Part shown: positions 1-64,000 of the stretch, one piece after another | Layout: each line of letters begins with the position of its first letter | Numbering within the stretch: position 1 is the first letter of the stretch | Sequence record: MK977694.1 | Source: Escherichia phage vB_EcoM-Sa45lw | Length of the DNA stretch: 64,000 bases | Reading direction: 5' to 3' (one strand) | Position numbers and translations under genes: made by a program | Notes under the pieces: generated by a model | Seen by the model: the letters and a program-made list of their open reading frames with translations, nothing else | The model's database searches: none | What the model was told of the DNA's origin: nothing

Positions 1-2178
1 TTAGGCCGCAAGGGCCTTCATAGTTTTAGCGATTTGGGAAACTTCATCATCACTTAAAGAGTTGCGATATCCGATGAAGTCGGAAACAATACGGAATTTC
101 TTGGTAAACTCAGCAACCATTTTATCACTGTTTTTTGAAGCATTATTTGATAATACATCAAAAAGATTAGTTACTGTCCAGATATCATGACCGATGGTAT
201 CTTTTCCACCATTAAAATATACACCGCGCAATGAACTAACTATATTAGCGAGTCGTGTATATTCTTCAGAAACTTCATCTGTACTGAAGTACTTCATCAT
301 AAAATCTAGCTCAGGATACTTGATAATTTTATCAATATATCGTTGAGCTGAACTTGAATAACCTACATACTTATCATAATCTACATCATCAAAAGCATCT
401 ACATATAAATCACGCAAAGCTTCAAAAATACATTGGCACTGACCGAGTTCTTTTACCTTTTTCTGTAAAAGCGGACGAATAACATAAAATTCATTAATGC
501 CAATAAGATTAGCCATACGAATCAAAATATTCATAGATGGATGACAAAGTGATGTAGTACCATCCATAGAGAAAATATCAGAACGATGCATATACGCTAC
601 ATAACCAGTAATTTCATCTGCTTCTGACGTAAGTGTAAATAGTTCCTCTTTTTCCCAGCGCCCATCTTTAATTTCAAATTTAAATGCTGTAGCAGCTTTA
701 GGACGAGGAGCTTTACTTTTAACTACCTTTGGAATATAACTTTTAACCAAAGCTTCAATTTCTGACAAATAGTGAATGTTAACTTCATCACTTTCAAACA
801 TCGCCATAATATCAGGGAGTAAATCAATCTGCGATTCTACTTCCGGATTAATAAACAGAAGACGCTCATTGTGATGAATATTCAAAGTGTTATTAAATTC
901 ACTATCATCTAACGCGTGTGCTAATCCACGGACAATATTAACACGATTTTTAATATTATCAATAACGATATTAATTTTTGTTGTATTAATACCAAACAGA
1001 CGATAACTTGATGCAACGGCTGAAGTTTCATGACTTTGCTTAATGCGTTTCAGTCGAGGGTCAAGATTTACTTCATACACCACGCCTGCATTACATAACT
1101 TACTGTCAGGTTCAAACATGCTCTGCATCTTCTTATATGACAGATTTTTAGTCGTGAATTTGACTGAATTACTAATCATATAATCTCGAGCAGAATAGCC
1201 CATTTTCATTAACTCGCGATACGTATGGCGAGGAGATGTAGATTCTTTAAATCGTTTTACATCTTCATTAAATGCTTTCTCACTAAGCTCTTTAACTCGT
1301 TCAATAATATTTTTACGAGTACGATCATCCAATGAAAGAGCTTCACGTGATGGAGCAATATCAAGTGAACCCATTGGAAACTTAATGTAATTCACTTCAT
1401 TGCGAATGCTTAGCCAGTTACGGTCTCTAATAACACCATCGATAGGATAAACAATACCGCCATAGATAGCATATAATCCACCACGATCAGGCCAGTATCT
1501 TTCTGGATTTACACCGTAATAATCATCAAAATCCGGAAAATAATCAATTTCACGGTCAAGACCATTAATAATAGCCAAATCTTTGAACGGTCGCATGATA
1601 TAAGAAACTTCATAAGCAAAGTTTCTAAAGTCTTTTTCTTCAACTGGAACTACGATTTCAATACCAGTTTTATCATCTGGACCCATTTCTTTTACGAATG
1701 TAGGTTTAATCTGTGGGCCATCACCATCCATGTAAGCTACATAACCACGAATTTCACCTTTATGATACGAAGTAATACTAAACGTATCAGTATAACTAAA
1801 CGGAGATTTAGAACCTAAACCAAATCCGCCAATGAAATCGTTAGATTCAGCCTTAGATGAACTGAAGTATGAATTATACAAACCAGGAGAATTATCATCA
1901 CCCTGAATATCAAAATCACTCATACCCGGACCAAAATCTCGGCAAACAAATCGTGGATCTAAACGTCCAGGAACTTGAATGATAAATTTTTCAGGATTTC
2001 CATTGAGAGCATGGGCATCAATCATGTTGGTAATCAATTCACGAACAACTGCGCGAATCTTATTTGTATACAAATCAGATGATAAGATTTTAAATACTTT
2101 AGGAGATGCTGTGATGCTAAATGCTTTTGATTTAGAACCATTACCAAGAATTGTTTCTTTTTCAGTGGTGATAATCAT
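1..2178 (-). CDS. rIIA: rIIA rapid-lysis/exclusion-sensitivity protein
   Basis: Complete 725-aa ORF, same length and map position as T4 rIIA; N-terminal GHKL-ATPase-like glycine-rich motifs. Confidence 0.92.
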
Positions 2179-2188
2179 AATTTCCTCA

Positions 2189-2392
2189 TTAATTCATATT
2201 ACGCTTAATAACTTCAGCAACTTCTAGTAGTTCGTCTTTAGTTGCGGTGTCGGATTGAATTTTATCTCTAATATCTTTAAAGCGGTTTTTAAATTCTTCG
2301 GCTTCTCCCATATCGAAAAAGCGTTGAATGATTCTATATTCTCGATGAACTGCTTTATCAAAAAGTTCTAAATTTACTTTATATGATTTCAT
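2189..2392 (-). CDS. rIIA.1-position small protein
   Basis: 67-aa ORF between the topoisomerase gene and rIIA, tightly packed. Confidence 0.65.
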
Positions 2393-2417
2393 TCCAATAT
2401 CCTCATTTGCCCAATTA

Positions 2418-2447
2418 ATTATACCACATCCTTGTGGTAAAGTAAAC
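2418..2447 (-). promoter_or_regulatory. T4-type early promoter (GTTTAC, 18-bp spacer, TGnTATAAT)
   Basis: Minus strand reads GTTTACTTTACCACAAGGATGTGGTATAAT just upstream of rIIA.1. Confidence 0.7.
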
Positions 2448-4267
2448 TACTGGCTCATCCATTCTTTACGAAGGTCAGCATTATCTCCCATGAGCATTTC
2501 AAAAAGCTCTTTCCAGTTCTCAGGAAGTTTAACAACATCATATACTGGATTTTGAATCATCTCACGATATTCAGATTTTTCCAAAGAGCCAAGTCCCTTA
2601 ATATAACGGATGCTATGTTTAGGTAGAGCATCTTTAGCACTCTCATATTCAGCGACTGTATAAAACCATTCTTGTTTTTTACCGACCTGGGCGATGATTA
2701 CAGGAGTTTTGACAAAGCGAATTCGTCCTTGCTCAAACAATTCTGGCCAATTACTAAAAAATCCGAGCAGAGAAGGATAAATGCTTCCTAAACCATCATG
2801 GTCAGCATCGGTCATAATAGCAATATTATGATAATTCAAGTTTTCAGCTTTTTCACCAAGAACTAATCCAGTGATTGCGCAAATATCAAATAGTTCTTTG
2901 TTTTTAAGCATATCAGCATATGACATACCCCAACTATTGAGAACTTTACCACGCAATGGATAACCACCATGAAGTTCTTTATCACGAACATCAATAAGAT
3001 ATCCGATAGCAGAATCACCCTCAGTCAAGAAAAGAGTAGTGTCAGCATCTTTACCACAAAGATTCGCTTTGATATGTTTATGAACCTTAGCTTTAGAAGC
3101 CTTTTTAGCTGCTTTAGTTTCTGCTGCTTTCTCTGCCGCCAATTTACGAGCCAAAGCAGCTTCAATAATCGGCATTAGAATTGCTTCATTATTTAGAATA
3201 GCGCGTGAAATCTTTTTAGCATCAAGCTGAATATGACTACGAATTTCGCCAAATGGAGAAGTCAAACGCTCTTTAGTTTGAGAATCAAATCGCATGTTTT
3301 TCATATCACGAACAAACATAACGATAGTCAAACATTCTTTAACGCGTGCTTTAGTTACATCAATTTTGAATTTACGTTTGATTTGTGGAATAAGGTCTTC
3401 ACAAATATCATCCATGACACAGTCAATGTGATGGCCACCATTCTTAGTGTGAATGTTATTCACGTAAGTTAATTGGCGAAAACCATCAGGTGAACGACCA
3501 ACCGCAATAGAACAATTTTCTTGTTCTTGAACAATAGCATGCTCATCATATTGGCGTGCATATTTCTTAAAATTACCCTGAACCTTTTTACCATTAAAGG
3601 TAAATTGAATATCAGGATAAACGACAGCAAGTGTCTGGAGACGATCCAGTGTAATGTCAAGATAAACCTGAGACAGCTCATTAGTTTCAAATGACATAAA
3701 ATCAGGAATGAAAGTAACACGAGTTCCTTTCCATTTTCCAGGAATAGTTTCCCAGGATTTATTTTCCATACCATTTGAACAACGAACTACAATATTATTT
3801 TGACCATCGCCAGTTTCACCGACAAACATCACAGAAAAAATGTTTGTCAAACTAGAACCAACACCATTCATACCACCGGTGACGCGTTCTTTATCATCAC
3901 CGAAGTTACCACCTGCTTTTGGAATAGTCCAGGCAGCAACAGGACCAGGAATTTCTTCACCGGTAGGTGTTTTAACCATCGCTTGTGGAATACCGCGACC
4001 GTTATCTTCAACTGTTACCTGATTATTTTTAATGGTAACATTAATTTTATTCGCGAATTTAAACTTAGTACGAATACCTTCATCTACTGAGTTATCGATA
4101 ATTTCATCAATAAGCTTAACAAGACCAGGTACATACTGAACACTTTCCCATTTACCAAACAGAAAGCGCTCATGCATTTCATTAGCAGAAGAGCCAATAT
4201 ACATGCCGCTACGCTTTTTGATATGTTCAATATCGCTCAGAATTTTAATTTCATTCTTAATCATCAC
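2447..4267 (-). CDS. 39: DNA topoisomerase II large subunit, fused gp39+gp60 form
   Basis: 606-aa continuous ORF with GyrB-like N-terminus; no gene 60 split or bypass. Confidence 0.9.
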   Translation of the reverse strand: MMIKNEIKILSDIEHIKKRSGMYIGSSANEMHERFLFGKWESVQYVPGLVKLIDEIIDNSVDEGIRTKFKFANKINVTIKNNQVTVEDNGRGIPQAMVKTPTGEEIPGPVAAWTIPKAGGNFGDDKERVTGGMNGVGSSLTNIFSVMFVGETGDGQNNIVVRCSNGMENKSWETIPGKWKGTRVTFIPDFMSFETNELSQVYLDITLDRLQTLAVVYPDIQFTFNGKKVQGNFKKYARQYDEHAIVQEQENCSIAVGRSPDGFRQLTYVNNIHTKNGGHHIDCVMDDICEDLIPQIKRKFKIDVTKARVKECLTIVMFVRDMKNMRFDSQTKERLTSPFGEIRSHIQLDAKKISRAILNNEAILMPIIEAALARKLAAEKAAETKAAKKASKAKVHKHIKANLCGKDADTTLFLTEGDSAIGYLIDVRDKELHGGYPLRGKVLNSWGMSYADMLKNKELFDICAITGLVLGEKAENLNYHNIAIMTDADHDGLGSIYPSLLGFFSNWPELFEQGRIRFVKTPVIIAQVGKKQEWFYTVAEYESAKDALPKHSIRYIKGLGSLEKSEYREMIQNPVYDVVKLPENWKELFEMLMGDNADLRKEWMSQ

Positions 4268-4316
4268 TTATCCTCGTTTGGTTTCGGGAATATTATACTC
4301 CGGCAATCATAAAGCT

Positions 4317-4334
4317 AAAGGCCCGAAGGCCTTT
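4317..4334 (-). terminator. C(UUCG)G stem-loop (intercistronic hairpin)
   Basis: aaaggcc-cgaa-ggccttt perfect hairpin; transcript loop is UUCG. Confidence 0.6.
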
Positions 4335-4603
4335 TATTTAAAACGAATAGTTGAATCCTTAAAGAACAACCCAGAACATACTGTTCCTTCTACTTTCTGC
4401 CCAGTAGGTCCAATAGCACGAAATCCAGTATGTTGGAAATCATTTTCAGAGCAACCGAACCAATTATATCCAGTGATTTCAATATTCGTAAAACCACTCG
4501 ATGATAAAATTTTAGTTGCATTATCAGCATCAGTACATCCTACTAAAGATACTGCTAATACTAATGCTGCAATAGAACGATTAATATATTTCATAGTTTT
4601 CAC
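4334..4603 (-). CDS. putative lipoprotein (39.1-position)
   Basis: 89-aa ORF with signal peptide and LVGC lipobox. Confidence 0.6.
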   Translation of the reverse strand: MKTMKYINRSIAALVLAVSLVGCTDADNATKILSSSGFTNIEITGYNWFGCSENDFQHTGFRAIGPTGQKVEGTVCSGLFFKDSTIRFK

Positions 4604-4980
4604 TTAAATTTAATGGCTTGAAGGAGACTAATAATTCTCAAACGGCTTCTTTCATCTTTAACTGTAAAAGAAAGAGGGTCGCCAGATTTCATAGTGATAG
4701 TGCATTCAAAATCAAAATCTTCAGGAACTTCTTCGAAGAAGTCAAATTCTTCATCATAAATTAGAACTTCACTCCGCAGACTGTGAAGAATTTTTCCAGC
4801 ATTTCTGCTAGTTGCTGTACTAATCATTGTAACATTATGACCTTTCATATCTTCAACGATAAATTCGCTTGTAGATATTACGGCATTAATAGAACCATTC
4901 CTATTACTAGCAGAAAGTAGATATTTCTTTTCTTCACCTTCGCGAACACGATATTTCTTACCGATTTTAAACATAATCAC
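4600..4980 (-). CDS. hypothetical protein (39.2-position)
   Basis: 126-aa ORF, 4-nt overlap with neighbour. Confidence 0.55.
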   Translation of the reverse strand: MIMFKIGKKYRVREGEEKKYLLSASNRNGSINAVISTSEFIVEDMKGHNVTMISTATSRNAGKILHSLRSEVLIYDEEFDFFEEVPEDFDFECTITMKSGDPLSFTVKDERSRLRIISLLQAIKFK

Positions 4981-5153
4981 CCTTTAAGTAAATCGTAAAA
5001 ACCGCCATTCACATGCTTAGGAGCAGAAGGCCGACGAGTAGACAAACGATGACATTTAGGGCAAACATCATTTTCTCGTTCAGAAATCTTTTTAATTTTT
5101 TCATATTCATGCCCGCAATCTTCGGATTGGCATTTATAATCATACATTGGCAT
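4977..5153 (-). CDS. small zinc-ribbon protein (CxxC-x18-CxxC)
   Basis: 58-aa ORF below track cutoff; AAGGA RBS; stop overlaps downstream start. Confidence 0.55.
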   Translation of the reverse strand: MPMYDYKCQSEDCGHEYEKIKKISERENDVCPKCHRLSTRRPSAPKHVNGGFYDLLKG

Positions 5154-5155
5154 AA

Positions 5156-5581
5156 TTATTCCTTAAAGTGTGCTTTCAACATCTGATACAAAGACCATGC
5201 CTGTTCATTATTTTCAATAGTAACTTTCATGACCGGGAATTCTGTGAAATCTTCTATTTGTTCTTGCTCTTTCTCTTCCTGCTCTTGCTCTTCAGCTGCC
5301 TGGTATGGATTTTCCACTTCATCAAAGAACACAGCTTCACTCGTTGAAAGCCAGATAAAATCTTCATCCAAAATATCTTTACCAGAAGATAACGCCAATT
5401 TTCCACTAGATGTCACAAGTTTAGTAGGACGACCAAGATAGTCAATATCTGTAACTCTAAAAGGTTCCATACCAAGACGTCGTGCATAAATTCCGTTTTC
5501 AGTATGGTCCTTGATAAAATCTTCTTGAGCTTGTTTATTTTTAAATTGATACCATTTATTAACTTCAAATTTAATAGCCAT
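5156..5581 (-). CDS. hypothetical protein (goF-position, 141 aa from internal ATG)
   Basis: ATG at 5581 overlaps upstream stop; length equals T4 goF; acidic C-terminus. Confidence 0.5.
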
Positions 5582-5796
5582 TAATAAGTTTCCTTCCAAT
5601 AAGTTGTACCATCTTCAGTAATTTCGCGAAACACACCATAAATTGGTTGTTTATCACCAACTTTTTCGTACACATAAACCGAAGTCAAGTGAGTAAACTT
5701 ATTAGTATGTTCCTTTTGAACTACTACAAGATTTGGATCAAATAATACATCTTCAAATTCGTCATTAGTGCAATTCTGAACAATTTTACGTTTCAT
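5581..5796 (-). CDS. hypothetical protein (cef-position)
   Basis: 71-aa ORF, same size and position as T4 cef. Confidence 0.5.
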
Positions 5797-5809
5797 TACA
5801 ATTTCCTCA

Positions 5810-6091
5810 TTAATTGAACAGTGGAGCGATGCGTTTCAGAAGAGTAGCAGCACCTTTAGCGAATTTTACATCATGAAAAACAGTTTCTTCTTCCGTTACA
5901 ACACGAGCTTTAATGTTTTCACAATCCCAATTTTTGCGAACAATCTTCAAAAGCTGCAGTAAATCTTTACATTCAGCAATATCGATAACACATCCACGAG
6001 AATCTTCCATTATTGCACGATAACCGTAAGCCATACCATAATCGTTGAAAGATTGCTCGATGATAATTAAGTTTTCCATTTTATTCTCCAA
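5810..6091 (-). CDS. hypothetical protein
   Basis: 93-aa ORF in gene chain. Confidence 0.5.
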   Translation of the reverse strand: MENKMENLIIIEQSFNDYGMAYGYRAIMEDSRGCVIDIAECKDLLQLLKIVRKNWDCENIKARVVTEEETVFHDVKFAKGAATLLKRIAPLFN

Positions 6092-6175
6092 GTTATTTTC
6101 TGTATCAGTAGTTGATATTGATATAGTACCATAATCAACTACTGATGTATATAGTTTTATGAAAAAATTTAAACT

Positions 6176-6673
6176 TTATGCACAGCGAGCTTTGCTATAG
6201 TGTTTAATCCAGCTTTCAGGAATGACTTTGTATGTTCCTAAAAATACCGCGTTGTACAGCTTAACACCGTCTTCTACCCACTGATCGGTAATGTATGCGC
6301 ACATAGCACGAGTACGGTGTTTTTGAACAACCCCTTCCTCATCTTCAGTAAATTCGAATTCATAAGGAGCAACGAACTTAATAGCCTGACCGAGTTTCCA
6401 CTTAAAGTATACACCTACATGCGAAGTATCAATCGTTTCAATTCCTTTAGCAGGAACAGCTTTCAAAAACGCAGATTCAAGAAATTTCGCACGAACATAG
6501 CCAAACTGAGGTTTAGACTTTCCATCTTTAGGAATGATACGCACTTTTACTTCAGAATCTTCATCTTTAACGCCGTGTTTAAGCTGAATGCTTACAATTT
6601 CGACCAATTTTCCTGCTGCTTTAGAACGGGATTTATCAGATACACGAGCAATTTCACCAATATTAATAATCAT
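6176..6673 (-). CDS. MotB-region protein, paralog 1
   Basis: 165-aa ORF; C-terminal TDQWVEDGV motif shared with next ORF. Confidence 0.55.
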   Translation of the reverse strand: MIINIGEIARVSDKSRSKAAGKLVEIVSIQLKHGVKDEDSEVKVRIIPKDGKSKPQFGYVRAKFLESAFLKAVPAKGIETIDTSHVGVYFKWKLGQAIKFVAPYEFEFTEDEEGVVQKHRTRAMCAYITDQWVEDGVKLYNAVFLGTYKVIPESWIKHYSKARCA

Positions 6674-6707
6674 AGTTATCTCTCACTTGTTAAAAAGATT
6701 TTATACT

Positions 6708-6737
6708 CCACAGGACCATTATACTCTGGTCCCAAGA
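6708..6737 (-). promoter_or_regulatory. T4-type early promoter
   Basis: GTTTAC, 18 bp, TATAAT on minus strand. Confidence 0.65.
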
Positions 6738-6749
6738 GTTTGTAAACTA

Positions 6750-7289
6750 TTAATTCAAAATAGCTACCACTGCACTACGAGGTACTACGCTAAAATCACC
6801 TGCATGAACAACGTTCAGAAGTTCAACACCATCTTCAATCCATTGGTCTGTTACCCAACCACAGACCGAAATAAATGGAGTCTTGATAGCTACCGCACGA
6901 GTTAAAAGGTCAGTAGGATCGCATTCTTGAAAGAGGATGAACTCTGCTTCAAAGACTATAGTTTTAATTACTTCATCATTATCTAAGCGATGTGCTCGAA
7001 TCACGTAAGCTTTATTTTTATCATACCAGTTACTTTCTGAAAAGCTTTTAACCACAAACTCACCTTCACCAAAAACACTAGTCAATGCTTTATAACCCAA
7101 ATTTAGTTCAGTTGTTTTAATTTCAGTTTCAACTAGTTTGTAGGTTTTGCCGATTTCAATAGCGGTAGTCATAGTAGGTTCCTTAATTTCCAGTGGTTTA
7201 ACAGGGCATACATAAGTGCTTACAACATCAAAATCAATCAGTTTAGCTACCGGATTTGGTATGTATTCAGGATTATAATTAAATTTCAT
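6750..7289 (-). CDS. MotB-region protein, paralog 2
   Basis: 179-aa ORF; C-terminal TDQWIEDGV motif shared with previous ORF. Confidence 0.55.
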   Translation of the reverse strand: MKFNYNPEYIPNPVAKLIDFDVVSTYVCPVKPLEIKEPTMTTAIEIGKTYKLVETEIKTTELNLGYKALTSVFGEGEFVVKSFSESNWYDKNKAYVIRAHRLDNDEVIKTIVFEAEFILFQECDPTDLLTRAVAIKTPFISVCGWVTDQWIEDGVELLNVVHAGDFSVVPRSAVVAILN

Positions 7290-7291
7290 AA

Positions 7292-7831
7292 TTATCTCAT
7301 TTCAATAAAATCTACAAGTTCAGCATGGGATTTACGGAACATTACTTGATGCCCACCAATAATAACTTGGTCATCTGGTACTTCGTATACAGCAAGATAA
7401 AATCCTTTCGAAGATAATTCTTCACGCTCTTCTCGTGTGAACCATCTCATCATATCATATTCGCTAGCAAAAGCAAAATGATAAAGAGCTATAAACCATC
7501 CGGGAATATGATATTCTACTCCAACATAATCTTTCTTGAACTTAGTATTAATTACGATATTAGCATTTTTAACTAATAGTTTATCTTCGTGTGGTAAAGG
7601 AATTCTTTTATTATTATCGCTATGATGCATAAAATTAGGTCTGTCATAACCTACGTGTAATAGCCACTCTTCGCTCCATGAATCTATTATACTCCTGTAC
7701 GGCGTTATTTGAACACAAAGATTTCGACGTATTGTTATAGCATCTTCATAATCAAGAATACTAAACGATGATTCAACACGATAAATTTTCATTTTATTAT
7801 CCTCAGTAGCTATGGTGTTATAATACCACAA
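7292..7831 (-). CDS. hypothetical protein (dexA.2-position)
   Basis: 179-aa ORF. Confidence 0.5.
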   Translation of the reverse strand: MWYYNTIATEDNKMKIYRVESSFSILDYEDAITIRRNLCVQITPYRSIIDSWSEEWLLHVGYDRPNFMHHSDNNKRIPLPHEDKLLVKNANIVINTKFKKDYVGVEYHIPGWFIALYHFAFASEYDMMRWFTREEREELSSKGFYLAVYEVPDDQVIIGGHQVMFRKSHAELVDFIEMR

Positions 7832-7849
7832 CTAACCGAGGAAGTAAAC
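7820..7849 (-). promoter_or_regulatory. T4-type early promoter
   Basis: GTTTAC, 18 bp, TATTAT on minus strand. Confidence 0.6.
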
Positions 7850-7855
7850 AACTTT

Positions 7856-8539
7856 TTATCGTTTTGTTGGAAGAGATAGAGGATCGCATTCTTCCTCTGA
7901 TGGAGCGTCTTCAAGACCCATAGCATACCGCAAAGCATACTTCATCATCAGGATGTCTTTCGCACAGTCATGAATAGAATCATGTGCAACGAATCCATCT
8001 AAAGTTCCCTTTGGAAGAGGACAAGTGGTCATATCACGAACAAGTAGAAGTGCTTCAATTCTGGTACGAATATCACGCTGATTCCAGAATTTACACGGTT
8101 CTAACTTAAATGTATCAAGCTCATTCTCGGAAACGCCATTAAGACGTTGAATATCACGAATGAGATCGACTAAAATTGGAAAATCAAACGACATTCCACG
8201 GCACCAACCCTGAGATTTCCAAGGATCGATATTATGCACATTGATGTAATCATTGAATTTTGCAATACCATCAATAGTGCTTACATCTTCATCTGACGGT
8301 GCAATATTTTTTCGAGCTTCAGGGGATTGATTCTTCCACCATTCGATAGTGCTTTTAGTAAAAAGACGATGTCCTTTTTGGCTTTTTAAATCAAATTTGA
8401 TTTTAATGCCACGTGAAACTAATTCATCGAATGTTTCAACGACTTCTGGATTAGGGTCAAAAGCAATTACAGCTAAATCAATAACAGCTGCCTTTTCGCC
8501 GCTTCCCATTGTTTCAAAATCTATAATAAAATCAAACAT
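7856..8539 (-). CDS. dexA: exonuclease A (DEDDh 3'-5' exonuclease)
   Basis: 227-aa ORF, T4 DexA length; FDFETMG Exo I motif. Confidence 0.85.
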   Translation of the reverse strand: MFDFIIDFETMGSGEKAAVIDLAVIAFDPNPEVVETFDELVSRGIKIKFDLKSQKGHRLFTKSTIEWWKNQSPEARKNIAPSDEDVSTIDGIAKFNDYINVHNIDPWKSQGWCRGMSFDFPILVDLIRDIQRLNGVSENELDTFKLEPCKFWNQRDIRTRIEALLLVRDMTTCPLPKGTLDGFVAHDSIHDCAKDILMMKYALRYAMGLEDAPSEEECDPLSLPTKR

Positions 8540-8781
8540 TAAATTTTCCTTGCTAAATCGCGAATTTGACCTACAGTATAGTCTTGAATATAAACTTTAT
8601 TAATAGGCTCATCAATAAATTTTGCCATAGATTCAATGTCTTTTTGTATCTCTTCAAGACTGTATACTATCTTTGAAGCTTTTTCGCGAATAGTAATATT
8701 TTCAGGACCCGGATTTTCTTCAATGACAGCTTTAACATTTGTCATAAGAGATTTAAACTGACACCAACTTAATTCAATCAT
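8539..8781 (-). CDS. hypothetical protein
   Basis: 80-aa ORF, start/stop overlap. Confidence 0.5.
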   Translation of the reverse strand: MIELSWCQFKSLMTNVKAVIEENPGPENITIREKASKIVYSLEEIQKDIESMAKFIDEPINKVYIQDYTVGQIRDLARKI

Positions 8782-9034
8782 TAATAATCGCCTTATAAAG
8801 ATAGCTAATTTCGCCTAAAATATAATCATTGATTGTAACAGTTTTCACTTCACCACAAAAGAATTCTAACGCAATTAAATCTCGTTCAATTTCTTCTAAT
8901 TGAAGCCTCAACTTACTAGATTCTATTTTTACAGTTTCACGATTTTTGCTATAAGCAATTTCATAAATTTCGCTTACTTTATCTTGAAGAAGATAAAACT
9001 GATCTTTAGTTATTTCCACGAATAGCTTCCTCAA
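8774..9034 (-). CDS. hypothetical protein
   Basis: 86-aa ORF. Confidence 0.5.
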   Translation of the reverse strand: MRKLFVEITKDQFYLLQDKVSEIYEIAYSKNRETVKIESSKLRLQLEEIERDLIALEFFCGEVKTVTINDYILGEISYLYKAIIND

Positions 9035-9266
9035 ATTTAATTAGTAATTTACAGACACTTTCATCTAGTGTAATTACCGTATCTGTATTACTGTGATATG
9101 ATTGTTTTTCAATTCGTTTAATTGCTAATATAGTATCACTTATAAGATAAAGCTTATGAAGGAGCTCAGCTCCTGTTACCATAACATTAAGATTATCTTG
9201 CTTATTAGTATGCTTCCTTATACCATCTATTAGACGATTTAAATATTTTGAATTGATGTTAATCAT
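9006..9266 (-). CDS. hypothetical protein
   Basis: 86-aa ORF. Confidence 0.5.
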   Translation of the reverse strand: MININSKYLNRLIDGIRKHTNKQDNLNVMVTGAELLHKLYLISDTILAIKRIEKQSYHSNTDTVITLDESVCKLLIKFEEAIRGNN

Positions 9267-9272
9267 ATATCC

Positions 9273-10592
9273 TCACACATAAAATACGTCATAACGACCA
9301 CGGGTAACACCAACATAAAGAAGCTGCTGAGCTAGTTCAGCATCTGCATAATGAATACAAGGCGTATAAATGAAAGCACGGTCTACAGACATACCCTGAG
9401 CTTTATGGAATGTTGATGCAGGAAGCGCTTTCACTTTACTAAACTGTGATTTAGCATCCCAAAAATCACTCCACGGAGCTTTTCCGCCTTTATTCCAATT
9501 TTTATAAGTTTCTGCCGTTTTACCTAAAAACAGGTTAAACTTATATAGCTCTTCATCAGATGAAATTATTTTAATCTTTTCACGATAATATTCATCATCG
9601 CCGTAAGTTTCTACTGTTAAATCCCAATGACGAATTAAGTATTCTCCAGGAACACCACGAGCTTTAACAAACGTTGATGTATACTCTGCTTCTATAATAC
9701 GAACTAATTGTCCATTATTAAAAATAATTTCTGATACAGGCTTTCCATCAATTTTATATGTTTTAATTAATGGTTCCTGCATTACAATAATTTCACCGAC
9801 AATAAAATCTTTATCAGTTTCAAAAATCTTTTTACGAATAATGCTATTTAACTTGTCAACAGATTTATTCGTAAATGCCATTACGCGATTTTCAAACAAA
9901 TCATCTAGTGATTTGACGATTGAAAAATAATTTACCATAAAATCGCGTAAAGCGGTATCACCAGTAAATCCACGTACTCCATGCCCGTCAACAACTTTAT
10001 CATAAATCCACTTACCGTTGCGAACATCAGTAGCTACATCAATAATAGGAGCATTACTGCGTTTAACTTCAGTGAGTTCACACTGATAAAAATCTTTGTG
10101 TGTAAAAAATGGACTGATATAAGCAGTGTTTTCTCCTGGGTCAACAGGTCTAATTTGCTTATTATCGCCTATTCCAATTATAGTACACCACGGTGGGATA
10201 GTTGAAAGCAGAATTTTAAATAGCTTTCTATCATACATTGACACTTCGTCGCAGATTAATACCCTGCATTTAGCTAAATCTGGTACTTCCTTCTGTTCAA
10301 AAAGAACGTTTTCTTCATACGTAACTGGGTTAATTTTAAGAATACTGTGAATAGTACTCGCTTCTTTCCCCGACAGTTTTGAAAGAATCTTTTTAGCTGC
10401 ATGTGTAGGAGCTGCCAAAATGATACCAGTTTCGCCCGTAGATATTAAAGCTTCAATGATGAACTTAGTAAGAGTAGTCTTACCAGTACCAGCAGGTCCA
10501 TTAATAGTTACATGATGTTTCTTTTCTTTAATAGCCCTCATAACGATGTTAAAGGCATTTTTCTGACCTTCGGTCAAATCATCAAATGTCAT
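9273..10592 (-). CDS. dda: Dda SF1 DNA helicase
   Basis: 439-aa ORF, T4 Dda length; Walker A GPAGTGKTT. Confidence 0.92.
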   Translation of the reverse strand: MTFDDLTEGQKNAFNIVMRAIKEKKHHVTINGPAGTGKTTLTKFIIEALISTGETGIILAAPTHAAKKILSKLSGKEASTIHSILKINPVTYEENVLFEQKEVPDLAKCRVLICDEVSMYDRKLFKILLSTIPPWCTIIGIGDNKQIRPVDPGENTAYISPFFTHKDFYQCELTEVKRSNAPIIDVATDVRNGKWIYDKVVDGHGVRGFTGDTALRDFMVNYFSIVKSLDDLFENRVMAFTNKSVDKLNSIIRKKIFETDKDFIVGEIIVMQEPLIKTYKIDGKPVSEIIFNNGQLVRIIEAEYTSTFVKARGVPGEYLIRHWDLTVETYGDDEYYREKIKIISSDEELYKFNLFLGKTAETYKNWNKGGKAPWSDFWDAKSQFSKVKALPASTFHKAQGMSVDRAFIYTPCIHYADAELAQQLLYVGVTRGRYDVFYV

Positions 10593-10900
10593 CGTAAATT
10601 CCCTGCAATTGGTATACTAACAATACGCCCAGTATCTAAAATTCGCCGATATAATCTTTGTGTGTCTACATCAGGCTTAACGTGTTTAACTTCTATTTTA
10701 TTAAACCAAAACTTGCGTGGAGTTTCAACTAATCTTGGAATTCCCATACCTAAAGCTAGTCGATACTGCTCTTTAAGAGTGGTAAATACTCTATCAGCAA
10801 TCTCCCTTTCAAAAAACACAGCAGGACGATGTTCATCAAGTGGAACTGGCGCCGTAAATCCGTCTTTGTCTCGGTAAACTATCGCATATACATAAACCAT
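10589..10900 (-). CDS. hypothetical protein (dda.1-position)
   Basis: 103-aa ORF overlapping dda stop. Confidence 0.55.
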   Translation of the reverse strand: MVYVYAIVYRDKDGFTAPVPLDEHRPAVFFEREIADRVFTTLKEQYRLALGMGIPRLVETPRKFWFNKIEVKHVKPDVDTQRLYRRILDTGRIVSIPIAGNLR

Positions 10901-10901
10901 A

Positions 10902-11648
10902 TTATCCTCGGATAAGTTTAAAAATTGAACAATTTAGCGGGTATCCTCTTTTCAGTTTAAGTTTATCAATAAAAGACAAGTTTTGATACCGCTCTACACC
11001 TTGAATAATTTTATCACACATATCATATTGCATTTCTGCTTCTGACAACTTTTTCACAATTTTCCAATCCGAGCCTTTAAGAAGAACGTTCAATTTAACA
11101 ACTTCAGCGCCTTCTGCTATGCGAGAACCATCAATACGAGCTTTAAGTGCTATAATTCTTAGCTTAATATCAGAGGTCTGTTTTGATTTAGAAAGCTGAG
11201 AAATGTGTTCAATTCGATTTTCACGTTTTTTCTGTATAGCTTTAATTTGATTATAAGTCTTTTTGATTTTAGCCCATTTCTTTTCATCTAAATTTAGTTT
11301 ATGAACTTTTTTCGCAGATGAACGACCAATTCGCAAAGCAAATAAATCACGCTTTTCAATCAACTCTTCTAAAGTATAATCAGAACGAAATGTATTATAC
11401 TTTTTCTTTACTGCAATAACATTCCCTTTAATGTATCCAATGTTATTATCAAAACGTTCTAATGATAATTTCTCTCCTTCAATACGATTATCAAAAGGTT
11501 CTCCTGAATAGGCACAAACTTTTTGATCTAAAATGTTCTTAATGTAATTGAAGTCTAAGTTAAAATCTTTAGAACGTCTTTTTGCAGATGCCTGAGTATG
11601 CTCTAAACGACGTTTAATTTTACGAATTTGGTTATTAGACAGTTTCAT
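10902..11648 (-). CDS. Srd-position protein
   Basis: 248-aa basic ORF at T4 srd position; identity not verified. Confidence 0.5.
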   Translation of the reverse strand: MKLSNNQIRKIKRRLEHTQASAKRRSKDFNLDFNYIKNILDQKVCAYSGEPFDNRIEGEKLSLERFDNNIGYIKGNVIAVKKKYNTFRSDYTLEELIEKRDLFALRIGRSSAKKVHKLNLDEKKWAKIKKTYNQIKAIQKKRENRIEHISQLSKSKQTSDIKLRIIALKARIDGSRIAEGAEVVKLNVLLKGSDWKIVKKLSEAEMQYDMCDKIIQGVERYQNLSFIDKLKLKRGYPLNCSIFKLIRG

Positions 11649-11678
11649 ATTTTTCTCACGGACGGTTAACTTACTTAT

Positions 11679-11708
11679 ACTATATCATTTTTACTTCAGC
11701 TTGTAAAC
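11679..11708 (-). promoter_or_regulatory. T4-type early promoter
   Basis: GTTTAC, 18 bp, TATAGT on minus strand. Confidence 0.55.
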
Positions 11709-11765
11709 AACTTTATGTAAAAATGCTTTAAAACTTTCGTGGTATAATGAATCTAAGTCCTTCCA

Positions 11766-12368
11766 TTATAGATTAAATCCTTCAAAATCAAGAGTATAGA
11801 TAGTGTATGTTGAATACTTTTTATACTCATATCTATCTGCAATTCTAAATACACTTCCAGCTGGTATCATTACTTCTTGTTCATCTGAAACTAATTCCAT
11901 ATTACGATAACGATGACTATCCGGAAACTTAAAGTTTGGATTGTATTCTTTACAGCGTAGAGCTTTTATAGCATACTCCTGGAAATTGAATACCATAGGA
12001 GCTTTGAATTCAAAAATAACCTGTGTGTTATACTCTAAACCGGAAGCAAAATGTAGAGCTATATTTTTATCATATGAAGCTGATACTACTTTATCAAATG
12101 TAATAATATCAATTCCTTGATTTAACACTTGCTTAGTCTCGACTGGAACACCTCTCCAAAGAGGTTTATCGTTTGGTTCCAAACGAGATTTGATTATTTC
12201 ATTTAACCAAGTATGGTCATCTGGTTTGTTGGTAATACAATGAATTAAAAGTTCAATTTCAGATAAATTAAACCCTTCAGAAAGTAATTCTTCACGAATA
12301 GAAGCACGCACCGATGCATCCATTGATTTTATTTTAAAATCTTTTAGTTGCATTACTGAGTATTTCAT
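11766..12368 (-). CDS. modA: ADP-ribosyltransferase ModA
   Basis: 200-aa ORF, T4 ModA length, adjacent paralog pair. Confidence 0.75.
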   Translation of the reverse strand: MKYSVMQLKDFKIKSMDASVRASIREELLSEGFNLSEIELLIHCITNKPDDHTWLNEIIKSRLEPNDKPLWRGVPVETKQVLNQGIDIITFDKVVSASYDKNIALHFASGLEYNTQVIFEFKAPMVFNFQEYAIKALRCKEYNPNFKFPDSHRYRNMELVSDEQEVMIPAGSVFRIADRYEYKKYSTYTIYTLDFEGFNL

Positions 12369-12988
12369 TCAACTACCTCAATATCATAAACTTTAAATGT
12401 TCCAAATGAATCGTGTAATTTTTCTTTTGAAATAGAAGTTATTCTATACTTTCCAATTGGAATCATCCATTCTTGTTCACGCACAATCATCATTAAGTTA
12501 TCAGTACGTTCTGAATCTAACCCATCAGTATCTTCATACGTGTACTTAAACTCAGTATTAGGAGAAGAAAGTATAATATCGCTGATATGGTCAGAATAAT
12601 TAAAAGCTTTATCAGTTTTTAAGCGAAATATTATTTCAGTGAAATACTCAACATAAGAAAAACCACATGCTGTGTGCAAACTAGTAGTAAATGAATCTAC
12701 CCTGTTCGTTGAAAACACTTCTCCAACTTGTAAATCTTTAATGAGTTCTTTTGTCGATTTTGATATACCACGATATAGCTGATAAGGTGATTTAGTTAAA
12801 TGCTTTTTAACGATTTTATTCAACTGCTGATGAAGAGCTTCATTCTTTTTGGCTTCCATACATTGCCAAAGAACAGACTGCTCAAAGTCAGTAAATTTTT
12901 CACAGACTTTTTTATACATATCATATTGAAAATCAACGCTTTCAGCTTTTATAGATAACTGTTCAACATCTGCAAGATTAATAATCAT
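12365..12988 (-). CDS. modB: ADP-ribosyltransferase ModB
   Basis: 207-aa ORF, T4 ModB length, tandem with modA. Confidence 0.75.
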   Translation of the reverse strand: MIINLADVEQLSIKAESVDFQYDMYKKVCEKFTDFEQSVLWQCMEAKKNEALHQQLNKIVKKHLTKSPYQLYRGISKSTKELIKDLQVGEVFSTNRVDSFTTSLHTACGFSYVEYFTEIIFRLKTDKAFNYSDHISDIILSSPNTEFKYTYEDTDGLDSERTDNLMMIVREQEWMIPIGKYRITSISKEKLHDSFGTFKVYDIEVVE

Positions 12989-13014
12989 GATAGCCTCCGT
13001 ATACTTCAGAAGCT

Positions 13015-13044
13015 ATCATATCATCGTTAGAAAGGAAAGTAAAC
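13015..13044 (-). promoter_or_regulatory. T4-type early promoter (weaker -10)
   Basis: GTTTAC with TATGAT 18 bp downstream. Confidence 0.45.
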
Positions 13045-13055
13045 AACTTTTTGAA

Positions 13056-13238
13056 TTATTTTGCCCAGGGAGCCCAAGGCGGAGGGTCAAGATGGTATGA
13101 AGCTAGTTCTTCTAGAAGAGCATCTGGGGCTTCAATTCCATAATTCTGTAATACTATACGGTATTCTTTCTTATAATCACTAGAATCATTCTGGTTATTC
13201 GTAGAATGATTATCTTCTAACATCTCAAATAAATCCAT
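13056..13238 (-). CDS. hypothetical protein
   Basis: 60-aa ORF. Confidence 0.45.
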   Translation of the reverse strand: MDLFEMLEDNHSTNNQNDSSDYKKEYRIVLQNYGIEAPDALLEELASYHLDPPPWAPWAK

Positions 13239-13246
13239 ATTAATTC

Positions 13247-13717
13247 CTAGCGATAAAAACCAAATTGACGATTAGCTTCAACAATCTTTCTTTCTTCTTC
13301 GGACATTCTCCAACGTAGTCCAACATCAAAATGAGCCCAGACCATCTTAACAAATGCATTTATATCTTTAATATCTTCAATAATGAATGTTTTACTTTTA
13401 GAAGGTTGGCTTGCTAATTTAACCTTATCATCTTCAAACAAATCAAAAAGGCTATATTCATGAGCTCTTTTATAACCTTTAATTATTAAAGCTTCAGAAG
13501 AAGAAAATGGAGAATCAGTATTATGTAGAATATCTTCAGTATGCTTTATCATTAGAATAACATTTTCTGGATATTTTCTTTCTTTTATATCTTTAATTAA
13601 AAAATCCGGATTTTCTGCTAAAGGAATAATTAATGAGCATTTTTTATCAAGTGTATTTACTGATTTACCTTCTTTAGACATAAATTCTATTGAATAGAAT
13701 TTTGCTACTTCAATCAT
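13247..13717 (-). CDS. hypothetical protein
   Basis: 156-aa ORF. Confidence 0.55.
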
Positions 13718-13874
13718 GTGTTTTCCTCTTGCCTACTAATGGACCATCAGGAATTTTATTTTCCTGAATATACTTCTCATTTTCTTCCATCATTTTACTA
13801 CCGATTTTAAGAAGCAAATCCATTGCTTCATTTGCTTTAGCTTTAGCCTCTTCTAACGTCATATCTTTGTTCAT
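13710..13874 (-). CDS. small hypothetical protein
   Basis: 54-aa ORF; ATGA overlaps at both ends. Confidence 0.45.
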
Positions 13875-14074
13875 GATTTATCACCATAGATGTCTCTCAT
13901 CAATTTAAGCGCTGAGCGTTCTAATTTCTTTTCTTTCTCAGCACTAATCATTGATTTCATCCATTCTTCCGATTCGTTCTGCATTTCTTTATTTGCTTGT
14001 TCAACCCAGCCATCATCAATATACATTGAGTTTGGTCGATTAAACCATTCAAATATTTTCTTTAGGACTTTCAT
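13871..14074 (-). CDS. hypothetical protein
   Basis: 67-aa ORF. Confidence 0.5.
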
Positions 14075-14534
14075 TCATTTTACCTAAAACAATAGTAGGA
14101 GCATCGTCAAATTTATGAATTTTTAGCAAATTTGGAGTTAATTTATTCCATAAAGAAGTAATAAAATATGATAGCGCAATTTCTTCCGCAATTATGAATT
14201 TATTTCCCTTATCTATTTTCCAGTCATGTACTGAATCATATGAATAGAAGGACAGCGGTTTATTGTTATAAAATGCTTCACCAACATCAATATAGTTAGA
14301 TTTAGTAAATGCTTGAATTGACGTAAATGGAGAATTTTGTACAGTTTCAATAATTCCGATCTTTTTAAGTTTTATTTCAACATCTTCTGGAACTGGCATT
14401 GAAATAAAATCTTCTACTAGATACATGCTATTGTCATATCTTTTGTCAATCATTACTGCTACAGTAATTGGAACATCCTTGACAAACGCCATACTAATAC
14501 TATTAATAAACATTTCAAACAAAATTGCTTCCAT
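14049..14534 (-). CDS. hypothetical protein
   Basis: ATG at 14534 with GAGGA RBS; track ORF starts at upstream TTG. Confidence 0.5.
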
Positions 14535-14542
14535 AATTTTCC

Positions 14543-14875
14543 TCAATCACAAGATGTAGATGAACAACTAGAATCACAAGAACTTCCGCATGAATCACTT
14601 GCCCATACGTGAACAGGAACATTTGTATCATATGAAGAATTAGAACTTTTAACTTCGTTAGAAGATGTAGGTACTGACCATCGCCAAGGATTTTTATAAT
14701 ATTCTTGGGCTTCTTCATAAGTCATAGTAACTGCTTCTACTGTTCCATCTCCCATATAAACATACTCAACTACAGTTAAAGGAAGGTAGTCATTTGAAAT
14801 AGGAACTACACCTTCCCCAGGAGTCGTAGAGAAAAAATCCGTAAAGAAACTTTTAAACCAATTAAAGATAAACAC
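14543..14875 (-). CDS. hypothetical protein with Cys/Ser-rich C-terminal tail
   Basis: 110-aa ORF ending [15 protein letters not shown]. Confidence 0.5.
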
Positions 14876-15081
14876 TACAAAAAACCTCTCTTGAATTCAA
14901 CTTGCTTCTCGCCATAATCATATCGAATCTCTGCATTAAATTCGACAGAACCATCTGCGTACATCATAAATGAATGCACAACAACTTCTGTGGACCATGG
15001 CTGCAGTTCATATTTCTTCATTACATGTCGTGAAATGATAATATCTAAATCTTCATTTGGTTTAATCCAACGATTTAACAT
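14875..15081 (-). CDS. hypothetical protein
   Basis: 68-aa ORF. Confidence 0.5.
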   Translation of the reverse strand: MLNRWIKPNEDLDIIISRHVMKKYELQPWSTEVVVHSFMMYADGSVEFNAEIRYDYGEKQVEFKRGFL

Positions 15082-15107
15082 AGTGCTCTCCTCTATAAGA
15101 TAATTTT

Positions 15108-15137
15108 ATTATACCATACTCATTTTGGAAAGTAAAC
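15108..15137 (-). promoter_or_regulatory. T4-type early promoter
   Basis: GTTTAC, 18 bp, TATAAT on minus strand. Confidence 0.65.
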
Positions 15138-15150
15138 CGGTAAAATGAAA

Positions 15151-15172
15151 AAGGACTCCCTAGGGAGTCCTT
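15151..15172 (-). terminator. GC-rich palindromic stem-loop
   Basis: aaggactccc-ta-gggagtcctt after soc stop. Confidence 0.55.
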
Positions 15173-15178
15173 GAATTA

Positions 15179-15415
15179 TTAACCACCTATTTCTGTAGGC
15201 GTAAACATTGCAGCATTCTTAGTTTTCCAAGTTGCTGCATCGGAAACTACATCAGAATAAGCTGCTTTTTCTGACGGAAAGATTTGATAATGAGAATCTG
15301 CAATACGATGCTCGTTAGAATAGATTTCAAACGGAACAGAAACTTCCATACCTTTAACTTCTTTGCCTTCACCTGCTGGATGAGTAAAGGTCTTGATGTT
15401 AACGAAACCACCCAT
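15179..15415 (-). CDS. soc: small outer capsid protein Soc
   Basis: 78-aa ORF; YVNIKTF and HYQIFPSEKAAYS match T4 Soc. Confidence 0.85.
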   Translation of the reverse strand: MGGFVNIKTFTHPAGEGKEVKGMEVSVPFEIYSNEHRIADSHYQIFPSEKAAYSDVVSDAATWKTKNAAMFTPTEIGG

Positions 15416-15446
15416 AATAAACTCCTTTATTGTTTAATTACAGGTG

Positions 15447-15454
15447 TATTTATA
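15447..15454 (-). promoter_or_regulatory. T4 late promoter TATAAATA
   Basis: Exact TATAAATA on minus strand about 30 nt upstream of soc ATG. Confidence 0.7.
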
Positions 15455-15456
15455 TC

Positions 15457-15597
15457 TTACAATTTAGCGGCTTTCCAGAGTTGTTCAATAATCTCTTGGT
15501 CTATTTCTTTAGTTATTTCATTACGTAATAAAGCAGTAAGGGCTTTCGCCCTTTTCTTATTCAACTTTTTGAGTTGACGCTTATTTAAACGAGCCAT
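15457..15597 (-). CDS. small basic protein
   Basis: 46-aa ORF; ATG overlaps gene 56 stop (TAATG). Confidence 0.45.
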   Translation of the reverse strand: MARLNKRQLKKLNKKRAKALTALLRNEITKEIDQEIIEQLWKAAKL

Positions 15598-16115
15598 TAA
15601 TAACCTCGGTCTTGACGAGCGAAGTTTTCAGCATTTTTCAGGTAATAAAGTTTAAAGATTTCTTCTGCTGTAAGACCAAGACCCTGGAACATATTCAGAA
15701 CGAAATGAAGAATATCAATCATTTCAAATTTAATTTCTAACTGGTCTTGCGGAGACAAATCAGTAATCAGAGTTTCACGACGTTCACCATGCTGCGACTT
15801 CCAAGGTTTCCATACAGCAGATGCGTCTTTTTCACCATTACTCATACCACCAAGAGAAGTCAGAAGTTCACGGAATTCATCATCAATATAATCTTTCTGA
15901 TTGCGTAGCCAATCAACAACTTCACCTGCAGTAGCCAAATCATCAGGATGACGGTTATATTCAGGTTTATCTTTAGCTAAACGAACCTGTAAAGATTTCT
16001 GCATATCAAGCATAACCTGCAGCGGGTCTTTTTCATCACCGAGAATATCCCAATATTCATTTTGAGCTTTATCAGCGCCTTCAATCAGTTGACTACATTC
16101 GTTAAAGTAAGCCAT
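15597..16115 (-). CDS. 56: dCTP pyrophosphatase gp56 (MazG-like)
   Basis: 172 aa from ATG at 16115, T4 gp56 size. Confidence 0.85.
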   Translation of the reverse strand: MAYFNECSQLIEGADKAQNEYWDILGDEKDPLQVMLDMQKSLQVRLAKDKPEYNRHPDDLATAGEVVDWLRNQKDYIDDEFRELLTSLGGMSNGEKDASAVWKPWKSQHGERRETLITDLSPQDQLEIKFEMIDILHFVLNMFQGLGLTAEEIFKLYYLKNAENFARQDRGY

Positions 16116-16149
16116 TATTTTTCCTTTCAATTCATGGGTTAGTAGATTA

Positions 16150-16173
16150 ATTATACAATAAATATATAAAGCA
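16150..16173 (-). promoter_or_regulatory. middle promoter (MotA box TGCTTTA, 11 bp, TATAAT)
   Basis: Minus strand TTGCTTTAT then TATAAT about 35 nt upstream of gene 56. Confidence 0.6.
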
Positions 16174-16186
16174 ATAAGGAGGACAT

Positions 16187-16387
16187 ATGGTACAAAAATT
16201 AATGGCACTTGTTAATGCCATCAAAGGTAATAAGAAACGTATAGCTTTTACTATTTCTGCTATGGTAGGAATTTTACTCTGGAACTTTATTCTATCACCT
16301 GTTGCAATTGCACATGGTATTAATATTCCAGTAGTTACTCTTGATACATTTGTAGATTTAGCATTTGCTTTAGTTGGGTTAATTTAA
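16187..16387 (+). CDS. small hydrophobic protein on opposite strand
   Basis: 66-aa ORF; AAGGAGG 4 nt upstream of ATG; no recognised promoter. Confidence 0.4.
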   Translation: MVQKLMALVNAIKGNKKRIAFTISAMVGILLWNFILSPVAIAHGINIPVVTLDTFVDLAFALVGLI

Positions 16388-17412
16388 ATCTTAGCATATT
16401 TAGATAACCGCATTTTAGCCATTAACCCTTGGGCAATATTATTTTTCATATATTCCATAATTTGTTCAGGGGTTGCACCTTCCTTTCTAATCATATCATT
16501 GACGTCTTTTGATTTCCAGGGAGATTTATCCCAAAACATAACCCTTTCTCCTGCATCAACTAATTTAGTCATTCGTTTGATAGTGTCAGAGTGACGAGGT
16601 TCATTATCTAAGACCCACACACGCCTATCTTTAAATGGAACAACTTCTAGGTCTAATTGACCACCCGTAATAGCTATACCATTTTCAATAAAAAGTGAAT
16701 CTATAGGTCCTTCTAGAACATATACATCGCCATCTTTAACTCGTTCGACTCCATATATTTTTGTTGCCTCAGGATAAGCTTTAATGGTGATATATTTTTG
16801 AGGAGCATCTTTCTTTAATGCACGTCCTTGAAAAGACTCAGCTTTTCCATTAGCATTATAAATTGGAATAACAAGACGAGGCTCAGAAATTTCCTTTTTG
16901 TATGTTCCCGGTGCTATGCTATTAACTAATTTAGGCCATTCGGTTGTAAACCAAAGATATTTCCATTTATCCTTTGGAATACAACGAGCTTTTACATATT
17001 TTATAATTGGATGGTCTTCCGCCAGTTTATCTAATCTAACACATGACGGAAGAGATTTAATTATTTTCTTCTCAGGTTGTTTAGGAAGTTCTTTAGGTTT
17101 TTCTACTGGACGACTTTTACCTTTTTCTTTTCTTATTTCAAAGATATACTCACGATATAAATCAGGTTCAAACTCCTTTAAATATATTCCGATTGGTGCG
17201 TGATAGTTACAGTTATAACAATGAATATTTCCTTCATTATTATCACCATAATACCATCCACGAGCTTTATTCTGATCGGTTTTTGAATCTCCACAAACAG
17301 GACATCTAAACCGCAATTTAAAAGTTGAACTATTATTTACTTGTGTGAATTTAGGTAAATGAGCTAATGCACGATACGCAAACTCATTATCAATCCAAGG
17401 TATTGATGACAT
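16384..17412 (-). CDS. 61: DNA primase gp61
   Basis: 342-aa ORF, T4 gp61 length; N-terminal zinc ribbon. Confidence 0.92.
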   Translation of the reverse strand: MSSIPWIDNEFAYRALAHLPKFTQVNNSSTFKLRFRCPVCGDSKTDQNKARGWYYGDNNEGNIHCYNCNYHAPIGIYLKEFEPDLYREYIFEIRKEKGKSRPVEKPKELPKQPEKKIIKSLPSCVRLDKLAEDHPIIKYVKARCIPKDKWKYLWFTTEWPKLVNSIAPGTYKKEISEPRLVIPIYNANGKAESFQGRALKKDAPQKYITIKAYPEATKIYGVERVKDGDVYVLEGPIDSLFIENGIAITGGQLDLEVVPFKDRRVWVLDNEPRHSDTIKRMTKLVDAGERVMFWDKSPWKSKDVNDMIRKEGATPEQIMEYMKNNIAQGLMAKMRLSKYAKI

Positions 17413-17414
17413 TT

Positions 17415-17579
17415 TTACTCTTCTTTTTCTTTAGATTCCTCTTTCTTCTTTTTAGGAATCTGTTCAGGACCTTTATTTACTACAGCGCCTGACGTTGTTC
17501 CAGTAGAGATATTTTCAGGATTACCACCTGAATCTCCAGCTACCATATCTTCTTTAATAAATTCTTTATATGTTTTCAT
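17415..17579 (-). CDS. small hypothetical protein
   Basis: 54-aa low-complexity ORF between 61.1-position gene and primase. Confidence 0.4.
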   Translation of the reverse strand: MKTYKEFIKEDMVAGDSGGNPENISTGTTSGAVVNKGPEQIPKKKKEESKEKEE

Positions 17580-17580
17580 A

Positions 17581-17937
17581 TTAACCTCTATTCATAAAAG
17601 CATTAAAAATTTGGTCATCAATAGATGGCACAGTAATATTTTCTGCATCATTTAGCAAATCATTAATTTCATCAGATAGCATAACACATGTGCCTTTATT
17701 TCCTGTAATTGTTACTGCACAATTACGAACGTTTTCTTTATCAAATTTTAGGTTAATATTTTCGTAGTGAAAATCCTTTAATGCCGAATATATCTTTAAA
17801 ATGAAATTGTCTTTTACTACAATAAACCCAACCTCACTATTAAAACGTGGTTCATGGAAACTGTAATAAACCTTTTCATCTATAAAATCGTATGAAATTT
17901 TTTCCATTTTTAAATATGAAAATTCAGAACTATACAT
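17581..17937 (-). CDS. hypothetical protein (61.1-position)
   Basis: 118-aa ORF; C-terminal DDQIFNAFMNRG shared with next ORF. Confidence 0.55.
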   Translation of the reverse strand: MYSSEFSYLKMEKISYDFIDEKVYYSFHEPRFNSEVGFIVVKDNFILKIYSALKDFHYENINLKFDKENVRNCAVTITGNKGTCVMLSDEINDLLNDAENITVPSIDDQIFNAFMNRG

Positions 17938-17938
17938 A

Positions 17939-18580
17939 TTAACCTTTATTCATAAAAGCATTAAAAATTTGATCGTCAATAGAAACATTTACTTTAGACT
18001 GTTTTTCTGATGGTAATTCATATCCACATATTACAATTTTGTGATCAATATCAAAATACACAGAAGCAATATGATTAATGATGTTTTCAGTAAAGTCTAA
18101 ATCAACATCAATATCTTTTTGACTAACGCTCAAAGGATAATTAATACGAATAATTCGATTATCTTTAACAAAGATTCCACCGACATACTCTGTGCTGCGT
18201 TTAAAGTTTACACGTTTCCTAAATGAAAAATATTCAGGTTCTTTATGGGCTCGACTCATAGGGCTTAAAGTGTATTCCGAATATGAAATATCAAATCCTA
18301 CACCTTCAATATGAGCCAACGCGTCATGATTAAACCAATTATAATCATATGCCAAATCCATTATATTGTAATATGTGAAAGGCACCGGATTAACATCATG
18401 TGTTATACCTTTAAAATCTGCCCAGGCAACGATTTCGTTATCTTTAACAATTACAAAAATTGTGTCAATAAGATATCCACGGTTATTTTCATCAGGCGTT
18501 ATATTATAACATTGCGCATCAGGAAATTTACCGTATTTAAACGGTGGATTTTTGTGCATATAATAAATCATATTATTCAC
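17939..18580 (-). CDS. hypothetical protein (61.2-position)
   Basis: 213-aa ORF; C-terminal DDQIFNAFMNKG. Confidence 0.55.
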   Translation of the reverse strand: MNNMIYYMHKNPPFKYGKFPDAQCYNITPDENNRGYLIDTIFVIVKDNEIVAWADFKGITHDVNPVPFTYYNIMDLAYDYNWFNHDALAHIEGVGFDISYSEYTLSPMSRAHKEPEYFSFRKRVNFKRSTEYVGGIFVKDNRIIRINYPLSVSQKDIDVDLDFTENIINHIASVYFDIDHKIVICGYELPSEKQSKVNVSIDDQIFNAFMNKG

Positions 18581-18866
18581 CTGTGATTTCGGTTACGATA
18601 TTTTTGTTATTAAAGTTTTTATCGCAATACAGAACATAATTATACTGCATTACACCACCAGACTTAAGTTGTTTTTGCACTTCAGCTTTCATTTTAGGAC
18701 GATCGCGCTCAACAATATTCATAATATCCGCTTCAATTTGAGTTTCAACTTCAGTCTGATCTGCAGTCATAGACCATTCACACAAGTCTTTATCATATCC
18801 TGCCATAGCAGGCTGAGCAGCACAAGAAGCCAAAGTAAAAATTGTAGCAAAAATAAATTTTTTCAT
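18573..18866 (-). CDS. putative lipoprotein
   Basis: 97-aa ORF with signal peptide and LASC lipobox. Confidence 0.55.
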   Translation of the reverse strand: MKKFIFATIFTLASCAAQPAMAGYDKDLCEWSMTADQTEVETQIEADIMNIVERDRPKMKAEVQKQLKSGGVMQYNYVLYCDKNFNNKNIVTEITGE

Positions 18867-18894
18867 GATAATCTCCTCAGTAGTTTATGTTTAT

Positions 18895-18924
18895 ATAGTA
18901 TCTCAATTTCCAACAAAAGTAAAC
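18895..18924 (-). promoter_or_regulatory. T4-type early promoter
   Basis: GTTTAC, 18 bp, TACTAT. Confidence 0.55.
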
Positions 18925-18926
18925 AG

Positions 18927-19226
18927 CTATTTTAAAACTTCTGCATAATCACATGTTACAAACTGTTTCTCTAGCTTAACGATCTTACGAAAGTATCTTT
19001 TGCATTGACGAATCTGCCGTTTCGTAGGACGTACAGCAAACTTAATAAATTCCACTCGACCAAATGGAGGGCTTTCTTCTGCCGGAATATCTAACACCAA
19101 TTCCCACGTATCAGCAATAAGTGCTTTGAATTGAGTATTTTTCCTGACGTTATACGGAGTAGGTTTAAATAAAACAATATGCATATTATCCTCGGCAATC
19201 CACTTCGCACACTTTCTTGTCATCAA
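18927..19226 (-). CDS. hypothetical protein (61.4-position)
   Basis: 99-aa ORF. Confidence 0.5.
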   Translation of the reverse strand: MMTRKCAKWIAEDNMHIVLFKPTPYNVRKNTQFKALIADTWELVLDIPAEESPPFGRVEFIKFAVRPTKRQIRQCKRYFRKIVKLEKQFVTCDYAEVLK

Positions 19227-19368
19227 TGAAAGCTTTAACTAATGCTTTATTAACTTCAGCATATTGAGTAGTAGCCCATTGAACGTCATCTTTCATCATT
19301 GTGATTTCTTTAGTAAACATGCTTTCATTCTTAAACCACCCCATAAAAACTACCTTTACCAATTCCAT
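19186..19368 (-). CDS. dmd: Dmd antitoxin (discriminator of mRNA degradation)
   Basis: 60-aa ORF directly upstream of gene 41, T4 Dmd size and position. Confidence 0.75.
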   Translation of the reverse strand: MELVKVVFMGWFKNESMFTKEITMMKDDVQWATTQYAEVNKALVKAFIDDKKVCEVDCRG

Positions 19369-19397
19369 AACAATCTCCTCATTTAACCAACAAGACT

Positions 19398-19427
19398 ACT
19401 ATACCATAGTCTTGTCAGTTTGTAAAC
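19398..19427 (-). promoter_or_regulatory. T4-type early promoter
   Basis: GTTTAC, 18 bp, TATAGT. Confidence 0.6.
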
Positions 19428-20854
19428 TAAAATTTTAATTCATTTGCCAAAGCATCTAACTGAGCTCGAGTGGATTCATTTCTTTGATAGCGATTCTGTT
19501 CAGCCTGAATCTGTTGTGAACCTGCTACTTCACTCACTTCGGTTGGAGTAGAATCTTGTTCAATTTCTACCCATTTTTGATTTCCTTTTTGAACACCCAT
19601 CAAAAACTTATTCCACTTATTCTTATCACCATATCGTGATTTGATTTGCTTAATGAGTTGTTGTTCAGCAGCTGCTAGCTCCTCGGTTTCAATGACCGCA
19701 AGCATAAAATCAGCTGTCGCTGGAAGACCAGCAGATTCTGCGATATCACTCATGTTAACATCGGAAGAGTCCCAAGCTTGTTTACCGACCTGTGCTGCAG
19801 TCCAAAGAACAGTTTCGGTTTCAACAGCAAGAGCACGCAATTCCTCTGCAATAGCTTTAACAGTTGTGTAACTATTTTCTGAATAAACTCTAATGCGGCA
19901 AGATTTACAAATACCTAGATAGTCGACAATAATGATTGTTGGAACAAAATTCTTCTTGAGCTTCAATTCATTCAAGAGAGACCTGAATGTGTTAGCATCT
20001 GCCCCACCAGTGGGATACTGTTTAACGATTAAACGACCGAGAGTAGATTTCTCACGCCATTTTTCCATTTTTCCTTTATACTCAGCGTAAGAAATATGCC
20101 CATCATCAATGTCATCAAGAGAAACATCAAGCATATTAGCATCAATACGTTTAGCACAGACTTCTTCTGCCATTTCCATGGAAATGTAAAGAACATTATG
20201 TCCGAGCTGTAAATAATCTGCTGCCAATGAACACAATCCTAATGACTTACCAACGTTAACTCCAGCCATTAAAACGTTCAGTGTTCCAGTCTCAGCTCCG
20301 CCTTTAGTAATTTTGTTTAGAATTCTGAGTTTAAATGGAACTTTACGAGCTTTATTCATATAAGATAGCCAGCGTGCTTCGTAGTCATCCATCCAATCAT
20401 GACCAACGTAGCTATCAAATGAAATTGATAATGCTTGACGCATGATGTCAGGAATAGCACCAACGTCCGGCATTTTCTTATTTCGTTTTTCCGGAGGAAG
20501 CTCAGCATTAGTTTGAATTTCGATTATTTTAGACGTAGCATTAAACATCGCCCTTTGCTGAACATATTTTTCTGTTTCTTTTATTAACCAACTGTGGTCT
20601 TCCGGAGAATCAGCTAGTTTTGAAATAAGTGTTTTTACACCAGAATATTCTGTTTCAGTAAATGAACTATTTTCTAATGCAACATTTAACGCATTAATAG
20701 ATGGAACGCTATGGTACTCATTAACATGAGATTTAATTAATTTGAACGTATTTTTAGCTGGACCACTTTCAAAATATTCTGAATCCATATATGGCCAAAC
20801 TTTTGAAAAATAAGCTTGATCAAATATGAGATGAGAAAGAATAATTTCTACCAC
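19427..20854 (-). CDS. 41: replicative DNA helicase gp41 (DnaB-like)
   Basis: 475-aa ORF, T4 gp41 length; Walker A GVNVGKS. Confidence 0.93.
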   Translation of the reverse strand: MVEIILSHLIFDQAYFSKVWPYMDSEYFESGPAKNTFKLIKSHVNEYHSVPSINALNVALENSSFTETEYSGVKTLISKLADSPEDHSWLIKETEKYVQQRAMFNATSKIIEIQTNAELPPEKRNKKMPDVGAIPDIMRQALSISFDSYVGHDWMDDYEARWLSYMNKARKVPFKLRILNKITKGGAETGTLNVLMAGVNVGKSLGLCSLAADYLQLGHNVLYISMEMAEEVCAKRIDANMLDVSLDDIDDGHISYAEYKGKMEKWREKSTLGRLIVKQYPTGGADANTFRSLLNELKLKKNFVPTIIIVDYLGICKSCRIRVYSENSYTTVKAIAEELRALAVETETVLWTAAQVGKQAWDSSDVNMSDIAESAGLPATADFMLAVIETEELAAAEQQLIKQIKSRYGDKNKWNKFLMGVQKGNQKWVEIEQDSTPTEVSEVAGSQQIQAEQNRYQRNESTRAQLDALANELKF

Positions 20855-20863
20855 ACTTACTCC

Positions 20864-21208
20864 TTAAAAGAATTTAAACTTTTTCTTTGACCTTTTATTA
20901 AATGCATCTTGTAGTTGCATTGTAATACATTTTTCTACATGAGGAGCTAACTCAGCTTTTCTTTCTTGGTCAAGAACAGCAAAGTCCATTACGACTTTTC
21001 CATCAACCCAATCTAATTTTGTCACATACACAATATGTGTAGAACCATCTTCTAGTTTAATGACAATCTCCTGGATAACATTTTCCATGGCAGATTTAAT
21101 TATCTTAAGAGATTCATTAAAAAGACGTTCTTTTCTTTCTTCTTCCCCCTCCGAAGAGGGGGATTCATCGATAATTTCTAGATCTAAATCTAAATCATCT
21201 TTATTCAT
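20864..21208 (-). CDS. 40: gp40 head assembly protein
   Basis: 114 aa from ATG at 21208 with GGAAG RBS; contains an in-frame C(UUCG)G hairpin. Confidence 0.6.
   Translation of the reverse strand: MNKDDLDLDLEIIDESPSSEGEEERKERLFNESLKIIKSAMENVIQEIVIKLEDGSTHIVYVTKLDWVDGKVVMDFAVLDQERKAELAPHVEKCITMQLQDAFNKRSKKKFKFF
21145..21162 (-). other. intragenic C(UUCG)G stem-loop within gene 40
   Basis: ccccctc-cgaa-gaggggg perfect 7-bp GC stem inside coding sequence. Confidence 0.6.
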
Positions 21209-22382
21209 TAAATTCTTCCATATCACTTAACTGCTCGAGATCAGTTTCTAAATCAGCTGCTGATTTACTTTTACTTTCTGGAGATTTAAATTTTTCAACC
21301 TTTGAGTTAATCAATTCATCAACTTCAGCTTCAACAATTTCATTACTATCAATAGCACCTAACTGATAAGCACGCTTAATAGCATCTCGGAATGGTTGAT
21401 GCTTAAATAAAGGACCCCAGAATGTAGTGCAGTTGGTATCTTTTGCACGCCAAGATTTTTCTTCGCGAATCATCTCACCGGTTTCTTCATCAAGAAATTC
21501 ACGAGCATACCAACCATTCTTAGGTTTTACTACAAATCCTAATTCAAGAGCCATATCTAGCAATCCAGAATAAGGATCAATACCACCGTCAAATTTAACA
21601 TCAATAAAGAATTTACTTTTTTCTTTAACGGTACGAGATTTTTCTACATTTAGAACAAATTGATACCCCTGAAGATCAGAACCATCTTTAATCTGACGCT
21701 TACCGATAATGAATACTGTATCAGCCGAATACATTACGCCTGTACCACCTGTCATCACGGTTTTACTAAACATTTCAATTGTTTCAATTGTATGGTTAAC
21801 CGCAACACATGGAATATTTTTAATGCTAAAGTAAGGAGTAACGATACGGAATAATGACTTCAGCGATTTAGCACGAGTCATATCTGCCACAGATTTTTCA
21901 TTTAAGGCATCTTCCGTTTCTTTCTTAGAAGCCATATTACCGATTGAGTCGATGAATACAATAACCTTTTCACCGCGCTCAATAGCTTCAAGCTGGTTCA
22001 CCATATCAATTTTCAGCTGTTCAACTGACTGAATCGGCGTATGAATTACTCGTTCCGGGTCAACTCCCATGGATCGCAAATAAGCTGGAGTAATACCAAA
22101 TTCGCTATCATAGAATAGACAAACCGCGTCAGGATATTTGTTCAAATATGCCGCAACCATAGTCAAAGACATATTTGATTTAAAGTGTTTAGAAGGCCCT
22201 GCGAAAATAGTTAAACCAGACTGCATACCGCCATCAATCGCACCAGAAATAGCAATATTCAGCATTGGAATTTTTGTACGGATTACATCCTTTTCATTAA
22301 AGAATTTAGATGTAGTCAGTTCAGCAGTCATTTTAGAAGTGGAAGCTTTAATCAAACGGGATTTTAAATCTGCAATAGACAT
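21201..22382 (-). CDS. uvsX: UvsX recombinase (RecA-like)
   Basis: 393-aa ORF; RecA-fold motifs; acidic C-terminal tail. Confidence 0.93.
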   Translation of the reverse strand: MSIADLKSRLIKASTSKMTAELTTSKFFNEKDVIRTKIPMLNIAISGAIDGGMQSGLTIFAGPSKHFKSNMSLTMVAAYLNKYPDAVCLFYDSEFGITPAYLRSMGVDPERVIHTPIQSVEQLKIDMVNQLEAIERGEKVIVFIDSIGNMASKKETEDALNEKSVADMTRAKSLKSLFRIVTPYFSIKNIPCVAVNHTIETIEMFSKTVMTGGTGVMYSADTVFIIGKRQIKDGSDLQGYQFVLNVEKSRTVKEKSKFFIDVKFDGGIDPYSGLLDMALELGFVVKPKNGWYAREFLDEETGEMIREEKSWRAKDTNCTTFWGPLFKHQPFRDAIKRAYQLGAIDSNEIVEAEVDELINSKVEKFKSPESKSKSAADLETDLEQLSDMEEFNE

Positions 22383-22459
22383 TCATTTTTTCCATAGGCA
22401 TCATTATATTTTCCTCACTGGTTAAAGATAGAATAATTATAACACAATAAATTTAGGCA

Positions 22460-23308
22460 TTAATCAACTGCTATTGGATGAATAGCATTAAACTTATGAA
22501 ATGCTTCTGATTTTTCTTTACGTGAAACGCACATGCGAAGAACCTTTAATGGCTCGTCTTCTTCACCCAACGATTTTCGTTTTTCAATATTAGAAGTTTT
22601 CCAACGAGCTTGCTCTGGAAACTCTCTATTGATTTGCTCAAGCGCTCTATTATGTTTAGAATTACTACGAATTGAACTGCACCCGCCAGGAGCTTGTGCT
22701 TTTCCAGATACAACCAGATATTTGAACAAGGCCAAATGCGGATAACCTTGATTAATTAAATTGAGAAATGCATACATATCTTCGCACAAATCAATTTTTC
22801 CATACCCAATTTGTTCTGTCGTAAGTTTTCCAAGGTCATACCATGTATTCGTGAATCCATATGAATTTTCACGATAATTACCCCAAGATGAAGTAATTTT
22901 AAAAATTGGTAGGCGAGCATGACCATGATAATACCCGCAATCCATGGCATCTTCGACGTATTGAATCAATTCATAGAACTGTTCATGAGTCAATTGATTA
23001 ACTTTATCCACACAACGACGGTCATCTCTTTTTCGCATTGAACTCATACGAATAGTAGTATCATCGTCAATCATCCAGATTCGTTGACCTGCATACATAT
23101 CAGTAATTGCTTTACGAGTACCGGCAATTCCATTTACATCATCAGGAATAGTTATAATTTTAGCTTTAGACCCATAAGCGTCATGATAAGCTTTTTCTTC
23201 ATGTTCGCGCACTACAATATGCGGTTCATAATCAGTCGGAAACATATCAAGGGCAGAAACTGCCCCTACGCGTTGATAGCTTGGAATTACGAATTGAATC
23301 ATTTCCAC
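22460..23308 (-). CDS. putative GT-A-fold glycosyltransferase at the beta-gt locus
   Basis: 282-aa ORF between uvsX and 42; IDDD (DxD-like) motif; not T4 beta-gt. Confidence 0.55.
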   Translation of the reverse strand: MEMIQFVIPSYQRVGAVSALDMFPTDYEPHIVVREHEEKAYHDAYGSKAKIITIPDDVNGIAGTRKAITDMYAGQRIWMIDDDTTIRMSSMRKRDDRRCVDKVNQLTHEQFYELIQYVEDAMDCGYYHGHARLPIFKITSSWGNYRENSYGFTNTWYDLGKLTTEQIGYGKIDLCEDMYAFLNLINQGYPHLALFKYLVVSGKAQAPGGCSSIRSNSKHNRALEQINREFPEQARWKTSNIEKRKSLGEEDEPLKVLRMCVSRKEKSEAFHKFNAIHPIAVD

Positions 23309-24039
23309 TCACCGTTATAATCTTTTTTCACAATATGAGTTTCGCCAGTATTCCACCAATGATCAACCAAGTAAAAATGACGAGAATATACATGAAGACT
23401 TCCGACATTCCATATAATAGAACCTGCTTTATACTGACGAGTTGAATCGCCTGCATTCAAATCAGATACTAATTTATCTAATACGTATTTTTGCCATGCA
23501 TAATCATTACGGAATCCGAAGACCACGTCATTTGAGCGCATGCTTACTACTGCATTGACTTTCTTATCACGAATCAGGTACTGTACTGTATTAGTACACA
23601 TGAAATCTGACATACCATCTTTATTGTAATCAAATTGCATGGATGGACGAGTATAAATCATGATACCACGTCGAGAATCAGGATTTTGACCAAGTTCAGC
23701 TAAACACATATCATACTGGGCATAGTTATCTTCTGACCAAATAGCCCAACCATAATTCGAGTTAATTTCGCCTTTAGAAGATGCTACCTGCTGCCAAATC
23801 TTTGGTGTTTCACCTGGAATATCTTTAACAAACAAACTCTTAGATTTATACCATTCAAGTTCGCGCTGAATGTATTCATCATTGAGAGCGCCAAAAATAA
23901 ACGGTTCATCTGCTACAAATGATGCGCCAATAATTTCAATAGTTTTAACACCGGTTTTATCAACTACGAAATCTTTTTCTTTTAATGCAAGCCCCAAATG
24001 AAGACGGATTTCTTCAACTGTCATAGAGTCACTAATCAT
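23299..24039 (-). CDS. 42: dCMP hydroxymethylase gp42
   Basis: 246-aa ORF, T4 gp42 length; thymidylate-synthase-like. Confidence 0.92.
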   Translation of the reverse strand: MISDSMTVEEIRLHLGLALKEKDFVVDKTGVKTIEIIGASFVADEPFIFGALNDEYIQRELEWYKSKSLFVKDIPGETPKIWQQVASSKGEINSNYGWAIWSEDNYAQYDMCLAELGQNPDSRRGIMIYTRPSMQFDYNKDGMSDFMCTNTVQYLIRDKKVNAVVSMRSNDVVFGFRNDYAWQKYVLDKLVSDLNAGDSTRQYKAGSIIWNVGSLHVYSRHFYLVDHWWNTGETHIVKKDYNGEWK

Positions 24040-24046
24040 TTAAACC

Positions 24047-24196
24047 TCAATTGATACATTCATATTTAACTTGTAACAGTAATAAGCTCCAACCTAAAAT
24101 AATAGTTGGAATCATAAGAGGAACCGTTACACTATAGTATATACTTATTATAATCATCAAGATTAAAAGCAACACTGTTATAATTTTGCTTTTCAT
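24047..24196 (-). CDS. small membrane protein (imm.1-position)
   Basis: 49-aa hydrophobic ORF; ATGA overlap with imm stop. Confidence 0.5.
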   Translation of the reverse strand: MKSKIITVLLLILMIIISIYYSVTVPLMIPTIILGWSLLLLQVKYECIN

Positions 24197-24444
24197 TCCT
24201 TCTCTCTGATGATAATTACCTGATTTGGTTGTGCAGACTTTTTAGTTTCACCCGCAATTGACCAAATAAATGTAATAAACCAACCAATAATTGACCAGTT
24301 AAACAGTAAAGACGTGAAAAAGATTCCTACTGTTGATTTTGACCCACGCATCAAGGCGATGAACCATGGAAGCATGTATATAATAATAGCCAACACACCT
24401 GAAACTAAAACCATAAAAATTGAACCTGCTACTAAAGTTTCCAT
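24193..24444 (-). CDS. imm: superinfection immunity protein Imm
   Basis: 83-aa two-TM ORF, T4 Imm length, next to gene 42. Confidence 0.8.
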   Translation of the reverse strand: METLVAGSIFMVLVSGVLAIIIYMLPWFIALMRGSKSTVGIFFTSLLFNWSIIGWFITFIWSIAGETKKSAQPNQVIIIREKE

Positions 24445-24451
24445 GTTTTCC

Positions 24452-24832
24452 TCACTTAGTCAAATTTTTTACACATGAATTATAAGAATTCACTACATAC
24501 TCCATCGGAGCATTTTTACCAGTACGCCATTGGTAATTATTAGCCCAATTAGCCCAAATTTCGGCGCAGTAGTTTTCAATTTTTTCTTCGCGTGTAATTA
24601 CATCAGAATTACGATATGCTTGAGCAGATTCATCTGGACGAATAGCTTCGTCAAAATTCGCCTGCATTTGTTCGACTGTTTGCTTTGGAGCTTCTTTATA
24701 ACACTTGACATTAGGATTATAAAATTTGCTTGAACAGTTTACAATTTTTCCTACATCAGACTGATTTACTACCGGTCCTTGAGCCACACAACCAGTAAGA
24801 CCTAATGCAATAACCAAAATAGCGATTTTCAT
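24452..24832 (-). CDS. putative lipoprotein
   Basis: 126-aa ORF with signal peptide and LTGC lipobox. Confidence 0.55.
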   Translation of the reverse strand: MKIAILVIALGLTGCVAQGPVVNQSDVGKIVNCSSKFYNPNVKCYKEAPKQTVEQMQANFDEAIRPDESAQAYRNSDVITREEKIENYCAEIWANWANNYQWRTGKNAPMEYVVNSYNSCVKNLTK

Positions 24833-24842
24833 AATAATTTCC

Positions 24843-25091
24843 TCAAATGCAAGTAGTAATTACTCCAGTAGTGCTTATGCAGGTATTACCCATTTGCACA
24901 CCTAAAGATCCATTTGTATTCACATGAAGATTATCATCAATTTTAACTGATATTTTACCATTAGTGTGAATAACGGTGCTAGATTTAATCACAGGTTGAG
25001 TATCATTTTCAACACTAACAAATGGAACTGCTGCTAATGCAACTAAACAAACTGCTAAGCATCCCATAACAATTTTCATTTCATTCTCCAA
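24843..25091 (-). CDS. putative secreted protein
   Basis: 82-aa ORF with N-terminal signal sequence. Confidence 0.5.
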   Translation of the reverse strand: MENEMKIVMGCLAVCLVALAAVPFVSVENDTQPVIKSSTVIHTNGKISVKIDDNLHVNTNGSLGVQMGNTCISTTGVITTCI

Positions 25092-25116
25092 ATCTGTATC
25101 AGTAGTTGATAGTTGT

Positions 25117-25146
25117 ATAGTACCACAGAAGAACAGTCTCGTAAAC
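25117..25146 (-). promoter_or_regulatory. T4-type early promoter
   Basis: GTTTAC, 18 bp, TACTAT plus conserved leader. Confidence 0.6.
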
Positions 25147-25232
25147 AGTTTTGTGAAAATTTTTTAGGGAATTCTAAAGGTCCAGAATCATCTGTTTTTC
25201 ATAAGTATAGATTTATATTACTTGTATGAAAA

Positions 25233-25250
25233 AGGGACCCGGAGGTCCCT
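25233..25250 (-). terminator. GC-rich tetraloop stem-loop after gene 43
   Basis: agggacc-cgga-ggtccct. Confidence 0.55.
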
Positions 25251-25262
25251 AGATTTATTCTA

Positions 25263-27959
25263 TCAGCCAAACAGGAAGTCTAACGAAGCTTTTTCTTCAT
25301 AGTCCATACCAGCCGATTCACACATGCCCGCAAGCGGTTTAACAAACGATTTTTGGAACAAAGTTGAGTAGTCAATCCAAGACAGTACGTCAGAACGAAT
25401 TTCTTTTGGAAGTTCTGTACCCGACGGCCAAGCAATGCACTTATCACCAAATGGATTTCCTTCACGCAATGGAAGAACCATTACCTTATTTCCATCCAAA
25501 ATTGGAGCTACACCTAAACCGCTAACAGCTCGACGATAAGTTAGCACACCACGAATATGGAACGGGCATTTAAATCCTGGCCAACCTTTATCATCATATT
25601 TCGCTATATCGTTCGCAGTTTTTACTTCAGCAATAACTTTATAGTCAAGTTGACGATATTCTTTCTCGAAGTTCTTGTAATATTCTTGGACAGACTCTTC
25701 ACCTTCCTGAAGAATACGACGAATACTTTCTTCGAGAGCTTCTTGGACCGCTTTAGGCGTTGAACTCTGCTGAGTTTCCATACCCATGATTTTTAGATGC
25801 GGTTCAGCAAATCGCTTATCTTCCATATCATAAACGTTCAGAGCATAACGCTTTTTCGCTTTCCAAAATCCACCAACGCCCTTTGAACCAAGTGGAGGGC
25901 AAGAAATAGCTTCACGGTCCATATGCATCAGATGCTCGCGGTTATTCATATAATCACATAACTCACGATATGCAACATCAATCATAGGTTCCATCTTTTT
26001 CTTACCGAACTGATTCATGAATTCAACTAAATCGTTCTGCTCTTTGAATCGGTCAAGACCAACTTTTTCAATAACTTTATCTACACAAACATATACCGAA
26101 TCAGTATCACCTGCTGCGATGAAATCTTCGCCATTAGTTCCACATACTTTATTCAGATACTCATTAATTTTACGAGCAATCCACTGAATACCGACTTGAC
26201 CAAAAATTGTAATAGCAGTAGCATTTCGCAAATCATAGTAGCGGAAATGAATATTACCAAGAGCACCGTAAAGGCTGTTAATAAGAATTTTACGGTTCAG
26301 CTGATTTGTATTAGCAAGTGTAGCCGCTTTTTCACATTCTTCAATCAAACTATTGAGAACAGATTCAGTATAATTCGATAGTTCATTTAAGAAATCATCA
26401 CTGAACTTAACATATCGTTTAACTTCAGGTTTAGTTGAACAAGACCCTGCGCCTTTCATAATAATCTTTTTAATAGCTTCGGCATTCATTTCTTCAGCGA
26501 ACATTTTCTTTTTCCAATCTTTACGCTGGAAAAATACTTTAGCGATTTCCTTTGGAATGATACCTTCTTGATGCTTATCATACATCCATCCATTCGGAGA
26601 ACAAGAATATTCATCACTCGGTTTAGGAGCTGTTCCTGCGATATATTCATGAATTGGATGAACTTTAAACTGACCACGAATAGTCTCAGGACTAATGTTA
26701 ACCTGACGAATAATGCTAGGATACAGAGACGTCAAGTCAAAACTCATAATATATCGACGAGCAATTGGTTTAGGTTCAAACACAAATGCACCCGGAAAAC
26801 TTTGTTTAACGTGCGAACCTTGTTGAGGAATAACCTTATGTTCACCTTTCAATGAGTTAAAAATAATAGCATCCCAAGTTTTAATAGGACTCATTACACC
26901 GGAAAAAGGCATTTTAGCGTAATAAGACATACTTAAAACTAGATCGATAAACCCGCGAATTTTATCAATTGCTTGAACTGATTCTACGTCAATGATGTTA
27001 TAACTGATATATCGTTGATGATTAGTCTCACGAAGTTTATTAATAGGACCATCGTACGGTAATTTACCTTTTTTGGTTTCATGCTGAGCAACTGATTCCA
27101 AAGAGAATGACGGCAAATTAGTAAATGCGAATTTCTTATACAAATCTAAATAATCAAGAATAGATACGCCATCAATAGAATAAATTTCTTTGCTACCGTA
27201 CATATTTTGAATTAGTTTAGATTTTACTCGACCGATTGGAGAGAAACGTTTCATACTGCGTTCACCGAGAACCATTTTAACGCGATTCATGATATACGGA
27301 ACGTCAAATCCCTCAATATTCCAACCAGTAAAAATAGCAGGTCGTTTCTGTTCCCAAAGATTGATATATTCCATGAGCATATCGCGCTCATTATCGAATG
27401 GCATATAAATTACTCGGTCAAGAATTTCTTGAGGAACTTCATCACCACCTTCACAGTCAAGCTTAGCAGCTAACTTTGCATCCCATTTTGATACTGAACC
27501 GTACATTGAATTCAAAAGGTCGAAAACATAAAAACGATCATCAATTGAATCGTAATGAGTGATAGCATCAATTTCATATTCAGCTTTCATTGGGTCAGGA
27601 AATTTATCACCAGTAACCTCAATGTCACAGTTAGCTACACGAACAAATTTTCGGTCATAAACAATTTCTGAACCATATGTATCACTGATATAAGCGAGTT
27701 TAAAATCGTTCATACCGAGAGCTTCGAGACCGATGTCTTCCATTCGTTTCATCCAATCTCGAGCATCTTTCATTGATGGAAATTTTTGAGGAGCGCAGTT
27801 TTTACCATAAATGTCTTTGTACTTTGACTCTTCCTTACAATGCCTAAACATAGTTGGAAGATATTCTACTTCACGAGTACGTTCCTTTCCGTTTTCATCA
27901 ATATAACGTTCAACAATGTTATTTCCGACTGTTTCAATAGAGATATAAAATTCTTTCAT
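25263..27959 (-). CDS. 43: DNA polymerase gp43 (family B)
   Basis: 898-aa ORF, T4 gp43 length; exonuclease and YGDTDS-like motifs. Confidence 0.95.
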   Translation of the reverse strand: MKEFYISIETVGNNIVERYIDENGKERTREVEYLPTMFRHCKEESKYKDIYGKNCAPQKFPSMKDARDWMKRMEDIGLEALGMNDFKLAYISDTYGSEIVYDRKFVRVANCDIEVTGDKFPDPMKAEYEIDAITHYDSIDDRFYVFDLLNSMYGSVSKWDAKLAAKLDCEGGDEVPQEILDRVIYMPFDNERDMLMEYINLWEQKRPAIFTGWNIEGFDVPYIMNRVKMVLGERSMKRFSPIGRVKSKLIQNMYGSKEIYSIDGVSILDYLDLYKKFAFTNLPSFSLESVAQHETKKGKLPYDGPINKLRETNHQRYISYNIIDVESVQAIDKIRGFIDLVLSMSYYAKMPFSGVMSPIKTWDAIIFNSLKGEHKVIPQQGSHVKQSFPGAFVFEPKPIARRYIMSFDLTSLYPSIIRQVNISPETIRGQFKVHPIHEYIAGTAPKPSDEYSCSPNGWMYDKHQEGIIPKEIAKVFFQRKDWKKKMFAEEMNAEAIKKIIMKGAGSCSTKPEVKRYVKFSDDFLNELSNYTESVLNSLIEECEKAATLANTNQLNRKILINSLYGALGNIHFRYYDLRNATAITIFGQVGIQWIARKINEYLNKVCGTNGEDFIAAGDTDSVYVCVDKVIEKVGLDRFKEQNDLVEFMNQFGKKKMEPMIDVAYRELCDYMNNREHLMHMDREAISCPPLGSKGVGGFWKAKKRYALNVYDMEDKRFAEPHLKIMGMETQQSSTPKAVQEALEESIRRILQEGEESVQEYYKNFEKEYRQLDYKVIAEVKTANDIAKYDDKGWPGFKCPFHIRGVLTYRRAVSGLGVAPILDGNKVMVLPLREGNPFGDKCIAWPSGTELPKEIRSDVLSWIDYSTLFQKSFVKPLAGMCESAGMDYEEKASLDFLFG

Positions 27960-28017
27960 AGATATTCCTTAGTTTATAGCCCGAGTTATTAGGCTCTTGA
28001 TATATTATACTCCAAAT

Positions 28018-28035
28018 AAGGGGCCGAAGCCCCTT
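28018..28035 (-). terminator. C(UUCG)G stem-loop
   Basis: aaggggc-cgaa-gcccctt upstream of gene 43. Confidence 0.6.
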
Positions 28036-28037
28036 GC

Positions 28038-28301
28038 TTAAATTAGTACTATTTGCCGGGTGAAAATTGTCAATCCATCTGCATTAATTGACTTAACGAC
28101 TGCAGTAAAATGTTTTTGTTCTGGGTGAACTAATTTTTGAAATTCTACCTGAAATTTTAATTGGAGGTTTTCTGGTAAATCAAAAAGTGTTTCTGTTGCA
28201 GAAAGATTATATTTTTCTTTAAGAGACGCCATGTATTCTTGCGGAGTTATAGCAGTCATATTAATTACCAATCGTATATTTAGGAACGAGTTTCCATTCA
28301 T
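28038..28301 (-). CDS. hypothetical protein
   Basis: 87-aa ORF between regA and 43. Confidence 0.5.
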   Translation of the reverse strand: MNGNSFLNIRLVINMTAITPQEYMASLKEKYNLSATETLFDLPENLQLKFQVEFQKLVHPEQKHFTAVVKSINADGLTIFTRQIVLI

Positions 28302-28629
28302 GTTTTTGTTTAAAAGAAATAACTCGGAAGTTATTAGTTAAATCTTTCATAAAAGTTCTTTGACCAGGAACGATTTCAATCAGTCCCCAATCTTCTAACA
28401 GCCATGCAATCGAATCACGACGAACTTCATCTTCTTCTGTCATTTCAACTTGACGGCCATCCATACGAAGCATTTCTTTAAAATGAACGATATAGTATAG
28501 TCCTTTTTTCTGAAGAATATGACAGGACTGATACAGAACTTTATCTTTATTATTAGCAATTCCCATACGAGTCAAAGTTTCTTTTACTTTCAGAAAATCT
28601 TCAGGTTTTTTAAGAGTAATTTCAATCAT
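28261..28629 (-). CDS. regA: translational repressor RegA
   Basis: 122-aa ORF, T4 RegA length, in 45-44-62-regA order. Confidence 0.88.
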   Translation of the reverse strand: MIEITLKKPEDFLKVKETLTRMGIANNKDKVLYQSCHILQKKGLYYIVHFKEMLRMDGRQVEMTEEDEVRRDSIAWLLEDWGLIEIVPGQRTFMKDLTNNFRVISFKQKHEWKLVPKYTIGN

Positions 28630-28630
28630 T

Positions 28631-29194
28631 TTACCATTCCAATGCTAGTTTTTTGAGTTGTTTCTGTTCTTTTACGTTCTTAGTCACTTCTTTCAAAAAA
28701 TCATCCGTGACTAATCCTTTAAGTTCTTTTAATACTAAAGGTAGTTTTCCATTTTTAGTAAGAATTGATTTATAGTTAATTGCATCATTTGTATTAACTT
28801 GATAACGCTTAGCAAGTAACTTAATAATCAATACTTCGGTGGAATCTTCAACTAGTTTTGCCCATTTACCATATCTTTTACCACGAGGAACTGCAGCCAT
28901 TAGATAATTAAAATGGGCTTCATCACTTAAGCCTGATCCAATTAAATTCATAGCATATACAGCTGGCATGCACTCTGGAAATTGTGATAATGCATTTTCA
29001 ACCATGAATTTTGAATAATCTTTTTGAGCAATAGAGCATTTAGTTTTATTATTAATAGCTCCAATTATTTCAAAAAACTCATTTTCAGCTTTTTCTTTAA
29101 AAGAATCAGCAGCGGATTGGACAGCCGTCCAATCTTTTGAATACCAAGCAACTTGATGCTTGTTTAATTGAATATCATCTTCAAATAAGCTCAT
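28631..29194 (-). CDS. 62: clamp loader small subunit gp62
   Basis: 187 aa from ATG at 29194, T4 gp62 length. Confidence 0.85.
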
Positions 29195-29195
29195 A

Positions 29196-30155
29196 TCACT
29201 TCCACTGCATTTCACATGCTAACTGAATGAAAAGATAAGCTAAATGCAATTCAGTATTAGCTGCAATACCATGATACTGATTATTTTCGCCGACAATTTC
29301 GTACATACGAATAATACTCTGTGGAGTTACACGTGAATAGATTTCTTCGGCAAGTTTACCCACGAACCACGAATAATCGGCTGCATATTTTGGTGCTAAA
29401 GCTCTGAGTTGTTTAACATCTTTATTTTTGAGAGACTCAAGAACATCATCAATAGCACCACGATCGTTAGTAACCAGTGATAAAATACCAGCATCCAAAA
29501 CACCCTTAGATGAATAACTATCGAGCTCGCCAATAGTTTTACGAAAATCAGGAAAATTCTTTTTAACCAAAGCTGCTACAACTTTCATATCAGCTATAGC
29601 AATTCCTTCATGCTTGCAGATTTCAGTCAATCGACGAATCATCTGCTTCATCATTTCAATTTTATCTTCATCGGTCGGTTGACCGAATGTAATAACTCGG
29701 CAGCGTGACTGAAGTGGTTTAATAATACCATCAATATTGTTAGCAGTAATAATAATACTACAGTTTGAACTATAAGCTTCCATAAAGGAACGAAGATGTC
29801 GCTGAGACTCTGCTAGCCCTGAACGGTCAAATTCATCAATAACGATTACTTTTTGACGACCATCAAATGAAGCTGCGCTGGCAAAATTAGTCAAAGGACC
29901 GCGAACGAAATCAATTTTACAATCTGACCCATTCACAAACATCATATCAGCATTTACATCATGACACAATGCTTTTGCTACAGTTGTTTTACCTGTTCCT
30001 GGAGAAGGAGAATGAAGAATAATATGTGGAATCTTACCTTTACTTGTAATAGATTTAAAGGTTTCTTTATCAAAGGCGGGAAGAATACATTCATCGATAG
30101 TAGATGGACGATATTTCTGTTCAAGAATGTGTTCTTTTTCATTTACGGTAATCAT
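29196..30155 (-). CDS. 44: clamp loader AAA+ subunit gp44
   Basis: 319 aa from ATG at 30155; Walker A GTGKTT. Confidence 0.92.
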
Positions 30156-30188
30156 AATTTCCTCATTCAAGTTTTAGTGTAAATTATA

Positions 30189-30204
30189 AAGGGCCGAAGC
30201 CCTC
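30189..30204 (-). terminator. C(UUCG)G stem-loop
   Basis: agggc-cgaa-gccct between 45 and 44. Confidence 0.55.
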
Positions 30205-30206
30205 TA

Positions 30207-30893
30207 TTAAAAATCGTGGGTAGAATCAGCTTCAAGAGCTACTACATAATTCGCGTGTTCACCTTCAAATTTAGCAGCACCTTGTTTACCTTTTGCCCAG
30301 AGCAGAAGTTTATAATTTCCTGGTTGCATTTTCATATTTGCCATATTGATAATGAAATTAAATGTATTTTCACCATCATAATCACCAAGAGTCAAAGAAT
30401 ATTTAACACGGGTAAGAGCAGAATCTTCTACTTTATTAAAACCGTTAATTACGATTTTACCTTCTTTTACCGTGATAGCAATTGTATCAATCTGCAGACC
30501 ACGAGATACACGCAACAGTTGTTGAAGGTCTTCAGCTTTAATTTCAGTAACAACAGATGCTACCGGGAATGGAATTGGTTTATTAGGAGCAACTACTGTA
30601 CTCGGATCGGCTGCTGGCCAAAAAATTGTTGAGCGGGCATCAGCAATTTTAATATTTCCATCTTCTGACTGGGAAATTTCTGCATCATCATTAACTAAAG
30701 ACAGAATACCGAGAAAACCGTTCAAATCGTAAATTGCTACATCAAAATCAATAACGTCAGAAATATTTGCTTCCGCATAAGTTGTACCATTAACTGCGCG
30801 AGTCATAATAAATTGACCGGATTTAAGCATAATACCGGAGTTAATAGTAGCGAAATTTTTAAGCAGAGCAGTAGTATCTTTAGACAGTTTCAT
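30207..30893 (-). CDS. 45: sliding clamp gp45
   Basis: 228-aa ORF, T4 gp45 length and position. Confidence 0.9.
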   Translation of the reverse strand: MKLSKDTTALLKNFATINSGIMLKSGQFIMTRAVNGTTYAEANISDVIDFDVAIYDLNGFLGILSLVNDDAEISQSEDGNIKIADARSTIFWPAADPSTVVAPNKPIPFPVASVVTEIKAEDLQQLLRVSRGLQIDTIAITVKEGKIVINGFNKVEDSALTRVKYSLTLGDYDGENTFNFIINMANMKMQPGNYKLLLWAKGKQGAAKFEGEHANYVVALEADSTHDF

Positions 30894-30922
30894 GTAATTT
30901 CCTTCAATTCAAATGAGATTTA

Positions 30923-30949
30923 ATTTTATAACTAATTTAATAAAGCAAT
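30923..30949 (-). promoter_or_regulatory. middle promoter upstream of gene 45 (MotA box, 12 bp, TAAAAT)
   Basis: Minus strand TTGCTTTAT, 12 bp, TAAAAT about 30 nt upstream of ATG. Confidence 0.6.
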
Positions 30950-31338
30950 TAACGATTAAAATCAGCCGCAATTGTTTCCGCAACAATTTGAGCAGCAATA
31001 ATTAGACGTTCATCTGCATTACCGCAATATTCATCTTCTAAACGTTCACCGCATGAAGTCATAATAAATTTAGCACCGGCGTTTAGGGATTCTGCAGTAT
31101 GTTTGCGCATTAGTTCAATCCATTTATTACTTACTTCACGATCGATAGCTTCATAATACGCATGACGAGCAGGTGCAGATTTAATTTTGTTCTGAATAAC
31201 TTCCATTGCGTTATCAGAAAGAGACAAAACCCATGCGCGACGAATTTTATTTTGGTTTTGTGGATTTGATTCAGAACGCACGTGTTTTGGCTGAATATCT
31301 TTTACATCAACAGTATAATTCACAGTAATTTTAGTCAT
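30949..31338 (-). CDS. rpbA: RNA polymerase-binding protein RpbA
   Basis: 129-aa ORF, T4 RpbA length and position. Confidence 0.75.
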
Positions 31339-31347
31339 AATACACCT

Positions 31348-31536
31348 TTAGTCATAATAATCAGTAACAGTCCAAGCTTCATTTCTATTGGACATTATTT
31401 TTGTATATTCTGCTTTAAATGCATTCCTAAGCATAGATTCAGTAACTATATGCTCTTCATTAGAAAAATTATTTCTCAGAATATATCGTTTTATTTCAGG
31501 AATAGTTAATAGATGTTGTCCAGTTGAATATTCCAT
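31348..31536 (-). CDS. hypothetical protein
   Basis: 62-aa ORF. Confidence 0.5.
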   Translation of the reverse strand: MEYSTGQHLLTIPEIKRYILRNNFSNEEHIVTESMLRNAFKAEYTKIMSNRNEAWTVTDYYD

Positions 31537-31591
31537 GTTTTTCCTCCACAGAGATTATACTCTAATAAATTAAAGCATAATCTCTTATAAA

Positions 31592-33274
31592 TTAAACCAT
31601 TACAGTAAATCGACCAACTTTCTTCATTTGAAGATGCTGACCGTATGCTTGCGGGTCATGGTCTCTATGTGAAATAACAAAAACATTAGTATTTTTTAAA
31701 CTATCTAAAATAGTTGAAATAGCTTTTACACCTTCAACGTCGGTCGCTGAATCAAAAACTTCATCAAGAATTAGTGTGTTTATTTTAACACCTGAAACTT
31801 TTTCAGCAATATCACGCCAAGTAAATAAAAGAGCAATATCAATTCGTGCTTTTTCACCTTGACTGAATGAAGCATAACTAAAATCTTCACGACCACGGGA
31901 TTTAATTGTCTCATTAAATTCTTCATCTAATGTAAACACATAATCCGCTTCCATTATTTTAAGATAATGGTTAATCTGCTTATTAAATAATGGAATGTAC
32001 TTTTTAATAATAGCACCTTTAATACCAGAATCTTTGAGCATATCAGTCAAAATTCCTCGGTGGTATTTTTCCATTACTAAATTAGTTTTTGTCTTAACAA
32101 TTTTATCAAGTTCTTCTTGAAGCAGTGCTATTTCATCAGCATGGTCAATAAACTCAGAAGATGCTTTTTCTATAGCTGCTTTAACTTTTTTAGCTTTATC
32201 TACCGTCGTGATTAGAGATTGCTTTTTATTGCGAATATCATTTGCCAACGACTGCTGGGTTTTAATATTATCTCGGTATTCATCAACAAGAACTTTTAAA
32301 TTATCACGGTGTGTTGAAAGCTGTTCAAATGAATGCGTACATTCAGAAACTTTATCTTTAATTTTAGAAACAACTTTATCACCGGAACTTAATTGTGACA
32401 AACAGGTTGGACATAATCCACCTTCGTGATACATATTAATGACTTTATTATACGAGTCAATTTTTGATTTAATTAAAAATGCTTCTTGACCGATTTTATT
32501 AAATGCATCAGTCGGGTCTTCATCCAAAACAATATTAACTAATCTTTCATTAGCTTCTTCTATTTCCGATTTTAGCGTTCTAGCTTCTTTTGCCAAATCA
32601 TCATACATATTTTGAAGACGAGTAAGGTTGTCACCCGTTAATTTTTTCTGACGTTCAACATTATCATTATATATTTTAATTTGTTGGATAATACTATCTT
32701 TTTTAACATCAAGCACTTGGTTTTGTGAATTTAATTCACGTATTAGTGCTTTATTAAGCTTATCCATTTCAGCTAATGTTCCTACCTCAAGCAGGTCTTC
32801 CACAAGCTTTCTTCGTGCAGGGGTCGACAAACCCATGAAAGGGGTATACCCTGCTGTACCAAGGACAACAATCTGCTTGAAACTGGCATATGACATTCCG
32901 ATAAGCTGTTCAAATTCTGCTTGGAAATCTTTACTGCTGGCAGATTCATTAAGACGTGTACCGTTAACGGTGATTTCGAAAACGTTTGGTTTTTGTCCTC
33001 TTTTGATATAGTACTTTTTCTCATCATATTCCATCCACAGTTCAACTAAAAGTTCTTTCTTATTTGTGCTGTTTATTAATTGACCTTTCTTTACATCACG
33101 AAATGGCTTACCAAAAAGCCCAAATGTGATGGCTTCTAGCATAGTAGACTTACCACCGCCATTTCGTCCAGTAATAAGAGTTTTTTGAACCTTATCTAAT
33201 TGAATGTCAATAGGATTTCCACCTACTGACATTATATTTTGATACCTAACTCGGTTTAGTTTAAAATTCTTCAC
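31592..33274 (-). CDS. 46: recombination nuclease subunit gp46 (Rad50/SbcC-like)
   Basis: 560-aa ORF; Walker A GRNGGGKST; coiled-coil; CPTC zinc hook. Confidence 0.92.
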   Translation of the reverse strand: MKNFKLNRVRYQNIMSVGGNPIDIQLDKVQKTLITGRNGGGKSTMLEAITFGLFGKPFRDVKKGQLINSTNKKELLVELWMEYDEKKYYIKRGQKPNVFEITVNGTRLNESASSKDFQAEFEQLIGMSYASFKQIVVLGTAGYTPFMGLSTPARRKLVEDLLEVGTLAEMDKLNKALIRELNSQNQVLDVKKDSIIQQIKIYNDNVERQKKLTGDNLTRLQNMYDDLAKEARTLKSEIEEANERLVNIVLDEDPTDAFNKIGQEAFLIKSKIDSYNKVINMYHEGGLCPTCLSQLSSGDKVVSKIKDKVSECTHSFEQLSTHRDNLKVLVDEYRDNIKTQQSLANDIRNKKQSLITTVDKAKKVKAAIEKASSEFIDHADEIALLQEELDKIVKTKTNLVMEKYHRGILTDMLKDSGIKGAIIKKYIPLFNKQINHYLKIMEADYVFTLDEEFNETIKSRGREDFSYASFSQGEKARIDIALLFTWRDIAEKVSGVKINTLILDEVFDSATDVEGVKAISTILDSLKNTNVFVISHRDHDPQAYGQHLQMKKVGRFTVMV

Positions 33275-33477
33275 AAAAGATTCCTTTTAATGTATCTTTT
33301 AGACCATTCTATCATATCATCATAATCTAAAAAGTATTCATCAAATTCAGCCATGCAAACAACACCTTGTGCTGTTTTTGATGTAATATAAATTATTCCA
33401 ACATATCTAGAATCTTCTTCGGTATAATCAATATTTGCTATGAATTCATCATTAATGTCAAATGTCGAAAACTTCAC
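33271..33477 (-). CDS. hypothetical protein (46.x)
   Basis: GTG at 33477 with AAGGA RBS; upstream track extension overlaps neighbour. Confidence 0.4.
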   Translation of the reverse strand: MKFSTFDINDEFIANIDYTEEDSRYVGIIYITSKTAQGVVCMAEFDEYFLDYDDMIEWSKRYIKRNLL

Positions 33478-33721
33478 AATATGCATCCTTAATACAAGAT
33501 ACAGCCATATCTTGTAATGATTTAGGTGTGTCATTATCTAAAATGTTGAAGTTAAAAGATACAGCCCAGTCAGTGCAGACCGTAACCTTTTTAATACAAT
33601 TATCTTCAACCTCTAGCGGTTCAAACCAATATTCAATAATTTCTTTATGACCAATATCATCTTTTACTTCGCATTCAAAATGCTGACTCATCATAACATT
33701 TTTAAATTCATCAAAAGTCAT
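33458..33721 (-). CDS. hypothetical protein (46.x)
   Basis: 87-aa ORF overlapping gp47 stop. Confidence 0.5.
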   Translation of the reverse strand: MTFDEFKNVMMSQHFECEVKDDIGHKEIIEYWFEPLEVEDNCIKKVTVCTDWAVSFNFNILDNDTPKSLQDMAVSCIKDAYCEVFDI

Positions 33722-34737
33722 TGTGTTGCCTCTACATATAACTGATTTGCATATTGAATAAGTGCTTCGCGATCAGAATCAGTGATGTCTGGAATTGCAT
33801 TAATGTATTCTTCCATCAACGTCTGAAGAGATTGAACTTCAACTTCTTCACTGTCATCTGACTCGACAGAGTTATCAATCTTTGACACAACTCGTAATGA
33901 ATGCACAACTTTTTCTAGTTCAGATTCGAACTTCGTTAGATTTTTGTCTACTTCAGTTACTATAACACGTACTGATAGATTTGTAAAATCTTTATAGTCA
34001 ATTTTTCCTTTAAATGGATAATGAATTCTACGATGCCAGGTAGTATTGTTTGGAATAAATTCCATTCGTTCTGTTTCTGTATCAAACATCCAGAACCCAC
34101 GAGGGTCATTCTCGTCACCTGCAGTTAGTGTCCATGGTGTCCCAATATATCTAACGTTAGCAGCCTCAGAGATAGTATGGAAGTGACCAGACCACACTTC
34201 TTTATAAGTCTTAAGGAAATCAGGTTCAAGACCATGAGATTTCATTCCTTTATAAAAATAAAATCCATTCAGTTCCCAGTGACCAACACAAAAAGAAGCA
34301 GATGAAGTTTTGATGTGTTCAAGAATTTCACCAGTATTTTCTTCACACATCCAAGGAATTAAATCAATTAAACATCCGTCAAAATCTACTGTAGTAGGCT
34401 TATCATATACTTTAACATTAGGATATTTAGCCAAAAGCTCAGTAGAAGCATTTGGATGCATTACATTTTTGTAGTGAAGATCGTGATTTCCTACAATAGT
34501 ATGTAGGGTAATACCAGCATCATCAAGCATTTGAACTATTTCACGAGCAAACTCCATAGTTTTATGCGTGATCGCTTTTCGCACATCAAAAATATCACCG
34601 TATTGAATCCATACCGTAATTCCATTTTTCTTAGAATATTCTATCGCTTGCTTAATTCCATCAATTTGAATACCGCGAATCCACTCATCATCAGCTTTAA
34701 CGCCTAAATGCCAATCACCTAAATTTAAAATTTTCAT
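33718..34737 (-). CDS. 47: recombination nuclease subunit gp47 (Mre11/SbcD-like)
   Basis: 339-aa ORF; calcineurin-like phosphoesterase motifs. Confidence 0.92.
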   Translation of the reverse strand: MKILNLGDWHLGVKADDEWIRGIQIDGIKQAIEYSKKNGITVWIQYGDIFDVRKAITHKTMEFAREIVQMLDDAGITLHTIVGNHDLHYKNVMHPNASTELLAKYPNVKVYDKPTTVDFDGCLIDLIPWMCEENTGEILEHIKTSSASFCVGHWELNGFYFYKGMKSHGLEPDFLKTYKEVWSGHFHTISEAANVRYIGTPWTLTAGDENDPRGFWMFDTETERMEFIPNNTTWHRRIHYPFKGKIDYKDFTNLSVRVIVTEVDKNLTKFESELEKVVHSLRVVSKIDNSVESDDSEEVEVQSLQTLMEEYINAIPDITDSDREALIQYANQLYVEATQ

Positions 34738-34874
34738 ATATCAAGAACCGTCATTGAAATGCAAAATAAAATTATTGAAATAAACCCATCTGGTGTGCTA
34801 AAGAACCCAATCCAACATGCTCTAGTGAATAGATAAAATGCGAGAAAAAGTATCACATATCCAAGAAATATCAT
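34734..34874 (-). CDS. small membrane protein (47.1-position)
   Basis: 46-aa hydrophobic ORF; ATGA overlap with gene 47. Confidence 0.45.
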   Translation of the reverse strand: MIFLGYVILFLAFYLFTRACWIGFFSTPDGFISIILFCISMTVLDI

Positions 34875-34897
34875 TATATCAAACTCTGTATAAAGCT

Positions 34898-34915
34898 AAA
34901 GGGCCGAAGCCCTTT
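34898..34915 (-). terminator. C(UUCG)G stem-loop at 3' end of alpha-gt
   Basis: aaagggc-cgaa-gcccttt overlapping alpha-gt stop, T-rich flanks. Confidence 0.6.
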
Positions 34916-36116
34916 ATTTTGTAATAATGTCAAACTGTTCTTTAAAGCAGAAGCTTGAATCTTGATGCTGATACAAAAATTCATAAGCTTTTTCGCGTTC
35001 GCGGTCATAAAGAATTCGGTCAGATGACAGTTCTTTAATACGTTCAAATGTTGATTCCATGTCATTTTCATCAAACCAAATGATACCGCTATCATGCGAG
35101 GTCAAAGGAGTATTATCAACACGGAATTTTAAATTTTCGCCAGTAGATTTCCAAAATACCGGAATTGTTCCACATGCACCAAGCTCGAGATGAGTATATT
35201 CTAAAGAACGTTGTAGATATTTTTTATCCAACTTACTCAACTGATAACCAAAACCGGATTTACTCATACGTTCAAGCATTTCGCTATTTACATAACGGTC
35301 AAGAATTTGCGTTGGCAAATTAGGAGCAATTTTAATTTGGTCTACTTGATGAAGACGATAATACTCGTATGGAATTCCTTTTTCTTTAATAGGAATGAAC
35401 GCTGGAGAACGTTCCAGACCTTCCATAATAGTACTTAGTCCTGCAGGTTTAAGATGTTTTTCATGAAAATCAAACATCTGATAAAAACCTTTCCATGTAG
35501 TCGTACGACCAATCCAACGGTTAACATTCATGTTAATTTCAGAAACATCTTTCCAGTAGGTTGATCGAACCTTCGCAATATCCATAGGAGGCTGAAAGTT
35601 ATATACTGTCGGTGCTTCTTCAATATCATCAAACAGAGAAACAGTTTCTGGATACCATTCTTTCATCAGAACTTTATTAAAATCACCATTATCAGAATGG
35701 CTAAAAATAACATCAGCTCGACGAACAGTTTCTTCTAATCCCAAATTTCGGCGCAAAGAAAGAGAAGAATGGTCATGTTGATAAACTACAACACGAACAG
35801 AAGGTTTAATGTTATCAATAATTTTTTTATAGTTATTAATAGTGTCTTCTTCAACCGAAGTAGCAGGAACTGAATTGATAATTAGAATATCACAATCATT
35901 TACCAGCTTAAGTGTTTTATCGTATTCTTTTGCCAATAAAACCGGAATTGAAAATGATTTATAATCATGTGCGCAATTACGAGTAAATGATTTATCTTTA
36001 GCATAAACCAAAGTCACTTCATGACCATTTTTAATAAACCAATCACGTTGCTCGAGTGAGAATTTAGTTACACCACAGCCTTCAAGACCTCGAGCCATAA
36101 AAATACATACTTTCAT
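34914..36116 (-). CDS. a-gt: DNA alpha-glucosyltransferase
   Basis: 400-aa ORF; N-terminus CIFMARGLEGCGVTKFSLEQRDWF matches T4 alpha-gt. Confidence 0.92.
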   Translation of the reverse strand: MKVCIFMARGLEGCGVTKFSLEQRDWFIKNGHEVTLVYAKDKSFTRNCAHDYKSFSIPVLLAKEYDKTLKLVNDCDILIINSVPATSVEEDTINNYKKIIDNIKPSVRVVVYQHDHSSLSLRRNLGLEETVRRADVIFSHSDNGDFNKVLMKEWYPETVSLFDDIEEAPTVYNFQPPMDIAKVRSTYWKDVSEINMNVNRWIGRTTTWKGFYQMFDFHEKHLKPAGLSTIMEGLERSPAFIPIKEKGIPYEYYRLHQVDQIKIAPNLPTQILDRYVNSEMLERMSKSGFGYQLSKLDKKYLQRSLEYTHLELGACGTIPVFWKSTGENLKFRVDNTPLTSHDSGIIWFDENDMESTFERIKELSSDRILYDREREKAYEFLYQHQDSSFCFKEQFDIITK

Positions 36117-36166
36117 TTAATATCCTCTTTGTTTTGGTTTATTTTACCAAAAATTTATAAAGCAAT

Positions 36167-36186
36167 ATAGGAGCCGAAGCTCCTAT
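36167..36186 (-). terminator. C(UUCG)G stem-loop
   Basis: ataggagc-cgaa-gctcctat. Confidence 0.55.
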
Positions 36187-36356
36187 CCGCATAATACACC
36201 GTATAGAGGCTCATTAGAGCTTCTAAATTTTATACGCTTATATGTTATAGTTCCTTCTGCTTTAGCTTTATCATGAGACTCTTTAAAGCGTCTCATCATT
36301 TCCTCTTTAGAGGAACGAACTTTATTATAATCTATTTCAGAAGTCTGGGTGTTCAT
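36183..36356 (-). CDS. small hypothetical protein
   Basis: 57-aa ORF in the gap upstream of alpha-gt. Confidence 0.4.
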   Translation of the reverse strand: MNTQTSEIDYNKVRSSKEEMMRRFKESHDKAKAEGTITYKRIKFRSSNEPLYGVLCG

Positions 36357-36359
36357 CTT

Positions 36360-36566
36360 TCATAACTGCCACCATTTTTTGACTTGATAAGAATCAACCC
36401 ACACTTTCATATTAGGGTCTGCTCTTACAATAGGAGGATTAACTTCTTTAATTGAACTATCATGGTATTCTTTTTCAGAAATTTTCACACAAAGATGACC
36501 ATTCAAAGATTCAGTAAATCCTGCATTAATTTTAAGACGCTTGAATTTTACATGTGTAAGCATCAA
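36360..36566 (-). CDS. hypothetical protein
   Basis: 68-aa ORF. Confidence 0.5.
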   Translation of the reverse strand: MMLTHVKFKRLKINAGFTESLNGHLCVKISEKEYHDSSIKEVNPPIVRADPNMKVWVDSYQVKKWWQL

Positions 36567-36849
36567 TCATATCCTCAATCTGCGATCTAGTAGTCTTCCA
36601 AAGAATACTGATAAGTTCATCGTTATATGGCTGTTTTAGAATATCCCGACTTTTCTTGATAGCATATTCGTATTGAGCAAAATTATTGTTTTCAGCTGCG
36701 ATCTGAGCGTGCTTATAAAGACGATTCAGTTCGCGTTTGTTTTTAGACAATAACTTATTTGCTTTTCTTTCTGCTTCAAGACGGTTCTTTTCTTCAATAG
36801 AAGAAATAAGCTTTTCCACTTCATCATTAATTTCGGGTTTGTCAGTCAT
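36532..36849 (-). CDS. hypothetical protein
   Basis: 105-aa ORF, coiled-coil character. Confidence 0.5.
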   Translation of the reverse strand: MTDKPEINDEVEKLISSIEEKNRLEAERKANKLLSKNKRELNRLYKHAQIAAENNNFAQYEYAIKKSRDILKQPYNDELISILWKTTRSQIEDMIDAYTCKIQAS

Positions 36850-36850
36850 A

Positions 36851-37069
36851 TTATTTCTCTAATATAAAATAAAAATCATCATCTGTTAAATGATACCGAT
36901 AGTTTAATTCTACACCATTAGATTTAAAAGCGGTATCATACGGATTTTCTGGATCAATATCAATGTCAAGAGCTAAAACTTCCCTGAGATACATTTTAAG
37001 TAAATAGGGAATAGCTTCAACTTCAGGTATTTCTTCCAAGAATCCGGAGAGGTTAATCGTTAGCCTCAT
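36851..37069 (-). CDS. hypothetical protein
   Basis: 72-aa ORF. Confidence 0.5.
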
Positions 37070-37610
37070 ATAAAAAATCCAAACTAGGAGAATCGTCTAC
37101 AACACTTTTCTTTTCAGCCCCCGGTGTTCTATAGGTTGATTCTTCGTAATGCGTCATTTTATCGTAGATGTCTTGAATAAAAGTTTCATCTACTAACGCA
37201 ACCATATCGTCGTCACGGCTGTCATAGACATTGTGAACGAAGTAACTATATTTCTTTGCAACTTCCTTACGTTCTTTTTTAATACGTTGGACGAATGCAT
37301 TAAAACAAGCTTGAGTTATATATGCATGTGGGTTTTTATATTTCGTTTCATCAAAATTATGAAGCCCCTTAATAGAAGCTTCTATACCATCTGCAATCAT
37401 TTCTTGTTTCCAAGACTGGGTGTATCCTGAAAAGTTGAAACGTTTAGATAAGCCTTCTGCAATAAGCATAATGGCTAATCCGATAGTATCATTCTGACGA
37501 ACTACTTTATTTGGGTCTTTATTATTTGCTAATTCTGTTTTCCAATCAATAATAGCTTGTAAAAGCTCTTTATTGTTTACGTAATTATATTTAGGCTTAG
37601 TTTCTGACAT
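37053..37610 (-). CDS. 55: late sigma factor gp55
   Basis: 185 aa from ATG at 37610, T4 gp55 length; sigma region-2-like. Confidence 0.9.
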
Positions 37611-37688
37611 TTTCACCTCTTAGCTCAATTCATAGATCTATTATATCATAATATTTGAAGATCTATCTTAAAGCATAGAGGATATCAG

Positions 37689-37958
37689 TTATCTAAGTAA
37701 ACAGTATGCTTGGAACACTTTCTCCATCATCTTTTTAAATTCATGAATATCTATGTAATGACTAGTTAAATCAGCATGATATAAAAAGTCTAAAAACTTT
37801 TCATGTGTGCTAACATATTCACTTTCATTTAATTCAGAAACATGACTTTCCCAATATCCAACACCAGTCTTATTTGGGAAAAATGAAATTTTCATGTATT
37901 GGTCAACATAGAAAATGCCATAATTTTCAATAGTAATAGAAATATTAATAAATTTCAT
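37689..37958 (-). CDS. hypothetical protein (55.x)
   Basis: 89-aa ORF. Confidence 0.5.
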   Translation of the reverse strand: MKFINISITIENYGIFYVDQYMKISFFPNKTGVGYWESHVSELNESEYVSTHEKFLDFLYHADLTSHYIDIHEFKKMMEKVFQAYCLLR

Positions 37959-38170
37959 ACATTCATCAGCTTAGCCGCTCCAAGAGCTGCATCTAGTGAA
38001 TCAAATTGGTCAACGTATTCAATCAATTCGCCGTAATTAGCGTATAACCACCATTGGCTAAATTCATACTCAAGGATGAATCCATTTCCTTCAATTTGAG
38101 TTAAACCATTGCCGTTTGTATTTACTTCATATCCGGCAAGACGCAAATCGTTAATAATAGCTTCGTTCAT
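37955..38170 (-). CDS. hypothetical protein (55.x)
   Basis: 71-aa ORF. Confidence 0.5.
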   Translation of the reverse strand: MNEAIINDLRLAGYEVNTNGNGLTQIEGNGFILEYEFSQWWLYANYGELIEYVDQFDSLDAALGAAKLMNV

Positions 38171-38172
38171 AA

Positions 38173-38499
38173 TTATACCTTAGTAATTTTCAGGTCTGCA
38201 AATTTTTTCTTGCGTTGATTTTTCATGCGACGAATAGTTTTATCGGAAATTTCATGCTTTTGATAAGCTTTAGATTCTACACCAAAAGCTTTAACATCAA
38301 ATTCTGACAAGATATATTGAACCAACAATTCACGGACAGTATTGCGTCCAATTTTCTGATCATTCTGTTTCATCGTCTGATGAAGTTCTTTTTCCCATTT
38401 ATCCAAAATTTGAGGAGTTACAATATCGCCTTTTTCTAGCAAAGAAACTACTTTATCATATGCGTAAGAATTGATGGCGTTTTTAATTTGAATAGTCAT
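38173..38499 (-). CDS. hypothetical protein (55.x)
   Basis: 108-aa ORF. Confidence 0.5.
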   Translation of the reverse strand: MTIQIKNAINSYAYDKVVSLLEKGDIVTPQILDKWEKELHQTMKQNDQKIGRNTVRELLVQYILSEFDVKAFGVESKAYQKHEISDKTIRRMKNQRKKKFADLKITKV

Positions 38500-38538
38500 A
38501 CATTATCCTCAATTGCGTTAAAATTTTATTATCCAAAA

Positions 38539-38554
38539 AAGGGCCGAAGCCCTT
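38539..38554 (-). terminator. C(UUCG)G stem-loop
   Basis: aagggc-cgaa-gccctt overlapping stop of upstream ORF. Confidence 0.6.
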
Positions 38555-38753
38555 AGCTAAACTTTTTGGCACCCTTCCAGCCTTCATACATCATTGCGGC
38601 TGATATTAATATTGCTCCTGAGCAACTTGAATATTTGTGATTCCAAAACCAGTTTAGAAAAACTTCATCATCAATACCTTGGGCTATCATATTTTCAAAG
38701 AACTGACGACGAGATTCGGCAATTCGTTGTGATAATTTAGATTCAGGATTCAT
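38553..38753 (-). CDS. hypothetical protein
   Basis: 66-aa ORF. Confidence 0.5.
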   Translation of the reverse strand: MNPESKLSQRIAESRRQFFENMIAQGIDDEVFLNWFWNHKYSSCSGAILISAAMMYEGWKGAKKFS

Positions 38754-38969
38754 TTAAATTTTCCAGTTACCGTTTTCATCAATAAATTTAATCCAGTCAT
38801 TTACTGACCACTTAGTTGTATCACCTTTTGGAGTAACATTTAAAGTGTATAACCCCTGCTTAAAAAGCATTCGTTTGATATTCATAATTTCCTCAGCTGT
38901 AACGATAACACTCGTTTGATTTACGTTTAGCAACTCGTTGAGAAGTATTATAATCAAAATCATCGTCAA
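38754..38969 (-). CDS. hypothetical protein
   Basis: 71-aa ORF; true start may be internal. Confidence 0.4.
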   Translation of the reverse strand: MTMILIIILLNELLNVNQTSVIVTAEEIMNIKRMLFKQGLYTLNVTPKGDTTKWSVNDWIKFIDENGNWKI

Positions 38970-39186
38970 TGTAAACTGATTTTTTCAACTTTCTTACTTC
39001 ACCACGTAATTGGCGATTTAGCTCATCTTTAACTTCTGAATCAATACCTTTCATTCTACGCCATTTATCTGAGCGAAAAATGTTTTCAACCATATCTTTA
39101 TGACTTACCCCATCAGGAGCTTTACGCTTTCCGAAATAGTCATAATCACGCACTTTTAAGTCTTTACGACGATACGTTTTACCCAT
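38893..39186 (-). CDS. hypothetical basic protein
   Basis: ATG at 39186 avoids overlap with upstream ORF. Confidence 0.45.
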   Translation of the reverse strand: MGKTYRRKDLKVRDYDYFGKRKAPDGVSHKDMVENIFRSDKWRRMKGIDSEVKDELNRQLRGEVRKLKKSVYIDDDFDYNTSQRVAKRKSNECYRYS

Positions 39187-39361
39187 GGAGTTTAATTTCC
39201 TTAGCAACTGAACTAAATGCAGCACGATCGCAAATCATGCGTTTATGTAACTTGAGTATAATATAGCAAACTTCAAAACTATTTACATGAGTAACACGAA
39301 CAGCATTACCATTAATGAGATAATACTGTCCCTTTTTAATTTCTTTATCAACCACAACCAT
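39179..39361 (-). CDS. hypothetical protein
   Basis: 60-aa ORF. Confidence 0.5.
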   Translation of the reverse strand: MVVVDKEIKKGQYYLINGNAVRVTHVNSFEVCYIILKLHKRMICDRAAFSSVAKEIKLHG

Positions 39362-39391
39362 ATCAAATCCTCAAAGGTAATTCATATGTTA

Positions 39392-39422
39392 ATAATACCA
39401 CGGTTTGAACTTGTTGTAAACA
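39392..39422 (-). promoter_or_regulatory. T4-type early promoter
   Basis: GTTTAC with TATTAT about 18 bp downstream. Confidence 0.5.
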
Positions 39423-39500
39423 ACTTTGTGAAAAATATTTCAGGGAATGATAAGAAAGGAACGATAGCTTAGAATGGTAATATACAGAATGTAAGAAAGA

Positions 39501-39516
39501 AAGGCCCAGAGGGCCC
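39501..39516 (-). terminator. GC-rich stem-loop after nrdH-like gene
   Basis: ggccc-agag-gggcc. Confidence 0.5.
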
Positions 39517-39519
39517 ATC

Positions 39520-39843
39520 TTAGTCTTCTATGATATCTCTATCATATCCAAGTGAAATGAGAGTTTCTTTGAAGTGTTTAATGTTCTTTTGTCTAGAATC
39601 ATTAATGAAAATGACTGGATAACGAATGTTAAGAGATGTGAATCCAGCGCGTTTAGCAAGAGATACAATCAGCGGACGATCATACTCAATCTTACCATTA
39701 TTTGTAAGAACTTTATAGAAAGTAAAAGGAGCATTGAGCTCCTTTAGAAGTTTTGTAACTGATTGACATCCAGGACAACGACCAACTTCATCTGGAATTC
39801 CGTAGACTTCAATCTTATTCTTTAAGTTCGAGTTTTGTTCCAC
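39520..39843 (-). CDS. glutaredoxin-like protein (NrdH-position)
   Basis: CPGC redox motif; GTG start proposed at 39843; track N-terminal extension overlaps neighbour. Confidence 0.5.
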   Translation of the reverse strand: MEQNSNLKNKIEVYGIPDEVGRCPGCQSVTKLLKELNAPFTFYKVLTNNGKIEYDRPLIVSLAKRAGFTSLNIRYPVIFINDSRQKNIKHFKETLISLGYDRDIIED

Positions 39844-40126
39844 GAGAAATAATTCCTTGGTAAGCCCAATAAGGAGGATTAACAGAATCCTCACCAGAGT
39901 TTTCTTCAGGAAAATAAACCTGGATAACGAAGCCGGATTCATCAAAGGTGAAATAAGTAGTAGGCAGTTCACCTAACAAATCGGCACGGGCGTTGATTTC
40001 TTCGAGGTCTTGTTCACGTCCAGCCCAGAAGCTTGGGTTCAGACTACATTCATAGAAATAATAGTCATTACCGAACATATCAAAACCATTCCAACTCTCT
40101 ACTACATACCGCTCAAAACTAATCAT
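39815..40126 (-). CDS. hypothetical protein
   Basis: 103-aa ORF. Confidence 0.55.
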   Translation of the reverse strand: MISFERYVVESWNGFDMFGNDYYFYECSLNPSFWAGREQDLEEINARADLLGELPTTYFTFDESGFVIQVYFPEENSGEDSVNPPYWAYQGIISRGTKLELKE

Positions 40127-40128
40127 AA

Positions 40129-40344
40129 TTAAGCCTTTTTATCAAGAACAGCATTCAGCTTGTTAGTAATTTTATCCAGACGCTTATTGAACTCACTAGA
40201 AGATAAGCCCTTTTCTGGAGAAATTAAACTAATCACGAAAAATATAGCAATAAAAGGAATAAGGAAAATAGCTCCAACTGCCATAAACAGAAAGAATGTT
40301 ACAGTTGTAAGAAAATCAGCTAAACCTTTACGAAATTTATACAT
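40129..40344 (-). CDS. small membrane protein
   Basis: 71-aa ORF with one TM helix. Confidence 0.5.
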   Translation of the reverse strand: MYKFRKGLADFLTTVTFFLFMAVGAIFLIPFIAIFFVISLISPEKGLSSSEFNKRLDKITNKLNAVLDKKA

Positions 40345-40459
40345 ATTTTACCCTTAATTAATTAACCAAGCATTGATAAGCACTAAACTATATTGCGAAT
40401 AAAATTCTGGACCAAAATGAAAAATCATATCATTTATAGTATCCATAATGTAATTCAAT

Positions 40460-40930
40460 TTAATCATGTTTCCACACCCCATCGGTATTTGACCAAAGTC
40501 GCTGATTATCTGATCCTCGCCACAGCTTTTTGGTCGGAAGATTTTTCTCATACTTCCCATCAATAATAACATCAACATATTTAAGCATTTCTAGTTGTTT
40601 AATATCTTCAAACTTATATCCTGTCCACAACCAAATGCTTTTATTGGGATAAAGATTTTTAATAGTTTGAACCACAGAGTGAATCATGTCTCTGTTATCA
40701 GGATAAAGAGGGTCACCCCCAGTTATAGTTAATCCTTCTATATAATCATTATTCAAACATTCAATTAATTGCTCTAGTGTCTCTCCAGTGAATGGAATAC
40801 CATTTCTAGCATTCCATGTTGATTTATTATAACACCCTTCGCATTTATGCAAACAACCTGTAACGAAAAGAACGACCCTGCAACCAGGGCCATTCACAAA
40901 ATCGCAAGGATAAAATCTATCATAATTCAT
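40460..40930 (-). CDS. nrdG: anaerobic RNR activating protein NrdG (radical SAM)
   Basis: 156-aa ORF; CLHKCEGCYN Fe-S motif. Confidence 0.9.
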   Translation of the reverse strand: MNYDRFYPCDFVNGPGCRVVLFVTGCLHKCEGCYNKSTWNARNGIPFTGETLEQLIECLNNDYIEGLTITGGDPLYPDNRDMIHSVVQTIKNLYPNKSIWLWTGYKFEDIKQLEMLKYVDVIIDGKYEKNLPTKKLWRGSDNQRLWSNTDGVWKHD

Positions 40931-42744
40931 TGGTGTTTAACCCTATGCATGATTTCTTTATTTTTACCGAGATTAAATCCACGTTCGTTCGGATTTCCCA
41001 AATAACCACATGTTCTTCTTATTGTGTTCATCTTTTTAGGATCAGTTTCTCCACAGATAGAACAAACAAATCCGTTTTCAGTAGGAGTCATTTCATGGGT
41101 ACTTCCGCATGTAAAACATTTATCTACCGGCATATTAACACCAAAATAATCTAAATGTTGTGCAGCATAATCCCAGACAGCCTCAAGACCCTTTAAATTG
41201 TTTTTCATATCTGGAAGTTCAACATAAGAAATGTGACCGCCTGTCGCAATGAAATGATACGGCGCTTCGCGAGAAATCTTTTCAAACGGAGTAATATTTT
41301 CTTCTACTGAAACATGGAAACTGTTAGTGTACCAGCCTTTATCGGTAACATCCTTTACACTTCCATATTTTTCGGTATCGAGTTTACAGAAGCGATAACA
41401 AAGGTTTTCAGCAGGAGTCGAATATAAACTAAAAGCAAATCCGGTTCTTTCAGTCCACTGCTTAAGACGAGCATTCATTTTAGTTAAAATTTCTTGTCCA
41501 ATATCACGACCGACAAGAATATTCAATTCATGAATACCAATGTATCCTAAAGACACTGAACTTCTGCCGTTTTTAAATAACTCAATTATATCGTCATCAG
41601 GTTTAAGACGAACCCCGAATGCACCTTCTTGGTAAAGAATAGGAGCAACAGTCGCTTTAACTCCTTTTAAGGAACTAATTCTACACATCAAAGCTTCAAA
41701 ACATAAATCCATTCGCTCATTGAACAATTCGATAAATTTCTGTTCATTGAACTGTGTTCCAATATAAGAATCTAATGCGATACGAGGAAGATTCAGTGTT
41801 ACAACACCAAGATTATTACGGCCGTCAAGAATTTCATTACCGGTTGAATCTTTCCACACGCTCAAGAAACTACGACAACCCATTGGAGAAACAGGAATAG
41901 ATGAGCCAGTGATAGCTTTATTGTTCTTAGCTGAAATAATATCAGGATACATTCTTTTGCTTGCGCACTCTAGAGCAAGCTGTTTAATATCATAGTTCGG
42001 GTCGTCTTTATAAAGATTAACACCTTCTTCAACGAACATAACAAGCTTAGGGAAAATAGGAGTTATCCCATCACGACCGAGACCTTTAATACGATTTTTC
42101 AGAATTGCTTTCTGAATCATTCGTTCAGTCCAGTCAGTTCCCGTACCAAATGTAATTGTTACAAAAGGAGTCTGTCCGTTTGAACTAAAGAGAGTATTTA
42201 CTTCATATTCATAAGCTTGGAATGCATCGTATACGTCTTTTTCTGTTTTAGATTGAGCATAATTCAACGCATCAGCGATTTGCCATTTTTCTGCATCTTC
42301 AATATGTTTTGCATAGGTGCGTTTAACATAAGGAGAAAGTACTTTATCTACATTAGCAAAAGTCGTTCCGCCGTATTGATGGGAAGCAACCTGTGCAGTA
42401 ATTTGTGCCATAATTGCAGTAGCAACACCGATTGATTTAGGAGTTTCAATCTGCGCATTACCTAGCTTAAATCCGTTCTCAAGCATTCCTTTTAAATCTA
42501 CTAAACAACAATTAGTAAATGGAAGAGCAGGGGAATAATCAATATCATGGAAATGAATAATTCCGCTTTCATGCGCTTTCATAATAAAAGACGGGACCAT
42601 ATTTTTGGCAATGTGCTTAGACACAATACCAGCCATAAGGTCCCGTTGAGTTGGAAAAACACGAGAATCTTTATTAGCATTCTCGTTTAAAAGGTCTTTA
42701 TTAGTTTTATGAATCAATCCTTCAATTTCTTTTTCAATTGTCAT
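40927..42744 (-). CDS. nrdD: anaerobic ribonucleotide reductase NrdD, intronless
   Basis: 605-aa uninterrupted ORF; C-terminal glycyl-radical motif RRTCGYLG. Confidence 0.93.
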   Translation of the reverse strand: MTIEKEIEGLIHKTNKDLLNENANKDSRVFPTQRDLMAGIVSKHIAKNMVPSFIMKAHESGIIHFHDIDYSPALPFTNCCLVDLKGMLENGFKLGNAQIETPKSIGVATAIMAQITAQVASHQYGGTTFANVDKVLSPYVKRTYAKHIEDAEKWQIADALNYAQSKTEKDVYDAFQAYEYEVNTLFSSNGQTPFVTITFGTGTDWTERMIQKAILKNRIKGLGRDGITPIFPKLVMFVEEGVNLYKDDPNYDIKQLALECASKRMYPDIISAKNNKAITGSSIPVSPMGCRSFLSVWKDSTGNEILDGRNNLGVVTLNLPRIALDSYIGTQFNEQKFIELFNERMDLCFEALMCRISSLKGVKATVAPILYQEGAFGVRLKPDDDIIELFKNGRSSVSLGYIGIHELNILVGRDIGQEILTKMNARLKQWTERTGFAFSLYSTPAENLCYRFCKLDTEKYGSVKDVTDKGWYTNSFHVSVEENITPFEKISREAPYHFIATGGHISYVELPDMKNNLKGLEAVWDYAAQHLDYFGVNMPVDKCFTCGSTHEMTPTENGFVCSICGETDPKKMNTIRRTCGYLGNPNERGFNLGKNKEIMHRVKHQ

Positions 42745-43214
42745 TTTAAACTCTTTCTAAGCTGCTTCTTAAATGAAGCTATTAATTGTGTTTTGGTGTC
42801 AGATTCATTATATTCAAATCCTCTTTGAAGCATCTCGGCCATCATTTCCTCTTTTCCTAAACGAGAAAATTCCTTTGATTTATCTCCAACAAAGTTAGGG
42901 TGAATATTATTTTTGGTGTAATCGGATTTTAAATAAGTAAGTAAATTTTCTAACCATTCAAGATAATCAACACCTTGTCCCTTTAAGCCAGAACGATTAA
43001 ATTTATGCTTCATTTGACCTTCTGCGGCATTACAGAGATTACAAAGCAATCCACGCACCTTTCCTGCTTTCGGTCCATTTAATTCATGGTCATGGTCGAG
43101 GTGATTAGCTTGAACATCAGGATTTAGTTCTCGTTGGCAAATTAAACATTTACCATTTTGTGCATCATAAAATTTCTGTTTTTCTTCTTTGTATAATTTG
43201 CCAGTCAATAACAT
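42741..43214 (-). CDS. 49: endonuclease VII gp49 (Holliday junction resolvase)
   Basis: 157-aa ORF; CLIC...HLDHDH...CNLCN zinc/HNH-like motifs. Confidence 0.9.
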   Translation of the reverse strand: MLLTGKLYKEEKQKFYDAQNGKCLICQRELNPDVQANHLDHDHELNGPKAGKVRGLLCNLCNAAEGQMKHKFNRSGLKGQGVDYLEWLENLLTYLKSDYTKNNIHPNFVGDKSKEFSRLGKEEMMAEMLQRGFEYNESDTKTQLIASFKKQLRKSLK

Positions 43215-43219
43215 AATAA

Positions 43220-43244
43220 ACCCTTACCTTAAATAGATAAGGGT
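43220..43244 (-). promoter_or_regulatory. stem-loop sequestering the gene 49 ribosome-binding site
   Basis: acccтta stem arms around an 11-nt loop; AAGG/TAAGGG RBS lies in loop and 3' arm. Confidence 0.45.
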
Positions 43245-43255
43245 ATTTATTATTT

Positions 43256-43432
43256 TCAAGTATTGTAAAAGGCTCGATGCAATCGCTTATACTGCCGAAT
43301 CATCTTTTTAGTAGGACGAGAATAGGTTCCTACGCAAGTGGTCATATGAGGGTCCGTAGAATGTCCTTTAATAAAAAGTTTCCAAACCTTACCGCCATTT
43401 AACTTTTCAGTATAAATCAATTCAGTTTTCAT
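43256..43432 (-). CDS. small hypothetical protein
   Basis: 58-aa ORF; TAATG overlap with upstream stop. Confidence 0.4.
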   Translation of the reverse strand: MKTELIYTEKLNGGKVWKLFIKGHSTDPHMTTCVGTYSRPTKKMIRQYKRLHRAFYNT

Positions 43433-43878
43433 TAAAACGCTCGGTCAGAAAAAGATTTTTGAGTTTCAAGCCATTCAATATATTCTGCGGCAGCTTGCAT
43501 CAGGTTACCTTCATAGCCATCGTTATTTTCTTGCGCAGCTAATTTAGCTAATGCGTATGAAATACGTTCACCTTGAAAATCGGCTTTAGGCTTCTGAACA
43601 ACTTGATTAGTTCGCTCTACAACTTCTTCAATTTCGCCATTTTCGACTGATTCAGTATTCCACAAGCACCAATACGTAATTGGCTTATCGTAGATGTTAA
43701 TAATCTTTCCATCAGAAAGTTCAATTTCAATAATTCCAGTGTCAGGCTCTATATCATCTTCACATTCTTTTGCAAGTTCACGAACTTTAAAGACAGTACC
43801 TGCGCTAAGTTCCGGCCAGTAATTACACAGCCCTGTATCAGCACGATTAATTCTAAACCACTTATCTACTGTAATCAT
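43432..43878 (-). CDS. hypothetical protein (pin-position)
   Basis: 148 aa from ATG at 43878; track ORF starts at upstream TTG. Confidence 0.5.
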   Translation of the reverse strand: MITVDKWFRINRADTGLCNYWPELSAGTVFKVRELAKECEDDIEPDTGIIEIELSDGKIINIYDKPITYWCLWNTESVENGEIEEVVERTNQVVQKPKADFQGERISYALAKLAAQENNDGYEGNLMQAAAEYIEWLETQKSFSDRAF

Positions 43879-44017
43879 GTCCCATCTCCATATCAATTAA
43901 GTCATTTATCGTTGGTTCATTATATATTGTTTCTTCATCAGTGTAAACCGGTTCTTCCGGCTCTGGCTCTGCAGTTTCCCATCTAGCCGCCCACCAAGGT
44001 TTTATAGCGTAATCCAT
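43862..44017 (-). CDS. small acidic protein (tentative)
   Basis: 51-aa ORF overlapping both neighbours by about 16 nt. Confidence 0.3.
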   Translation of the reverse strand: MDYAIKPWWAARWETAEPEPEEPVYTDEETIYNEPTINDLIDMEMGHDYSR

Positions 44018-44322
44018 TCTCGTACTATCTGAGTTACTACACGTTCACGGGGCTCGACTAGTTCAACAGTCGGAACTGCATAATACCAGTCAGAATGATA
44101 AGAACCTGACCGAGATTCATTTACCGCTACATGTACATTATGTTTTGGACTAAAGTAAACACACTGACGATATTGACATTTACCATCTTGCACCCAGTCT
44201 TCTATTTCGACAGGTTTAAGATAATCGGAAAAATCGAAATCATAGTTTTCCGAAAATGCATCATGGTCTTCAATGATTTCGCTCAGAACTGCATCAACAT
44301 CTAATTTATTTTCAATAGTCAT
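44002..44322 (-). CDS. hypothetical protein (49.x)
   Basis: 106-aa ORF. Confidence 0.5.
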   Translation of the reverse strand: MTIENKLDVDAVLSEIIEDHDAFSENYDFDFSDYLKPVEIEDWVQDGKCQYRQCVYFSPKHNVHVAVNESRSGSYHSDWYYAVPTVELVEPRERVVTQIVREWITL

Positions 44323-44332
44323 TTTTCACCAA

Positions 44333-44542
44333 TTAATTTCGCAATTTATTAAGTTCTTCATCATCAATCCAGGATTCTAGTCCTGATGGCAGGTCACATT
44401 CAATTTCCCAAAGAAGTTCTTCAATTTTCTGAAGACGATCTAGTTCTTCGGCTGGAATAGTAACCATTGACGGAGCTCGTGATACATTAATATCGTAAAT
44501 CATATTTACCCCAGTTTGACCATGCAATCGCCGTATTTCCAC
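44333..44542 (-). CDS. hypothetical protein
   Basis: 69-aa ORF. Confidence 0.5.
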   Translation of the reverse strand: MEIRRLHGQTGVNMIYDINVSRAPSMVTIPAEELDRLQKIEELLWEIECDLPSGLESWIDDEELNKLRN

Positions 44543-44721
44543 TTAGAAATAGACTTTTCACCATTAGAATAATAAACTTCGAGTTTAGCACGATTATTTT
44601 TAATTTGAATAACCTTGGCTGTCATCAAAGTTCCATACCCATAATAAACTGCAACCTCATCACCTACATATACCGCGCTTCCGCGGTAGTCATGGATATA
44701 ATCGGTTCCTTCGAGCATCAT
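44506..44721 (-). CDS. hypothetical protein
   Basis: 71-aa ORF. Confidence 0.5.
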   Translation of the reverse strand: MMLEGTDYIHDYRGSAVYVGDEVAVYYGYGTLMTAKVIQIKNNRAKLEVYYSNGEKSISKWKYGDCMVKLG

Positions 44722-44981
44722 TTAAAGTATTCCCGCAATTGGTCAAATCCACCAATATGACTTCCATCTGGAGCGAATACCTGCGGCATTGTCAATCCAA
44801 TTTGAGTATCACGACCTAGTTTAGTCAGAAGCTCAGCGATTTTCTCATCATCAAAAACACCTTTTTCCGGCATAATGTTAATAAATTCAAACGGCTGTTT
44901 CTTCACGGTCAAAAGACGTTTTGCATTATCGCAATACACACATTTATGAATGTTGCTATCATAACCATATACTTTAAACAT
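44718..44981 (-). CDS. nrdC: glutaredoxin/thioredoxin NrdC
   Basis: 87-aa ORF; CVYC active site. Confidence 0.88.
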   Translation of the reverse strand: MFKVYGYDSNIHKCVYCDNAKRLLTVKKQPFEFINIMPEKGVFDDEKIAELLTKLGRDTQIGLTMPQVFAPDGSHIGGFDQLREYFK

Positions 44982-44982
44982 A

Positions 44983-45225
44983 TTATTCCTTAATTCCTAG
45001 TACTTGTTTAAAAGTCTCGTCGTAATCAAGACTTTGGCCCGTTTGTTCTTTATGTTTGTATATAATATCACTTACTTCTGATAGCATATTTTTGTATGAA
45101 CGAGTTACAGCAGATTTAAGCACGCTGTATCTATCAGGAAATTTACCATGTTCATTATAATAAGCTATTGCTAATTCACGGACTGCCTTTTCAGCAGCCT
45201 CCATATATTCTTTACGCTTGGTCAT
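44983..45225 (-). CDS. hypothetical protein
   Basis: 80-aa ORF. Confidence 0.5.
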
Positions 45226-45227
45226 TT

Positions 45228-45617
45228 TTAATCCAAAATATTATTAGGCATTGGTTGAACACTCACAAGTTCTTTAAAGAACTCAGTAGAGTCAGGCAAT
45301 TTAACCATTTCCGGAGCATGCTTACTGAATTTATGTTTACATTGACGGCATTTATATTCAAGCTCTGGTTTACGCCAGTTAATCAATTGAACTTGTTCAG
45401 TACCGCATTCAGGGCAATTAGGAACGTTTTTAGAAGCTCTTTCACGTCGTTCAACCATAGCCATAATAGCATCCCATGCTGGAGGTTTAAAATCTAAATC
45501 ATCGCAGCCGTGAATCTTTCCACGCATTTCCATATCATCTTCCTCACCAGCCATAATAATTTTAATTAGACTAGAATTACTTGAAGCTGCAATGTCTTCT
45601 AATAAACGCTTTTTCAT
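45228..45617 (-). CDS. zinc-ribbon protein
   Basis: 129-aa ORF; CPECG...CRQCKH. Confidence 0.55.
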
Positions 45618-46543
45618 TTCAATACCTCAATAGCATTACGTAAACCATTTGCTTTGGCGGTTAAAGCCTTAAGAACTTTAGTATGCTCTTCAATTTGTTT
45701 TTCAACTTCAGTCAAACGGGCATTGAGATATTCACGTTCTTCACCCAGATTATCAACCTTTTCTACTTTAGGCTCTTTTACAACTGTCTTATATGTATTA
45801 GGGTTCTTCAGTTTAATTAGAATGCGTGAACTGTATAACATTGAACCATTATCTTCGGTTTCGTCATACATTTCCACTACGTCCATAATTTTTAACATCA
45901 TGCGGAGTTTATAAGACAACGAACGAATAGTTTTGTTGTGCTTATTAATTTCTTTAGCTGTCATGGTGCCGAGATTACGTGAGTAATAATAAGGAACCTG
46001 GATATTAATTAATACTGATGAACCACCTGGCTTGTGTGTTACTTCATCAGCAATAACCCAATCCTTAACATGAACTGTATTTGTACGGTCATCGCCCGCG
46101 GTAAATAGTTTACGAGCATGCTTAAAAAGCATATTCACTTGGTCATTGAATTGACAAGCGAATTTATCAGCAAATTTAGTTTCGGGAATGGTAGATAACC
46201 AATCAGCCAAATGAGTCTTTTTAACATCGTTAACAATAGTAAATTCAACCAAATCGGTTATAGATGTCTCAGATTTAATGAAGCTCGGCTTCATAAAGTT
46301 TTTAATGTTATCGCGAGCTACAGTAGAAGATAACATACGAGAACGTTTAAACCATTCAAGCAAATTGCCTAACGAATGAGAATAAGCGTTTTGAGTATCT
46401 TTACAGATATGATTTTCCTGGCCAACATATTGAAGGAAATCACGAAGAATATTATTGATTACTGCTCTGTGTCCTATCTGATAATTACGATGTTTAGTAA
46501 TAAGACTGTCAAAATAATCAATATAATGTTTACGAGTTTTCAT
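45614..46543 (-). CDS. coiled-coil-tailed protein, paralog A
   Basis: 309-aa ORF; MKTR N-terminus; C-terminal heptad-rich coiled coil. Confidence 0.6.
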   Translation of the reverse strand: MKTRKHYIDYFDSLITKHRNYQIGHRAVINNILRDFLQYVGQENHICKDTQNAYSHSLGNLLEWFKRSRMLSSTVARDNIKNFMKPSFIKSETSITDLVEFTIVNDVKKTHLADWLSTIPETKFADKFACQFNDQVNMLFKHARKLFTAGDDRTNTVHVKDWVIADEVTHKPGGSSVLINIQVPYYYSRNLGTMTAKEINKHNKTIRSLSYKLRMMLKIMDVVEMYDETEDNGSMLYSSRILIKLKNPNTYKTVVKEPKVEKVDNLGEEREYLNARLTEVEKQIEEHTKVLKALTAKANGLRNAIEVLK

Positions 46544-46595
46544 GTTCTTCTCACTTGGTTAATGATTTATACTCCGAGCCATCCTTGGCTTTAAA

Positions 46596-47597
46596 TTACT
46601 TAATTAACTGTAAAGCTTGTTCAAGACGATCCAGGCGATTAACAGATTCTTCCCAAATCCTTTTAGCCTGCTCATATTCTTTCTGCGCTTTATTAGAAAT
46701 TTCTAGAACTTCTTTATAAGCTTTTTCTAGTGCAATAACTTCTGGACGAATTTCTACCGGTTCAGGTGAATCATCAAGACATTCCATTAGTTCCTCAAGG
46801 GTAGTTTCTTCTTTAGGAGTATTCACAATTTCATCACATTTTTGTTGGTAAATTTCTTTACTAGTAGGTGAATAAGTACATTTCACTTCACGAAGACTAA
46901 CTACAATTTTATATCCTTCCCAACCGCATATATTCTTAAAAGGATATGTATGAATATTTTCTACTGTTTCCATACAAAGTAATGCGGTCTCTAATTGACG
47001 AGTTATAGTGCTAGCAATTGAGAAAAATTTATTAATGTTCTTTTGGTTAGTTTCTGGTGTAAAAAATCCATAATTCACAAAAATAGCTACTTTATTTTTA
47101 TCAAGTTCATATTCTTTTATGATAATCATATCAGAAGCCAAAGGATGAATTTGACGATAATCGCCATAACATAATTTAGAAGCTGATTTTAGAATTTGCT
47201 TCTTGAAAAGTCTGAAATTACTAATCCAACGACGAGTAAAAATATTCTCAGGGTCTTCTTTATTATTGAGATGATAAGAATTAACATCACCGAACCAATT
47301 ATATCCTACTACATCTTTAGTTCGTTTAATTTCTTTCCCAAAATTACCAAGAATATCCCGATTAACCAAATATGAAAGAAGACGAGACTCTTTAAAGGTT
47401 TTCTTGATAACATCTTTATCTACACGGCTAGAAATTTTACGAATTTCATGAATAAATTTAGTAGAAGAAACAATACTTGCATCAACACTATTGAGCCATT
47501 GATTGATAATAGAAAGAACGATATTTTGACCAAACATCGGTATAGCTTTATCATCAATAACGCTATTGAATGATTTGATATATTCGTTACGAGTCAT
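46596..47597 (-). CDS. coiled-coil-tailed protein, paralog B
   Basis: 333 aa from ATG at 47597 with GGAG RBS; MTR N-terminus. Confidence 0.6.
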   Translation of the reverse strand: MTRNEYIKSFNSVIDDKAIPMFGQNIVLSIINQWLNSVDASIVSSTKFIHEIRKISSRVDKDVIKKTFKESRLLSYLVNRDILGNFGKEIKRTKDVVGYNWFGDVNSYHLNNKEDPENIFTRRWISNFRLFKKQILKSASKLCYGDYRQIHPLASDMIIIKEYELDKNKVAIFVNYGFFTPETNQKNINKFFSIASTITRQLETALLCMETVENIHTYPFKNICGWEGYKIVVSLREVKCTYSPTSKEIYQQKCDEIVNTPKEETTLEELMECLDDSPEPVEIRPEVIALEKAYKEVLEISNKAQKEYEQAKRIWEESVNRLDRLEQALQLIK

Positions 47598-47625
47598 AAT
47601 AATCTCCTCAGTAGAAAGTAAGAAC

Positions 47626-47655
47626 ATTATACCACATCCTTGTGGTAAAGTAAAC
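47626..47655 (-). promoter_or_regulatory. T4-type early promoter
   Basis: Near-identical to the promoter at 2418..2447. Confidence 0.7.
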
Positions 47656-48674
47656 TAGTTCAGTGCATTTAATGCATTGTTCAGTTTAGAACGTTGCTTC
47701 GTGAGATTTTTGACTTTTTCTTGTGCTTTTTCTAGCATCTTTTCAGCTTCTAACACTTCATTGGTCGCTTTAACGAGTTCATCATCTACTGCCTTAAGGG
47801 ACTTCTCAATCGCATCCGCGTGCCATTTTTCAACAGGTTTAAGACTCGGATTTTCAATAGGAAGAAAATTCACTTTATTGAATTTCCATGCATCTTTATT
47901 ACCTGAACTATACATCCAAAATTTAGGATCATTTGACGAGTAATTAGATAAATTTAAGGTATCTTGTACTTCCTGCTTTTTCTCTTGTGTAACTTCGTCC
48001 TTTCTCAAAAAATCGTATTTAAATGAAACGATCATATCAAGTTCATATGTTGTTGTGTCTAATTTAAATCGTTCGAAATGCTGTGAAATCTTAGACTGAA
48101 CTGCAGCAACAACATCCATATACTTAAATGCTTCTGTCAGCTGTGATTTAAGGCATTCACAAATTGAAAGAGAATTTTTTGTATTAGGTTTAAAGCTAAT
48201 TCGTGCAGTTCTATTATTTTCTTTTAATGGTCTTACTTCCATCTGAAGAGTATAACCATCAAATTTCAGATTCTTTAAGTTAATATCAGAGCCTTTTAAT
48301 CGACTAGCCGTCGACAAAATTTGCTTTAATTGTTTACGGAATAGAGCAATAAATCTCCACTCAAGACGATAATGATTTGGATTAAAAAATCCAGATGATA
48401 AATCGACCTTACTCTGACCAACACCTTGAACAAACAGAGGATTTTTATAATCAATAGTTTTACAGAAATCGGTGAGCTGCTCACGAGCAGTCATTTGTGT
48501 AATATACCCCGCTTTACTAAAATGACGTAACCATTCACTGCTATTCATATATTTAAAGTGAATATCACGATTAACTTTATCAGGGTCTAAATTATTTTGG
48601 CACAAAAATGTCATAACATCACGAGTATAGCTGGCATTACGAACCATATCTTCAATTTGAGAACGAGTTTTCAT
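47655..48674 (-). CDS. coiled-coil-tailed protein, paralog C
   Basis: 339-aa ORF; MKTR N-terminus. Confidence 0.6.
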   Translation of the reverse strand: MKTRSQIEDMVRNASYTRDVMTFLCQNNLDPDKVNRDIHFKYMNSSEWLRHFSKAGYITQMTAREQLTDFCKTIDYKNPLFVQGVGQSKVDLSSGFFNPNHYRLEWRFIALFRKQLKQILSTASRLKGSDINLKNLKFDGYTLQMEVRPLKENNRTARISFKPNTKNSLSICECLKSQLTEAFKYMDVVAAVQSKISQHFERFKLDTTTYELDMIVSFKYDFLRKDEVTQEKKQEVQDTLNLSNYSSNDPKFWMYSSGNKDAWKFNKVNFLPIENPSLKPVEKWHADAIEKSLKAVDDELVKATNEVLEAEKMLEKAQEKVKNLTKQRSKLNNALNALN

Positions 48675-48682
48675 GGTGTTCC

Positions 48683-49591
48683 TTAAGATTTAAGTAAATC
48701 AACAATTTTAATTAACTTTTCACGCTCAGATTTAGCTTTACTACTCAATCCAGATAGTCTGAAAATTTCATCGTCATATTGTTGAATAGAAATATTTAGC
48801 TCTTCAATTTGCTTATTAAAATAATCAATTTGTTCAGAATGTTTTTCGTTACTACGAACTGGTACAGGTTTTGTAGGAAATTTAGTTAAACTGGATTCAT
48901 CCGGGCGATAAATTAAAATGCAATTTGAACCAATCGGGCATTTAGCACCAGATGAATATTCTAACGTTCCAGCTTCTTTTAAAACTTCAAAAGCTAAACA
49001 GAGATGATGCCCCATATTAACATAATCTGTAGAGCGAGCTCTGATATAATAATCATCGCCGCGAATACTAAATTTAAAGCATTTAAGGTCTTCTGTATTA
49101 TTGGTCTTAAAAATCATTTGTTTATCTAGACCTTTAGCTAATCGAGCGCCTAATGCTAATAATCGTCGTTGATTTTCCCACAAATCTGCGATCATTTGGT
49201 CAAATGATAATTTCGGCATTAATCGACCATAAAGGTCATATCCTTTATTATAATTGCGAAGAATTTCACTTGCATTAATACGAGACAATGCTCCAATTTT
49301 ATTAAGGGCTTTCATAATGCGATTAGATAAACCCATTCCAGACCCGTTTGTTCGCTGTAAATGTTTTTCTAATCCAAATCCAATATCAACTTTAAACTTA
49401 TCTAAAATTTCTGTATGAACATCTCTGTCAATAACATTCAAATCCAAAGTTGGGTTAAATCTATGAAAAAAATTATCTGGCTCTCCACGACGAAGTACAG
49501 TCCATTCATTCAATTTTTTATTAACTAAAGATTTAATTACTGCATTGACATTATTAATTACTACTGACATATTTTCCTCACTCAATTTCAA
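48683..49591 (-). CDS. coiled-coil-tailed protein, paralog D
   Basis: 302-aa ORF; same architecture. Confidence 0.55.
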   Translation of the reverse strand: MKLSEENMSVVINNVNAVIKSLVNKKLNEWTVLRRGEPDNFFHRFNPTLDLNVIDRDVHTEILDKFKVDIGFGLEKHLQRTNGSGMGLSNRIMKALNKIGALSRINASEILRNYNKGYDLYGRLMPKLSFDQMIADLWENQRRLLALGARLAKGLDKQMIFKTNNTEDLKCFKFSIRGDDYYIRARSTDYVNMGHHLCLAFEVLKEAGTLEYSSGAKCPIGSNCILIYRPDESSLTKFPTKPVPVRSNEKHSEQIDYFNKQIEELNISIQQYDDEIFRLSGLSSKAKSEREKLIKIVDLLKS

Positions 49592-49985
49592 TTTTACTAA
49601 ATACGCAGAATATGATGGAACAGACTATATAAGCACCACACACAGATTGAACTAATACCATTCCAAAGAACCAAACAATATTATCAAACAATGTCTGTTT
49701 TACGTCGAAAGGACGTAAACTTACAGTAATATTATCACCTTTTTCTATTGAAGAATACATCTCTGGTGAAATATATTCGCTAAATCTATAACCGTCTTTA
49801 AGTTCATATACAGCAATAAACGATAAACTAGACCCCTTTCCTTGAGTTCCTGTAAAGGTATTAACTACAGTAACATCATAATCTTTATAATGCATATAAT
49901 CATTAATTGCGTAATAACCATATGCAATTACTATACATAAACAACATATCAATAAATTCAATCTTTTAATTATCAACTGTTTCAT
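49578..49985 (-). CDS. membrane protein
   Basis: 135-aa ORF with N- and C-terminal hydrophobic segments. Confidence 0.5.
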   Translation of the reverse strand: MKQLIIKRLNLLICCLCIVIAYGYYAINDYMHYKDYDVTVVNTFTGTQGKGSSLSFIAVYELKDGYRFSEYISPEMYSSIEKGDNITVSLRPFDVKQTLFDNIVWFFGMVLVQSVCGAYIVCSIIFCVFSKIEIE

Positions 49986-50040
49986 AATAATCTCAATTAA
50001 AAGGGCTTAGAACCATTATACCATCCTTGGTATAAAGCGG

Positions 50041-50568
50041 TTATGCGAGTACCGTCTTTAACCGTTCTTCAAATTTCCGAAGAGTATTTTGGCGTTCAGC
50101 TCTTTGCTTTTTGTAAGTTTCAATACGCTCTGAAATGAGATTGTATCGTTCATTTACTGTTTCTTTCATAAAATCAGGAATTTCACGAGAAGCTTTAATC
50201 TCGTCAAATTTATCAATAACAGCTTGCTCTTCAGCAATTAAGTTATCATACATCAAAATATCTTTCTTGATGAACTCAATATCTTCTTGAGTTACACGAG
50301 ATAATTTAGATGCTTTATCCTTTTTGTACTGTTCGTTAGTATCACGAGACCAGTGTAATGTACGATTTTTATTCGTATTCTTGTAAATTTCTACAATACC
50401 AATCTCATCGATAATAACGATCCAATTCCAACGAGATTTGTAAATTTGTCCTCCGTCAACCATGATTTCACCTCCGATTGAGATGTCATTAAAGAACTTG
50501 CTTTGTGCTTCAGATTTAAATTTACCATCATTGTAGTTTACCAAGTTGAAAATATCTTTAGCATTCAT
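50041..50568 (-). CDS. hypothetical protein with coiled-coil C-terminus
   Basis: 175-aa ORF. Confidence 0.55.
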   Translation of the reverse strand: MNAKDIFNLVNYNDGKFKSEAQSKFFNDISIGGEIMVDGGQIYKSRWNWIVIIDEIGIVEIYKNTNKNRTLHWSRDTNEQYKKDKASKLSRVTQEDIEFIKKDILMYDNLIAEEQAVIDKFDEIKASREIPDFMKETVNERYNLISERIETYKKQRAERQNTLRKFEERLKTVLA

Positions 50569-50595
50569 TTTTGTTCCTCCGTAGTTGATAGTTGT

Positions 50596-50625
50596 ATAGT
50601 ACCACAGAGGAATGGTCTTGTAAAC
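50596..50625 (-). promoter_or_regulatory. T4-type early promoter
   Basis: GTTTAC, 18 bp, TACTAT plus conserved leader. Confidence 0.6.
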
Positions 50626-50627
50626 AA

Positions 50628-50942
50628 CTAAAAGAAACTTCTTTCACAATTTTTTCCACTGAACCAAGCGCTCACTGCTTTCTTAGTCTCAGGAGCAGTG
50701 TTATCCATAAACCATTCAAAGGCAGCCTTTTTATGATTCTGGAGGGCTTCTCGGGCTTTAATCTGCTCACGGTCTATTAACACTAACATATGAGCCTTTC
50801 TTGTCACCAAAGGCTTCTTATGATTTTTTGAATACTCCCAATCATTTGTCCAACGCATTGTCGTTGCGAACTGATGAACCGCGTCTTTAATTTTAGTTTC
50901 ATAAATTTCACGAGCTTTTGAGTATAACATCTTTACCTCCAT
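50628..50942 (-). CDS. hypothetical protein
   Basis: 104-aa ORF. Confidence 0.5.
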   Translation of the reverse strand: MEVKMLYSKAREIYETKIKDAVHQFATTMRWTNDWEYSKNHKKPLVTRKAHMLVLIDREQIKAREALQNHKKAAFEWFMDNTAPETKKAVSAWFSGKNCERSFF

Positions 50943-51033
50943 TTACCAGTTTAATTCTAGTCATCTTTTTAATGGGCAGTCCATAATAATCTATTTCTGA
51001 ACTGCCTTTTTGTCTTAGAAGTCCTCTTATGAA

Positions 51034-52002
51034 TTATTTCAGAAGAGTAACCTCAGCGATTTCTTCCCAACCGTTTTTGTCGGTCATAATAAAGTCAGCA
51101 AGATAAAGCGCAGTACGCAGTGAAACATTGCGTAAACGATTAACATTGACTTTCATCCATGATAATGCTTTATAAGTTTCTTCATCAGAAAGACCGCGCT
51201 TTTGCATCATGTCAGTTGAAAGAATAACATCTTCAACCCTGACCATAATTTCTTCATTAGTGTGAACACCCAAATCCAAATAAACTGAGCGGGACACTAA
51301 TGCTTGTAAATGTGGAGCAAGTTTAGTACCACGATCTAATTCGCGGTCAATGTCAACGTTTGTGATAAAAACAATCGTTCCTTTAAATTCAAACTCACGC
51401 TCAATGCCTTTTTCTTCTAAGTAAGAAGATGCGGTGCTCCAGCAGACTTTACGGGTCTCTCCGGTGTCCAGAGCAGCTTTCAGAAGATTAAGAATGTCCA
51501 TATCAGAGAAAACATCCACATCATCAATCAAAAGGACAGAATTCTCTTCACGATTATTCCAAAGCTGTTCATAAAGACCAATACCAGAGATTTTACCATT
51601 AATGCTTTTATATTCAATGTATCCAATATCATTTGCTTTATTTAAAGCTTTATCTAAAGAATACGTTTTACCAATACCTGCTGCTCCCGAGATAATTAAT
51701 GAACGAATGTTTCCGTTAATAATACCATTCGTCATCATTCCCATAACATTAAATCTTTTATTAATGCGGGTTTTCATATCTTCATACGATTCTTTAACTT
51801 CTTCAACTTTTACACCATCATATGAAATGTCTGATTTATAAACCCAAACACCGCGACGTTTACCGTCAATTTCAACAAAAACTTTACCATCTCCTTGTGC
51901 ATCTACCGGAGCATTATCTGGGAACCATTCACCTAAGAGCTCAAAAGTTCCAGAGATTTCTTTACCGAAGTAGATACCCTTATTGATAGTTACAGTTTTC
52001 AT
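51034..52002 (-). CDS. AAA+/P-loop ATPase with N-terminal beta-rich domain
   Basis: 322 aa from ATG at 52002 with GGAG RBS; Walker A GAAGIGKT, Walker B LLIDDVD. Confidence 0.6.
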   Translation of the reverse strand: MKTVTINKGIYFGKEISGTFELLGEWFPDNAPVDAQGDGKVFVEIDGKRRGVWVYKSDISYDGVKVEEVKESYEDMKTRINKRFNVMGMMTNGIINGNIRSLIISGAAGIGKTYSLDKALNKANDIGYIEYKSINGKISGIGLYEQLWNNREENSVLLIDDVDVFSDMDILNLLKAALDTGETRKVCWSTASSYLEEKGIEREFEFKGTIVFITNVDIDRELDRGTKLAPHLQALVSRSVYLDLGVHTNEEIMVRVEDVILSTDMMQKRGLSDEETYKALSWMKVNVNRLRNVSLRTALYLADFIMTDKNGWEEIAEVTLLK

Positions 52003-52036
52003 TTTATTCTCCAAATCCGTATCAGTTGATAGTTGT

Positions 52037-52066
52037 ATAGTACCATAAAGCTTTATGCTTGTAAAC
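52037..52066 (-). promoter_or_regulatory. T4-type early promoter
   Basis: GTTTAC, 18 bp, TACTAT plus conserved leader. Confidence 0.6.
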
Positions 52067-52096
52067 AATTTTGTGAAAAAATTTTTGAAATAAAAA

Positions 52097-52116
52097 AGGG
52101 AGCCCGAAGGCTCCCT
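52097..52116 (-). terminator. C(UUCG)G stem-loop
   Basis: agggagcc-cgaa-ggctccct just after upstream stop. Confidence 0.6.
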
Positions 52117-52117
52117 A

Positions 52118-53131
52118 TCATTTATAATAACTTCGGTGGTTTTCAAGATAGACCTTCTCAAGGAAGTCATCCCAGAAACCCATGTCTACTTTTTGCTGCA
52201 TACCGTTCTTAGAAGCTTCAGTAGATGCTGCTTCTACTTGATCGACCACATCTTCCAAAAACTCTTGAACTGTTTTAAATGGGTGTTTACCCAGCTTCAC
52301 GTCGAGAATAAATGGAGCGTCTTGAAGTGGATAGACTAAGTCACCAGTTTTGTAAATTTCCAATAGTTGGAGTCCACCACGACAAGCATGACTCAGAGCT
52401 TTCCAGTCAATGCCCTCATTCGCTTCAGCCTTACGAGCACGTTCGCCGTATTCAGCATCTAATTTGTTCAGTGACTGCTTAAGCTCAATAAGAGAAAGTG
52501 TTGTCTGATATTTACGACCCAACACAGTGTAAAACGTTTGTGGACCTGTTTTCTCATGATTATGGAATACCCATTCACAGAACTCGTTTTCAGGGAGTCT
52601 GTGTTTGATATCTTCTACCTTAGTACGACGAAGTCTATCAGGGATTCCTTCTTGATAGTCGACCCACTGGTCAGGGATTTGATTAACTACTTTCAATACA
52701 TCACGTAATGCGGCCAAACGAGAACCCTTGACACCGTATTTAGAAGCTTGCTTGCGGACATATCCTAAATAGGATTTCATGTTAGTTGTATAAAACCGTG
52801 AACGATTGTCTTGAATAAACTTCCACACATCAGGCAAATCAGATTTAACCACTAGTTCAGGTGGAGTGTGAAGCATATCCAATGCTACAGTTTCACCATC
52901 TGCTGCTAATTTAAAGAAATATTTAAGACTGTATAGTTCATGGTCAATATCATCTTTAGTGTTTTTAGATGATGTGTTGTTAGTGTTTTTACTCATATGC
53001 TCTTTAACATTTCCGATAAGAATATCGCGAGCACGAGGAACAAAGATTTCTTTAAAATCTACATCAGATTCTGGAGTAGAAGTTCCATAAAGATGACTAC
53101 CAAAATAGCTTTTCATTACTGTTTTCATCAT
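52118..53131 (-). CDS. predicted Pol-beta-superfamily nucleotidyltransferase
   Basis: 337-aa ORF; GSHLYGTSTPESDVD (GS-x10-DxD) near N-terminus. Confidence 0.55.
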   Translation of the reverse strand: MMKTVMKSYFGSHLYGTSTPESDVDFKEIFVPRARDILIGNVKEHMSKNTNNTSSKNTKDDIDHELYSLKYFFKLAADGETVALDMLHTPPELVVKSDLPDVWKFIQDNRSRFYTTNMKSYLGYVRKQASKYGVKGSRLAALRDVLKVVNQIPDQWVDYQEGIPDRLRRTKVEDIKHRLPENEFCEWVFHNHEKTGPQTFYTVLGRKYQTTLSLIELKQSLNKLDAEYGERARKAEANEGIDWKALSHACRGGLQLLEIYKTGDLVYPLQDAPFILDVKLGKHPFKTVQEFLEDVVDQVEAASTEASKNGMQQKVDMGFWDDFLEKVYLENHRSYYK

Positions 53132-53589
53132 TCAGCCTTATATTCAATAACAGGACATACTTTAGCTTTACGAGCTTTTAAAAATTCAACGATAATCGAT
53201 TTCTTGGGTTGAATAGGAGGTAAACCTTTATTTTTCCTATCAATATTTTCTACGTGTAAAGCATAATCCTTTTTCCATTTATAATCTTTATATTTTTCAC
53301 GCAAATGTACAGGAATAACAAATGAACCAATAATAAGTAAAACAACCAAAAGCGCAAGTATAAATGCCGATGGAAGAAGAGCCCATAAACTACCGAAAAT
53401 AAGCCAACGTTGTAGGCTTTCTGCACAAATAATTGTTAATCCTACGAGTATAGCACACCCAAAAATAGAAACGAAAAATGTAGGTATGGCAATAGACCAA
53501 AAATATGCGCATAGTGTCTTAGGTCGTTGCCATTCATCGTTAAACAATTTGAATAATTTATAGTGCCAAGAGTTTTCATTAATAATCAT
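53128..53589 (-). CDS. integral membrane protein
   Basis: 153-aa ORF with three or four TM segments; overlaps NTase start. Confidence 0.55.
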   Translation of the reverse strand: MIINENSWHYKLFKLFNDEWQRPKTLCAYFWSIAIPTFFVSIFGCAILVGLTIICAESLQRWLIFGSLWALLPSAFILALLVVLLIIGSFVIPVHLREKYKDYKWKKDYALHVENIDRKNKGLPPIQPKKSIIVEFLKARKAKVCPVIEYKAE

Positions 53590-53591
53590 AA

Positions 53592-54113
53592 TTATCCTTT
53601 CATTGAAGGCGTAACGGTTGTTAAATACTTAATCATAGCTTCAGCTTCTGATTTTGATAGTGAAATTTCTTCACCGTTTTGGCGAATAGAAACAAAATCT
53701 GGATGACGATCACCACCAGCTTTTAAAACACACATATAAGTATCAGCTTCGCCTTCAATATTTGAAATGATTGAAGCAGTTCCACACGAATGTGGTTTTT
53801 GATAAATCAATACAGCTTTTCTTCCACCATTTGACTGTTCATAGGCTTTTAATACATCAAACAAATCAGTTCTTTTATCAATAGCTAAAATGTTATTTTC
53901 ATCTTCAATGTTAAATCCTTCGGATACTTCATAAAGCGTTACCCATAAATCGCCAATATCAATAACAGCATTTACTTTTCCACGGCTTTCAAGAGTATGA
54001 CAAATTTTCTTGATTTCGTCATAACTCATTTTAATAATATCATCTCCTTGACTAAGAAAGATGTCATTTTTAAATTCAACACGAATTAAACCGCTTCCAC
54101 TTGAAATAAACAT
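53592..54113 (-). CDS. hypothetical protein
   Basis: 173-aa ORF; C-terminal motif resembles next ORF. Confidence 0.55.
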   Translation of the reverse strand: MFISSGSGLIRVEFKNDIFLSQGDDIIKMSYDEIKKICHTLESRGKVNAVIDIGDLWVTLYEVSEGFNIEDENNILAIDKRTDLFDVLKAYEQSNGGRKAVLIYQKPHSCGTASIISNIEGEADTYMCVLKAGGDRHPDFVSIRQNGEEISLSKSEAEAMIKYLTTVTPSMKG

Positions 54114-54119
54114 ATTTCC

Positions 54120-54677
54120 TCACTTTGAAATCATAGTTGGAATAACAGAATCAAGATAAGTCTTTAGTGCAATAGTTTCGTCTTTGGTAAATGTGACAAT
54201 ATGTGCTCGAAAATCATCAATTTGACGAATAGTTAAGACATCTCCATCTTCATAACATTTTGATACGTTTAAAACAGTTTCATCATTCTGATTGCAAGCG
54301 TTAGTAATAATAGCATTGCAATTTTTAAACCATTTTAAACTATGTTTTCTTTCATTAGAATAATAAAAATATTTAATCTTATCTATAAAACTATCCCAAT
54401 GGATAACTGATAAGCATATTGACTCGCTTTCAATATTAAATCCTGGGCATGAAGAATAAAAATGAATTTTATGCTCATCATTAATGCTTATAATTTTATC
54501 AGTATAAGGATTTTCAATTTTGGTTAAATGAATGATTTCACTAGGCGTAAAATACAGCATATCGTCTTCTTGTGTCAAACGATACATATTATTTACTTTT
54601 TCTATAGCCAATTCACCAAAAAGTGAACTAACTTCTAATACTAATCGTTTCATATTGATTCTCTTCGACTCGCTCAC
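54120..54677 (-). CDS. hypothetical protein
   Basis: 185-aa ORF; C-terminus similar to previous ORF. Confidence 0.55.
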   Translation of the reverse strand: MSESKRINMKRLVLEVSSLFGELAIEKVNNMYRLTQEDDMLYFTPSEIIHLTKIENPYTDKIISINDEHKIHFYSSCPGFNIESESICLSVIHWDSFIDKIKYFYYSNERKHSLKWFKNCNAIITNACNQNDETVLNVSKCYEDGDVLTIRQIDDFRAHIVTFTKDETIALKTYLDSVIPTMISK

Positions 54678-54812
54678 AATTACATACTCCTTTGAATAAT
54701 ATCAATAATGTTGTTCACCAGATTATAGGTAAACAAAGGATAATTATATTGAATCATCACATACACAACAAACAAAATTTTCATTCTCTTCTCCTCAGTA
54801 GTTGACAAGATT

Positions 54813-54842
54813 ACTATACCATAACCTTGCCAACTTGTAAAC
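54813..54842 (-). promoter_or_regulatory. T4-type early promoter
   Basis: GTTTAC, 18 bp, TATAGT. Confidence 0.6.
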
Positions 54843-54844
54843 CA

Positions 54845-55000
54845 TTAAATGGCGTTTTCAATAAAATTCTGAAGCTTTGTGTGAGCATCAACCATGATTT
54901 TCATTTCTTCTTTGGCGAAAGCTGTACCTCTTTCCCGAGAAGAACATTCATAGTCAGAAACTGCATTAGCATATTCTTCGATTAGTTTCATTAAAAACAT
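54845..55000 (-). CDS. small hypothetical protein
   Basis: 51-aa ORF in a 330-nt gap. Confidence 0.4.
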   Translation of the reverse strand: MFLMKLIEEYANAVSDYECSSRERGTAFAKEEMKIMVDAHTKLQNFIENAI

Positions 55001-55007
55001 CTGTTTT

Positions 55008-55202
55008 TCAGTTTTCATTATTCCACCTAATCATTTCAAGATATTGAACTAACTTAGCTTTAGATTTATCCAAATCCTTTTTAGCTGCTTCTATACCGTC
55101 GTATGAATATCCTTCACAATGCTCAACTGCTAATTGATATGAATCTATTTCAATATCACGTGCTAATTTAATGATTTTTTCAAACTGTTCGCGTGTTAGC
55201 AT
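55008..55202 (-). CDS. hypothetical protein
   Basis: 64-aa ORF. Confidence 0.5.
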   Translation of the reverse strand: MLTREQFEKIIKLARDIEIDSYQLAVEHCEGYSYDGIEAAKKDLDKSKAKLVQYLEMIRWNNEN

Positions 55203-55204
55203 AC

Positions 55205-55444
55205 TTACACTCTCGTATTATGATCGATAATTTCATCAAGAAACATATCTAACGCTTCTATAGCATTATCCACTTTAGTTTCAAAGTCTTTAATGCCTTT
55301 ATTCGAAATACACGATGAATACCAAGCAAAGTCAATCAGCTCTTCATCTGCTTTACGAATTGAAGCCACTAATTCCTTGATTTTATCTGCTTGTTCTATA
55401 CTAATCATTATTCCACCACATATGACAGAGAGAATATTGCGCAC
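55205..55444 (-). CDS. hypothetical protein
   Basis: 79-aa ORF. Confidence 0.5.
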
Positions 55445-55641
55445 GCCATGTGAGTTGCAACTTCATCACACATATTATAACGTTTCTTAAGAAATTCTAC
55501 AAGTTCTTCACTAGTAACTTCATCCATGTCGACGAAAAAATCACCATTAATGATGACGTAGATATTTCCTTCTTGATTGAGTGCTTCAATTTTCATGATA
55601 TTCTCCTCTTTATCTGATAGTTGTATAGTATCACAGCTCAA
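55408..55641 (-). CDS. hypothetical protein
   Basis: 77-aa ORF. Confidence 0.45.
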
Positions 55642-55654
55642 ACGGAAAGTAAAC
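55625..55654 (-). promoter_or_regulatory. T4-type early promoter
   Basis: GTTTAC, 18 bp, TACTAT; -35 block identical to 15125..15150. Confidence 0.6.
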
Positions 55655-55669
55655 CGGTAAAATGAAAAA

Positions 55670-55687
55670 AGTCTCCCGAAGGAGACT
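55670..55687 (-). terminator. C(UUCG)G stem-loop
   Basis: agtctcc-cgaa-ggagact. Confidence 0.6.
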
Positions 55688-55691
55688 AATG

Positions 55692-56078
55692 TTATTCGAG
55701 GGAAAGAAGATACTTACTCTGGTAAAACATTCCAGTAATATCATCTATCGTGCTTTGAATGGCTGGAGGCATTTCTTTATAAATGCTGTTAGATTGGTCT
55801 AGTATGCGATCAATCATTTTAATTGTGTCGGTAGGAAGTTTACTGGCATCTGGAATTGAAGGCGTGTATTTTCTACCAGAATACCCCAAATATTGCTCAC
55901 CAAATTTATCAATCAAATCTGGCAACTCGGAGAAAATAAAATCGTATGCTTTGTGTCTAGCATAACTTTTAGTTTCAAAATGTGCAGAATGAAAATAAGC
56001 TTGTGCAGCCATTAATAAACCTAAGTATTCATCTGCCTTTGAAGGTTTTCCACTTTGTGAAAAGTCGCTGAATTTCAT
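55692..56078 (-). CDS. hypothetical protein (rI.-1-position)
   Basis: 128-aa ORF upstream of rI. Confidence 0.55.
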
Positions 56079-56368
56079 TCAGTCTCCAATTTAATGTTCA
56101 TAATTCTAGCGTATGATTGTGCCATCTCCGCGCCTCGTTCTATACATTCAAAATCAGAAGAGCACGGGTCATTTTTATAGGTCGTTCTCATAAAACTATA
56201 GAACTGTTCAGATGATTCTACGCTTTTATTTTCAAAAAGCATATAAACATGTCTAATACCAGATTCCATAAATTTATCAAAATGAGGATCGACATTCGCT
56301 TCAATCGATGGAGATAAAGCAAATGACAATCCTAGCATGGCAAAAAGTGCCGTTGCTTTTAAGGCCAT
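56075..56368 (-). CDS. rI: lysis inhibition regulator RI (antiholin)
   Basis: 97-aa ORF with signal-anchor, next to tk; T4 RI length. Confidence 0.8.
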   Translation of the reverse strand: MALKATALFAMLGLSFALSPSIEANVDPHFDKFMESGIRHVYMLFENKSVESSEQFYSFMRTTYKNDPCSSDFECIERGAEMAQSYARIMNIKLETE

Positions 56369-56380
56369 AAAGGCCTCCTA

Positions 56381-56593
56381 TCATTTTTGTCCTGTATTTA
56401 CTTTATGCCGATGCACGGCCTTAACTTTATCAAGGTATTTTTCAAAATTTCGCAATCTAGTATAGTCTGCCGGAGATTGGTTGAGTGATACTTCTCGACG
56501 CAAAGCTGAAATGATATTTCCAACTTCCCTACGAATTTCATCTAATTGAAGCACAGTAAGATTGCGAAGTTGCTTTTCAGTTAATTGTAGCAT
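56381..56593 (-). CDS. hypothetical protein (rI.1-position)
   Basis: 70-aa ORF. Confidence 0.5.
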
Positions 56594-56635
56594 ATATACC
56601 CCTTTAGTTAGATAAACCTATTTATAACTTTTGCA

Positions 56636-57217
56636 CTAACCGAGCTTTTTAGTTAATTCGTTCCAGTGTTTTCTACACAAAGAAACATAAATTTCATCAC
56701 CAATACAGATTTGATTACCTTCTTTAACTGGTGTTCCATCTTCCATTAATCGAGCTGTCATAATCGCTTTTTTGCCGCAATGACAAACTGCTTTTAGTTC
56801 AATAAGTTTATCTGCAATCGCTAAAAGTTCTTTAGAACCTTCAAACAATTTTCCAGCGAAATCAGTCCTTAATCCATAAGCCATAACAGGAACATTATAT
56901 GTATCAACAATTCGACTTAATTGATGCACCTGTTCAGTTTTTAAAAATTGGGCTTCATCCACAAATACGCAATGAATATCTTTTTGTGCTTCAGCCCATT
57001 TATAGAACTCGAAAATATCCATATCATCTGTAATAATATTCGCTTCCTGTTTAATTCCAATGCGAGAAACAACTTCACAGACAGAATCGCGAGTATCAAT
57101 AGCAGGCTTAAGAACTAATACACTCATTCCACGTTCTTTATAATTATGTGCAGCAGTCAAAAGAGAAGCAGATTTTCCAGCATTCATTGCTGCATAAGTA
57201 AAAATTAAACTCGCCAT
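56636..57217 (-). CDS. tk: thymidine kinase
   Basis: 193-aa ORF; P-loop AAMNAGKS; C-terminal zinc-ribbon cysteines. Confidence 0.92.
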   Translation of the reverse strand: MASLIFTYAAMNAGKSASLLTAAHNYKERGMSVLVLKPAIDTRDSVCEVVSRIGIKQEANIITDDMDIFEFYKWAEAQKDIHCVFVDEAQFLKTEQVHQLSRIVDTYNVPVMAYGLRTDFAGKLFEGSKELLAIADKLIELKAVCHCGKKAIMTARLMEDGTPVKEGNQICIGDEIYVSLCRKHWNELTKKLG

Positions 57218-57226
57218 ATCACCTTC

Positions 57227-57412
57227 TTAAAGCGTATTCACATAAGCTATTAATTCATTTTCTTTCTTATCAAACCGATCAGCAAATTCTTCCTGCTGTT
57301 CAGGAGATAGCGGGCCGTATTCATCATAAAAGGTGTTTGCTTCTGTATGCTCATCTAGAAGTTCATGGATAAGCTCAAACAATTTATCTTTTTGTTCTTT
57401 ACTCAGACTCAT
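57227..57412 (-). CDS. hypothetical protein (tk.1-position)
   Basis: 61-aa acidic ORF. Confidence 0.5.
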   Translation of the reverse strand: MSLSKEQKDKLFELIHELLDEHTEANTFYDEYGPLSPEQQEEFADRFDKKENELIAYVNTL

Positions 57413-57578
57413 ATATTAATTTCCAGGAGTTTTAAAATAATTCGCTTTTGCTTAAATATTTCCATAGTTAAATGACTAGTATCTTTTTGACCGATTCCAA
57501 TGGCAAAACCTTTATTAACAGCGAGTTCAATTAAATTATCAAGCTCACGTAACACTTCGTATTGTAACTCAAAACTAT

Positions 57579-57791
57579 TCATTTTGGTTTACCTTCTTTA
57601 ACGAAATCAGGATAAGGATAAAATCCTGAATAAAATCCTTCACCTTTATGATTGATGCATCCTTTATTAGAACAATAGCACCAATAATCGAAATCACAAG
57701 CCATTTCATCATTACATAAAGCAAAAACAACAGGCCACTTACACTTTTCACAGTGGGCATTTTTAAGAATACTAGTTTGGCTCATAACCAT
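57579..57791 (-). CDS. cysteine-rich small protein
   Basis: about 70 aa from ATG at 57791; multiple CxxC-like pairs. Confidence 0.45.
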   Translation of the reverse strand: MVMSQTSILKNAHCEKCKWPVVFALCNDEMACDFDYWCYCSNKGCINHKGEGFYSGFYPYPDFVKEGKPK

Positions 57792-57994
57792 GTAACCTTT
57801 AAGCAATATTCTTCTACATGTTGTTTACGACCTTTCTTATCAATAAAGGTATATTCAACGAATGTTCCAATGTAGTCTTTATCTACATCATGTGGACTAT
57901 TAATTGGACATTTAGTACGGCAAATGCGTTCCCATTGACGAATAATTTCCACTTTGTTTTTAGGATCAAACGGATGTGGGTAATGTACTTTCAT
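57782..57994 (-). CDS. hypothetical protein
   Basis: 70-aa ORF. Confidence 0.5.
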   Translation of the reverse strand: MKVHYPHPFDPKNKVEIIRQWERICRTKCPINSPHDVDKDYIGTFVEYTFIDKKGRKQHVEEYCLKVTWL

Positions 57995-58445
57995 AATCCA
58001 CCACTATTAAATCAATATCAGGAGTAAACATGTCGATTAATTTAGAAACCTTATCCCAATCGCCGCCAGCAATACCACAACCTATGCGTGGAATGTAAAT
58101 TACTGGTTTAAACAAAAGGGTTTCTGCCTGTAGATTTAATTCTATCATGCAGTTTACTAAAGCACCATAATCAAGATTAGGACCTGGTTCGTATTGCGTA
58201 TACAAGTTATAACATATGCCAAAACCATTAGGTTTATGTTTAAAAACAATAGACATATCGCCTAATTTATCACGAGAACCGTACTCAGTAGTGGTTTTAT
58301 CTATTTCTAAAATTTTGGGATAGGCTCTTGCTAATTGACCCGCTACACCTGAACCCATAGTATGAAAACAATTGCACCCGTGCGCAATAATATTACCTTG
58401 AAGAAATAGGGCGACAATATCGCCCTTGATATATTTTACAATCAT
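57966..58445 (-). CDS. possible macro-domain-like protein
   Basis: 159-aa ORF; GDI...HGCNCF..MGSGVAG resembles macro-domain glycine loop; not verified. Confidence 0.45.
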   Translation of the reverse strand: MIVKYIKGDIVALFLQGNIIAHGCNCFHTMGSGVAGQLARAYPKILEIDKTTTEYGSRDKLGDMSIVFKHKPNGFGICYNLYTQYEPGPNLDYGALVNCMIELNLQAETLLFKPVIYIPRIGCGIAGGDWDKVSKLIDMFTPDIDLIVVDYESTLPTSV

Positions 58446-58783
58446 CTAGTACTCAATCCTCGATTATAAGAATCTACCAAACGGTCAACCATTGAATGAC
58501 AAGCGGCTTTATCTTTCTCCTCCGCAACTGAACATTCTAAGGTATTCCACTTTTTAGCATATCGTTTTAACAATGTATCATTTTTGTATCTGCTTGATTT
58601 ATCTCTTTCTCCGTCTTTATATGCATATATTAATTTCTGCGCAAATTCAGCTTGGCATGCTTTATTTTTCCCGCAATAATCCGCTGCAGTACGGTTTACA
58701 TACTCTCTAATTTCAGTATATGATGTATCTGCTAACGCAGAAAATGAAATTAATCCTATACATAAAACCAAAATTTTAGTCAT
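58442..58783 (-). CDS. secreted protein (vs-position)
   Basis: 113-aa ORF with signal peptide. Confidence 0.5.
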   Translation of the reverse strand: MTKILVLCIGLISFSALADTSYTEIREYVNRTAADYCGKNKACQAEFAQKLIYAYKDGERDKSSRYKNDTLLKRYAKKWNTLECSVAEEKDKAACHSMVDRLVDSYNRGLSTR

Positions 58784-59321
58784 TTACTATTTCCAAAAGT
58801 TTATTATTTTTAAGGTAATTAGCCTTTTCTAGGACTTCAGAAGCATATTTAGAACCTGCTTTAACATTCCATCCCGAATTATAAGAGGATATTGCTTTTC
58901 TTATATCGCCCTTATGTATATTTAACCAATAAGAAAGTTCAATGTACGCCCAGGAAGCTGAATTGGACCGTTTATTCAACATTCTTTTTATTTCAGCATC
59001 GGTCATATTATAACCAAGTTCCTTAACTCTTGCTCGCATAGTAGGCAAATAATTTTGGAACATTCCGTAGGCGTGATGCTTTGGTTTAGATTTTAAATTA
59101 ACTCCGCCAGAGCTTTCTTGCCATAAAATAGCAGCCATTATATGACCTAATCCACTCTTGTGAATGTTTTTGTGTGTTTTATATTTTCCATCCTTAGAAA
59201 ATTGTTCCCCGAATTGATACGCGTAACGCATGTTATCGAGTTGGACATTACTGAAAGTATGCTCGGAGCTATGTGCCATCATTGAAATGGCCAATAGACC
59301 AGCGAGTAGTGCTTTTCTCAT
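58776..59321 (-). CDS. lytic-transglycosylase-like periplasmic protein (vs.1-position)
   Basis: 181-aa ORF; signal peptide; catalytic-type LWQESSG motif. Confidence 0.6.
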   Translation of the reverse strand: MRKALLAGLLAISMMAHSSEHTFSNVQLDNMRYAYQFGEQFSKDGKYKTHKNIHKSGLGHIMAAILWQESSGGVNLKSKPKHHAYGMFQNYLPTMRARVKELGYNMTDAEIKRMLNKRSNSASWAYIELSYWLNIHKGDIRKAISSYNSGWNVKAGSKYASEVLEKANYLKNNKLLEIVND

Positions 59322-59328
59322 GCTTACC

Positions 59329-59790
59329 TCATTGAGTTTTAATTACTGCTTTAGAAGCCTTTCCTGGTAAACGACGACTGTTGATAATTGCCATTCTACA
59401 TTGAAGTGACGGGTCTTTGAACTTCGCATTAGGTTTACAAACCGTAAATCCAAGCCAAAGATTTCCATCTGTAATTTCCAAACGCCCAGGACGATATTCA
59501 ACCCCATCAATAAAATCCTCGTCAATGTCAGGACGCGGAGGCATACTCAGGAATTCATTAACTTCTAAAACATGGTCTTTTATTTTGTGGAATAATTCAA
59601 AAACATATGTCTCATCAATCTCCCGTTGAATTGCACGATCAAGAAGATGTTGAGAATATTTTAGATGAAACGATGAGACTCCTGCTGCTTTTGATGCCTC
59701 ACGAATCTCATTGTTAATTTGACGAAACTCCGACTCAAAATGACGACGAAGCTTATTTCGACGGATAAAAACTTCTGTATTGATAGTCAT
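59329..59790 (-). CDS. regB: endoribonuclease RegB
   Basis: 153-aa ORF, T4 RegB length and position. Confidence 0.82.
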   Translation of the reverse strand: MTINTEVFIRRNKLRRHFESEFRQINNEIREASKAAGVSSFHLKYSQHLLDRAIQREIDETYVFELFHKIKDHVLEVNEFLSMPPRPDIDEDFIDGVEYRPGRLEITDGNLWLGFTVCKPNAKFKDPSLQCRMAIINSRRLPGKASKAVIKTQ

Positions 59791-59817
59791 GTTGTTCTCC
59801 TCTTAACTGATAGAAAA

Positions 59818-59847
59818 ATTATACCACAGTCAAGAGGAAAAGTAAAC
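59818..59847 (-). promoter_or_regulatory. T4-type early promoter
   Basis: GTTTAC, 18 bp, TATAAT. Confidence 0.65.
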
Positions 59848-59849
59848 AG

Positions 59850-60128
59850 TTATTCTTTAAATCTAATCAATTTATTCATAGACTTTGAAACTTCTGCACG
59901 AACCTCATGTAGATTTTTGAGCTGTTCAAGACGCTGCGTATAGTAAGCAATTTCATCTTCTTCGAGACAGTCCTGTGAATCTTCTTTAAGATAACGCGCA
60001 TAATCCTGGAAAGCTTTACGGACTACTTCCTGGAAGTCATCAAGACTTTGAATTTTCTTAGGAGCGGCAGATACACGACGAGGTGCAGTATAATACTCAT
60101 AACCAAACCCTGCGCTTAATTGAGCCAT
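59850..60128 (-). CDS. hypothetical protein (vs.3-position)
   Basis: 92 aa from ATG at 60128. Confidence 0.5.
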
Positions 60129-60430
60129 TAGTATTTTTCCTCTGGTTGGAACACTGCGCGACAAGCCCACATACTAGCTTCTTTGAGTTTCGTTTTAGCA
60201 ATAGTTAACTGATCGAGGCTTTCAGCATAATTCTTCGCGAGTTCATCATCTTCACAGCTATCGAATGCTTCCCAGAATTCATCGTATAAAGCATCAAAGA
60301 TAAGTCCTAAACGAACTTCAGCGTCTTTGATAGCATTCACTTTACCGATTTTCTCTTCAGTATGCGGCTTATAACCTTTAATGTCTTCAATCATATTTGA
60401 CTTCCTCACCAGTACATAAATCATATTCAA
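60128..60430 (-). CDS. hypothetical protein (vs.4-position; possible Acb2-like nucleotide sponge)
   Basis: 100-aa ORF at the position where T4 encodes vs.4; assignment positional only. Confidence 0.45.
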
Positions 60431-60608
60431 CTAAACGAATAGGTTCATGAATGCCATATCCTTGAACAGAAATTTCTGTCGTAGGATAAATTCCATCAAT
60501 ATCACCCATATTCCAGGCTTCATTAAATTGCTGTTCGCCTGAATTACTAAACCACTCGGCGAAAGCATTTAGCACATCTTTAGAACCTTCAATAATTATC
60601 TTTGCCAT
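60387..60608 (-). CDS. hypothetical protein
   Basis: 73-aa ORF. Confidence 0.5.
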   Translation of the reverse strand: MAKIIIEGSKDVLNAFAEWFSNSGEQQFNEAWNMGDIDGIYPTTEISVQGYGIHEPIRLVEYDLCTGEEVKYD

Positions 60609-60970
60609 TACAAACTCTCAGTAAAGGTACGAGCGATAACGTCGCGCTGCTGTTCCGGAGTCAGAGAGTTAAAGCGAACTGCATATCCGGATACACGGAT
60701 GGTCAGCTGCGGATATTTTTCCGGATGCTTAACTGCATCTTCCAGAGTTTCGCGACGCAGAACGTTAACGTTCAGGTGTTGACCACCTTCAATTTTAACT
60801 GTAGGCTGTGGCTCAATTTCAATTTCACGGGCATGCAAACCATAGAAAATTTCTGGGTCTACAAAAGAGTCCTCTTTAAAGGTTTTAGAAACGATAATTC
60901 GTGCTTGAATACCATCTTCAAAATAAATAGTACCTTTATGTGTGCCTTCAAGAATTTGATATGCTTTCAT
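60608..60970 (-). CDS. GrcA/YfiD-like autonomous glycyl radical cofactor
   Basis: 120-aa ORF; C-terminal half matches the E. coli GrcA/PflB glycyl-radical domain incl. [13 protein letters not shown]. Confidence 0.8.
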
Positions 60971-60977
60971 ATAAACC

Positions 60978-61307
60978 TCAATTAGAAAATAAATTTATCC
61001 AAGATTGTTCTTTAATTAAAAACGGCTCAGAATCATATGCCATTAAACTTTGGGTAATTAATCCTTTAAAAGGTCCATCAATAAATTCCATGGTAAAATA
61101 TGGAATTTTATTCATTAACTGCGCGTTAGGAGCAGTGCACAAAACTCTGCATCCTTTGAATACGCCTTTTTGTAATTTGTATTGCTTGGGATAAAATTCG
61201 CTCAAAATGTTATTATTTGCCAAAATTTCAAAATGATTCACCAATTTATTTTTAATAGTTTTTGGCGAAAAATAAAGATATTCGAAAAGCTGTGTGTCTG
61301 TCATCAT
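60978..61307 (-). CDS. hypothetical protein
   Basis: 109-aa ORF. Confidence 0.5.
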
Positions 61308-61846
61308 TGCATTCCAATCACAAAAAATTGAGGACGAACTGTTTCACCTGTTTCAGCATTATAGCTTCGACAACAGTGTTGTACCGTTTTAATATGGATA
61401 TTGTAAATCTTATCCATATCAGGAGCTTTAATAGGTTCGTCAATTATGTACAAGATACGAGAAAGCGATAACCCACGGAATTTATGACCTTCATTACCGA
61501 TAAAACTACGGACAGAATCAGTAAATAAACGGAATCGAATATCATCATTAGAATAACGCGAAAATTCCTTTTTAATGTTATTTGCAGAAATTTTAGCGTA
61601 AGCTGAAGTATTAGAAAGAACAATAACTGTTCCGCCATCATACAGCCAATTAGCAGCAAAGTTAGTCACAGCAATTGATTTACCGGATTGACGTCCACCA
61701 TCTATACGAAGTGTGCAGTACTGTTTGAGCACATCTTCCATTGGTGGAAGATAATCATTCTTACAAATTTCTTCTACTCTAGCATCAGAATGGTGTGTAA
61801 AAGCATTCATCAGGGATAGATAAGGACCAGTTAAAAATGTTCTCAT
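61304..61846 (-). CDS. hypothetical P-loop-containing protein
   Basis: 180 aa from ATG at 61846; GGRQSGKS; track N-terminal extension runs into a GC-rich island. Confidence 0.5.
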   Translation of the reverse strand: MRTFLTGPYLSLMNAFTHHSDARVEEICKNDYLPPMEDVLKQYCTLRIDGGRQSGKSIAVTNFAANWLYDGGTVIVLSNTSAYAKISANNIKKEFSRYSNDDIRFRLFTDSVRSFIGNEGHKFRGLSLSRILYIIDEPIKAPDMDKIYNIHIKTVQHCCRSYNAETGETVRPQFFVIGMQ

Positions 61847-61987
61847 TTTATTCTCTCTAAGTTTGGGCCATTCCGTGGCGCATGAATTGTCCATTTCTGT
61901 ATTTACCCATTACCGCACTTGGGCTCGACCTTATCACAGGTTGGCGGGAATCCCTCACAGAATCATGAGGTCCAGGTTGTTCCCATA

Positions 61988-62461
61988 TTATTTGAACGAT
62001 TTAACGTACTGAATAGAACCCTTACTATTCACAAAGGCAATTTTACCATTTTTATTATACATGGTAGCAGTACGCTGATAACCATAGGTTTGTTTACCAG
62101 ATTGATAACCAACTAATGCAAAATTATCTTCACCCATTTTATTCTGTTTAGCGCGAATGCGTTCATGACCATGTGCCATAAGAACCTTAGCATCACCAGT
62201 TGCAATGGATCGACGAGTTTTTTCATCTTCAACTGCATTAACAAAGTCGTCAAATGAATCAAATTTAGCATGAGATTTATTATACAATTTTCCATCTACT
62301 GCATAATTATATCCCTGTACATCCATTTCAACTTCTGTACCATCATCCAATACAGCAGTAATTTTTTGACCTTTTTTAAATTTCAAAAGATCAGTAAAAG
62401 ATTCAGCAATAATTTGAGAATTAATAGCTGCTTCAGTGATAAATTCTTGATATGTTTTCAT
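61988..62461 (-). CDS. hypothetical protein
   Basis: 157-aa ORF upstream of denV. Confidence 0.5.
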   Translation of the reverse strand: MKTYQEFITEAAINSQIIAESFTDLLKFKKGQKITAVLDDGTEVEMDVQGYNYAVDGKLYNKSHAKFDSFDDFVNAVEDEKTRRSIATGDAKVLMAHGHERIRAKQNKMGEDNFALVGYQSGKQTYGYQRTATMYNKNGKIAFVNSKGSIQYVKSFK

Positions 62462-62470
62462 GGGTTTCCT

Positions 62471-62887
62471 TTAAATGTAAATATTTTTACCGTAATACTT
62501 ATACCAATGTGGTTTCATTAAAATTTTTTCATCAAGTCGTTGTTGACTCAATTTAATAGCTGATTTGCATGGATTATAATCATTTTTCCATTCTATTGGA
62601 ATATCGCTGATGTCAGGAACTTCAGTATCTTTTATACTGAACCCGCGTTTTAAGCATTCCGTTATAATGTCTAATTGACGCTTTCGCAAAAATTCTAACT
62701 TATCGTAAAAGAACGTAACATGACCAGAACCTAAAATAAACTCGGAAGATATTTTAAAATCTTTAACGCGCTTACCGTTTGCCACATGCTTACGAACTAT
62801 ACCAAAAACACGCGGCAATTCACGGTATTCTGCGATTAAATGTTGATCAGCAAGTTCAGATACTAAAGTCAAATTAATACGAGTCAT
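62471..62887 (-). CDS. denV: endonuclease V (pyrimidine dimer glycosylase)
   Basis: 138-aa ORF; N-terminal [17 protein letters not shown] matches T4 DenV. Confidence 0.92.
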
Positions 62888-62912
62888 TTTATCCCTCCAA
62901 GTAACTGTGAAT

Positions 62913-62942
62913 ATACTATCACAATTCTAGGAGAAAGTAAAC
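62913..62942 (-). promoter_or_regulatory. T4-type early promoter
   Basis: GTTTAC with TAGTAT 18 bp downstream. Confidence 0.55.
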
Positions 62943-62946
62943 AACT

Positions 62947-63934
<988 letters not shown>

Positions 63935-64000
63935 TCAGTGATAAAGTTATTTAAATTTTGAGTATATTTCTTTTCATCAAAAATCTTTTGTTGTCTGCGT

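Follow-up and report, generated by a model that had tools for sequence, protein, structure and literature searches.

Can a single short open reading frame (ORF) that points clockwise in the early and middle region of a T-even phage be a genuine gene, and if so, when would it be expressed and what would its product do? This question is raised by the gap between the dCTPase gene 56 and the primase gene 61 in the window, i.e., in the whole stretch of 64,000 nt analysed here, which forms the left ~64 kb of an AR1/wV7-like Tequatrovirus. Its nearest relatives are CAM-21, wV7 and AR1, with 97.5-98.5% identity in the segment 15500-17500. On the comparative evidence set out below, we consider it quite probable that the ORF is a genuine late gene encoding a single-pass membrane protein in N-in/C-out orientation, with the role of a late envelope accessory factor as our guess at its function.

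The ORF starts with an ATG, occupies 16187..16387 on the plus strand and comprises 66 codons plus stop (product MVQKLMALVNAIKGNKKRIAFTISAMVGILLWNFILSPVAIAHGINIPVVTLDTFVDLAFALVGLI). Its divergent neighbour is gene 56 (dCTPase / NTP pyrophosphohydrolase; 15597..16115, minus strand), its convergent neighbour is gene 61 (DNA primase, gp61; 16384..17412, minus strand), and the gap between the two measures 268 nt (16116..16383). The stops of the ORF and of gene 61 share 4 nt (TTAA). A Shine-Dalgarno (SD) sequence, TAAGGAGG, is located at 16175..16182 (+), 4 nt 5' of the ATG. An SD of the GGAGG type (AGGAG in Mosigvirus) precedes every family member that we examined. Both the 66-aa plus-strand ORF in the 268-nt gap and its strong SD had been pointed out in the original prediction and were found as described, and so was the isolation of the ORF on its strand. 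Among the 93 annotated coding sequences (CDS) of the collinear first 50 kb, taken from wV7, none but this one has plus orientation; it is the sole clockwise gene in an otherwise counter-clockwise early/middle region.

An ATG-initiated ORF of at least 66 aa arises by chance in 30 out of 5000 dinucleotide shuffles of the gap (0.6%). A search of 15900-16800 against Rfam gave no match. The plus-strand 5' leader has a fold z-score of 0.44, and a structured leader that masks the SD was rejected on this basis.

The original prediction had treated the ORF as unlisted, and here it has to be corrected. Orthologues are annotated as hypothetical proteins in AR1 (ar1_033), RB32 (RB32ORF030w), RB69 (RB69ORF029w), wV7 (YP_007004774, described as similar to RB32ORF030w) and hundreds of further records. 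In the PHROGs collection, the product matches phrog_2024 ("unknown function") with E = 1.4e-31, residues 2-66 aligning to positions 1-65 of the 65-position profile, and 12 out of 12 diverse relatives match the same entry. RB69ORF029w was listed among the "novel ORFs" without T4 counterpart, with one transmembrane (TM) segment predicted at 21-41 (Nolan et al. 2006, PMC1524935). There is no difference in kind between our ORF and phrog_2024, RB69ORF029w, RB32ORF030w or ar1_033, which agree in family, in strand and in position between 56 and 61.

A T4 orthologue does exist. It is located at 17738..17938 (+), between dam and 61, and is 97% identical with two substitutions (A25T, I45V). The T4 reference records NC_000866 and AF158101 carry no annotation at this interval, and the ORF is likewise unannotated in the records of JS98 and PEi26. 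The gene is therefore an already catalogued hypothetical protein in relatives that was overlooked in the T4 reference. Our literature searches on the locus names, the dam-61 interval, T4 Ribo-seq and unannotated T4 ORFs yielded nothing on this gene. What is added here is the T4 orthologue, the synteny throughout the Tevenvirinae, the conservation of a late-promoter box, and the division into two subfamilies, of which Gaprivervirus has tandem copies.

How well is the ORF conserved? By tblastn, 692 phage records contain the ORF, in 686 cases at a coverage of at least 80%. It occurs at 90% identity or more in 502 records, and a primase with at least 95% identity to that of the window in 501; the ORF thus accompanies the primase essentially one-to-one in Tequatrovirus. 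An interruption of the frame in close relatives had been named beforehand as an observation that would speak against a gene. This is not what we see: we inspected approximately 25 loci directly, and the ORF is intact in all but one of them. At least nine genera carry it in an equivalent slot, in plus orientation and tail-to-tail with the primase gene (Tequatro-, Mosig-, Gapriver-, Dhaka-, Kanagawa-, Gelderland-, Jiaoda- and Moonvirus as well as Marfavirus), and an overlap of the two stops is the usual arrangement across these genera. The upstream neighbour differs between phages (gene 56, dam or assorted hypotheticals), while the linkage to the primase is constant. At the same site in Krisch-, Slopek-, Pseudoteven-, Lazarus- and Biquartavirus the ORF is absent; there, a co-oriented gene directly follows the primase gene and leaves no room. 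An occurrence beyond the Tevenvirinae was rejected in view of these five other genera of the Straboviridae, and since they lack the slot, the ORF looks like an acquisition of the Tevenvirinae (plus Marfavirus).

The pattern of nucleotide exchanges is that of a coding sequence. The frame stays open over ~190-220 nt in the nine or more genera at only 20-55% protein identity. Between genera, pS reaches 0.57-0.81, which is near or at saturation, versus a pN of 0.30-0.37. Within Tequatrovirus, the variable sites are distributed over the codon positions as 7/2/12. One phage (P0025) has a deletion that removes three codons in frame. W32, N33 and P38 are invariant in 33 diverse members, and G44 and P48 nearly so. 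In Gaprivervirus, we observe two tandem coding copies of the ORF; in DK-13, a homing endonuclease is located between the surviving copy and the primase gene. Taken together, this shows a genuine, conserved T-even protein-coding gene under purifying selection.

Profile searches, which covered 1.84 and 5.8 billion proteins, extend the family only little. The type-a profile HMM retrieved 7 matches among the 1.84 billion representatives and a wider profile retrieved 87. All matches are short proteins, with the exception of one spurious match of 1,822 aa (P0041, E = 3.5e-4), and those on contigs long enough to judge belong to phage contigs of T4 size (~160-175 kb). No credible name was found among them. 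Some records of the family bear the names "Holin", "DNA packaging ATPase" or "dCTP pyrophosphatase", all of which are without support.

From which promoter could a clockwise gene be transcribed at this place? In T4, early and middle transcripts are all counter-clockwise and only late transcripts take either polarity (PMC2988020), so a clockwise gene here is expected to be late. The T4 late promoter consists of TATAAATA at -13..-6, with a poorly conserved T at -13 (PMC1524935). Out of 50 listed T4 late sites, 32 are perfect and 9 carry A at -13, which is the commonest variant; how strongly such variants act in vivo is left open in the same paper (PMC2988020). We searched for a box of the TATAAATA type at -13..-6, for which no -35 element is required, and found the variant AATAAATA at 16157..16164 (+), 22 nt 5' of the ATG. 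It predicts a transcription start at ~16170 (A) and a 17-nt leader that carries the SD; the corresponding start in T4 would be at ~17722-17724. The original prediction had recognised no plus-strand promoter and had deduced that expression would need read-through or an unrecognised promoter. In this it has to be corrected, as a conserved candidate late box is present.

The core heptamer ATAAATA is six-fold depleted in the window, with 7 copies versus 42 +/- 7 expected, and five of the seven are located 22-31 nt before an SD, an ATG and an ORF, namely those of soc, the present ORF, gp49, a 70-aa ORF and lysozyme e. In the background, only 2% of positions are followed by a gene start of this kind, which gives P ~7e-8 for five out of seven. 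Gene 49 (endonuclease VII) in the window uses the very same variant, AATAAATA. The window has 34 ATG-ORFs of 60 aa or more on its plus strand, and the present one alone combines a strong SD with an upstream ATAAATA. The ORF thus resembles soc, gene 49 and e of T4 in having a short late box 22-31 nt before SD and ATG, where the heptamer is otherwise avoided. It differs from them in its setting: these three genes share the minus strand with their neighbours, whereas the ORF has plus orientation, converges with the primase gene and has its box interleaved with an opposite-strand middle promoter.

In all genera sampled, an equivalent box precedes the ATG by 15-22 nt, despite differing flanks and a differing upstream neighbour. 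It reads TATAAATA in Marfa, Q7622 and CIP9, AATAAATA in the window, RB69, JS98 and PKO111, GATAAATA in T4, CATAAATA in DK-13 and PEi26, and ATTAAATA, with two mismatches, in CGG4-1 and CF1 (Gelderland- and Moonvirus). The perfect box TATAAATA was never seen in Tequatro-, Mosig- or Gaprivervirus. T4 carries dam as an insertion between the gene 56 promoter and the ORF, and here the ORF keeps its own GATAAATA. The T4 leader, ATAAATATTAATTTAAAGGAGGA, is near-identical to that of JS98, whose protein is only ~20% identical. On the other hand, the HMM of Nolan et al. did not call a late promoter upstream of RB69ORF029w (PMC1524935). A time-resolved T4 dRNA-seq study (4, 10 and 20 min) reports 150 TSS, 22 of which are antisense (bioRxiv 10.1101/2024.04.04.588121). 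We regard the box as strong comparative evidence, short of proof, for a conserved candidate late promoter, and we strongly infer expression of the ORF late in infection. In the mechanism that we propose, RNA polymerase with gp55/gp33, activated by the gp45 clamp, would start at ~16170 from AATAAATA, and the 17-nt leader with its near-perfect SD would drive translation of the ORF.

The opposite strand of the same segment carries a predicted MotA-type middle promoter for gene 56 at 16150..16173 (-), composed of a MotA box TGCTTTA (16173..16167), a spacer of 11 nt and the -10 element TATAAT (16155..16150). The pattern sought was (a/t)(a/t)(a/t)TGCTT(t/c)A approximately 12 bp upstream of a sigma-70 -10 element TAnnnT, and the site reads TTATTGCTTTA, 11 nt, TATAAT. 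Sites of the type TGCTTTA-N11-TATAAT are enriched in the window (17 matches versus 4.9 expected), and the GenBank record of fPS-90 has a predicted middle promoter annotated at the same place. The statement of the original prediction that a MotA-dependent middle promoter of gene 56 abuts the SD is hence in good agreement with our data at the level of the sequence. The late box falls into the spacer of this middle promoter, on the opposite strand, so that the two promoters interdigitate within 24 bp (16150-16173). This segment may thus serve as a back-to-back pair of a middle and a late promoter. Simultaneous occupancy of both looks unlikely.

A second minus-strand signal overlaps the ORF itself. 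A terminator-like hairpin followed by TTTTT is located at 16189..16224 (-), within codons 5-13 of the ORF, with 11 pairs and the stem beginning at 16224 and ending at 16199. It is annotated as a terminator in fPS-90 and probably ends the gene 61 transcripts. The hairpin is confined to Tequatrovirus; RB69 and JS98 have the ORF but lack the hairpin. It cannot, therefore, explain the conservation of the ORF, and a minus-strand terminator was rejected as its cause.

On the plus strand, no terminator was found within 2.2 kb downstream of the ORF. A late RNA would therefore run antisense into gene 61 and, as the last step of the proposed mechanism, may continue as an antisense transcript of the 3' part of the primase gene. 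This leads to the alternative that the RNA is the main product: a late clockwise antisense transcript at the 3' end of gene 61 would lower primase expression or mark the mRNA for decay, with the ORF in a secondary role. [quoted passage not shown] An antisense role, however, needs neither an intact ORF nor a strong SD nor conserved residues, and all three are kept while synonymous sites are near or at saturation. Moreover, the homing endonuclease of DK-13 separates the ORF from the primase gene, and Gaprivervirus maintains two tandem copies that are both coding. We consider it improbable that the RNA is the main product. A cis-antisense effect on the primase in addition to the protein is a different matter and could be possible.

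Within the reading of the ORF as a late protein-coding gene, the product is predicted to be a 66-aa single-pass inner-membrane protein. A basic cluster, KGNKKR (codons 13-18, 16223..16240, +), precedes the membrane span and is predicted to be cytoplasmic. It is followed by a single conserved TM helix (codons 19-42, 16241..16312, +), which carries the invariant W32, N33 and P38, and by a predicted periplasmic tail (codons 43-66, 16313..16384, +) that consists of a loop with G44, P48 and an acidic residue at 53, and then of an amphipathic helix 52-63. AlphaFold2 places helices at 2-11, 15/16-42 and 52-63 (pLDDT 78, and 83 with a 33-sequence alignment); the first of these is predicted as an amphipathic N-terminal helix. 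Throughout the family, the best 19-residue window has a KD value of 1.7-2.7. Every member has 4-7 K/R on the N-terminal flank of the hydrophobic core versus 0-1 on the C-terminal flank, from which an N-in/C-out orientation follows by the positive-inside rule.

The membrane character of the product, as put forward in the original prediction, is consistent with these data, and the one conserved TM is formed by residues ~19-42. The two hydrophobic helices of that prediction, by contrast, are present in the sequence of this phage but are not a family trait. The C-terminal helix varies in KD from 0.57 to 2.13 across the family and, with ~12-15 residues, is too short to span the membrane, and a second TM helix was rejected as a family feature for these reasons. 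The conserved helix seems to be more than an anchor. A polar Asn drives the association of TM helices. The invariant Trp-Asn in the core of the TM helix, followed by a Pro at a distance of five residues, suggests a surface for interaction, be it with further copies of the protein or with another membrane protein as partner.

Similarity searches do not lead to a function. The product has no match in Pfam and NCBIfam. Pfam searches with 12 diverse members gave only chance TM-like matches (E >= 0.014), as did a profile search of the PDB (chance TM matches, E >= 0.14), and Foldseek searches with two AlphaFold2 models against BFVD and PDB returned family members or generic TM helices at E > 2.

A holin or pinholin-like lysis protein is the next alternative to consider. 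The product is small, spans the membrane and is probably late, and members of the family are labelled "Holin" (P0025 / A0A482MZV5) and "holin family protein" (a UniRef entry and a GenBank record). These names, however, look like automatic labels. From a holin we would expect at least one TM, a charged hydrophilic C-terminal domain, and linkage to lysis genes or membership in a known family. Only the first is found, and it is a single conserved TM. The C-terminal flank has 0-1 K/R, a net charge of 0 to -2 and a hydrophobic end in all members. The neighbours are dCTPase and primase rather than endolysin, spanin or t, with lysozyme e ~47 kb away; none of the Pfam holin families matches, and the PHROGs entry is one of unknown function. 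The holin label thus fails because of the missing charged C-terminal tail, which holins possess, and because of the genomic context. T4 t-null mutants do not lyse, so that a second self-sufficient holin is not expected. All in all, a holin is a doubtful assignment, and somewhat less probable still than the antisense RNA as the main product.

With respect to the time of expression, the alternative is the version of the original prediction, i.e., early or middle expression by read-through or from an unrecognised sigma-70-type promoter on the plus strand. A weak sigma-70-like match does exist at 16089-16118 (+), agreeing at 9 of 12 positions. Such matches are no more frequent than in shuffled sequence (6 versus 4.2 +/- 2.0), and a sigma-70 plus-strand promoter was rejected for this reason. 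In addition, the uniformly counter-clockwise early and middle transcription of T4 (PMC2988020) speaks against it, read-through would lack a plus-strand gene upstream as its source (1 out of 93 CDS is on this strand), and the conserved late box is present instead. Early or middle expression is hence very improbable in our view, and the ORF is probably expressed late.

The weakest alternative, that the ORF is no gene and the interval is kept for minus-strand signals (gene 56 middle promoter, gene 61 terminator, proximity of oriA), can draw on the overlap of the middle promoter and the terminator-like hairpin with the 5' region of the ORF and on the lack of the ORF in the T4 reference annotation, but is hardly credible in view of a hairpin missing in RB69 and JS98 where the ORF persists, and of a frame open in at least nine genera with invariant W, N and P, third-position bias, pN well below pS, and a chance ORF in only 0.6% of shuffles.

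An association with oriA, which was also suggested originally, seems to be one of adjacency. The T4 record has oriA at 16763, i.e., within gene 56 and 22 nt from its 5' end. This point aligns with ~16093 of the window, at a distance of ~95 nt from the ORF, whereas the T4 ORF is ~975 bp away from oriA, beyond dam. The adjacency is therefore found in dam-less phages, and the ORF is near the presumed oriA site here because dam is absent; the two look like neighbours rather than a shared element.

What, then, might a late, conserved, single-pass membrane protein do? Implementing all facts, we propose a late-phase envelope accessory factor as a low-confidence guess, the leading candidate being a modulator of lysis timing or of lysis inhibition. 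The ORF is not located near t, rI, rIII or the spanin genes. Among small phage membrane proteins that take part in lysis or superinfection, T4 RI, T4 Imm and the pinholin S21-68 are of similar size, reside in the inner membrane and make membrane or periplasmic contacts. They share neither sequence nor fold similarity with the product; furthermore, Imm and S21-68 have two TM each versus one in the product, and Imm is an early gene. The likeness should be taken as a lead rather than as a result. In a more specific version, the invariant Trp-Asn...Pro face of the TM helix would bind a phage or host partner in all Tevenvirinae and tune lysis timing, lysis inhibition or late superinfection exclusion, and the RNA would possibly damp the primase; in this detailed form the proposal is speculative and rather unlikely.

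From a biological point of view, the interleaved middle/late promoter pair would be a compact example in which two temporal classes use the opposite strands of a single 24-bp segment. Although T4 serves as the reference of the subfamily, its records leave a conserved gene unannotated, so that any screen that depends on annotation (RNA-seq counting, proteomics databases, gene-by-gene knock-down libraries) would pass over it. With trypsin, moreover, the protein should yield little more than a single usable peptide, LMALVNAIK, as the remainder is a hydrophobic peptide of 48 residues; a lack of the protein in standard proteomic data would thus say little. The combination of conservation, purifying selection and a late box does not define a new kind of system, but provides T4 genetics with a concrete and cheap hypothesis. 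A late action of the protein on the envelope, if there is one, could close a gap in the picture of lysis or lysis inhibition; and if it is indeed a late inner-membrane protein that binds a partner, it would be a new component in one of the best-studied phage systems.

The 66-aa ORF between gene 56 and the primase gene 61 (window 16187..16387, plus strand) has an intact orthologue in T4, located at 17738..17938 (+) of NC_000866, which is 3739..3939 of the T4 locus L003. Both proteins share 97% identity and differ by two substitutions, A25T and I45V. In the T4 reference records NC_000866 and AF158101, the interval between dam and gene 61 appears as a 310-bp gap without annotation, and the orthologue is also missing from the annotation of the JS98 and PEi26 records. 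The gene 56-61 interval of the window phage differs in that it lacks dam. Some entries for family members in GenBank and UniRef carry wrong names, i.e., 'DNA packaging ATPase', 'dCTP pyrophosphatase' or 'Holin' (UPEC01, SAKp28, vB_YenM_P8, CGG4-1/SEA1 and OE5505).

In Gaprivervirus, the gene is present as two diverged tandem paralogues (1495..1692 and 1701..1901 of locus L008; also L006, at about 1747..1872, and L007), type a as in T4 and RB69 and type b as in JS98 and Marfa. ESCO47 likewise carries two copies (proteins P0037 and P0081). In DK-13, a homing-endonuclease insertion has cut short the copy of the pair nearest the primase gene, and in TH40 this copy is broken. Within Tequatrovirus only, codons 5-13 of the ORF are dually constrained, because a terminator-like hairpin for the gene 61 transcripts (16189..16224, minus strand) is embedded there.

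The late promoter core ATAAATA is six-fold rarer than expected in the whole window (7 copies observed, 42 expected), and occurs at 15447(-), 16158(+), 43244(-), 56619(-), 60923(+), 63468(-) and 63864(+). Two of the plus-strand copies, at 60923 and 63864, are not followed by an ORF; minus-strand genes run opposite them, and both might be antisense late promoters. A 70-aa ORF at 56384..56593 (-), which matches phrog_1826 of unknown function, has a Shine-Dalgarno sequence and a perfect TATAAATA 25 nt upstream. It is probably a further small late gene within the early region.

A 46-aa ORF (15457..15597, minus strand; phrog_14392, unknown function) separates soc from gene 56 in the window phage; the corresponding place in T4 is taken by the homing endonuclease segF. 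Antisense to srh lies a plus-strand ORF of 65 aa (13890..14087), annotated as ar1_027 in AR1. It has no database match and neither a Shine-Dalgarno sequence nor a late box. This ORF looks spurious, and it provides a handy contrast case for the 66-aa ORF.

Follow-up and report, generated by a model that had tools for sequence, protein, structure and literature searches.

A peptide tail shared by AdfA and its ancient single-domain paralog F118 coincides with gene-content breakpoints in T4-like phages

The locus described here is the adfA region of a T4-like anti-toxin–antitoxin island, and the two genes within it that share their 3' ends are adfA and F118, the latter an old paralog whose single domain corresponds to the C-terminal half of AdfA, and no recent duplicate of it. 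Both end in the same short coding segment, hereafter called the tail, and natural gene-content polymorphisms among related phages break exactly at this tail. The account that we favour as probable is a composite one: adfA with an old paralog, F118; an invariant tail peptide under selection; tails that serve as a recombination joint; proteins of modular build; and F118 as a second inhibitor.

The adfA region and its shared 3' ends

The window (the whole stretch of 64,000 nucleotides from Escherichia phage vB_EcoM-Sa45lw that was analysed) belongs to a Tequatrovirus and is 97–98% identical at this locus to AugustSocin, RB51, RB68 and similar phages. Its minus strand carries, in this order, gene 41, dmd, 61.4/tifA, sp, adfA (210 aa), F118 (118 aa), 61.1 and 61; dmd, tifA (61.4) and adfA make up the region that has been named the anti-toxin–antitoxin island of T4 (PMC9391042). 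The upstream neighbour, sp (spackle; 18573–18866, minus strand), was assigned by its match to Pfam T4_Spackle (E = 6.8e-45) and by synteny, and the downstream neighbour, gene 61.1 (54 aa; 17415–17579, minus strand), by phrog_1823 and by synteny with T4, T2 and Shfl2. Tail-bearing genes lie directly 3' of sp in every relative examined.

The longer of the two ORFs was listed as 213 aa counted from a GTG (17939–18580, minus strand). This GTG at 18580 is probably an over-extension, and the start is most likely the ATG at 18571 (MIYYMHKN..., 210 aa), which lies one base past the sp stop codon (sp/adfA junction TAA-T-ATG) and matches the annotation in relatives. The resulting 210-aa ORF (17939–18571, minus strand; PF23813, phrog_3781) is AdfA (gp61.2, anti-DarT factor A). 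It matches Pfam PF23813 over the full length (E = 1.8e-136, 452.7 bits for a cut-off of 27), with residues 4–213 of the 213-aa form on profile positions 1–211, it is 75–96% identical to gp61.2 of T4, RB69 and RB51, and it lies where AdfA is expected in a Tevenvirinae genome, with sp on one side and 61.1 on the other. Its dN/dS of 0.25–0.35 indicates purifying selection. AdfA apparently acts by direct binding of the toxin; the R164H substitution lets RB69 AdfA bind and neutralize DarT1, and other T-even phages naturally have the histidine (PMC11257639). The window allele carries His at this position (164 in the RB69 numbering of the literature, His167 in the 210-aa numbering; codon 18071–18073, minus strand) and is thus of the DarT1-neutralizing type. 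An AlphaFold2 model of AdfA (pLDDT 71.6) consists of two repeats of five strands and a helix, followed by a terminal helix, and the determinant residue falls in the first helix of the C-terminal domain. An internal duplication of AdfA is weakly supported by sequence (hhalign, P of about 2e-3), and the secondary structure is compatible with it.

The shorter ORF, F118 (118 aa; 17581–17937, minus strand), belongs to the RB32ORF033c family (phrog_4122, E = 1.9e-72) and is found at ≥76% identity in about 298 phage records, with a dN/dS of 0.07–0.31 that again indicates purifying selection. In secondary structure it has five strands and a helix, then one more strand and helix, and lastly the tail helix. 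AlphaFold2 gives a confident single domain (pLDDT 83.4; strands within residues 8–64, helix 67–78, strand 84–87, helix 89–100), with the C-terminal helix 106–115 modelled at low confidence; the pLDDT of the tail helix is about 57–62 in both the AdfA and F118 models. No paper mentioning RB32ORF033c/F118 was found by full-text literature search.

The 118-aa ORF ends in PSIDDQIFNAFMNRG and the 213-aa ORF in VSIDDQIFNAFMNKG, so that 13 of the last 14 residues are identical, which bears out the shared ends in the original prediction. The approximately 93% identity that it gave for 44 bp from each stop codon likewise holds: 41 of 44 bases agree between 17581–17624 and 17939–17982, the mismatches being 17588/17946, 17614/17972 and 17617/17975. 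A repeat search extended the direct repeat to 49 nt (17577–17625 and 17935–17983; 46 of 49 identical, 94%; spacing 358) by including the start codon (ATG) of the next gene and the 1-nt spacer before it. Copy 1 (17577–17625, minus strand) thus comprises the final 14 codons of F118 (SIDDQIFNAFMNRG), the TAA stop, the spacer and the ATG of 61.1, and copy 2 (17935–17983, minus strand) the last 14 codons of adfA (SIDDQIFNAFMNKG), the TAA stop, the spacer and the ATG of F118. That the repeat stands above chance was seen with a degenerate pattern for DDQIFNAFM, which occurs at two sites in the 64-kb window, both of them tails, and at none in 100 shuffles. Among direct repeats of at least 30 nt in the window, the tail repeat is the sole closely spaced pair (358 nt), and both copies are coding. 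Several other families of direct repeats of at least 30 nt look, on reading their sequences, like phage early promoters.

The AGAGG in copy 1 serves as the Shine–Dalgarno sequence of 61.1, which is translationally coupled to F118. More generally, the TAA-N-ATG junction is what the DNA conserves in addition to the peptide, and with AGAGG or AAAGG in the last codons as the Shine–Dalgarno sequence of the next gene it amounts to ordinary translational coupling.

F118 as an old relative of the AdfA C-terminal half

The two genes had been called tandem paralogs, and the relationship holds even when their common ends are removed. BLASTP aligns F118 with AdfA residues 101–213 at 31% identity over 120 columns, tail included (E = 9e-9), which also agrees with the earlier statement that the rest of the genes has diverged. 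Against PF23813, F118 scores 32.2 bits and so passes the family cut-off of 27, over profile positions 113–211 only, and its close homologs carry precomputed PF23813 matches. With the last 14 residues cut from both families, hhalign still matched F118 to the C-terminal half of AdfA (probability 86%, P = 4.9e-6), and the order of strands and helices in the two proteins agrees with this match. F118 lacks the two-domain architecture of about 210 aa that characterizes AdfA and consists of a single five-strand-plus-helix domain and the tail. What is added to the already known adfA is a single-domain member of the same family.

The age of this relationship is where the original prediction fails. It took the shared ends as a sign of recent duplication or gene conversion. 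The first of these would mean one gene duplicated in tandem with 3' ends that have yet to diverge, and the two genes are indeed adjacent, homologous and in the same orientation. A recent duplicate should however be highly similar throughout, synonymous sites included, whereas here the identity is 31% with the tail counted in, the same codon is used at 10 of the 24 identical body residues, and the synonymous sites of the body look saturated (about 42% same codons). The bodies lie near the limit of recognizable homology, and their lengths and architectures are unlike, with one domain in F118 and two in AdfA. Furthermore, each family has been kept separately across genera, with orthologs of its own (F118 homologs of 44–49% identity in Gaprivervirus; AdfA at about 80% identity in RB69), and each occurs alone in many phages. 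Recent tandem duplication is, on this evidence, scarcely credible.

Word-index protein searches returned close homologs only. A profile search run exhaustively over 1.84 billion representative proteins gave seven matches. Six of these belong to the family, and all of those examined for genomic context lie in T4-like phages. The seventh is a marginal match (E = 7e-4) to a protein of 1658 aa, and no clear cellular ancestor therefore emerges. Among solved structures, no sequence match to the domain was obtained (best E = 0.22 and 0.92) and fold searches gave no link either; PADLOC and NCBIfam returned no meaningful matches.

The distribution of F118 also bears on its function. T2 has been described as having no adfA homolog (PMC11257639), although T2-type phages do carry the one-domain AdfA paralog F118, which is labelled ‘gp61.2’ in the T2 record. 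Since F118 occurs alone in these phages, it cannot depend on AdfA. Its Asn72 aligns with His167 of AdfA, in an alignment at about 30% identity that is indicative only. The proposed modular build of the AdfA and F118 proteins leads us to infer that F118 is most likely a second toxin or defence inhibitor with a specificity of its own.

A tail conserved as a peptide

At least three families end in the tail peptide, with the consensus [SV][IV]DDQIFNAFM[NK][RK][GD]: AdfA (208–216 aa), F118-like proteins (117–125 aa) and F146 (about 146 aa; phrog_8539), which occurs in Gapriver- and Dhaka-type phages. All of them are encoded immediately behind sp in Tequatro-, Mosig-, Gapriver- and Dhaka-type phages. 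Two very divergent metagenome members (120 and 125 aa), whose bodies barely align, have an identical DDQIFNAFMNRG and again follow sp directly. Homology between F146 and F118 is weakly supported by sequence (hhalign, P = 2e-3 to 8e-3) and is compatible with secondary structure and with a BFVD match: a fold search of BFVD with the F118 model retrieved proteins of 157 aa (from a Yersinia phage), 145 aa (from VR25) and 212 aa (the length of AdfA), along with a Gapriver-type F118. The tail peptide was met nowhere outside these phages: it is found at 848 places in 687 phage records, in IMG/VR and metagenomes it is present in one or two copies per T4-like contig, and the bacterial and archaeal genomes mentioned below have none.

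While the amino acids of the tail are fixed, its synonymous codons drift among lineages (GCT/GCC/GCA, TTT/TTC, AAT/AAC, CAA/CAG, AGA/CGA, GGT/GGC), which argues for selection on the peptide and not on a DNA or RNA signal. From this codon pattern, the primary constraint on the tail can be stated with confidence to be the peptide.

The opposite reading, in which the conserved object is a nucleic-acid signal (a T4 middle promoter, a PeSL-like cassette or an RNA structure) and the peptide a by-product, nevertheless has some sequence features to commend it. The Tequatrovirus tail reads AATGCTTTTATGAATAGAGGTTAATATG; it contains TGCTTTT, then 12 nt, then TAATAT, which approximates a MotA box and a −10 element, at what we take to be the right spacing in the T4 middle-promoter consensus. 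The last tail codons also supply the Shine–Dalgarno sequence and the start of the next gene. However, the critical T of the MotA box is the wobble base of the Ala codon and is replaced by C or A in Gaprivervirus, RB69 and some Dhaka-type phages with the amino acids fixed; because this key base is a freely varying wobble position, we rejected a MotA-box middle promoter as the conserved constraint. Nor did a scan call any sigma-70-type promoter or terminator at either tail, and the tail RNA folds no more stably than its shuffles (z = −1.5 and +1.7), which disposes of an RNA structure. A nucleic-acid signal as the conserved object is thus very improbable.

Two candidate roles of the peptide were considered. 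Mimicry of a host motif was rejected, as DDQIFNAFM is encoded in none of 185,579 bacterial and archaeal species genomes. The QIFNAF of the tail resembles the C-terminus of the RB69 polymerase; the window gp43 ends in SLDFLFG, and neither the gp43 nor the gp55 C-terminus aligns in register with the tail. To see in the tail a clamp-binding motif would be speculation.

Proposed recombination at the tail and comparison with known systems

Gene content varies between the tails in nature. Three arrangements occur commonly in Tequatroviruses: sp–adfA–F118–61.1 (the window, RB51, Shfl2 and Sf21), with the adfA–F118 junction in 157 records; sp–adfA–61.1 (T4), with the adfA–61.1 junction in at most 228 records, an upper bound because the search tool can join split hits; and sp–F118–61.1 (T2), with the sp–F118 junction in 141 records. 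This is the comparison of copy number in relatives that had been proposed (tandem in 157 records, adfA only in at most 228, F118 only in 141), and the idea that recombination could act on the repeat to give deletion or expansion finds support in such natural variation, since T4-type phages lack F118 exactly between the tails. An F118 indel between two tails recurs elsewhere: Gaprivervirus has F146–F118–orf73, and Dhaka-type phages have F146–orf73. In the record of Yersinia phage phiD1 we counted four tails, with F118 in two copies; N's fill the junction, and a real expansion and a mis-assembly look the same there.

The last codons of the tail follow the arrangement. Among the tandem Tequatrovirus loci read, all seven have an adfA tail ending in AAT AAA GGT (NKG) and an F118 tail ending in AAT AGA GGT (NRG); the four adfA-only loci read all have one tail, with AGA GGT at its end and 61.1 next to it. 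An adfA-only tail with AGA GGT is the hybrid that would be expected from a tail-by-tail crossover, and equally from the reverse insertion. The K/R linkage could instead reflect tuning of translation initiation and not crossover history, because the last codons overlap the ribosome-binding site of the next gene. One locus (L032) is an exception: a Gapriver-type F146 tail with a KRD ending directly precedes orf73, and here the final codon and the gene downstream of it do not go together. A putative adfA remnant in T2 was also considered and set aside: the F118 start in T2 is preceded by 11 nt identical to the 3' end of Shfl2 adfA, including its TAG stop, and conservation of the F118 ribosome-binding site would look no different.

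We may then ask whether the tails exchange sequence within a genome. At residues identical between F118 and AdfA of the window, the same codon is used at 10 of 12 positions in the tail and at 10 of 24 in the body; three other tandem Tequatroviruses gave 11–12 of 12 in the tail and 10–13 of 26–27 in the body. One-sided Fisher tests of tail against body yielded p = 0.02 to 0.0002 for these four genomes, which are closely related and do not constitute independent samples. Over 36 nt, the tails of AdfA and F118 differ at 0–3 positions within Tequatrovirus and those of F146 and F118 at 1–3 within Gaprivervirus; the AdfA tails of T4 and RB69 differ at 3, and the F118 tails of Tequatrovirus and Gaprivervirus at 5–6. 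The distances thus cluster by lineage and not by gene family.

All of this could in principle arise from selection only, with the same required peptide written in the same AT-rich codons, no exchange, and indel edges that are simply gene boundaries. The peptide is invariant and its codons vary among lineages, as such a reading would have it. One Dhaka-type F146 tail is identical to Tequatrovirus tails at 35 of 36 nt with no obvious recent exchange, and codon preference alone can therefore yield near-identity; the same-codon excess is also non-significant in three of four Gapriver-type genomes. Several observations nonetheless fit poorly. The same codon is used at 83–100% of tail positions and only 38–48% of body positions in the four tandem Tequatroviruses, both Gaprivervirus tails share the lineage-specific GCC/TTC/AAG/CGA, including a nonsynonymous N-to-K change, the tails group by genome and not by family, and the adfA-only genomes read carry the tail 3' end that is that of F118 in tandem genomes. 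We therefore regard selection only as unlikely. The within-lineage likeness of the tails, as far as codon comparison goes, is suggestive of homogenization and not conclusive of it. In our reading, peptide invariance and AT-biased codon choice account for most of the DNA identity of the tails, and recombination at the tails adds to it. Of the original prediction as a whole, the recombination substrate and the paralogy are upheld and the recent duplication is not; gene conversion is plausible, with modest support, as most of the identity follows from the peptide and AT-biased codons.

According to the composite account that we favour, the two tails, in the same orientation and 358 bp apart, would act as a recombination joint. 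A tail-by-tail crossover would delete the F118 body and one tail and so give the T4 arrangement, and the reciprocal product, or an unequal exchange between co-infecting genomes, would add F118; occasional tail exchange would keep the tails more alike within a lineage. Under selection, repeats of 6–10 bp in the same region suffice for efficient recombination in T4 (PMC9391042), and cassettes of T4-type phages that are flanked by repeats give rise to mini-circles (PMC2839356); two direct copies of 49 bp, 94% identical and 358 bp apart, are on both grounds a credible substrate. At the protein level, the fast-evolving β-sheet and helix body would recognize the target (DarT1 for AdfA), and the invariant amphipathic C-terminal helix, whose I, F, F and M share one face, would contact a constant partner or interface. 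A bolder idea, which we hold as no better than tentative, is that the slot after spackle forms an anti-defence cassette array, in which a specificity domain is joined to an invariant docking helix (DDQIFNAFMNRG) that doubles as a recombination joint for stacking, swapping or dropping inhibitors, possibly by way of 358-bp mini-circles; the helix would tether the members to one host or phage partner or to a shared oligomer interface.

AdfA, which ranks among the few inhibitors of DarT toxins from phages, is part of a small multigene family whose members have either one domain or two. The C-terminal helix of 12 residues is identical in all of them and the rest has diverged almost beyond recognition, so that the proteins can be divided, in a way open to test, into a module for specificity and a constant one. 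F118 is nominated as an anti-defence candidate, and the tail provides a natural example of a conserved coding segment as breakpoint for the gain and loss of counter-defence genes. A tail common to several families and coinciding with gene-content breakpoints was not found in the literature searched. The main value of these observations lies in the concrete experiments that they allow on AdfA-family architecture and on counter-defence gene gain and loss.

Three known systems can be compared with this locus. The first is AdfA itself (gp61.2 of T4 and RB69), which the 210-aa ORF equals in its full-length Pfam match, its position between sp and 61.1 and its His determinant. F118 resembles AdfA in the C-terminal domain and the tail, but has one domain, is about 25–30% identical, carries Asn at the aligned DarT1 determinant and occurs without adfA in T2-type phages. 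The second is the anti-toxin–antitoxin island (Srikant et al., 2022; PMC9391042), which is the same region, encodes small, rapidly evolving direct toxin inhibitors and was seen to change in copy number by recombination between short direct repeats. The repeats in that study were fortuitous microhomologies of 6–10 bp under laboratory selection, whereas the tail is a selectively maintained coding segment of 49 bp whose variants are fixed in natural lineages. The third is the PeSL, an intergenic unit of early promoter and stem-loop terminator in T4-type phages (Arbiol et al., 2010; PMC2839356). PeSL cassettes mediate modular shuffling and mini-circle formation, and the recombination side of the tail is similar to this shuffling. 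As with the tails, non-essential ORFs of hyperplastic regions lie between short conserved repeats, at which indel and replacement breakpoints fall; the tail repeat likewise flanks a variable ORF, and the indel breakpoints between related phages coincide with it. It falls outside the PeSL definition because it is coding and has no promoter or terminator; the tail likewise forms no stable stem-loop and, unlike a PeSL, is conserved for the peptide that it encodes.

Allelic divergence of adfA and arrangements of the locus in other phages

The adfA gene of the window and that of Shfl2, which carries a T4-type allele, share only 42–68% DNA identity over the first ~60 codons (18400–18600), and a second dip, to 74–82%, is found around 18200–18300. 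The spackle gene (sp), the remainder of adfA, F118 (the gene for the 118-residue paralog of the C-terminal half of AdfA) and 61.1 are 86–100% identical between the two phages. The alleles of adfA are thus mosaic, and their N-terminal segment is old and highly divergent.

Phage T2, from which an adfA homolog is absent according to the literature (PMC11257639), carries the 118-residue AdfA paralog immediately 3′ of sp (locus L001, 1489–1857, from LC348380.1), annotated as ‘gp61.2’ in this record. The 11 nt that precede the ATG of this gene, AGGTTAGTATG, are identical to the 3′ end of Shfl2 adfA, the TAG stop codon included.

In Yersinia phage phiD1 (locus L054, 1033–2735, from HE956711.1), adfA is followed by F118, by a 33-residue fragment ending in the 12-residue C-terminal tail peptide and by a second F118, so that the locus contains four tails. 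The two F118 copies are identical in this record, which also has many Ns at the junction. Such an arrangement may be genuine, through expansion mediated by the tails or through heterogeneity of the population, or the repeat may have led to a mis-assembly.

Further tail-bearing variants were found. A metagenome contig (locus L047, 1140–1540, from OBRI01000039.1) holds a tandem, belonging to another lineage, of a gene of the 146-residue type and an F118-like gene of 122 residues. Two other contigs (L038 and L039) have single genes of 125 and 120 residues after sp; the bodies of the encoded proteins can barely be aligned, but both keep the identical last 12 residues.

Upstream repeats and transcription

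Repeat families with a unit length of 32–67 nt lie upstream of minus-strand genes in the window. Copies on the 67 nt scale are located at 6105–6171, 18877–18943, 25099–25165, 50578–50644 and 52019–52085, and a 32 nt pair (2418–2449 and 47626–47657) is 100% identical. In our reading of their sequences, these families resemble conserved phage early promoters. As one such promoter-like copy lies directly upstream of sp, sp–adfA–F118–61.1–61 may form a single early transcription unit.

On the plus strand, opposite to genes 56 and 61, a 66-residue hydrophobic ORF (16187–16387) is located between these two genes and overlaps both gene ends; the Sf21 annotation lists its counterpart as a predicted membrane protein.

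Neighbouring anti-toxin–antitoxin genes

Gene 61.4 (DUF7279; 18927–19226), the product of which is TifA, described in the literature as an anti-ToxN inhibitor (PMC9391042), and dmd (19186–19368) are both present. The window therefore contains the full reported anti-toxin–antitoxin island, together with an additional AdfA paralog.

Follow-up and report, generated by a model that had tools for sequence, protein, structure and literature searches.

A gene predicted to encode the T2/T6-type beta-glucosyl-HMC-alpha-glucosyltransferase lies between gene 42 and uvsX in Escherichia phage vB_EcoM-Sa45lw

Organisation of the gene 42-uvsX interval

The 64-kb stretch of Escherichia phage vB_EcoM-Sa45lw analysed here (64,000 nucleotides of MK977694.1, hereafter the window) carries a reverse-strand open reading frame, ba-gt, between gene 42 and uvsX (Table 1). 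Counted from an in-frame GTG at 23308, the frame covers 22460..23308 (-) and 282 aa, as the first-pass annotation had recorded, but the start used in the GenBank records of CAM-21, T2, EH2, Solly and Geo is the ATG at 23302, two codons past the GTG, and the public product is accordingly 280 aa long. The upstream GTG is conserved; this is uninformative on start use because the codon sits within the coding sequence of gene 42. The ATG of ba-gt and the stop of gene 42 share the junction sequence ATGA, and this overlap of two genes on a common strand suggests that they may be translationally coupled. GC content over the ORF (0.34-0.38) is like that of the neighbouring genes, and the order gene 42, ba-gt, uvsX is the same in the window, CAM-21, T2, T6 and Geo. 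The DNA sequence of the ORF matches that of Escherichia virus CAM-21 (OP611477.1, CDS WAK44050.1) at 100% identity; CAM-21 is a Tequatrovirus for which E. coli O157:H7 was the isolation host, and its record names the gene (023) only "hypothetical protein".

In relation to T4, the interval shows a clean cassette difference. When T4 20000-30000 was compared with the window by blastn, DNA homology stopped at 22370, at the start of uvsX, and restarted at 23317, in the last codons of gene 42. The T4 interval holds the homing endonuclease gene segA besides b-gt, a correction to the initial description of this slot, and tblastn found no remnant of beta-gt or segA in the 64-kb window.

Table 1. Coordinates of the gene, its motifs, the flanking genes and the pathway genes in the window
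Feature	Position	Strand	Remarks
ba-gt (g-gt/ggt), predicted beta-glucosyl-HMC-alpha-glucosyltransferase, TAGT family	22460..23302	-	280 aa, ATG start
Cassette swapped relative to T4	22371..23316		946 bp here, 1941 bp (segA + beta-gt) in T4
D79-D80-D81 codons, DxD-type motif	23060..23068	-	GACGATGAT; follow strand E74-77 in the model
C173-E174-D175 codons, candidate catalytic-base motif	22778..22786	-	likened to the GT2 "TED" motif
uvsX, downstream flank of ba-gt, not in the modification pathway	21201..22382	-	90.5% aa identity to T4 UvsX
Gene 42, dCMP hydroxymethylase, upstream of ba-gt	23299..24039	-	97% identity to T4 gp42
alpha-gt, DNA alpha-glucosyltransferase, expected to make the alpha-glucosyl-hmC acceptor	34914..36116	-	400-aa ORF; annotated a-gt in CAM-21
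Gene 56, dCTPase/dUTPase	15597..16115	-	ORF; CAM-21 "dUTP diphosphatase" at record 21839-22357 maps here

Family, fold and conserved motifs of the encoded protein

Over its full length, the window protein shares 98% identity with the T2 orthologue (AP018813) and 99% with the T6 orthologue (AP018814), and along the same length it falls in PHROG 842 (E = 2.5e-89), the family named "beta-glucosyl-HMC-alpha-glucosyltransferase". The Pfam family PF20691 (TET-associated glycosyltransferase, TAGT) is matched at 41.5 bits, above its gathering cut-off of 27.5. One protein database search returned only 11 clusters, mostly T-even relatives. The T2 and T6 genes agree with that of the window in length, in the slot between gene 42 and uvsX, in the partner alpha-gt, and in the DDD and other conserved motifs; the differences amount to 3 to 5 substitutions at variable positions (H40, K46 and H106 in the window).

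As phmmer found no PDB sequence match at E up to 1, the fold was tested with a structure model. This model is of moderate confidence (mean pLDDT 70.8, residues 125-151 and 203-211 below 50, input alignment of 10 sequences); it adopts a GT-A fold and matches GT-A enzymes, not GT-B, and the two-Rossmann-domain GT-B fold was looked for in it and not encountered. The first-pass annotation had proposed a GT-A-like enzyme and had offered, as the second sugar modification, either the gentiobiosyl type of T2 and T6 or another sugar. The former is supported by the identities to T2 and T6, PHROG 842, the TAGT match and the GT-A model, whereas the latter is very unlikely at 98-99% identity to the T2 and T6 enzymes.

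These data also bear on the reading of the protein as a highly diverged T4-type beta-glucosyltransferase (GT-B, PF09198) kept at its ancestral locus, for which the shared genomic position speaks, together with the names "b-gt" or "putative beta-glucosyltransferase" given to the gene in some GenBank records. A full-length alignment to the 351-aa T4 beta-gt was looked for, but BLASTP gave nothing significant, the best hit having E = 0.29 over 10 residues. Moreover, PF09198 was not matched at E up to 1, the family recovered by Pfam being TAGT, the model resembles GT-A enzymes, and T4 DNA homology breaks exactly at the cassette borders. A T4-type identity was rejected on the BLASTP result, the Pfam family and the GT-A model, and is given no credence; the earlier claim that an unrelated protein fills the T4 beta-gt slot is borne out by the BLASTP and tblastn searches. 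The T4 enzyme, whose structure is PDB 1JG7 (cited in PMC13216743), resembles the TAGT-type enzyme in adjoining gene 42, in using UDP-glucose and in forming a beta-linkage on modified phage DNA, but it has no sequence similarity to the window protein, differs in fold and takes hmC itself as acceptor, while the acceptor of ba-gt would be alpha-glucosyl-hmC. The naming of the TAGT-type gene in GenBank varies (hypothetical protein, b-gt, putative beta-glucosyltransferase, glucosyl transferase), and conversely, in RB55 (KM607002), a genuine T4-type b-gt bears the label beta-glucosyl-HMC-alpha-glucosyl-transferase.

The DxD-like IDDD motif noticed at first pass is real: it lies in WMIDDDTT, its aspartates being encoded by GACGATGAT, read from 23068 to 23060, and it follows strand 4. 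D79, D80 and D81 are all invariant in 10 homologues down to 32% identity and, by analogy with GT-A enzymes, presumably bind the metal and the diphosphate of the UDP-sugar. In homologues over the same range, P7, S8, Y9 and R11, just past strand 1, are also invariant, as is D175, whereas E174 is nearly so; likened to the "TED" motif of GT2 enzymes, E174-D175 is a candidate catalytic base.

In the CAZy classification, GT2 enzymes act through an inverting mechanism. To form a beta-1,6 bond with UDP-alpha-glucose as donor, ba-GT, a GT2-like enzyme of GT-A fold, would have to be inverting, and the fold is thus consistent with the expected product. The resemblance to inverting GT-A enzymes of the GT2 family, such as TarP (6H1J), TarS and BcsA, is one of fold, with only 7-16% identity to the window protein. 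The acceptors of these enzymes are polysaccharides or teichoic acid, whereas that of ba-gt would be a sugar on DNA, and the window protein is devoid of membrane or carrier domains.

Glucosylation pathway and expected DNA modification

Within the 64-kb window, ba-gt co-occurs with alpha-gt, gene 42 and gene 56, and a T4-type beta-GT is absent. The T4-like alpha-gt, which had been described as retained, is confirmed at its position, with 99.3% identity to the alpha-gt of T2 and about 91% to the T4-type alpha-gt of RB59. The product of gene 56 clears the pool of DNA precursors of unmodified dCTP (T4 knowledge and PMC11078745, Extended Data Fig. 9). In the proposed pathway, gp42 would make hm-dCMP and gp56 would remove dCTP, so that the polymerase would incorporate hmC into DNA; alpha-GT would then attach an alpha-linked glucose to hmC in DNA, and ba-GT, with UDP-glucose as donor, would add another glucose in beta-linkage at the 6-OH of the first, yielding gentiobiosyl-hmC. 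The probability that 22460..23302 encodes the T2/T6-type ba-GT (g-GT), which after alpha-GT would give gentiobiosyl-hmC, is put at about 0.93.

The identity to the T2/T6 gene, the position, the family, the fold and the upstream pathway genes are observations of the present analysis; the link from gene to product is taken from the literature. Deletion of ba-gt in T6 left only alpha-glucosyl-hmC, made the DNA degradable by Brig1 and rendered the phage more sensitive to Brig1 (PMC11078745), and the same outcome was obtained with a T6 delta-g-gt mutant (bioRxiv 10.64898/2026.02.25.707755). In new Tequatroviruses which, like T6, combine alpha-GT with a TAGT "at the position syntenic with" the T4 beta-GT, analysis of the nucleosides by HPLC/MS revealed alpha-5-gentiobiosyl-mdC, beta-glucosyl-mdC being absent (PMC13390438).

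On a broader scale, tblastn retrieved the ba-gt protein in 688 of 50,697 phage records (472 at 90% identity or more) and the T4-type beta-gt in 126 (only 29 at 90% or more), while alpha-gt was present in 652. Given these 688 records as against 126, Tequatrovirus genomes are usually arranged like the window, and T4 is the exception. The novelty implied at first pass is consequently unsupported: this is the textbook T2/T6 arrangement, the majority state in the genus, and it has been described in PMC13390438 and PMC13216743. The gene is an already characterised T2/T6 enzyme in its normal place, and entails no new biology.

The wider family leaves some room for a TAGT transferase which uses another donor sugar, or which acts on hmC or on a beta-glucosyl acceptor, so that the modification would be unlike that of T2 and T6. 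TAGT homologues are found alongside alpha-GT, alongside beta-GT or with neither, and specificities within the family probably differ (PMC13216743); distant homologues at 48-66% identity adjoin beta-gt in phages of Serratia, Salmonella, Citrobacter and Enterobacter. For the window protein, however, such a specificity is extremely unlikely: it is 98-99% identical to the enzymes of T2, T6, EH2 and Solly, phages which carry gentiobiosyl-hmC, its differences are confined to variable columns, and it stands alongside an alpha-gt nearly identical to that of T2, with no beta-gt in the 64-kb window.

A gentiobiosyl-type enzyme being the preferred reading, the extent of its action is a separate matter. 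T2 DNA contains about 70% alpha-glucosyl-hmC and 5% gentiobiosyl-hmC and T6 DNA about 3% and 72%, with bare hmC at about 25% in both (bioRxiv 10.64898/2026.02.25.707755; the classical figures are also reviewed in PMC6024577). As the two enzymes are about 98% identical, the extent of gentiobiosylation is not readable from sequence. The closest measured comparators are the Durham Collection Tequatroviruses EH2, Solly and Geo, whose proteins are 99%, 99% and 96% identical to that of the window and whose synteny is identical; their virion DNA, analysed by HPLC/MS, contains alpha-5-gentiobiosyl-mdC. EH2 and Solly contain about one-third hmC and two-thirds gentiobiosyl-hmC, and in Geo the ratio of hmC, glucosyl-hmC and gentiobiosyl-hmC is approximately 1:2:2 (PMC13390438). 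The EH2 and Solly proteins differ from the window protein by H40Y, K46R and H106R, all in variable columns. The dam gene is present in Geo-type phages and T4 but absent from EH2, Solly and the window, where the interval from gene 56 to gene 61 (16116..16383) holds no dam and Geo Dam had no match by tblastn. Since the ba-gt of EH2 and Solly is near-identical and both phages, like the window, have no dam, CAM-21 DNA is predicted, with modest confidence, to be T6-like, consisting mostly of gentiobiosyl-hmC with the rest as bare hmC. The sole ORF of the dam-free interval encodes 66 aa at 16187..16387 (+).

The T2 figures nonetheless raise the possibility of a ba-gt with poor or no activity, as the T2 enzyme seems to be, and hence of DNA mostly alpha-monoglucosylated. 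Only about 5% gentiobiosyl-hmC is formed in T2 despite a 98%-identical gene, and lesions do arise in public T6 records (a stop at codon 10 in MH550421, the loss of one Asp codon in AP018814). Neither these lesions nor the R11H and P251S substitutions of T2 are found in the window; its ORF is intact and keeps R11 and P251, two conserved positions altered in T2, and EH2 and Solly, with only three variable positions changed, are about two-thirds gentiobiosylated. Low activity is on this account very unlikely, and similarly slight is the chance that the CAM-21 variant (H40, K46, H106) gives a pattern unlike both T2 and T6 in extent, sequence context or sugar. If it did, sensitivity to Brig1-type glycosylases, GmrSD-type enzymes or Cas nucleases would be altered.

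The T2 substitutions deserve a separate mention. R11H and P251S are present in both T2 records, AP018813 (L003:2501-3343) and PV958097 (L008:3228-4070), which are independent. R11 does not vary in the TAGT alignment and P251 hardly does; both residues are retained in the window, T6, EH2, Solly and Geo. The two changes could thus be a candidate cause of the sixty-year-old gap between T2 (5%) and T6 (72%), and no mention of them in this role was found in the literature cited here. The T6 records differ from each other: one Asp codon of the DDD run is missing from AP018814 (L004:3135-3974), which reads GATGAT in place of GACGATGAT, while MH550421 (L010:3138-3980) keeps DDD but has the stop at codon 10, and a 261-aa "ggt" is annotated from Met20. 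These lesions may be stock differences or sequencing errors. The IDD of AP018814 as against IDDD was considered as a determinant of the gentiobiosylation level and rejected as it does not track with it: EH2 and Solly, at around two-thirds gentiobiosyl, have IDDD like the low-level T2, and the second T6 record also has IDDD.

The relevance of ba-gt lies in deciding between gentiobiosyl-hmC and alpha-glucosyl-hmC in phage DNA. In vitro, DNA with gentiobiosyl-hmC is protected against the Brig1 glycosylase, and how the DNA is glucosylated influences type IV restriction (PMC11078745). The practical gain is a correct annotation of the gene in an O157:H7 phage for therapy or biocontrol, such as CAM-21, along with the prediction that its DNA would be T6-like and free of beta-glucosyl-hmC.

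Regulatory scans and additional features of the window

A scan of 22000..24600 returned 12 promoter and 1 terminator candidates, as compared with 9.9 and 1.1 in shuffled controls, and therefore no excess; no Rfam family was matched at gathering thresholds anywhere in the window. The single terminator candidate is a GC-rich hairpin of 9 pairs with a T-rich tail at 23248..23268 (-), within ba-gt, in the 5' part of its coding sequence; in GenBank, some relatives have a "terminator" annotated under ba-gt.

Between imm and gene 42, a strongly hydrophobic ORF of 49 aa (24047..24196, -) is unannotated in CAM-21, but the Geo and T2 PV958097 records list it as a CDS; identity to the Geo protein is 94%. 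Further along, a segment of about 230 bp (24833..25065), lying between imm.1 and gene 43, is absent from T4. It holds an 82-aa ORF (24843..25091, -) which has a signal-peptide-like N-terminus and corresponds to CAM-21_019, a hypothetical protein. Finally, the intergenic T4 segment 27007-27100, upstream of imm.1, has copies at 76-88% identity in the window at 51996..52086, 6073..6170 and 50578..50626, which have the look of an intergenic repeat and may represent an early promoter or a regulatory region.

Follow-up and report, generated by a model that had tools for sequence, protein, structure and literature searches.

We propose that four adjacent genes of Escherichia phage vB_EcoM-Sa45lw (record MK977694.1), the orthologues of T4 nrdC.3, nrdC.4, nrdC.5, and nrdC.6, are probably ancient, strongly diverged paralogues of one Straboviridae family, in which a variable head is joined to a constant heptad tail and the proteins have counter-defence roles; this probability applies to the explanation as a whole. 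What is new here is that three database families are brought together in a single proposed superfamily and that three genes gain candidate roles. Because the genes, what one of them does, and the phenomenon in general were already known, the result is incremental rather than surprising.

The window analyzed was a stretch of 64,000 nucleotides, which by its sequence is Tequatrovirus (T4-like phage) DNA; the locus showed 97-98% DNA identity to Tequatrovirus genomes, and the T4 annotation was matched one-to-one. An earlier note on this DNA had described four consecutive ORFs at 45614-49591, and these were indeed present on the minus strand as the orthologues of nrdC.3, nrdC.4, nrdC.5, and nrdC.6 (table 1), with lengths of 309, 333, 339, and 295 aa after two starts had been corrected. 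The start of nrdC.4 is most likely the ATG at 47597, with a GAGGAG Shine-Dalgarno sequence 7 nt upstream, and the start of the longer 343-aa ORF overlaps the -10 box of the gene's own promoter. Similarly, nrdC.6 most likely starts at the ATG at 49570, the version found in most GenBank records, and not at the TTG at 49591 (302 aa), since GAGGA precedes the ATG instead. Three of the proteins begin with M(K)TR, as had been noticed before (MKTRKHY, MTRNEY, and MKTRSQ), and the nrdC.3, nrdC.4, and nrdC.5 families keep the N-terminal TR.EY motif even in their distant members.

Protein identity to the T4 counterpart was 61% for nrdC.3 (76% to JS09 NrdC.3), 98% for nrdC.4, and 93.5% over 339-340 aa for nrdC.5, which also occupies the identical array position. 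Both nrdC.3 and nrdC.4 matched the phrog_1435 profile end to end. The nrdC.5 protein matched PF23882 (DUF7235) over profile positions 1-307 of 307 with 409 bits, compared with a gathering score of 30 bits, and nrdC.3, nrdC.4, and nrdC.6 gave no match to this model. PF26897 (NrdC.4-type) and PF26899 (NrdC.6-type) were the labels of homologues at 38-98% identity, with no match to either in our own Pfam scan. The name "thioredoxin," used in many GenBank records, was rejected for all four proteins, none of which matched a thioredoxin/glutaredoxin family; the label appears to have been copied from the gene name nrdC. For the four proteins, the searches turned up neither a known fold nor a relative with a solved structure. 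Residues 30-86 of nrdC.3 scored below the cut-off against both the tyrosine-recombinase N-terminal SAM-like family PF02899 (13.6 bits; cut-off 22.3) and NF001399 (17.6 bits; cut-off 279), and this resemblance to a core-binding domain is a lead only.

Table 1. Genes, tails, variable cassette, and promoter-like elements of the nrdC.3-nrdC.6 array (window coordinates)
Feature	Coordinates	Strand	Evidence or remark
nrdC.3 orthologue, 309 aa	45614..46543	-	ORF; phrog_1435 E 1.6e-115
nrdC.3 C-terminal heptad tail, last 46 aa, end LRNAIEVLK	45617..45754	-	heptad test 0/300 shuffles; p = 0.0015
nrdC.3 variable interior cassette	45689..46485	-	between conserved 5' end and conserved tail
Hairpin GCCA-AGGA-TGGC then TATAAAT	46565..46589	-	intergenic, nrdC.4 to nrdC.3
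nrdC.4 orthologue, 333 aa	46596..47597	-	ORF; phrog_1435 E 4.6e-168; start picked by Shine-Dalgarno
nrdC.4 C-terminal helix, residues 285-333, end LEQALQLIK	46599..46745	-	model; periodicity p < 0.0005
T4 early-type promoter TTTACT-N17-TGgTATAAT	47626..47654	-	directly upstream of nrdC.4
nrdC.5 orthologue, 339 aa	47655..48674	-	PF23882 (DUF7235) E 1.5e-122
nrdC.5 C-terminal heptad tail, last 52 aa, end LNNALNALN	47658..47813	-	heptad test 0/300 shuffles; p < 0.0005
nrdC.6 orthologue, 295 aa	48683..49570	-	ORF; phrog_2257 E 3.3e-152; ATG + GAGGA Shine-Dalgarno
nrdC.6 C-terminal helices, residues 242-295, end LIKIVDLLKS	48686..48847	-	model; periodicity p = 0.0025
MotA-box-like middle promoter GCTTTA-N12-TATAAT + hairpin ACCA-AGGA-TGGT	50015..50040	-	upstream of nrdC.7

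We addressed the relationship among the four proteins at the levels of sequence, profile, and predicted structure. The nrdC.3 and nrdC.4 proteins, which fall in one PHROG, shared 25% identity over 226 aa in BLASTP (E 3e-7) and were aligned by hhalign with a probability of 98%. A combined profile of these two matched an enlarged nrdC.5 profile end to end over 246 colinear columns (hhalign 92%, E 5.8e-7), with a score of 55.1 when none of 30 column shuffles exceeded 18.5, and the match persisted when only the N-domains were compared (78%, E 1.8e-5). No profile-profile signal was obtained by hhalign between nrdC.3/4 and nrdC.6 (probability at most 1.5%), and the signal between nrdC.5 and nrdC.6 was weak (P 0.0017). 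Thus, the HMM-HMM comparison proposed in the earlier note linked nrdC.3 with nrdC.4 and both with nrdC.5, but it did not link nrdC.3/4 with nrdC.6. The connection to nrdC.6 came from structure prediction: the AlphaFold models of nrdC.4 (pLDDT 82) and nrdC.6 (pLDDT 77.5), built from shallow alignments of 17-22 sequences, showed an identical order of secondary-structure elements from about residue 120 on. The nrdC.4 model matched JS10 NrdC.6 over its full length in Foldseek (E 7e-5, probability 1.0), and the nrdC.4 and nrdC.6 models shared seven Foldseek targets in other T4-like genera (E 6e-8 to 5e-4); the Foldseek TM-scores were only 0.37-0.5, with large rmsd. In both models the core fold consisted of a helix pair, a beta-hairpin, a long helix, and a second beta-hairpin, and by their profile homology to nrdC.4 the nrdC.3 and nrdC.5 proteins are predicted to have the same core. 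In addition, three motifs were in register across all families in a MAFFT alignment, namely SR(L/I)L...(F/Y)xK, A(S/R)(K/R)-L..G.D(K/R), and the terminal LxxA(L/I)xxLK. The predicted structures and short motifs support the membership of nrdC.6, which lacks significant profile scores. Taken together, these comparisons of the N-terminal domains favour the earlier suggestion of tandem diversified paralogues.

The heptad-rich, charged C-terminal tails described in the earlier note were found in all four proteins. AlphaFold predicted a single helix in nrdC.4 (residues 285-332) and two helices in nrdC.6 (242-271 and 276-294). The residues K, R, E, and D made up 36-40% of the tails compared with 25-27% of the remainder of each protein, and the tails were nearly devoid of Gly, Pro, and aromatic residues. 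A hydrophobic periodicity of 3.5 residues was significant in four of four tails (p <= 0.0025; 2000 shuffles per tail) and exceeded the 3.6-residue signal. The terminal LxxA(L/I)xxLK motif was restricted to these four among 122 minus-strand ORFs, and the C-terminal heptad helix with this motif was also present in the JS09, SP18, and Acj61 members. Within each family, the tail was the best-conserved segment. We infer that the tail may act as a coiled-coil oligomerisation domain.

Copy number among relatives, which the earlier note had suggested comparing, ranged from one to four members: JS09 and SP18 carried three, Acj61 carried two at the syntenic site, ACG-C40 retained one member together with a fusion remnant, and P0119 was a chimera of nrdC.5 and nrdC.3. 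In the phage collection, tblastn returned 741 records for nrdC.6, 653 for nrdC.3, 619 for nrdC.5, and 553 for nrdC.4. Variation was also observed within a single gene. Compared with T4, the interior of nrdC.3 showed only 55-84% DNA identity, whereas the flanks showed 95-100% and the tail-coding part 98%, and the protein-level profile followed the same pattern; on this profile of identity, the interior is a cassette swapped between conserved ends. This head replacement between near-identical flanks would provide a clear small-scale case of counter-defence diversification by phages.

The T4 nrdC.5 gene restores infection on cells carrying dsr1, which encodes a sirtuin (NADase) defence (PMC9391042). 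Orthology makes the nrdC.5 of the window the counterpart of this tested anti-Dsr1 gene, with the activity itself known for the T4 protein only. For nrdC.3, nrdC.4, and nrdC.6, no experimental function was reported in the literature searched; because they are related to nrdC.5, which overcomes Dsr1 directly or indirectly, they are good counter-defence candidates. The four genes sit in the nrdC-mobD hyperplastic region, where the neighbours gp49.2 and nrdC.1 act against OLD (PMC13096335) and Septu (bioRxiv 10.1101/2025.11.20.689424), respectively, and nrdC.1-6 can be deleted with T4 remaining viable. The host-interaction pressure suspected in the earlier note is supported by the Dsr1 result, by the copy-number variation and chimeras, and by the nrdC.3 cassette.

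Three alternatives were weighed against this explanation. In our judgment it is quite unlikely that true paralogy is confined to nrdC.3, nrdC.4, and probably nrdC.5 and that nrdC.6 is unrelated to them. Although such a resemblance could come about because the combination of a small alpha/beta sandwich and a terminal amphipathic helix is widespread, the full-length Foldseek match and the seven common targets argue against it, as do the nearly equal residue numbers of the elements in the nrdC.4 and nrdC.6 models, the three motifs in register, and the constant array position of nrdC.6 across genera. It also seems unlikely, though less so, that the family comprises early host-takeover or nucleic-acid-associated proteins rather than direct inhibitors, with an indirect rescue from Dsr1 in which, for example, nrdC.5 hides or removes a phage-derived trigger. 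All similarities pointing in this direction were under curated thresholds, and the copy-number variation, the cassette exchange, the dispensability in laboratory hosts, and the proven anti-defence neighbours fit arms-race proteins better.

The third alternative concerns the tail, which could be a docking helix for one common host-hub or phage partner, or for hetero-association of the paralogues, rather than a self-association coil. Its terminal LxxA(L/I)xxLK-COOH is kept among paralogues that are only 12-25% identical, and also in Acj61, a phage of Acinetobacter; this conservation exceeds the need of a generic oligomerisation coil, and in nrdC.3 the tail DNA remained nearly identical while the head was swapped. 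However, the 3.5-residue periodicity extends over 46-52 residues, which is typical of coiled coils, no partner is known, and the AlphaFold monomer models show the helix left free. We considered docking rather unlikely, yet the least improbable of the three alternatives, and retained the coiled coil as the preferred reading of the tail.

In the preferred explanation, each protein would open with a variable helical region at the N-terminus, followed by an alpha/beta core in which two helices, a beta-hairpin, a long helix, and another beta-hairpin succeed one another; a disordered linker, whose length varies, would then lead to an amphipathic heptad helix of 45-55 residues. The variable head may bind either a defence protein of the host or the trigger of that protein, and the constant tail may form an oligomer through a coiled coil, which would provide avidity against oligomeric defence proteins. 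The nrdC.3, nrdC.4, and nrdC.6 proteins would be counter-defence proteins with different targets. Duplication, loss, and the exchange of heads by recombination, with the conserved 5' end and the conserved tail as borders, could create new specificities. A bolder version, which we put forward only tentatively as a possibility, is that nrdC.3-6 and their Straboviridae relatives form one modular counter-defence superfamily, in which the coiled-coil tail with LxxA(L/I)xxLK builds a homo- or hetero-oligomeric, multi-headed inhibitor or docks on one partner, the swappable head picks the defence, and nrdC.3, nrdC.4, and nrdC.6 each defeat another system. Although no large lytic phage has been studied better than T4, the four genes still carry the label "hypothetical" or the incorrect "thioredoxin." The link to a proven anti-defence member provides three concrete candidates among orphan families for screens against panels of defence systems, and the hypothesis of a variable head with a constant coiled-coil tail can guide truncation and chimera work on Dsr1 inhibition.

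Several known systems resemble the array in part. The T-even internal proteins (the IPI, IPII, and IPIII locus) are anti-defence proteins that are polymorphic and carry a constant targeting module. Like nrdC.3-6, they combine a short constant module with a highly variable body in a hyperplastic locus, their membership differs between close relatives through gain, loss, and replacement, and a host defence is overcome by at least one of them. However, they are unrelated in sequence to nrdC.3-6; their constant module lies at the N-terminus and targets them to the capsid, and they are injected, whereas nrdC.3-6 have a C-terminal heptad helix and early or middle promoters. DSAD1 of phage SPbeta, whose host is Bacillus, inhibits the DSR2 sirtuin defence. 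Like T4 nrdC.5, this phage protein counteracts a defence built on a SIR2-domain NADase, presumably through a protein-protein interaction, but it is encoded by a single gene rather than a paralogue array, and the likeness drawn here is one of function; DSAD1 is not known to have a coiled-coil tail. The gp49.2 and nrdC.1 genes share the pin-nrdC-mobD neighbourhood with nrdC.3-6 and are likewise dispensable, phage-variable, and directed at one defence system each, but their products are small (about 80-106 aa), show no sequence relationship, and lie outside the family.

The regulatory elements of the array invite a further comparison. Of the two early promoters that the earlier note had assigned to genes of the array, one stood: an early-type promoter precedes nrdC.4, and its spacer holds the hairpin ACCACA-AGGA-TGTGGT, which makes it PeSL-like. 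The other element stands before nrdC.7 and not before one of the four; from the known T4 middle-promoter consensus we infer that it is of the middle class, and it is likely the start of an nrdC.7-nrdC.6-nrdC.5 transcript. The TATAAAT between nrdC.4 and nrdC.3 would agree with the T4 late-promoter consensus at seven of eight positions. In each of the three elements, a promoter-like box is paired with a short hairpin (xCCA-AGGA-TGGx), and they flank genes of the array much as the PeSL promoter/stem-loop cassettes of T4-like phages do in hyperplastic regions (Arbiol et al. 2010, PMC2839356; Comeau et al. 2014, PMC4122927); only the nrdC.4 promoter fits the published early consensus for the PST/T4 pair, TTTACW-N17-TAYWAT (PMC4122927), and the other two resemble middle-type and late-type variants. 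The closest comparison remains T4 NrdC.5 itself (Srikant, Guegler & Laub 2022, eLife; PMC9391042), which that study handled as an isolated uncharacterised early gene, without a relationship to nrdC.3/4/6, a tail, or a mechanism, and to which nrdC.3, nrdC.4, and nrdC.6 are here related as remote paralogues with the same architecture.

The 5.6 kb around the array showed 97-98% identity to many Tequatrovirus genomes, with matches in 744 phage records, and its four minus-strand ORFs corresponded one-to-one to nrdC.3, nrdC.4, nrdC.5, and nrdC.6 of the T4 reference annotation, flanked by nrdC.2 and nrdC.7 within the nrdC-mobD region. The four consecutive ORFs of the earlier note were present as described, except that two start codons needed moving (table below). 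The start of nrdC.4 was placed at an ATG preceded by a GAGGAG Shine-Dalgarno sequence; in the longer ORF, the start codon overlaps the -10 box belonging to the promoter ahead of the gene. For nrdC.6, an ATG with GAGGA ahead of it was preferred to a TTG overlapping the 3' end of nrdC.7. Three of the four proteins indeed open with M(K)TR, as had been noticed, and the TR.EY start is also kept in distant family members. An early promoter precedes nrdC.4, and a probable middle-type promoter precedes nrdC.7-nrdC.6-nrdC.5. In many deposited genomes, nrdC.2 to nrdC.8 are labeled 'thioredoxin', 'Thioredoxin, phage-associated' or 'Mur ligase domain-containing protein'; no thioredoxin family was matched by any of the four array proteins, and the thioredoxin label looks to have been copied onward from the gene name.

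Positions and properties of array genes, divergent segments, and hairpin elements in the window.
Feature	Position	Strand	Remarks
nrdC.2	45228-45617		zinc-ribbon protein, 129 aa (104 aa in T4)
nrdC.2, 3' part	45189-45388		DNA 38-44% identical to T4; flanks 97-99%
nrdC.3	45614-46543	minus	309 aa; protein 61% identical to T4
nrdC.3, interior	45689-46485		DNA 55-84% identical to T4
nrdC.4	ATG 47597	minus	333 aa after start correction; protein 98% identical to T4
nrdC.5		minus	339 aa; protein 93.5% identical to T4
nrdC.6	ATG 49570	minus	295 aa after start correction; protein 96.5% identical to T4
nrdC.8	50041-50568		175 aa
AGGA-loop hairpin	50015-50040	minus	promoter-like box adjoining
AGGA-loop hairpin	47626-47654	minus	promoter-like box adjoining
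AGGA-loop hairpin	46565-46589	minus	promoter-like box adjoining
AGGA-loop hairpin	about 2410-2439	minus	promoter-like box adjoining

By sequence comparison, nrdC.3 and nrdC.4 are clearly paralogs, with 25% identity over 226 residues (E 3e-7), a common PHROG, and an hhalign value of 98%. When nrdC.5 and nrdC.6 were each compared with the other array proteins by BLASTP, no match was significant, and a first hhalign comparison with a shallow nrdC.5 alignment reached 48%, which was suggestive only. When the nrdC.5 alignment was enlarged with two distant 285-aa members from an exhaustive HMMER search and a Mosigvirus JS09 protein, the nrdC.3+4 profile aligned with it along its whole length, across 246 columns (probability 92%, E 5.8e-7), a gain that came only with these added sequences; the observed value of 55.1 compares with at most 18.5 in 30 column shuffles and 15.1 in the reversed control. 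The N-terminal domains alone gave 78% (E 1.8e-5), so that the proposed relationship of these domains holds for nrdC.3, nrdC.4, and nrdC.5, with a signal far above the shuffle controls, and we regard these three as homologous with high confidence. The exhaustive HMMER search with the nrdC.5 profile returned 13 representative clusters and no cross-family matches, and the databases keep three separate families (Pfam PF26897, PF23882, and PF26899; PHROGs 1435, 2351, and 2257). In a MAFFT alignment of all families, three motifs fell in the same columns: SR(L/I)L...(R/K)(D/N)xLxx(F/Y)xK, W..xF....LLxxA(S/R)(K/R)-L..G.D(K/R), and the terminal LxxA(L/I)xxLK. No DNA repeats were found between the array paralogs; thus, the duplications are old, with no recent duplication or gene conversion.

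The link of nrdC.6 to the other proteins rests on structure; its profile signal was insignificant to nrdC.3/4 and weak to nrdC.5 (P 0.0017). The AlphaFold models of nrdC.4 (pLDDT 82, pTM 0.66) and nrdC.6 (pLDDT 77.5, pTM 0.65) have a common element order at nearly equal positions from about residue 120: two helices followed by a short one, then a beta-hairpin, a long helix, another beta-hairpin, a linker of low confidence, and the terminal helix. Foldseek, run against BFVD, matched the nrdC.4 model to JS10 NrdC.6 along the entire length (E 7e-5, probability 1.0) and both models to the same seven uncharacterized 304-335-aa proteins from T4-like phages of Pectobacterium, Enterobacter, Klebsiella, Yersinia, and Acinetobacter (E 6e-8 to 5e-4). 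The TM-scores were modest (0.37-0.5), as expected because the floppy terminal helix and linker are included. The suggestion of a shared fold is borne out in these two predicted structures, and we regard nrdC.6 as homologous to nrdC.3, nrdC.4, and nrdC.5 with good confidence. Sequence searches found no relatives in the PDB, where matches to designed helical repeat proteins were dismissed as compositional, and PADLOC and NCBIfam gave only sub-threshold noise. Residues 30-86 of NrdC.3 bear a weak, sub-threshold likeness to the SAM-like core-binding domain found at the N-terminus of tyrosine recombinases (PF02899 in Pfam at E 0.083; in NCBIfam, the tyrosine recombinase family at E 0.0017 and XerD at E 0.011), which could be a hint of nucleic-acid binding or helical-bundle noise.

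All four proteins carry the heptad-rich charged tails that the earlier note had described. The tails are long helices in the AlphaFold predictions, contain 36-40% charged residues versus 25-27% elsewhere, and are depleted in Gly/Pro and aromatic residues. A hydrophobic periodicity of 3.5 residues was found in each (p <= 0.0025, 2000 shuffles of the same tail) and exceeded the 3.6-residue signal, the behavior anticipated of coiled coils. Each protein terminates in LxxA(L/I)xxLK, a pattern defined post hoc, after inspection of the sequences; of the 122 minus-strand ORFs in the window that are 60 aa or longer, exactly these four matched it as a regular expression. In every family, the tail ranks among the best-conserved parts of the protein, and variation is greatest in the N-terminal third. 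The nrdC.8 protein likewise has a charged, helical C-terminus (…LRKFEERLKTVLA). It was left out of the family because the terminal motif is missing, its periodicity is weaker (p about 0.03), and its PHROG is a different one. One paper reports that the nrdC.8 transcript decreases in DRT1-expressing cells, and wrongly treats the gene as a nucleotide reductase.

The array is plastic, and copy number varies among related phages, a point that had been raised for checking. Mosigvirus JS09 has three members (nrdC.6-like, 32% identity; nrdC.5-like, 24%; and nrdC.3), Gaprivervirus SP18 has nrdC.6, a split nrdC.5-like gene, and nrdC.4, and ECO07P1 lacks nrdC.4. ACG-C40 retains nrdC.6 and a fusion remnant in which the nrdC.5 start is joined to the nrdC.3 end; a similar chimeric protein (P0119) occurs on three contigs. 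Acinetobacter phage Acj61 belongs to another subfamily; its two neighboring members occupy the syntenic position, with nrdC on one side and nrdC.10 on the other, and each has the heptad tail and terminal motif. No relationship to the family was seen for Acj61p118. With tblastn, nrdC.6 was found in 741 phage records, nrdC.3 in 653, nrdC.5 in 619, and nrdC.4 in 553. A 173-aa protein with a foreign head and an identical nrdC.5 tail (P0230) was set aside, since its single source, one 803-bp metagenome contig, may be an assembly chimera.

Several deposited genes deviate individually. In the T4 reference (NC_000866, about 9990-10900; window 48683-48800), nrdC.6 has a frameshift immediately ahead of the tail (after ...QIEEL), and therefore the annotated 275-aa product lacks the coiled-coil end; an intact tail is readable in another frame, and the T4 record OL964735 has the full-length 295-aa protein. 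The cause is a mutation in the laboratory strain or an error in sequencing. In the NrdC.6 of Shigella phage Sf25 (P0121, 378 aa), an internal stretch of about 83 residues is duplicated exactly and in tandem (IRAHSTDYVNMG...QIEEL twice); the duplication, which covers the latter half of the core and the tail start, may be real or an assembly artifact. BFVD entries from phages T2 (A0A2Z5WKJ2, 155 aa) and vB_EcoM_G8 (A0A482N302, 158 aa) are nrdC.4 fragments with 96-97% identity, which points to a split or truncated gene there.

A role has been published for one member. An evolved T4 deletion clone did not grow on cells with dsr1, the sirtuin defense of ECOR17, and expression of T4 nrdC.5 by itself was enough to rescue infection, in a study that did not go into the mechanism (Srikant, Guegler & Laub, eLife 2022, PMC9391042). 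No function of nrdC.3, nrdC.4, or nrdC.6 was reported in the searched literature. The neighborhood is rich in counter-defense genes: gp49.2 inhibits OLD (PMC13096335), nrdC.1 inhibits Septu (bioRxiv 10.1101/2025.11.20.689424), and pin encodes a Lon protease inhibitor according to the T4 annotation; genome-reduced T4 stays viable without a fragment spanning nrdC.1-6. Architecture, homology, expression signals, dispensability, and plasticity are established, as is anti-Dsr1 activity for a single member, and from these we infer that the variable head may recognize a host defense protein or its activator, that the constant heptad tail would oligomerize the protein and raise its avidity for oligomeric targets, and that different paralogs may cover different targets. 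Alternatively, the tail may dock on a shared partner or bring about hetero-oligomers, for which the unusually good conservation of the terminal motif across paralogs leaves room, and Dsr1 might be counteracted indirectly, by masking of its trigger.

These are known T4 genes, one with a published role. What is new is that three database families are joined in a single superfamily that extends across Straboviridae, that all four proteins share a coiled-coil tail whose end is conserved, that a head cassette has been exchanged in nrdC.3, and that nrdC.3, nrdC.4, and nrdC.6 are nominated as candidate counter-defense proteins, a result that is useful and testable, yet unsurprising for the T4 hyperplastic region. 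DNA identity to T4 is 95-100% across the locus, drops with sharp edges inside nrdC.3, and returns to 98% in its tail-coding part; the nrdC.3 interior is thus a head cassette that was swapped while both ends stayed conserved. The C-terminal part of nrdC.2 is a second cassette-like replacement, adjoining nrdC.3. In some Tequatrovirus genomes, namely ACG-C40 (L004, 2388-2873) and ECO07P1 (L005, 1968-2453), an extra ModA/ModB-like ADP-ribosyltransferase gene lies between nrdC.10 and nrdC.11; it is absent from that interval in T4, which is further evidence that the region is an accessory-gene hot spot. An AGGA-loop hairpin (xCCA-AGGA-TGGx) recurs beside or inside promoter-like boxes (TATAAT or TATAAAT), and the copy near 2439 is identical to that before nrdC.4 (TACCACAAGGATGTGGTATAAT). 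These hairpin/promoter elements resemble the PeSL promoter/stem-loop cassettes (PMC2839356, PMC4122927), which reportedly mediate modular shuffling in T4-like phages.

Follow-up and report, generated by a model that had tools for sequence, protein, structure and literature searches.

Why should a T4-type phage carry a small gene of which one half reads almost base for base like a chromosomal gene of its host, while the other half does not? The question is raised by vs.6 (product Y06I) in Escherichia phage vB_EcoM-Sa45lw, of which a stretch of 64,000 nucleotides (record MK977694.1; hereafter the window) was analysed. The gene itself, its homology and the biochemical activity of its T4 version are already known and routinely annotated; what the locus adds is a modestly interesting evolutionary footnote, namely host-matched replacement in two phage lineages. 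The best explanation of the data as a whole, which we regard as very likely to be correct, is that vs.6 encodes a stand-alone relative of the E. coli protein GrcA (YfiD), that it acts as a spare part for pyruvate formate-lyase (PFL), and that its radical-domain half has been overwritten from the host.

Position of vs.6 and its neighbourhood

In the ORF list of the window, vs.6 occupies positions 60608..60970 on the minus strand and encodes 120 amino acids from an ATG start. Codons 1-60 (60791..60970, minus strand) form a phage-type N-terminal half, as judged from composition, identity to grcA and comparison among genera, and are followed by codons 61-117 (60620..60790, minus strand), a putatively host-derived tract recognised by a match over 170 of 171 nucleotides, which encodes the glycyl-radical domain (EGGQHLNV...ARTFT). 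Within this tract, the GGA codon of Gly95, the glycyl-radical site predicted from alignments to GrcA and PflB, lies at 60686..60688 (minus strand). The last three codons (GAG AGT TTG) and the TAA stop (60608..60619, minus strand) are again phage-type: the three codons differ from grcA at 3 of 9 bases, and their variants differ between T4, RB51 and Mosigvirus. Five nucleotides upstream of the ATG, a GAGG ribosome-binding site read from the sequence (60976..60979, minus strand) overlaps the TGA stop of vs.7, which indicates closely packed genes in one minus-strand operon; at the other end, the TAA stop and the start codon of vs.5 (60387..60608, minus strand, from the ORF list) have one base in common (TAATG). 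Bounded by vs.7 and vs.5 and provided with its own ribosome-binding site, the product is a small stand-alone protein, of a kind that measures about 120-130 amino acids, rather than the C-terminal end of some large glycyl radical enzyme. A scan of positions 59300-62600 with promoter and terminator consensus sequences gave counts no higher than the shuffled expectation.

The window is that of a Tequatrovirus: over the 3.6-kb stretch around vs.6, identity reaches 99.5% with Shigella phage Sf23, 99.3% with wV7 and 97% with RB51. The genes of RB51 and T4 stand in the order denV, (Ip4 or ipII), vs.8, vs.7, vs.6, vs.5, vs.4, vs.3, regB, and vs.6 bears the annotation "autonomous glycyl radical cofactor GrcA" in RB51, T4, Sf23 and wV7; the first-pass annotation, made from the letters alone, had rightly supposed that a homologue in the T4 regB-denV interval might already be annotated.

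Some neighbouring genes deserve a remark of their own. Between vs.8 and denV, positions 61988-62461 (minus strand) encode an internal virion protein of the Ip4 type; RB51 and wV7 have the same arrangement, whereas T4 has ipII beyond denV and no Ip4 at this place. Variable slots of this sort, occupied by internal proteins, are typical of T-even phages. The product of vs.8 (61304-61894, minus strand, 196 amino acids), annotated as hypothetical only, contains a Walker-A-like GGRQSGKS motif and shows a weak match (phrog_2, E=6.6e-5) to terminase large subunits in their ATPase region. As for vs.4 and vs.3, their mechanical ORFs start with TTG (60128-60430, minus strand, 100 amino acids) and GTG (59850-60170, minus strand, 106 amino acids), respectively; because both overlap a neighbour and exceed the genes annotated in RB51 and T4 (282/267 and 279 nt), the true starts are probably internal ATGs.

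Identity of the encoded protein

The ORF, Pfam, NCBIfam, PDB and PHROGs matches and the annotation of relatives all designate vs.6 as a phage autonomous glycyl-radical cofactor homologous to GrcA. A phmmer search of all PDB chains ranks E. coli GrcA first (6owr_A, E=8.6e-42) and second E. coli PflB over residues 697-759 (E=5.2e-26), to which the radical domain of vs.6 is about 80% identical. Residues 61-120 are 100% identical to GrcA/YfiD residues 68-127. The Pfam family Gly_radical (PF01228) is recognised with E=2.8e-18 and 66.8 bits (cutoff 22.2), and the RVSGY glycyl-radical motif is present with PFL-type flanking sequence, Gly95 being aligned as the counterpart of GrcA Gly102 and PflB Gly734. 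The similarity to GrcA is far beyond chance, and the best reading is that vs.6, in a T4-type phage (Tequatrovirus), encodes a protein of the GrcA/YfiD kind that consists of a glycyl-radical domain standing alone. The first-pass annotation had recognised a GrcA/YfiD homologue with an essentially identical C-terminal stretch of about 60 residues and a divergent N-terminal half, and each of these points is borne out, the re-translated protein ending with the very peptide that it had quoted.

The assignment has one nuance. The top NCBIfam model, TIGR04365 ("autonomous glycyl radical cofactor GrcA"), matches residues 20-120 with 3.7e-45 but with 153.3 bits, below its curated equivalog cutoff of 170 bits, because the N-terminal half is divergent, whereas the match to a dedicated phage family of PHROGs, phrog_1209, is full-length (1.2e-62). 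vs.6 would therefore best be filed as a phage branch of the GrcA kind (phrog_1209) and not as a strict equivalog of bacterial GrcA. RefSeq nevertheless calls the phage protein GrcA despite the 153 vs 170 bits, a name that must consequently stem from another rule.

Homologues of vs.6 were found by tblastn in 1,588 phage records, spanning Tequatro-, Mosig-, Jiaoda-, Karam-, Slopek-, Krisch- and Biquartavirus, the T5-like Tequintavirus and the jumbo Eneladusvirus, and the PFL-type radical domain is kept in every phage vs.6/grcA copy. In the T5-like phage HildyBeyeler and the Aeromonas phage Riv-10, the grcA homologue lies directly downstream of or within a tRNA cluster (L011:1-2869, L010:463-2860). 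In addition, several IMG/VR contigs labelled as viral (L168-L178) encode a PflB-type C-terminus (MNREMLLDAMENPEKYPQ...) with a GC that stays at about 0.50 both within the tract and upstream of it; these probably represent host pflB or tdcE, carried on misbinned contigs or on the flanks of prophages, and not phage grcA.

Likely target of the spare part

According to Wagner et al. (2001, pmid 11444864), as relayed by PMC8683613 and PMC13450708, both YfiD from E. coli and Y06I from T4 acquire a glycyl radical from the PFL activase and restore, in vitro, the activity of PFL cleaved by oxygen at Gly734. PMC13450708 is a review of 2026, and these two are still the sole biochemically validated "spare part" proteins for glycyl radical enzymes. 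In E. coli YfiD, residues 1-60 are disordered and residues 61-127 form the structured domain, the N-terminal half helping to bind cleaved PFL and to achieve efficient activation while being dispensable for catalysis (PMC8683613). Codons 1-60 of vs.6 are the counterpart of this disordered stretch.

The window also encodes NrdD (40927..42744, minus strand, 605 amino acids, C-terminal RRTCGYLG) and NrdG (40460..40930, minus strand), both ORFs being found where the first-pass annotation had placed them. The functional link that it proposed on this basis fared less well: it is without sequence support (E=2.6), and the sole hint comes from synteny in other phages. More precisely, phage GrcA could be imagined to serve NrdD, either by standing in for the radical domain of NrdD cut by oxygen or by acting with NrdG, as its substrate or its partner. 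Besides the presence of both genes here, this reading draws on the position of grcA inside the nrdD-nrdG cluster in other phages: the order is nrdD-nrdG-grcA-nrdC-nrdH in the Aeromonas phages PX29 and phiWae14 (L013:2023-2878, L014:2025-2878), where the grcA start overlaps the nrdG stop, and grcA stands between nrdD and nrdG in the Yersinia jumbo phage fHe-Yen9-04 (L008:1-3345). Such synteny suggests a co-expressed "anaerobic module" and possibly an activation of phage GrcA by NrdG. However, vs.6 lies about 18 kb from nrdDG in the window, BLASTP between vs.6 and the NrdD of the window detected no similarity (best E=2.6) and left the RRTCGYLG region unaligned, and vs.6 bears no similarity to the NrdD-type radical domain, with its RxCGY motif preceded by a Zn-ribbon. 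Its radical domain is that of GrcA and close to that of PflB, and even the nrdG-linked Aeromonas copies are still PFL-type (QHLNVNVL...R[VI]SGYA[VI]RF). Since a spare part must copy its target in strand, loop and helix, and vs.6 copies PFL in these elements, a spare-part role towards NrdD is unlikely. It is rejected here on sequence grounds, the synteny elsewhere being retained as a lead only, and service to NrdD in either form is, on balance, very improbable.

A mosaic gene

A codon alignment with E. coli grcA splits vs.6 into two parts of very different nature. Nucleotide identity is 48% over codons 1-59/60 (GC 0.34, GC3 0.20) vs 97% over codons 60/61-120 (GC 0.48, GC3 0.44). The N-terminal half resembles the neighbouring phage genes in GC and GC3, whereas the tract of codons 61-117 has the same GC (0.50) and GC3 (0.44) as its E. 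coli counterpart and stands out from all the neighbours, whose GC3 ranges from 0.17 to 0.36.

Over its 171 nt, the tract is identical to E. coli grcA nt 202-372 at 170 positions, the sole difference being the third base of the radical glycine codon (GGA in the window, GGT in E. coli). The tract of RB51 is identical at 171 of 171 positions to grcA of some E. coli genomes, and one Mosigvirus has the same 171 bases as RB51. By comparison, E. coli grcA differs over the same tract from that of Citrobacter at 14 of 171 positions and from those of Salmonella, Klebsiella and Enterobacter at 24-30, and the similarity of the tract thus appears specific to Escherichia. Such near-identity extends over about 43 synonymous sites, which selection at the protein level cannot produce. 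The tract is found in 496 phage records with 95-99% identity to E. coli grcA, the match beginning at grcA nt 200 in every listed record.

Age and direction of the transfer

The phage-type N-terminal half is conserved in Tequatro-, Mosig-, Jiaoda- and Karamvirus and is also common to Slopekvirus. Between Tequatrovirus and Mosigvirus it shows a dN of 0.07 and a dS of 0.49 (dN/dS of about 0.14), and it is under purifying selection; dS exceeds 0.85 towards Jiaodavirus and Karamvirus, the range across genera going from 0.49 to saturation. The tract behaves quite differently: Tequatrovirus and Mosigvirus differ at 23 of 180 bases in the 5' half vs 2 of 171 in the tract (Fisher p=1.2e-5), which makes the tract much younger than the split between the two genera. 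Few blocks of the locus are as similar, the flanking vs.5 being only 65-70% identical between these genera. The tract was either replaced independently in Tequatrovirus and Mosigvirus, or spread between the two.

These data separate what stands from what does not in the recent host capture proposed by the first-pass annotation: codons 61-117, with 1 of 171 bases different, are in favour of it, whereas codons 1-60, with a GC3 of 0.20 and a dS of 0.49 to >0.85, speak against it. A recent capture of the whole of host grcA, followed by fast divergence of the N-terminal half, would fit the near-identity of the C-terminal half to host DNA as well as the alignment of the protein to the GrcA model over residues 20-120, but it leaves unexplained the abrupt fall in nucleotide identity at codon 61 (from 97% to 48%), the phage composition of the 5' half, and the sharing of that half with Mosig-, Jiaoda-, Karam- and Slopekvirus at synonymous distances reaching saturation, when the 3' tract displays essentially zero synonymous change. 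The contrast at synonymous sites effectively refutes a single recent capture of both halves, an explanation to which we attach next to no credence. The preferred reading is that vs.6 is old in T4-like phages and that only its 3' half was overwritten recently with E. coli grcA, this overwriting of codons 61-117 presumably proceeding by recombination with the chromosomal grcA of E. coli.

Transfer in the reverse direction, from phage to host, is rejected for two reasons. First, the 5' and 3' parts of bacterial grcA diverge in parallel between species (23/201 and 14/171 differences between E. coli and Citrobacter, 31/201 and 30/171 between E. coli and Salmonella), which points to a direction from host to phage. 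Second, the GC of the tract fits the host (0.50 for E. coli, 0.57 in the Klebsiella phages) and not the phage (0.34-0.36).

Klebsiella phages and a probable recurrent replacement

Jiaodaviruses provide a second instance, their tract having a GC of 0.57 vs 0.36 upstream. Tracts were compared with a panel of 161 bacterial grcA alleles and at a diagnostic set of 20 sites by which grcA of E. coli and grcA of K. pneumoniae can be told apart. The tract of the window is E. coli-type at 19 of these sites, K. pneumoniae-type at none and neither at one (the GGA codon), and E. coli phages as a group are E. coli-type at 19-20 of the 20, again with no K. pneumoniae-type site. Two Jiaodaviruses, over tract positions 6-120, are instead K. 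pneumoniae-type at 17 of 17 sites and E. coli-type at 0 of 17. These K. pneumoniae-like tracts (L003:1681-1851, L098:1504-1674 and, from IMG/VR, L125) occupy the same position in vs.6. Those of Shinkou, 15882-5 and an IMG/VR relative differ at 5-7 of 171 positions from metagenome contigs L180-L182 (502-672), on which the GrcA protein is exactly that of K. pneumoniae (GRCA_KLEP7). The Jiaodaviruses switch after about position 131; over the first 131 nt, 15882-5 has 0 differences from K. pneumoniae and the Jiaodaviruses overall 0-1. Furthermore, identity to K. pneumoniae grcA amounts to 95-99% in 77 records of Klebsiella/Raoultella phages.

E. coli phages and Klebsiella phages share their 5' junction: it falls directly before the GAA GGN GGT (EGG) codons, at the point where nucleotide homology between phage and host begins and, in YfiD terms, 7 residues into the structured domain (residues 61-127, as delimited in PMC8683613). 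Host single-stranded fragments may pair with the phage gene over the whole homologous patch, their heterologous ends being trimmed, which would explain how independent events come to share a junction. It is thus rather likely that the radical half has been replaced repeatedly by grcA of the infected host genus, on at least two independent occasions that have the 5' junction in common, and the data point to one from E. coli to Tequatrovirus/Mosigvirus and one from K. pneumoniae to Jiaodavirus. No description of such host-matched grcA replacement was found in the searchable literature, the older T4 literature being outside its reach.

The phenomenon is nonetheless bounded. A rule whereby every phage lineage tracks the grcA of its host was considered and rejected, host-matching being seen only in Tequatro-/Mosigvirus (E. 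coli) and Jiaodavirus (K. pneumoniae). No phage record is at least 95% identical to grcA of Salmonella, of a Klebsiella MAG or of Enterobacter sichuanensis, and for the Karam-, Slopek-, Pseudoteven-, Krisch- and T5-like copies, every one of the 161 alleles of the panel is at least 22 of 171 sites away. In the K. oxytoca phage PKO111 (L004), the tract differs at 18 of 171 positions from K. pneumoniae grcA, and no closer donor occurs among the 161 alleles.

Proposed function

By extension from the T4 protein, which differs by one residue, the host activase PflA would install a radical on Gly95, and the protein would then dock into PflB cut by oxygen at Gly734, take the place of the lost C-terminal radical domain and bring back the conversion of pyruvate to acetyl-CoA and formate; for T4 Y06I, each of these steps is known from the in vitro work as relayed in the later papers. 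As the phage shuts off the expression of host genes, it may have to make a copy for itself, and such a spare part could maintain the supply of fermentative energy and acetyl-CoA during infection in the gut, where oxygen is low and fluctuating. An exact match of the radical domain to the host allele may be neutral or advantageous; it includes two residues that distinguish the E. coli type (LEDAVKH) from the Klebsiella type (LLDAVEH). The N-terminal half, which mediates binding to cleaved PFL in YfiD, has diverged strongly in the phage protein, so that its regulation or the recognition of its target could depart from that of YfiD. To our knowledge, T4 vs.6 is non-essential in laboratory aerobic growth. 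The searchable literature yielded no evidence of an in vivo benefit of vs.6 to the phage.

That the protein would instead be a decoy against the host, soaking up PflA or blocking PFL and thereby redirecting pyruvate metabolism, is scarcely credible: the half that serves PFL-damage recognition in YfiD is indeed phage-specific and under purifying selection (dN/dS of about 0.14), which makes altered behaviour conceivable, but the catalytic half is kept identical to a functional host domain, radical glycine included, and T4 Y06I restores PFL activity in vitro and does not inhibit it (Wagner et al. 2001, as relayed by PMC8683613).

Should the repeated replacement from the host hold, T-even phages would recombine naturally with the host chromosome over less than 200 bp of homology, in spite of their modified DNA and of the degradation of host DNA, and an auxiliary protein of the phage would thereby stay an exact match for PflB and PflA, its partner enzymes in the host. 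Such phages are usually thought to be isolated from host DNA, and the presence of a 171-nt E. coli-like stretch in hundreds of T-even genomes, together with a K. pneumoniae-like one, would constitute direct natural evidence of host-to-phage homologous replacement. In the same line, the gene amounts to a natural experiment in which the phage N-terminal half is kept and the catalytic half swapped, with a bearing on the unexplained role of the YfiD N-terminus.

Comparison with known systems

The closest known system is T4 Y06I (vs.6, NP_049730), the same gene at the same place (vs.7-vs.6-vs.5, in the regB-denV interval). The two proteins are identical at 119 of 120 residues, the sole change being R73H in T4, and the genes show three synonymous base differences in the 5' half; T4 vs.6 carries the same host-identical 3' tract, with 2 of 171 differences from E. 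coli grcA. The neighbourhood in the window has an Ip4-type internal protein gene, like RB51 and wV7, whereas T4 has ipII instead.

E. coli GrcA/YfiD (P68066; 6OWR; TIGR04365) is likewise a stand-alone protein, of about 14 kDa, with an identical C-terminal stretch of 60 residues including the RVSGY loop, and it shares activase and target with T4 Y06I, according to the experiments on the latter as they are relayed. The phage protein is 7 residues shorter, and its N-terminal half has only scattered motifs in common with that of GrcA (ARxIVxK, ED, RE[IV]). In addition, the phage gene belongs to an early/middle operon, whereas E. coli grcA adjoins ung and is under FNR and acid control.

Finally, a parallel is offered by psbA, the gene of the photosystem II D1 protein in T4-like cyanophages, in which segments have been exchanged with the host copy, giving a mosaic with host-like patches. 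Both are auxiliary metabolic genes of T4-like phages with host-like patches within the gene. Unlike those of psbA, however, the patch of vs.6 is a single sharply bounded domain of about 130-171 nt, its 5' junction is the same in the E. coli and the Klebsiella phage lineages, and it is found in phages that have hydroxymethylcytosine DNA and degrade the DNA of their host.
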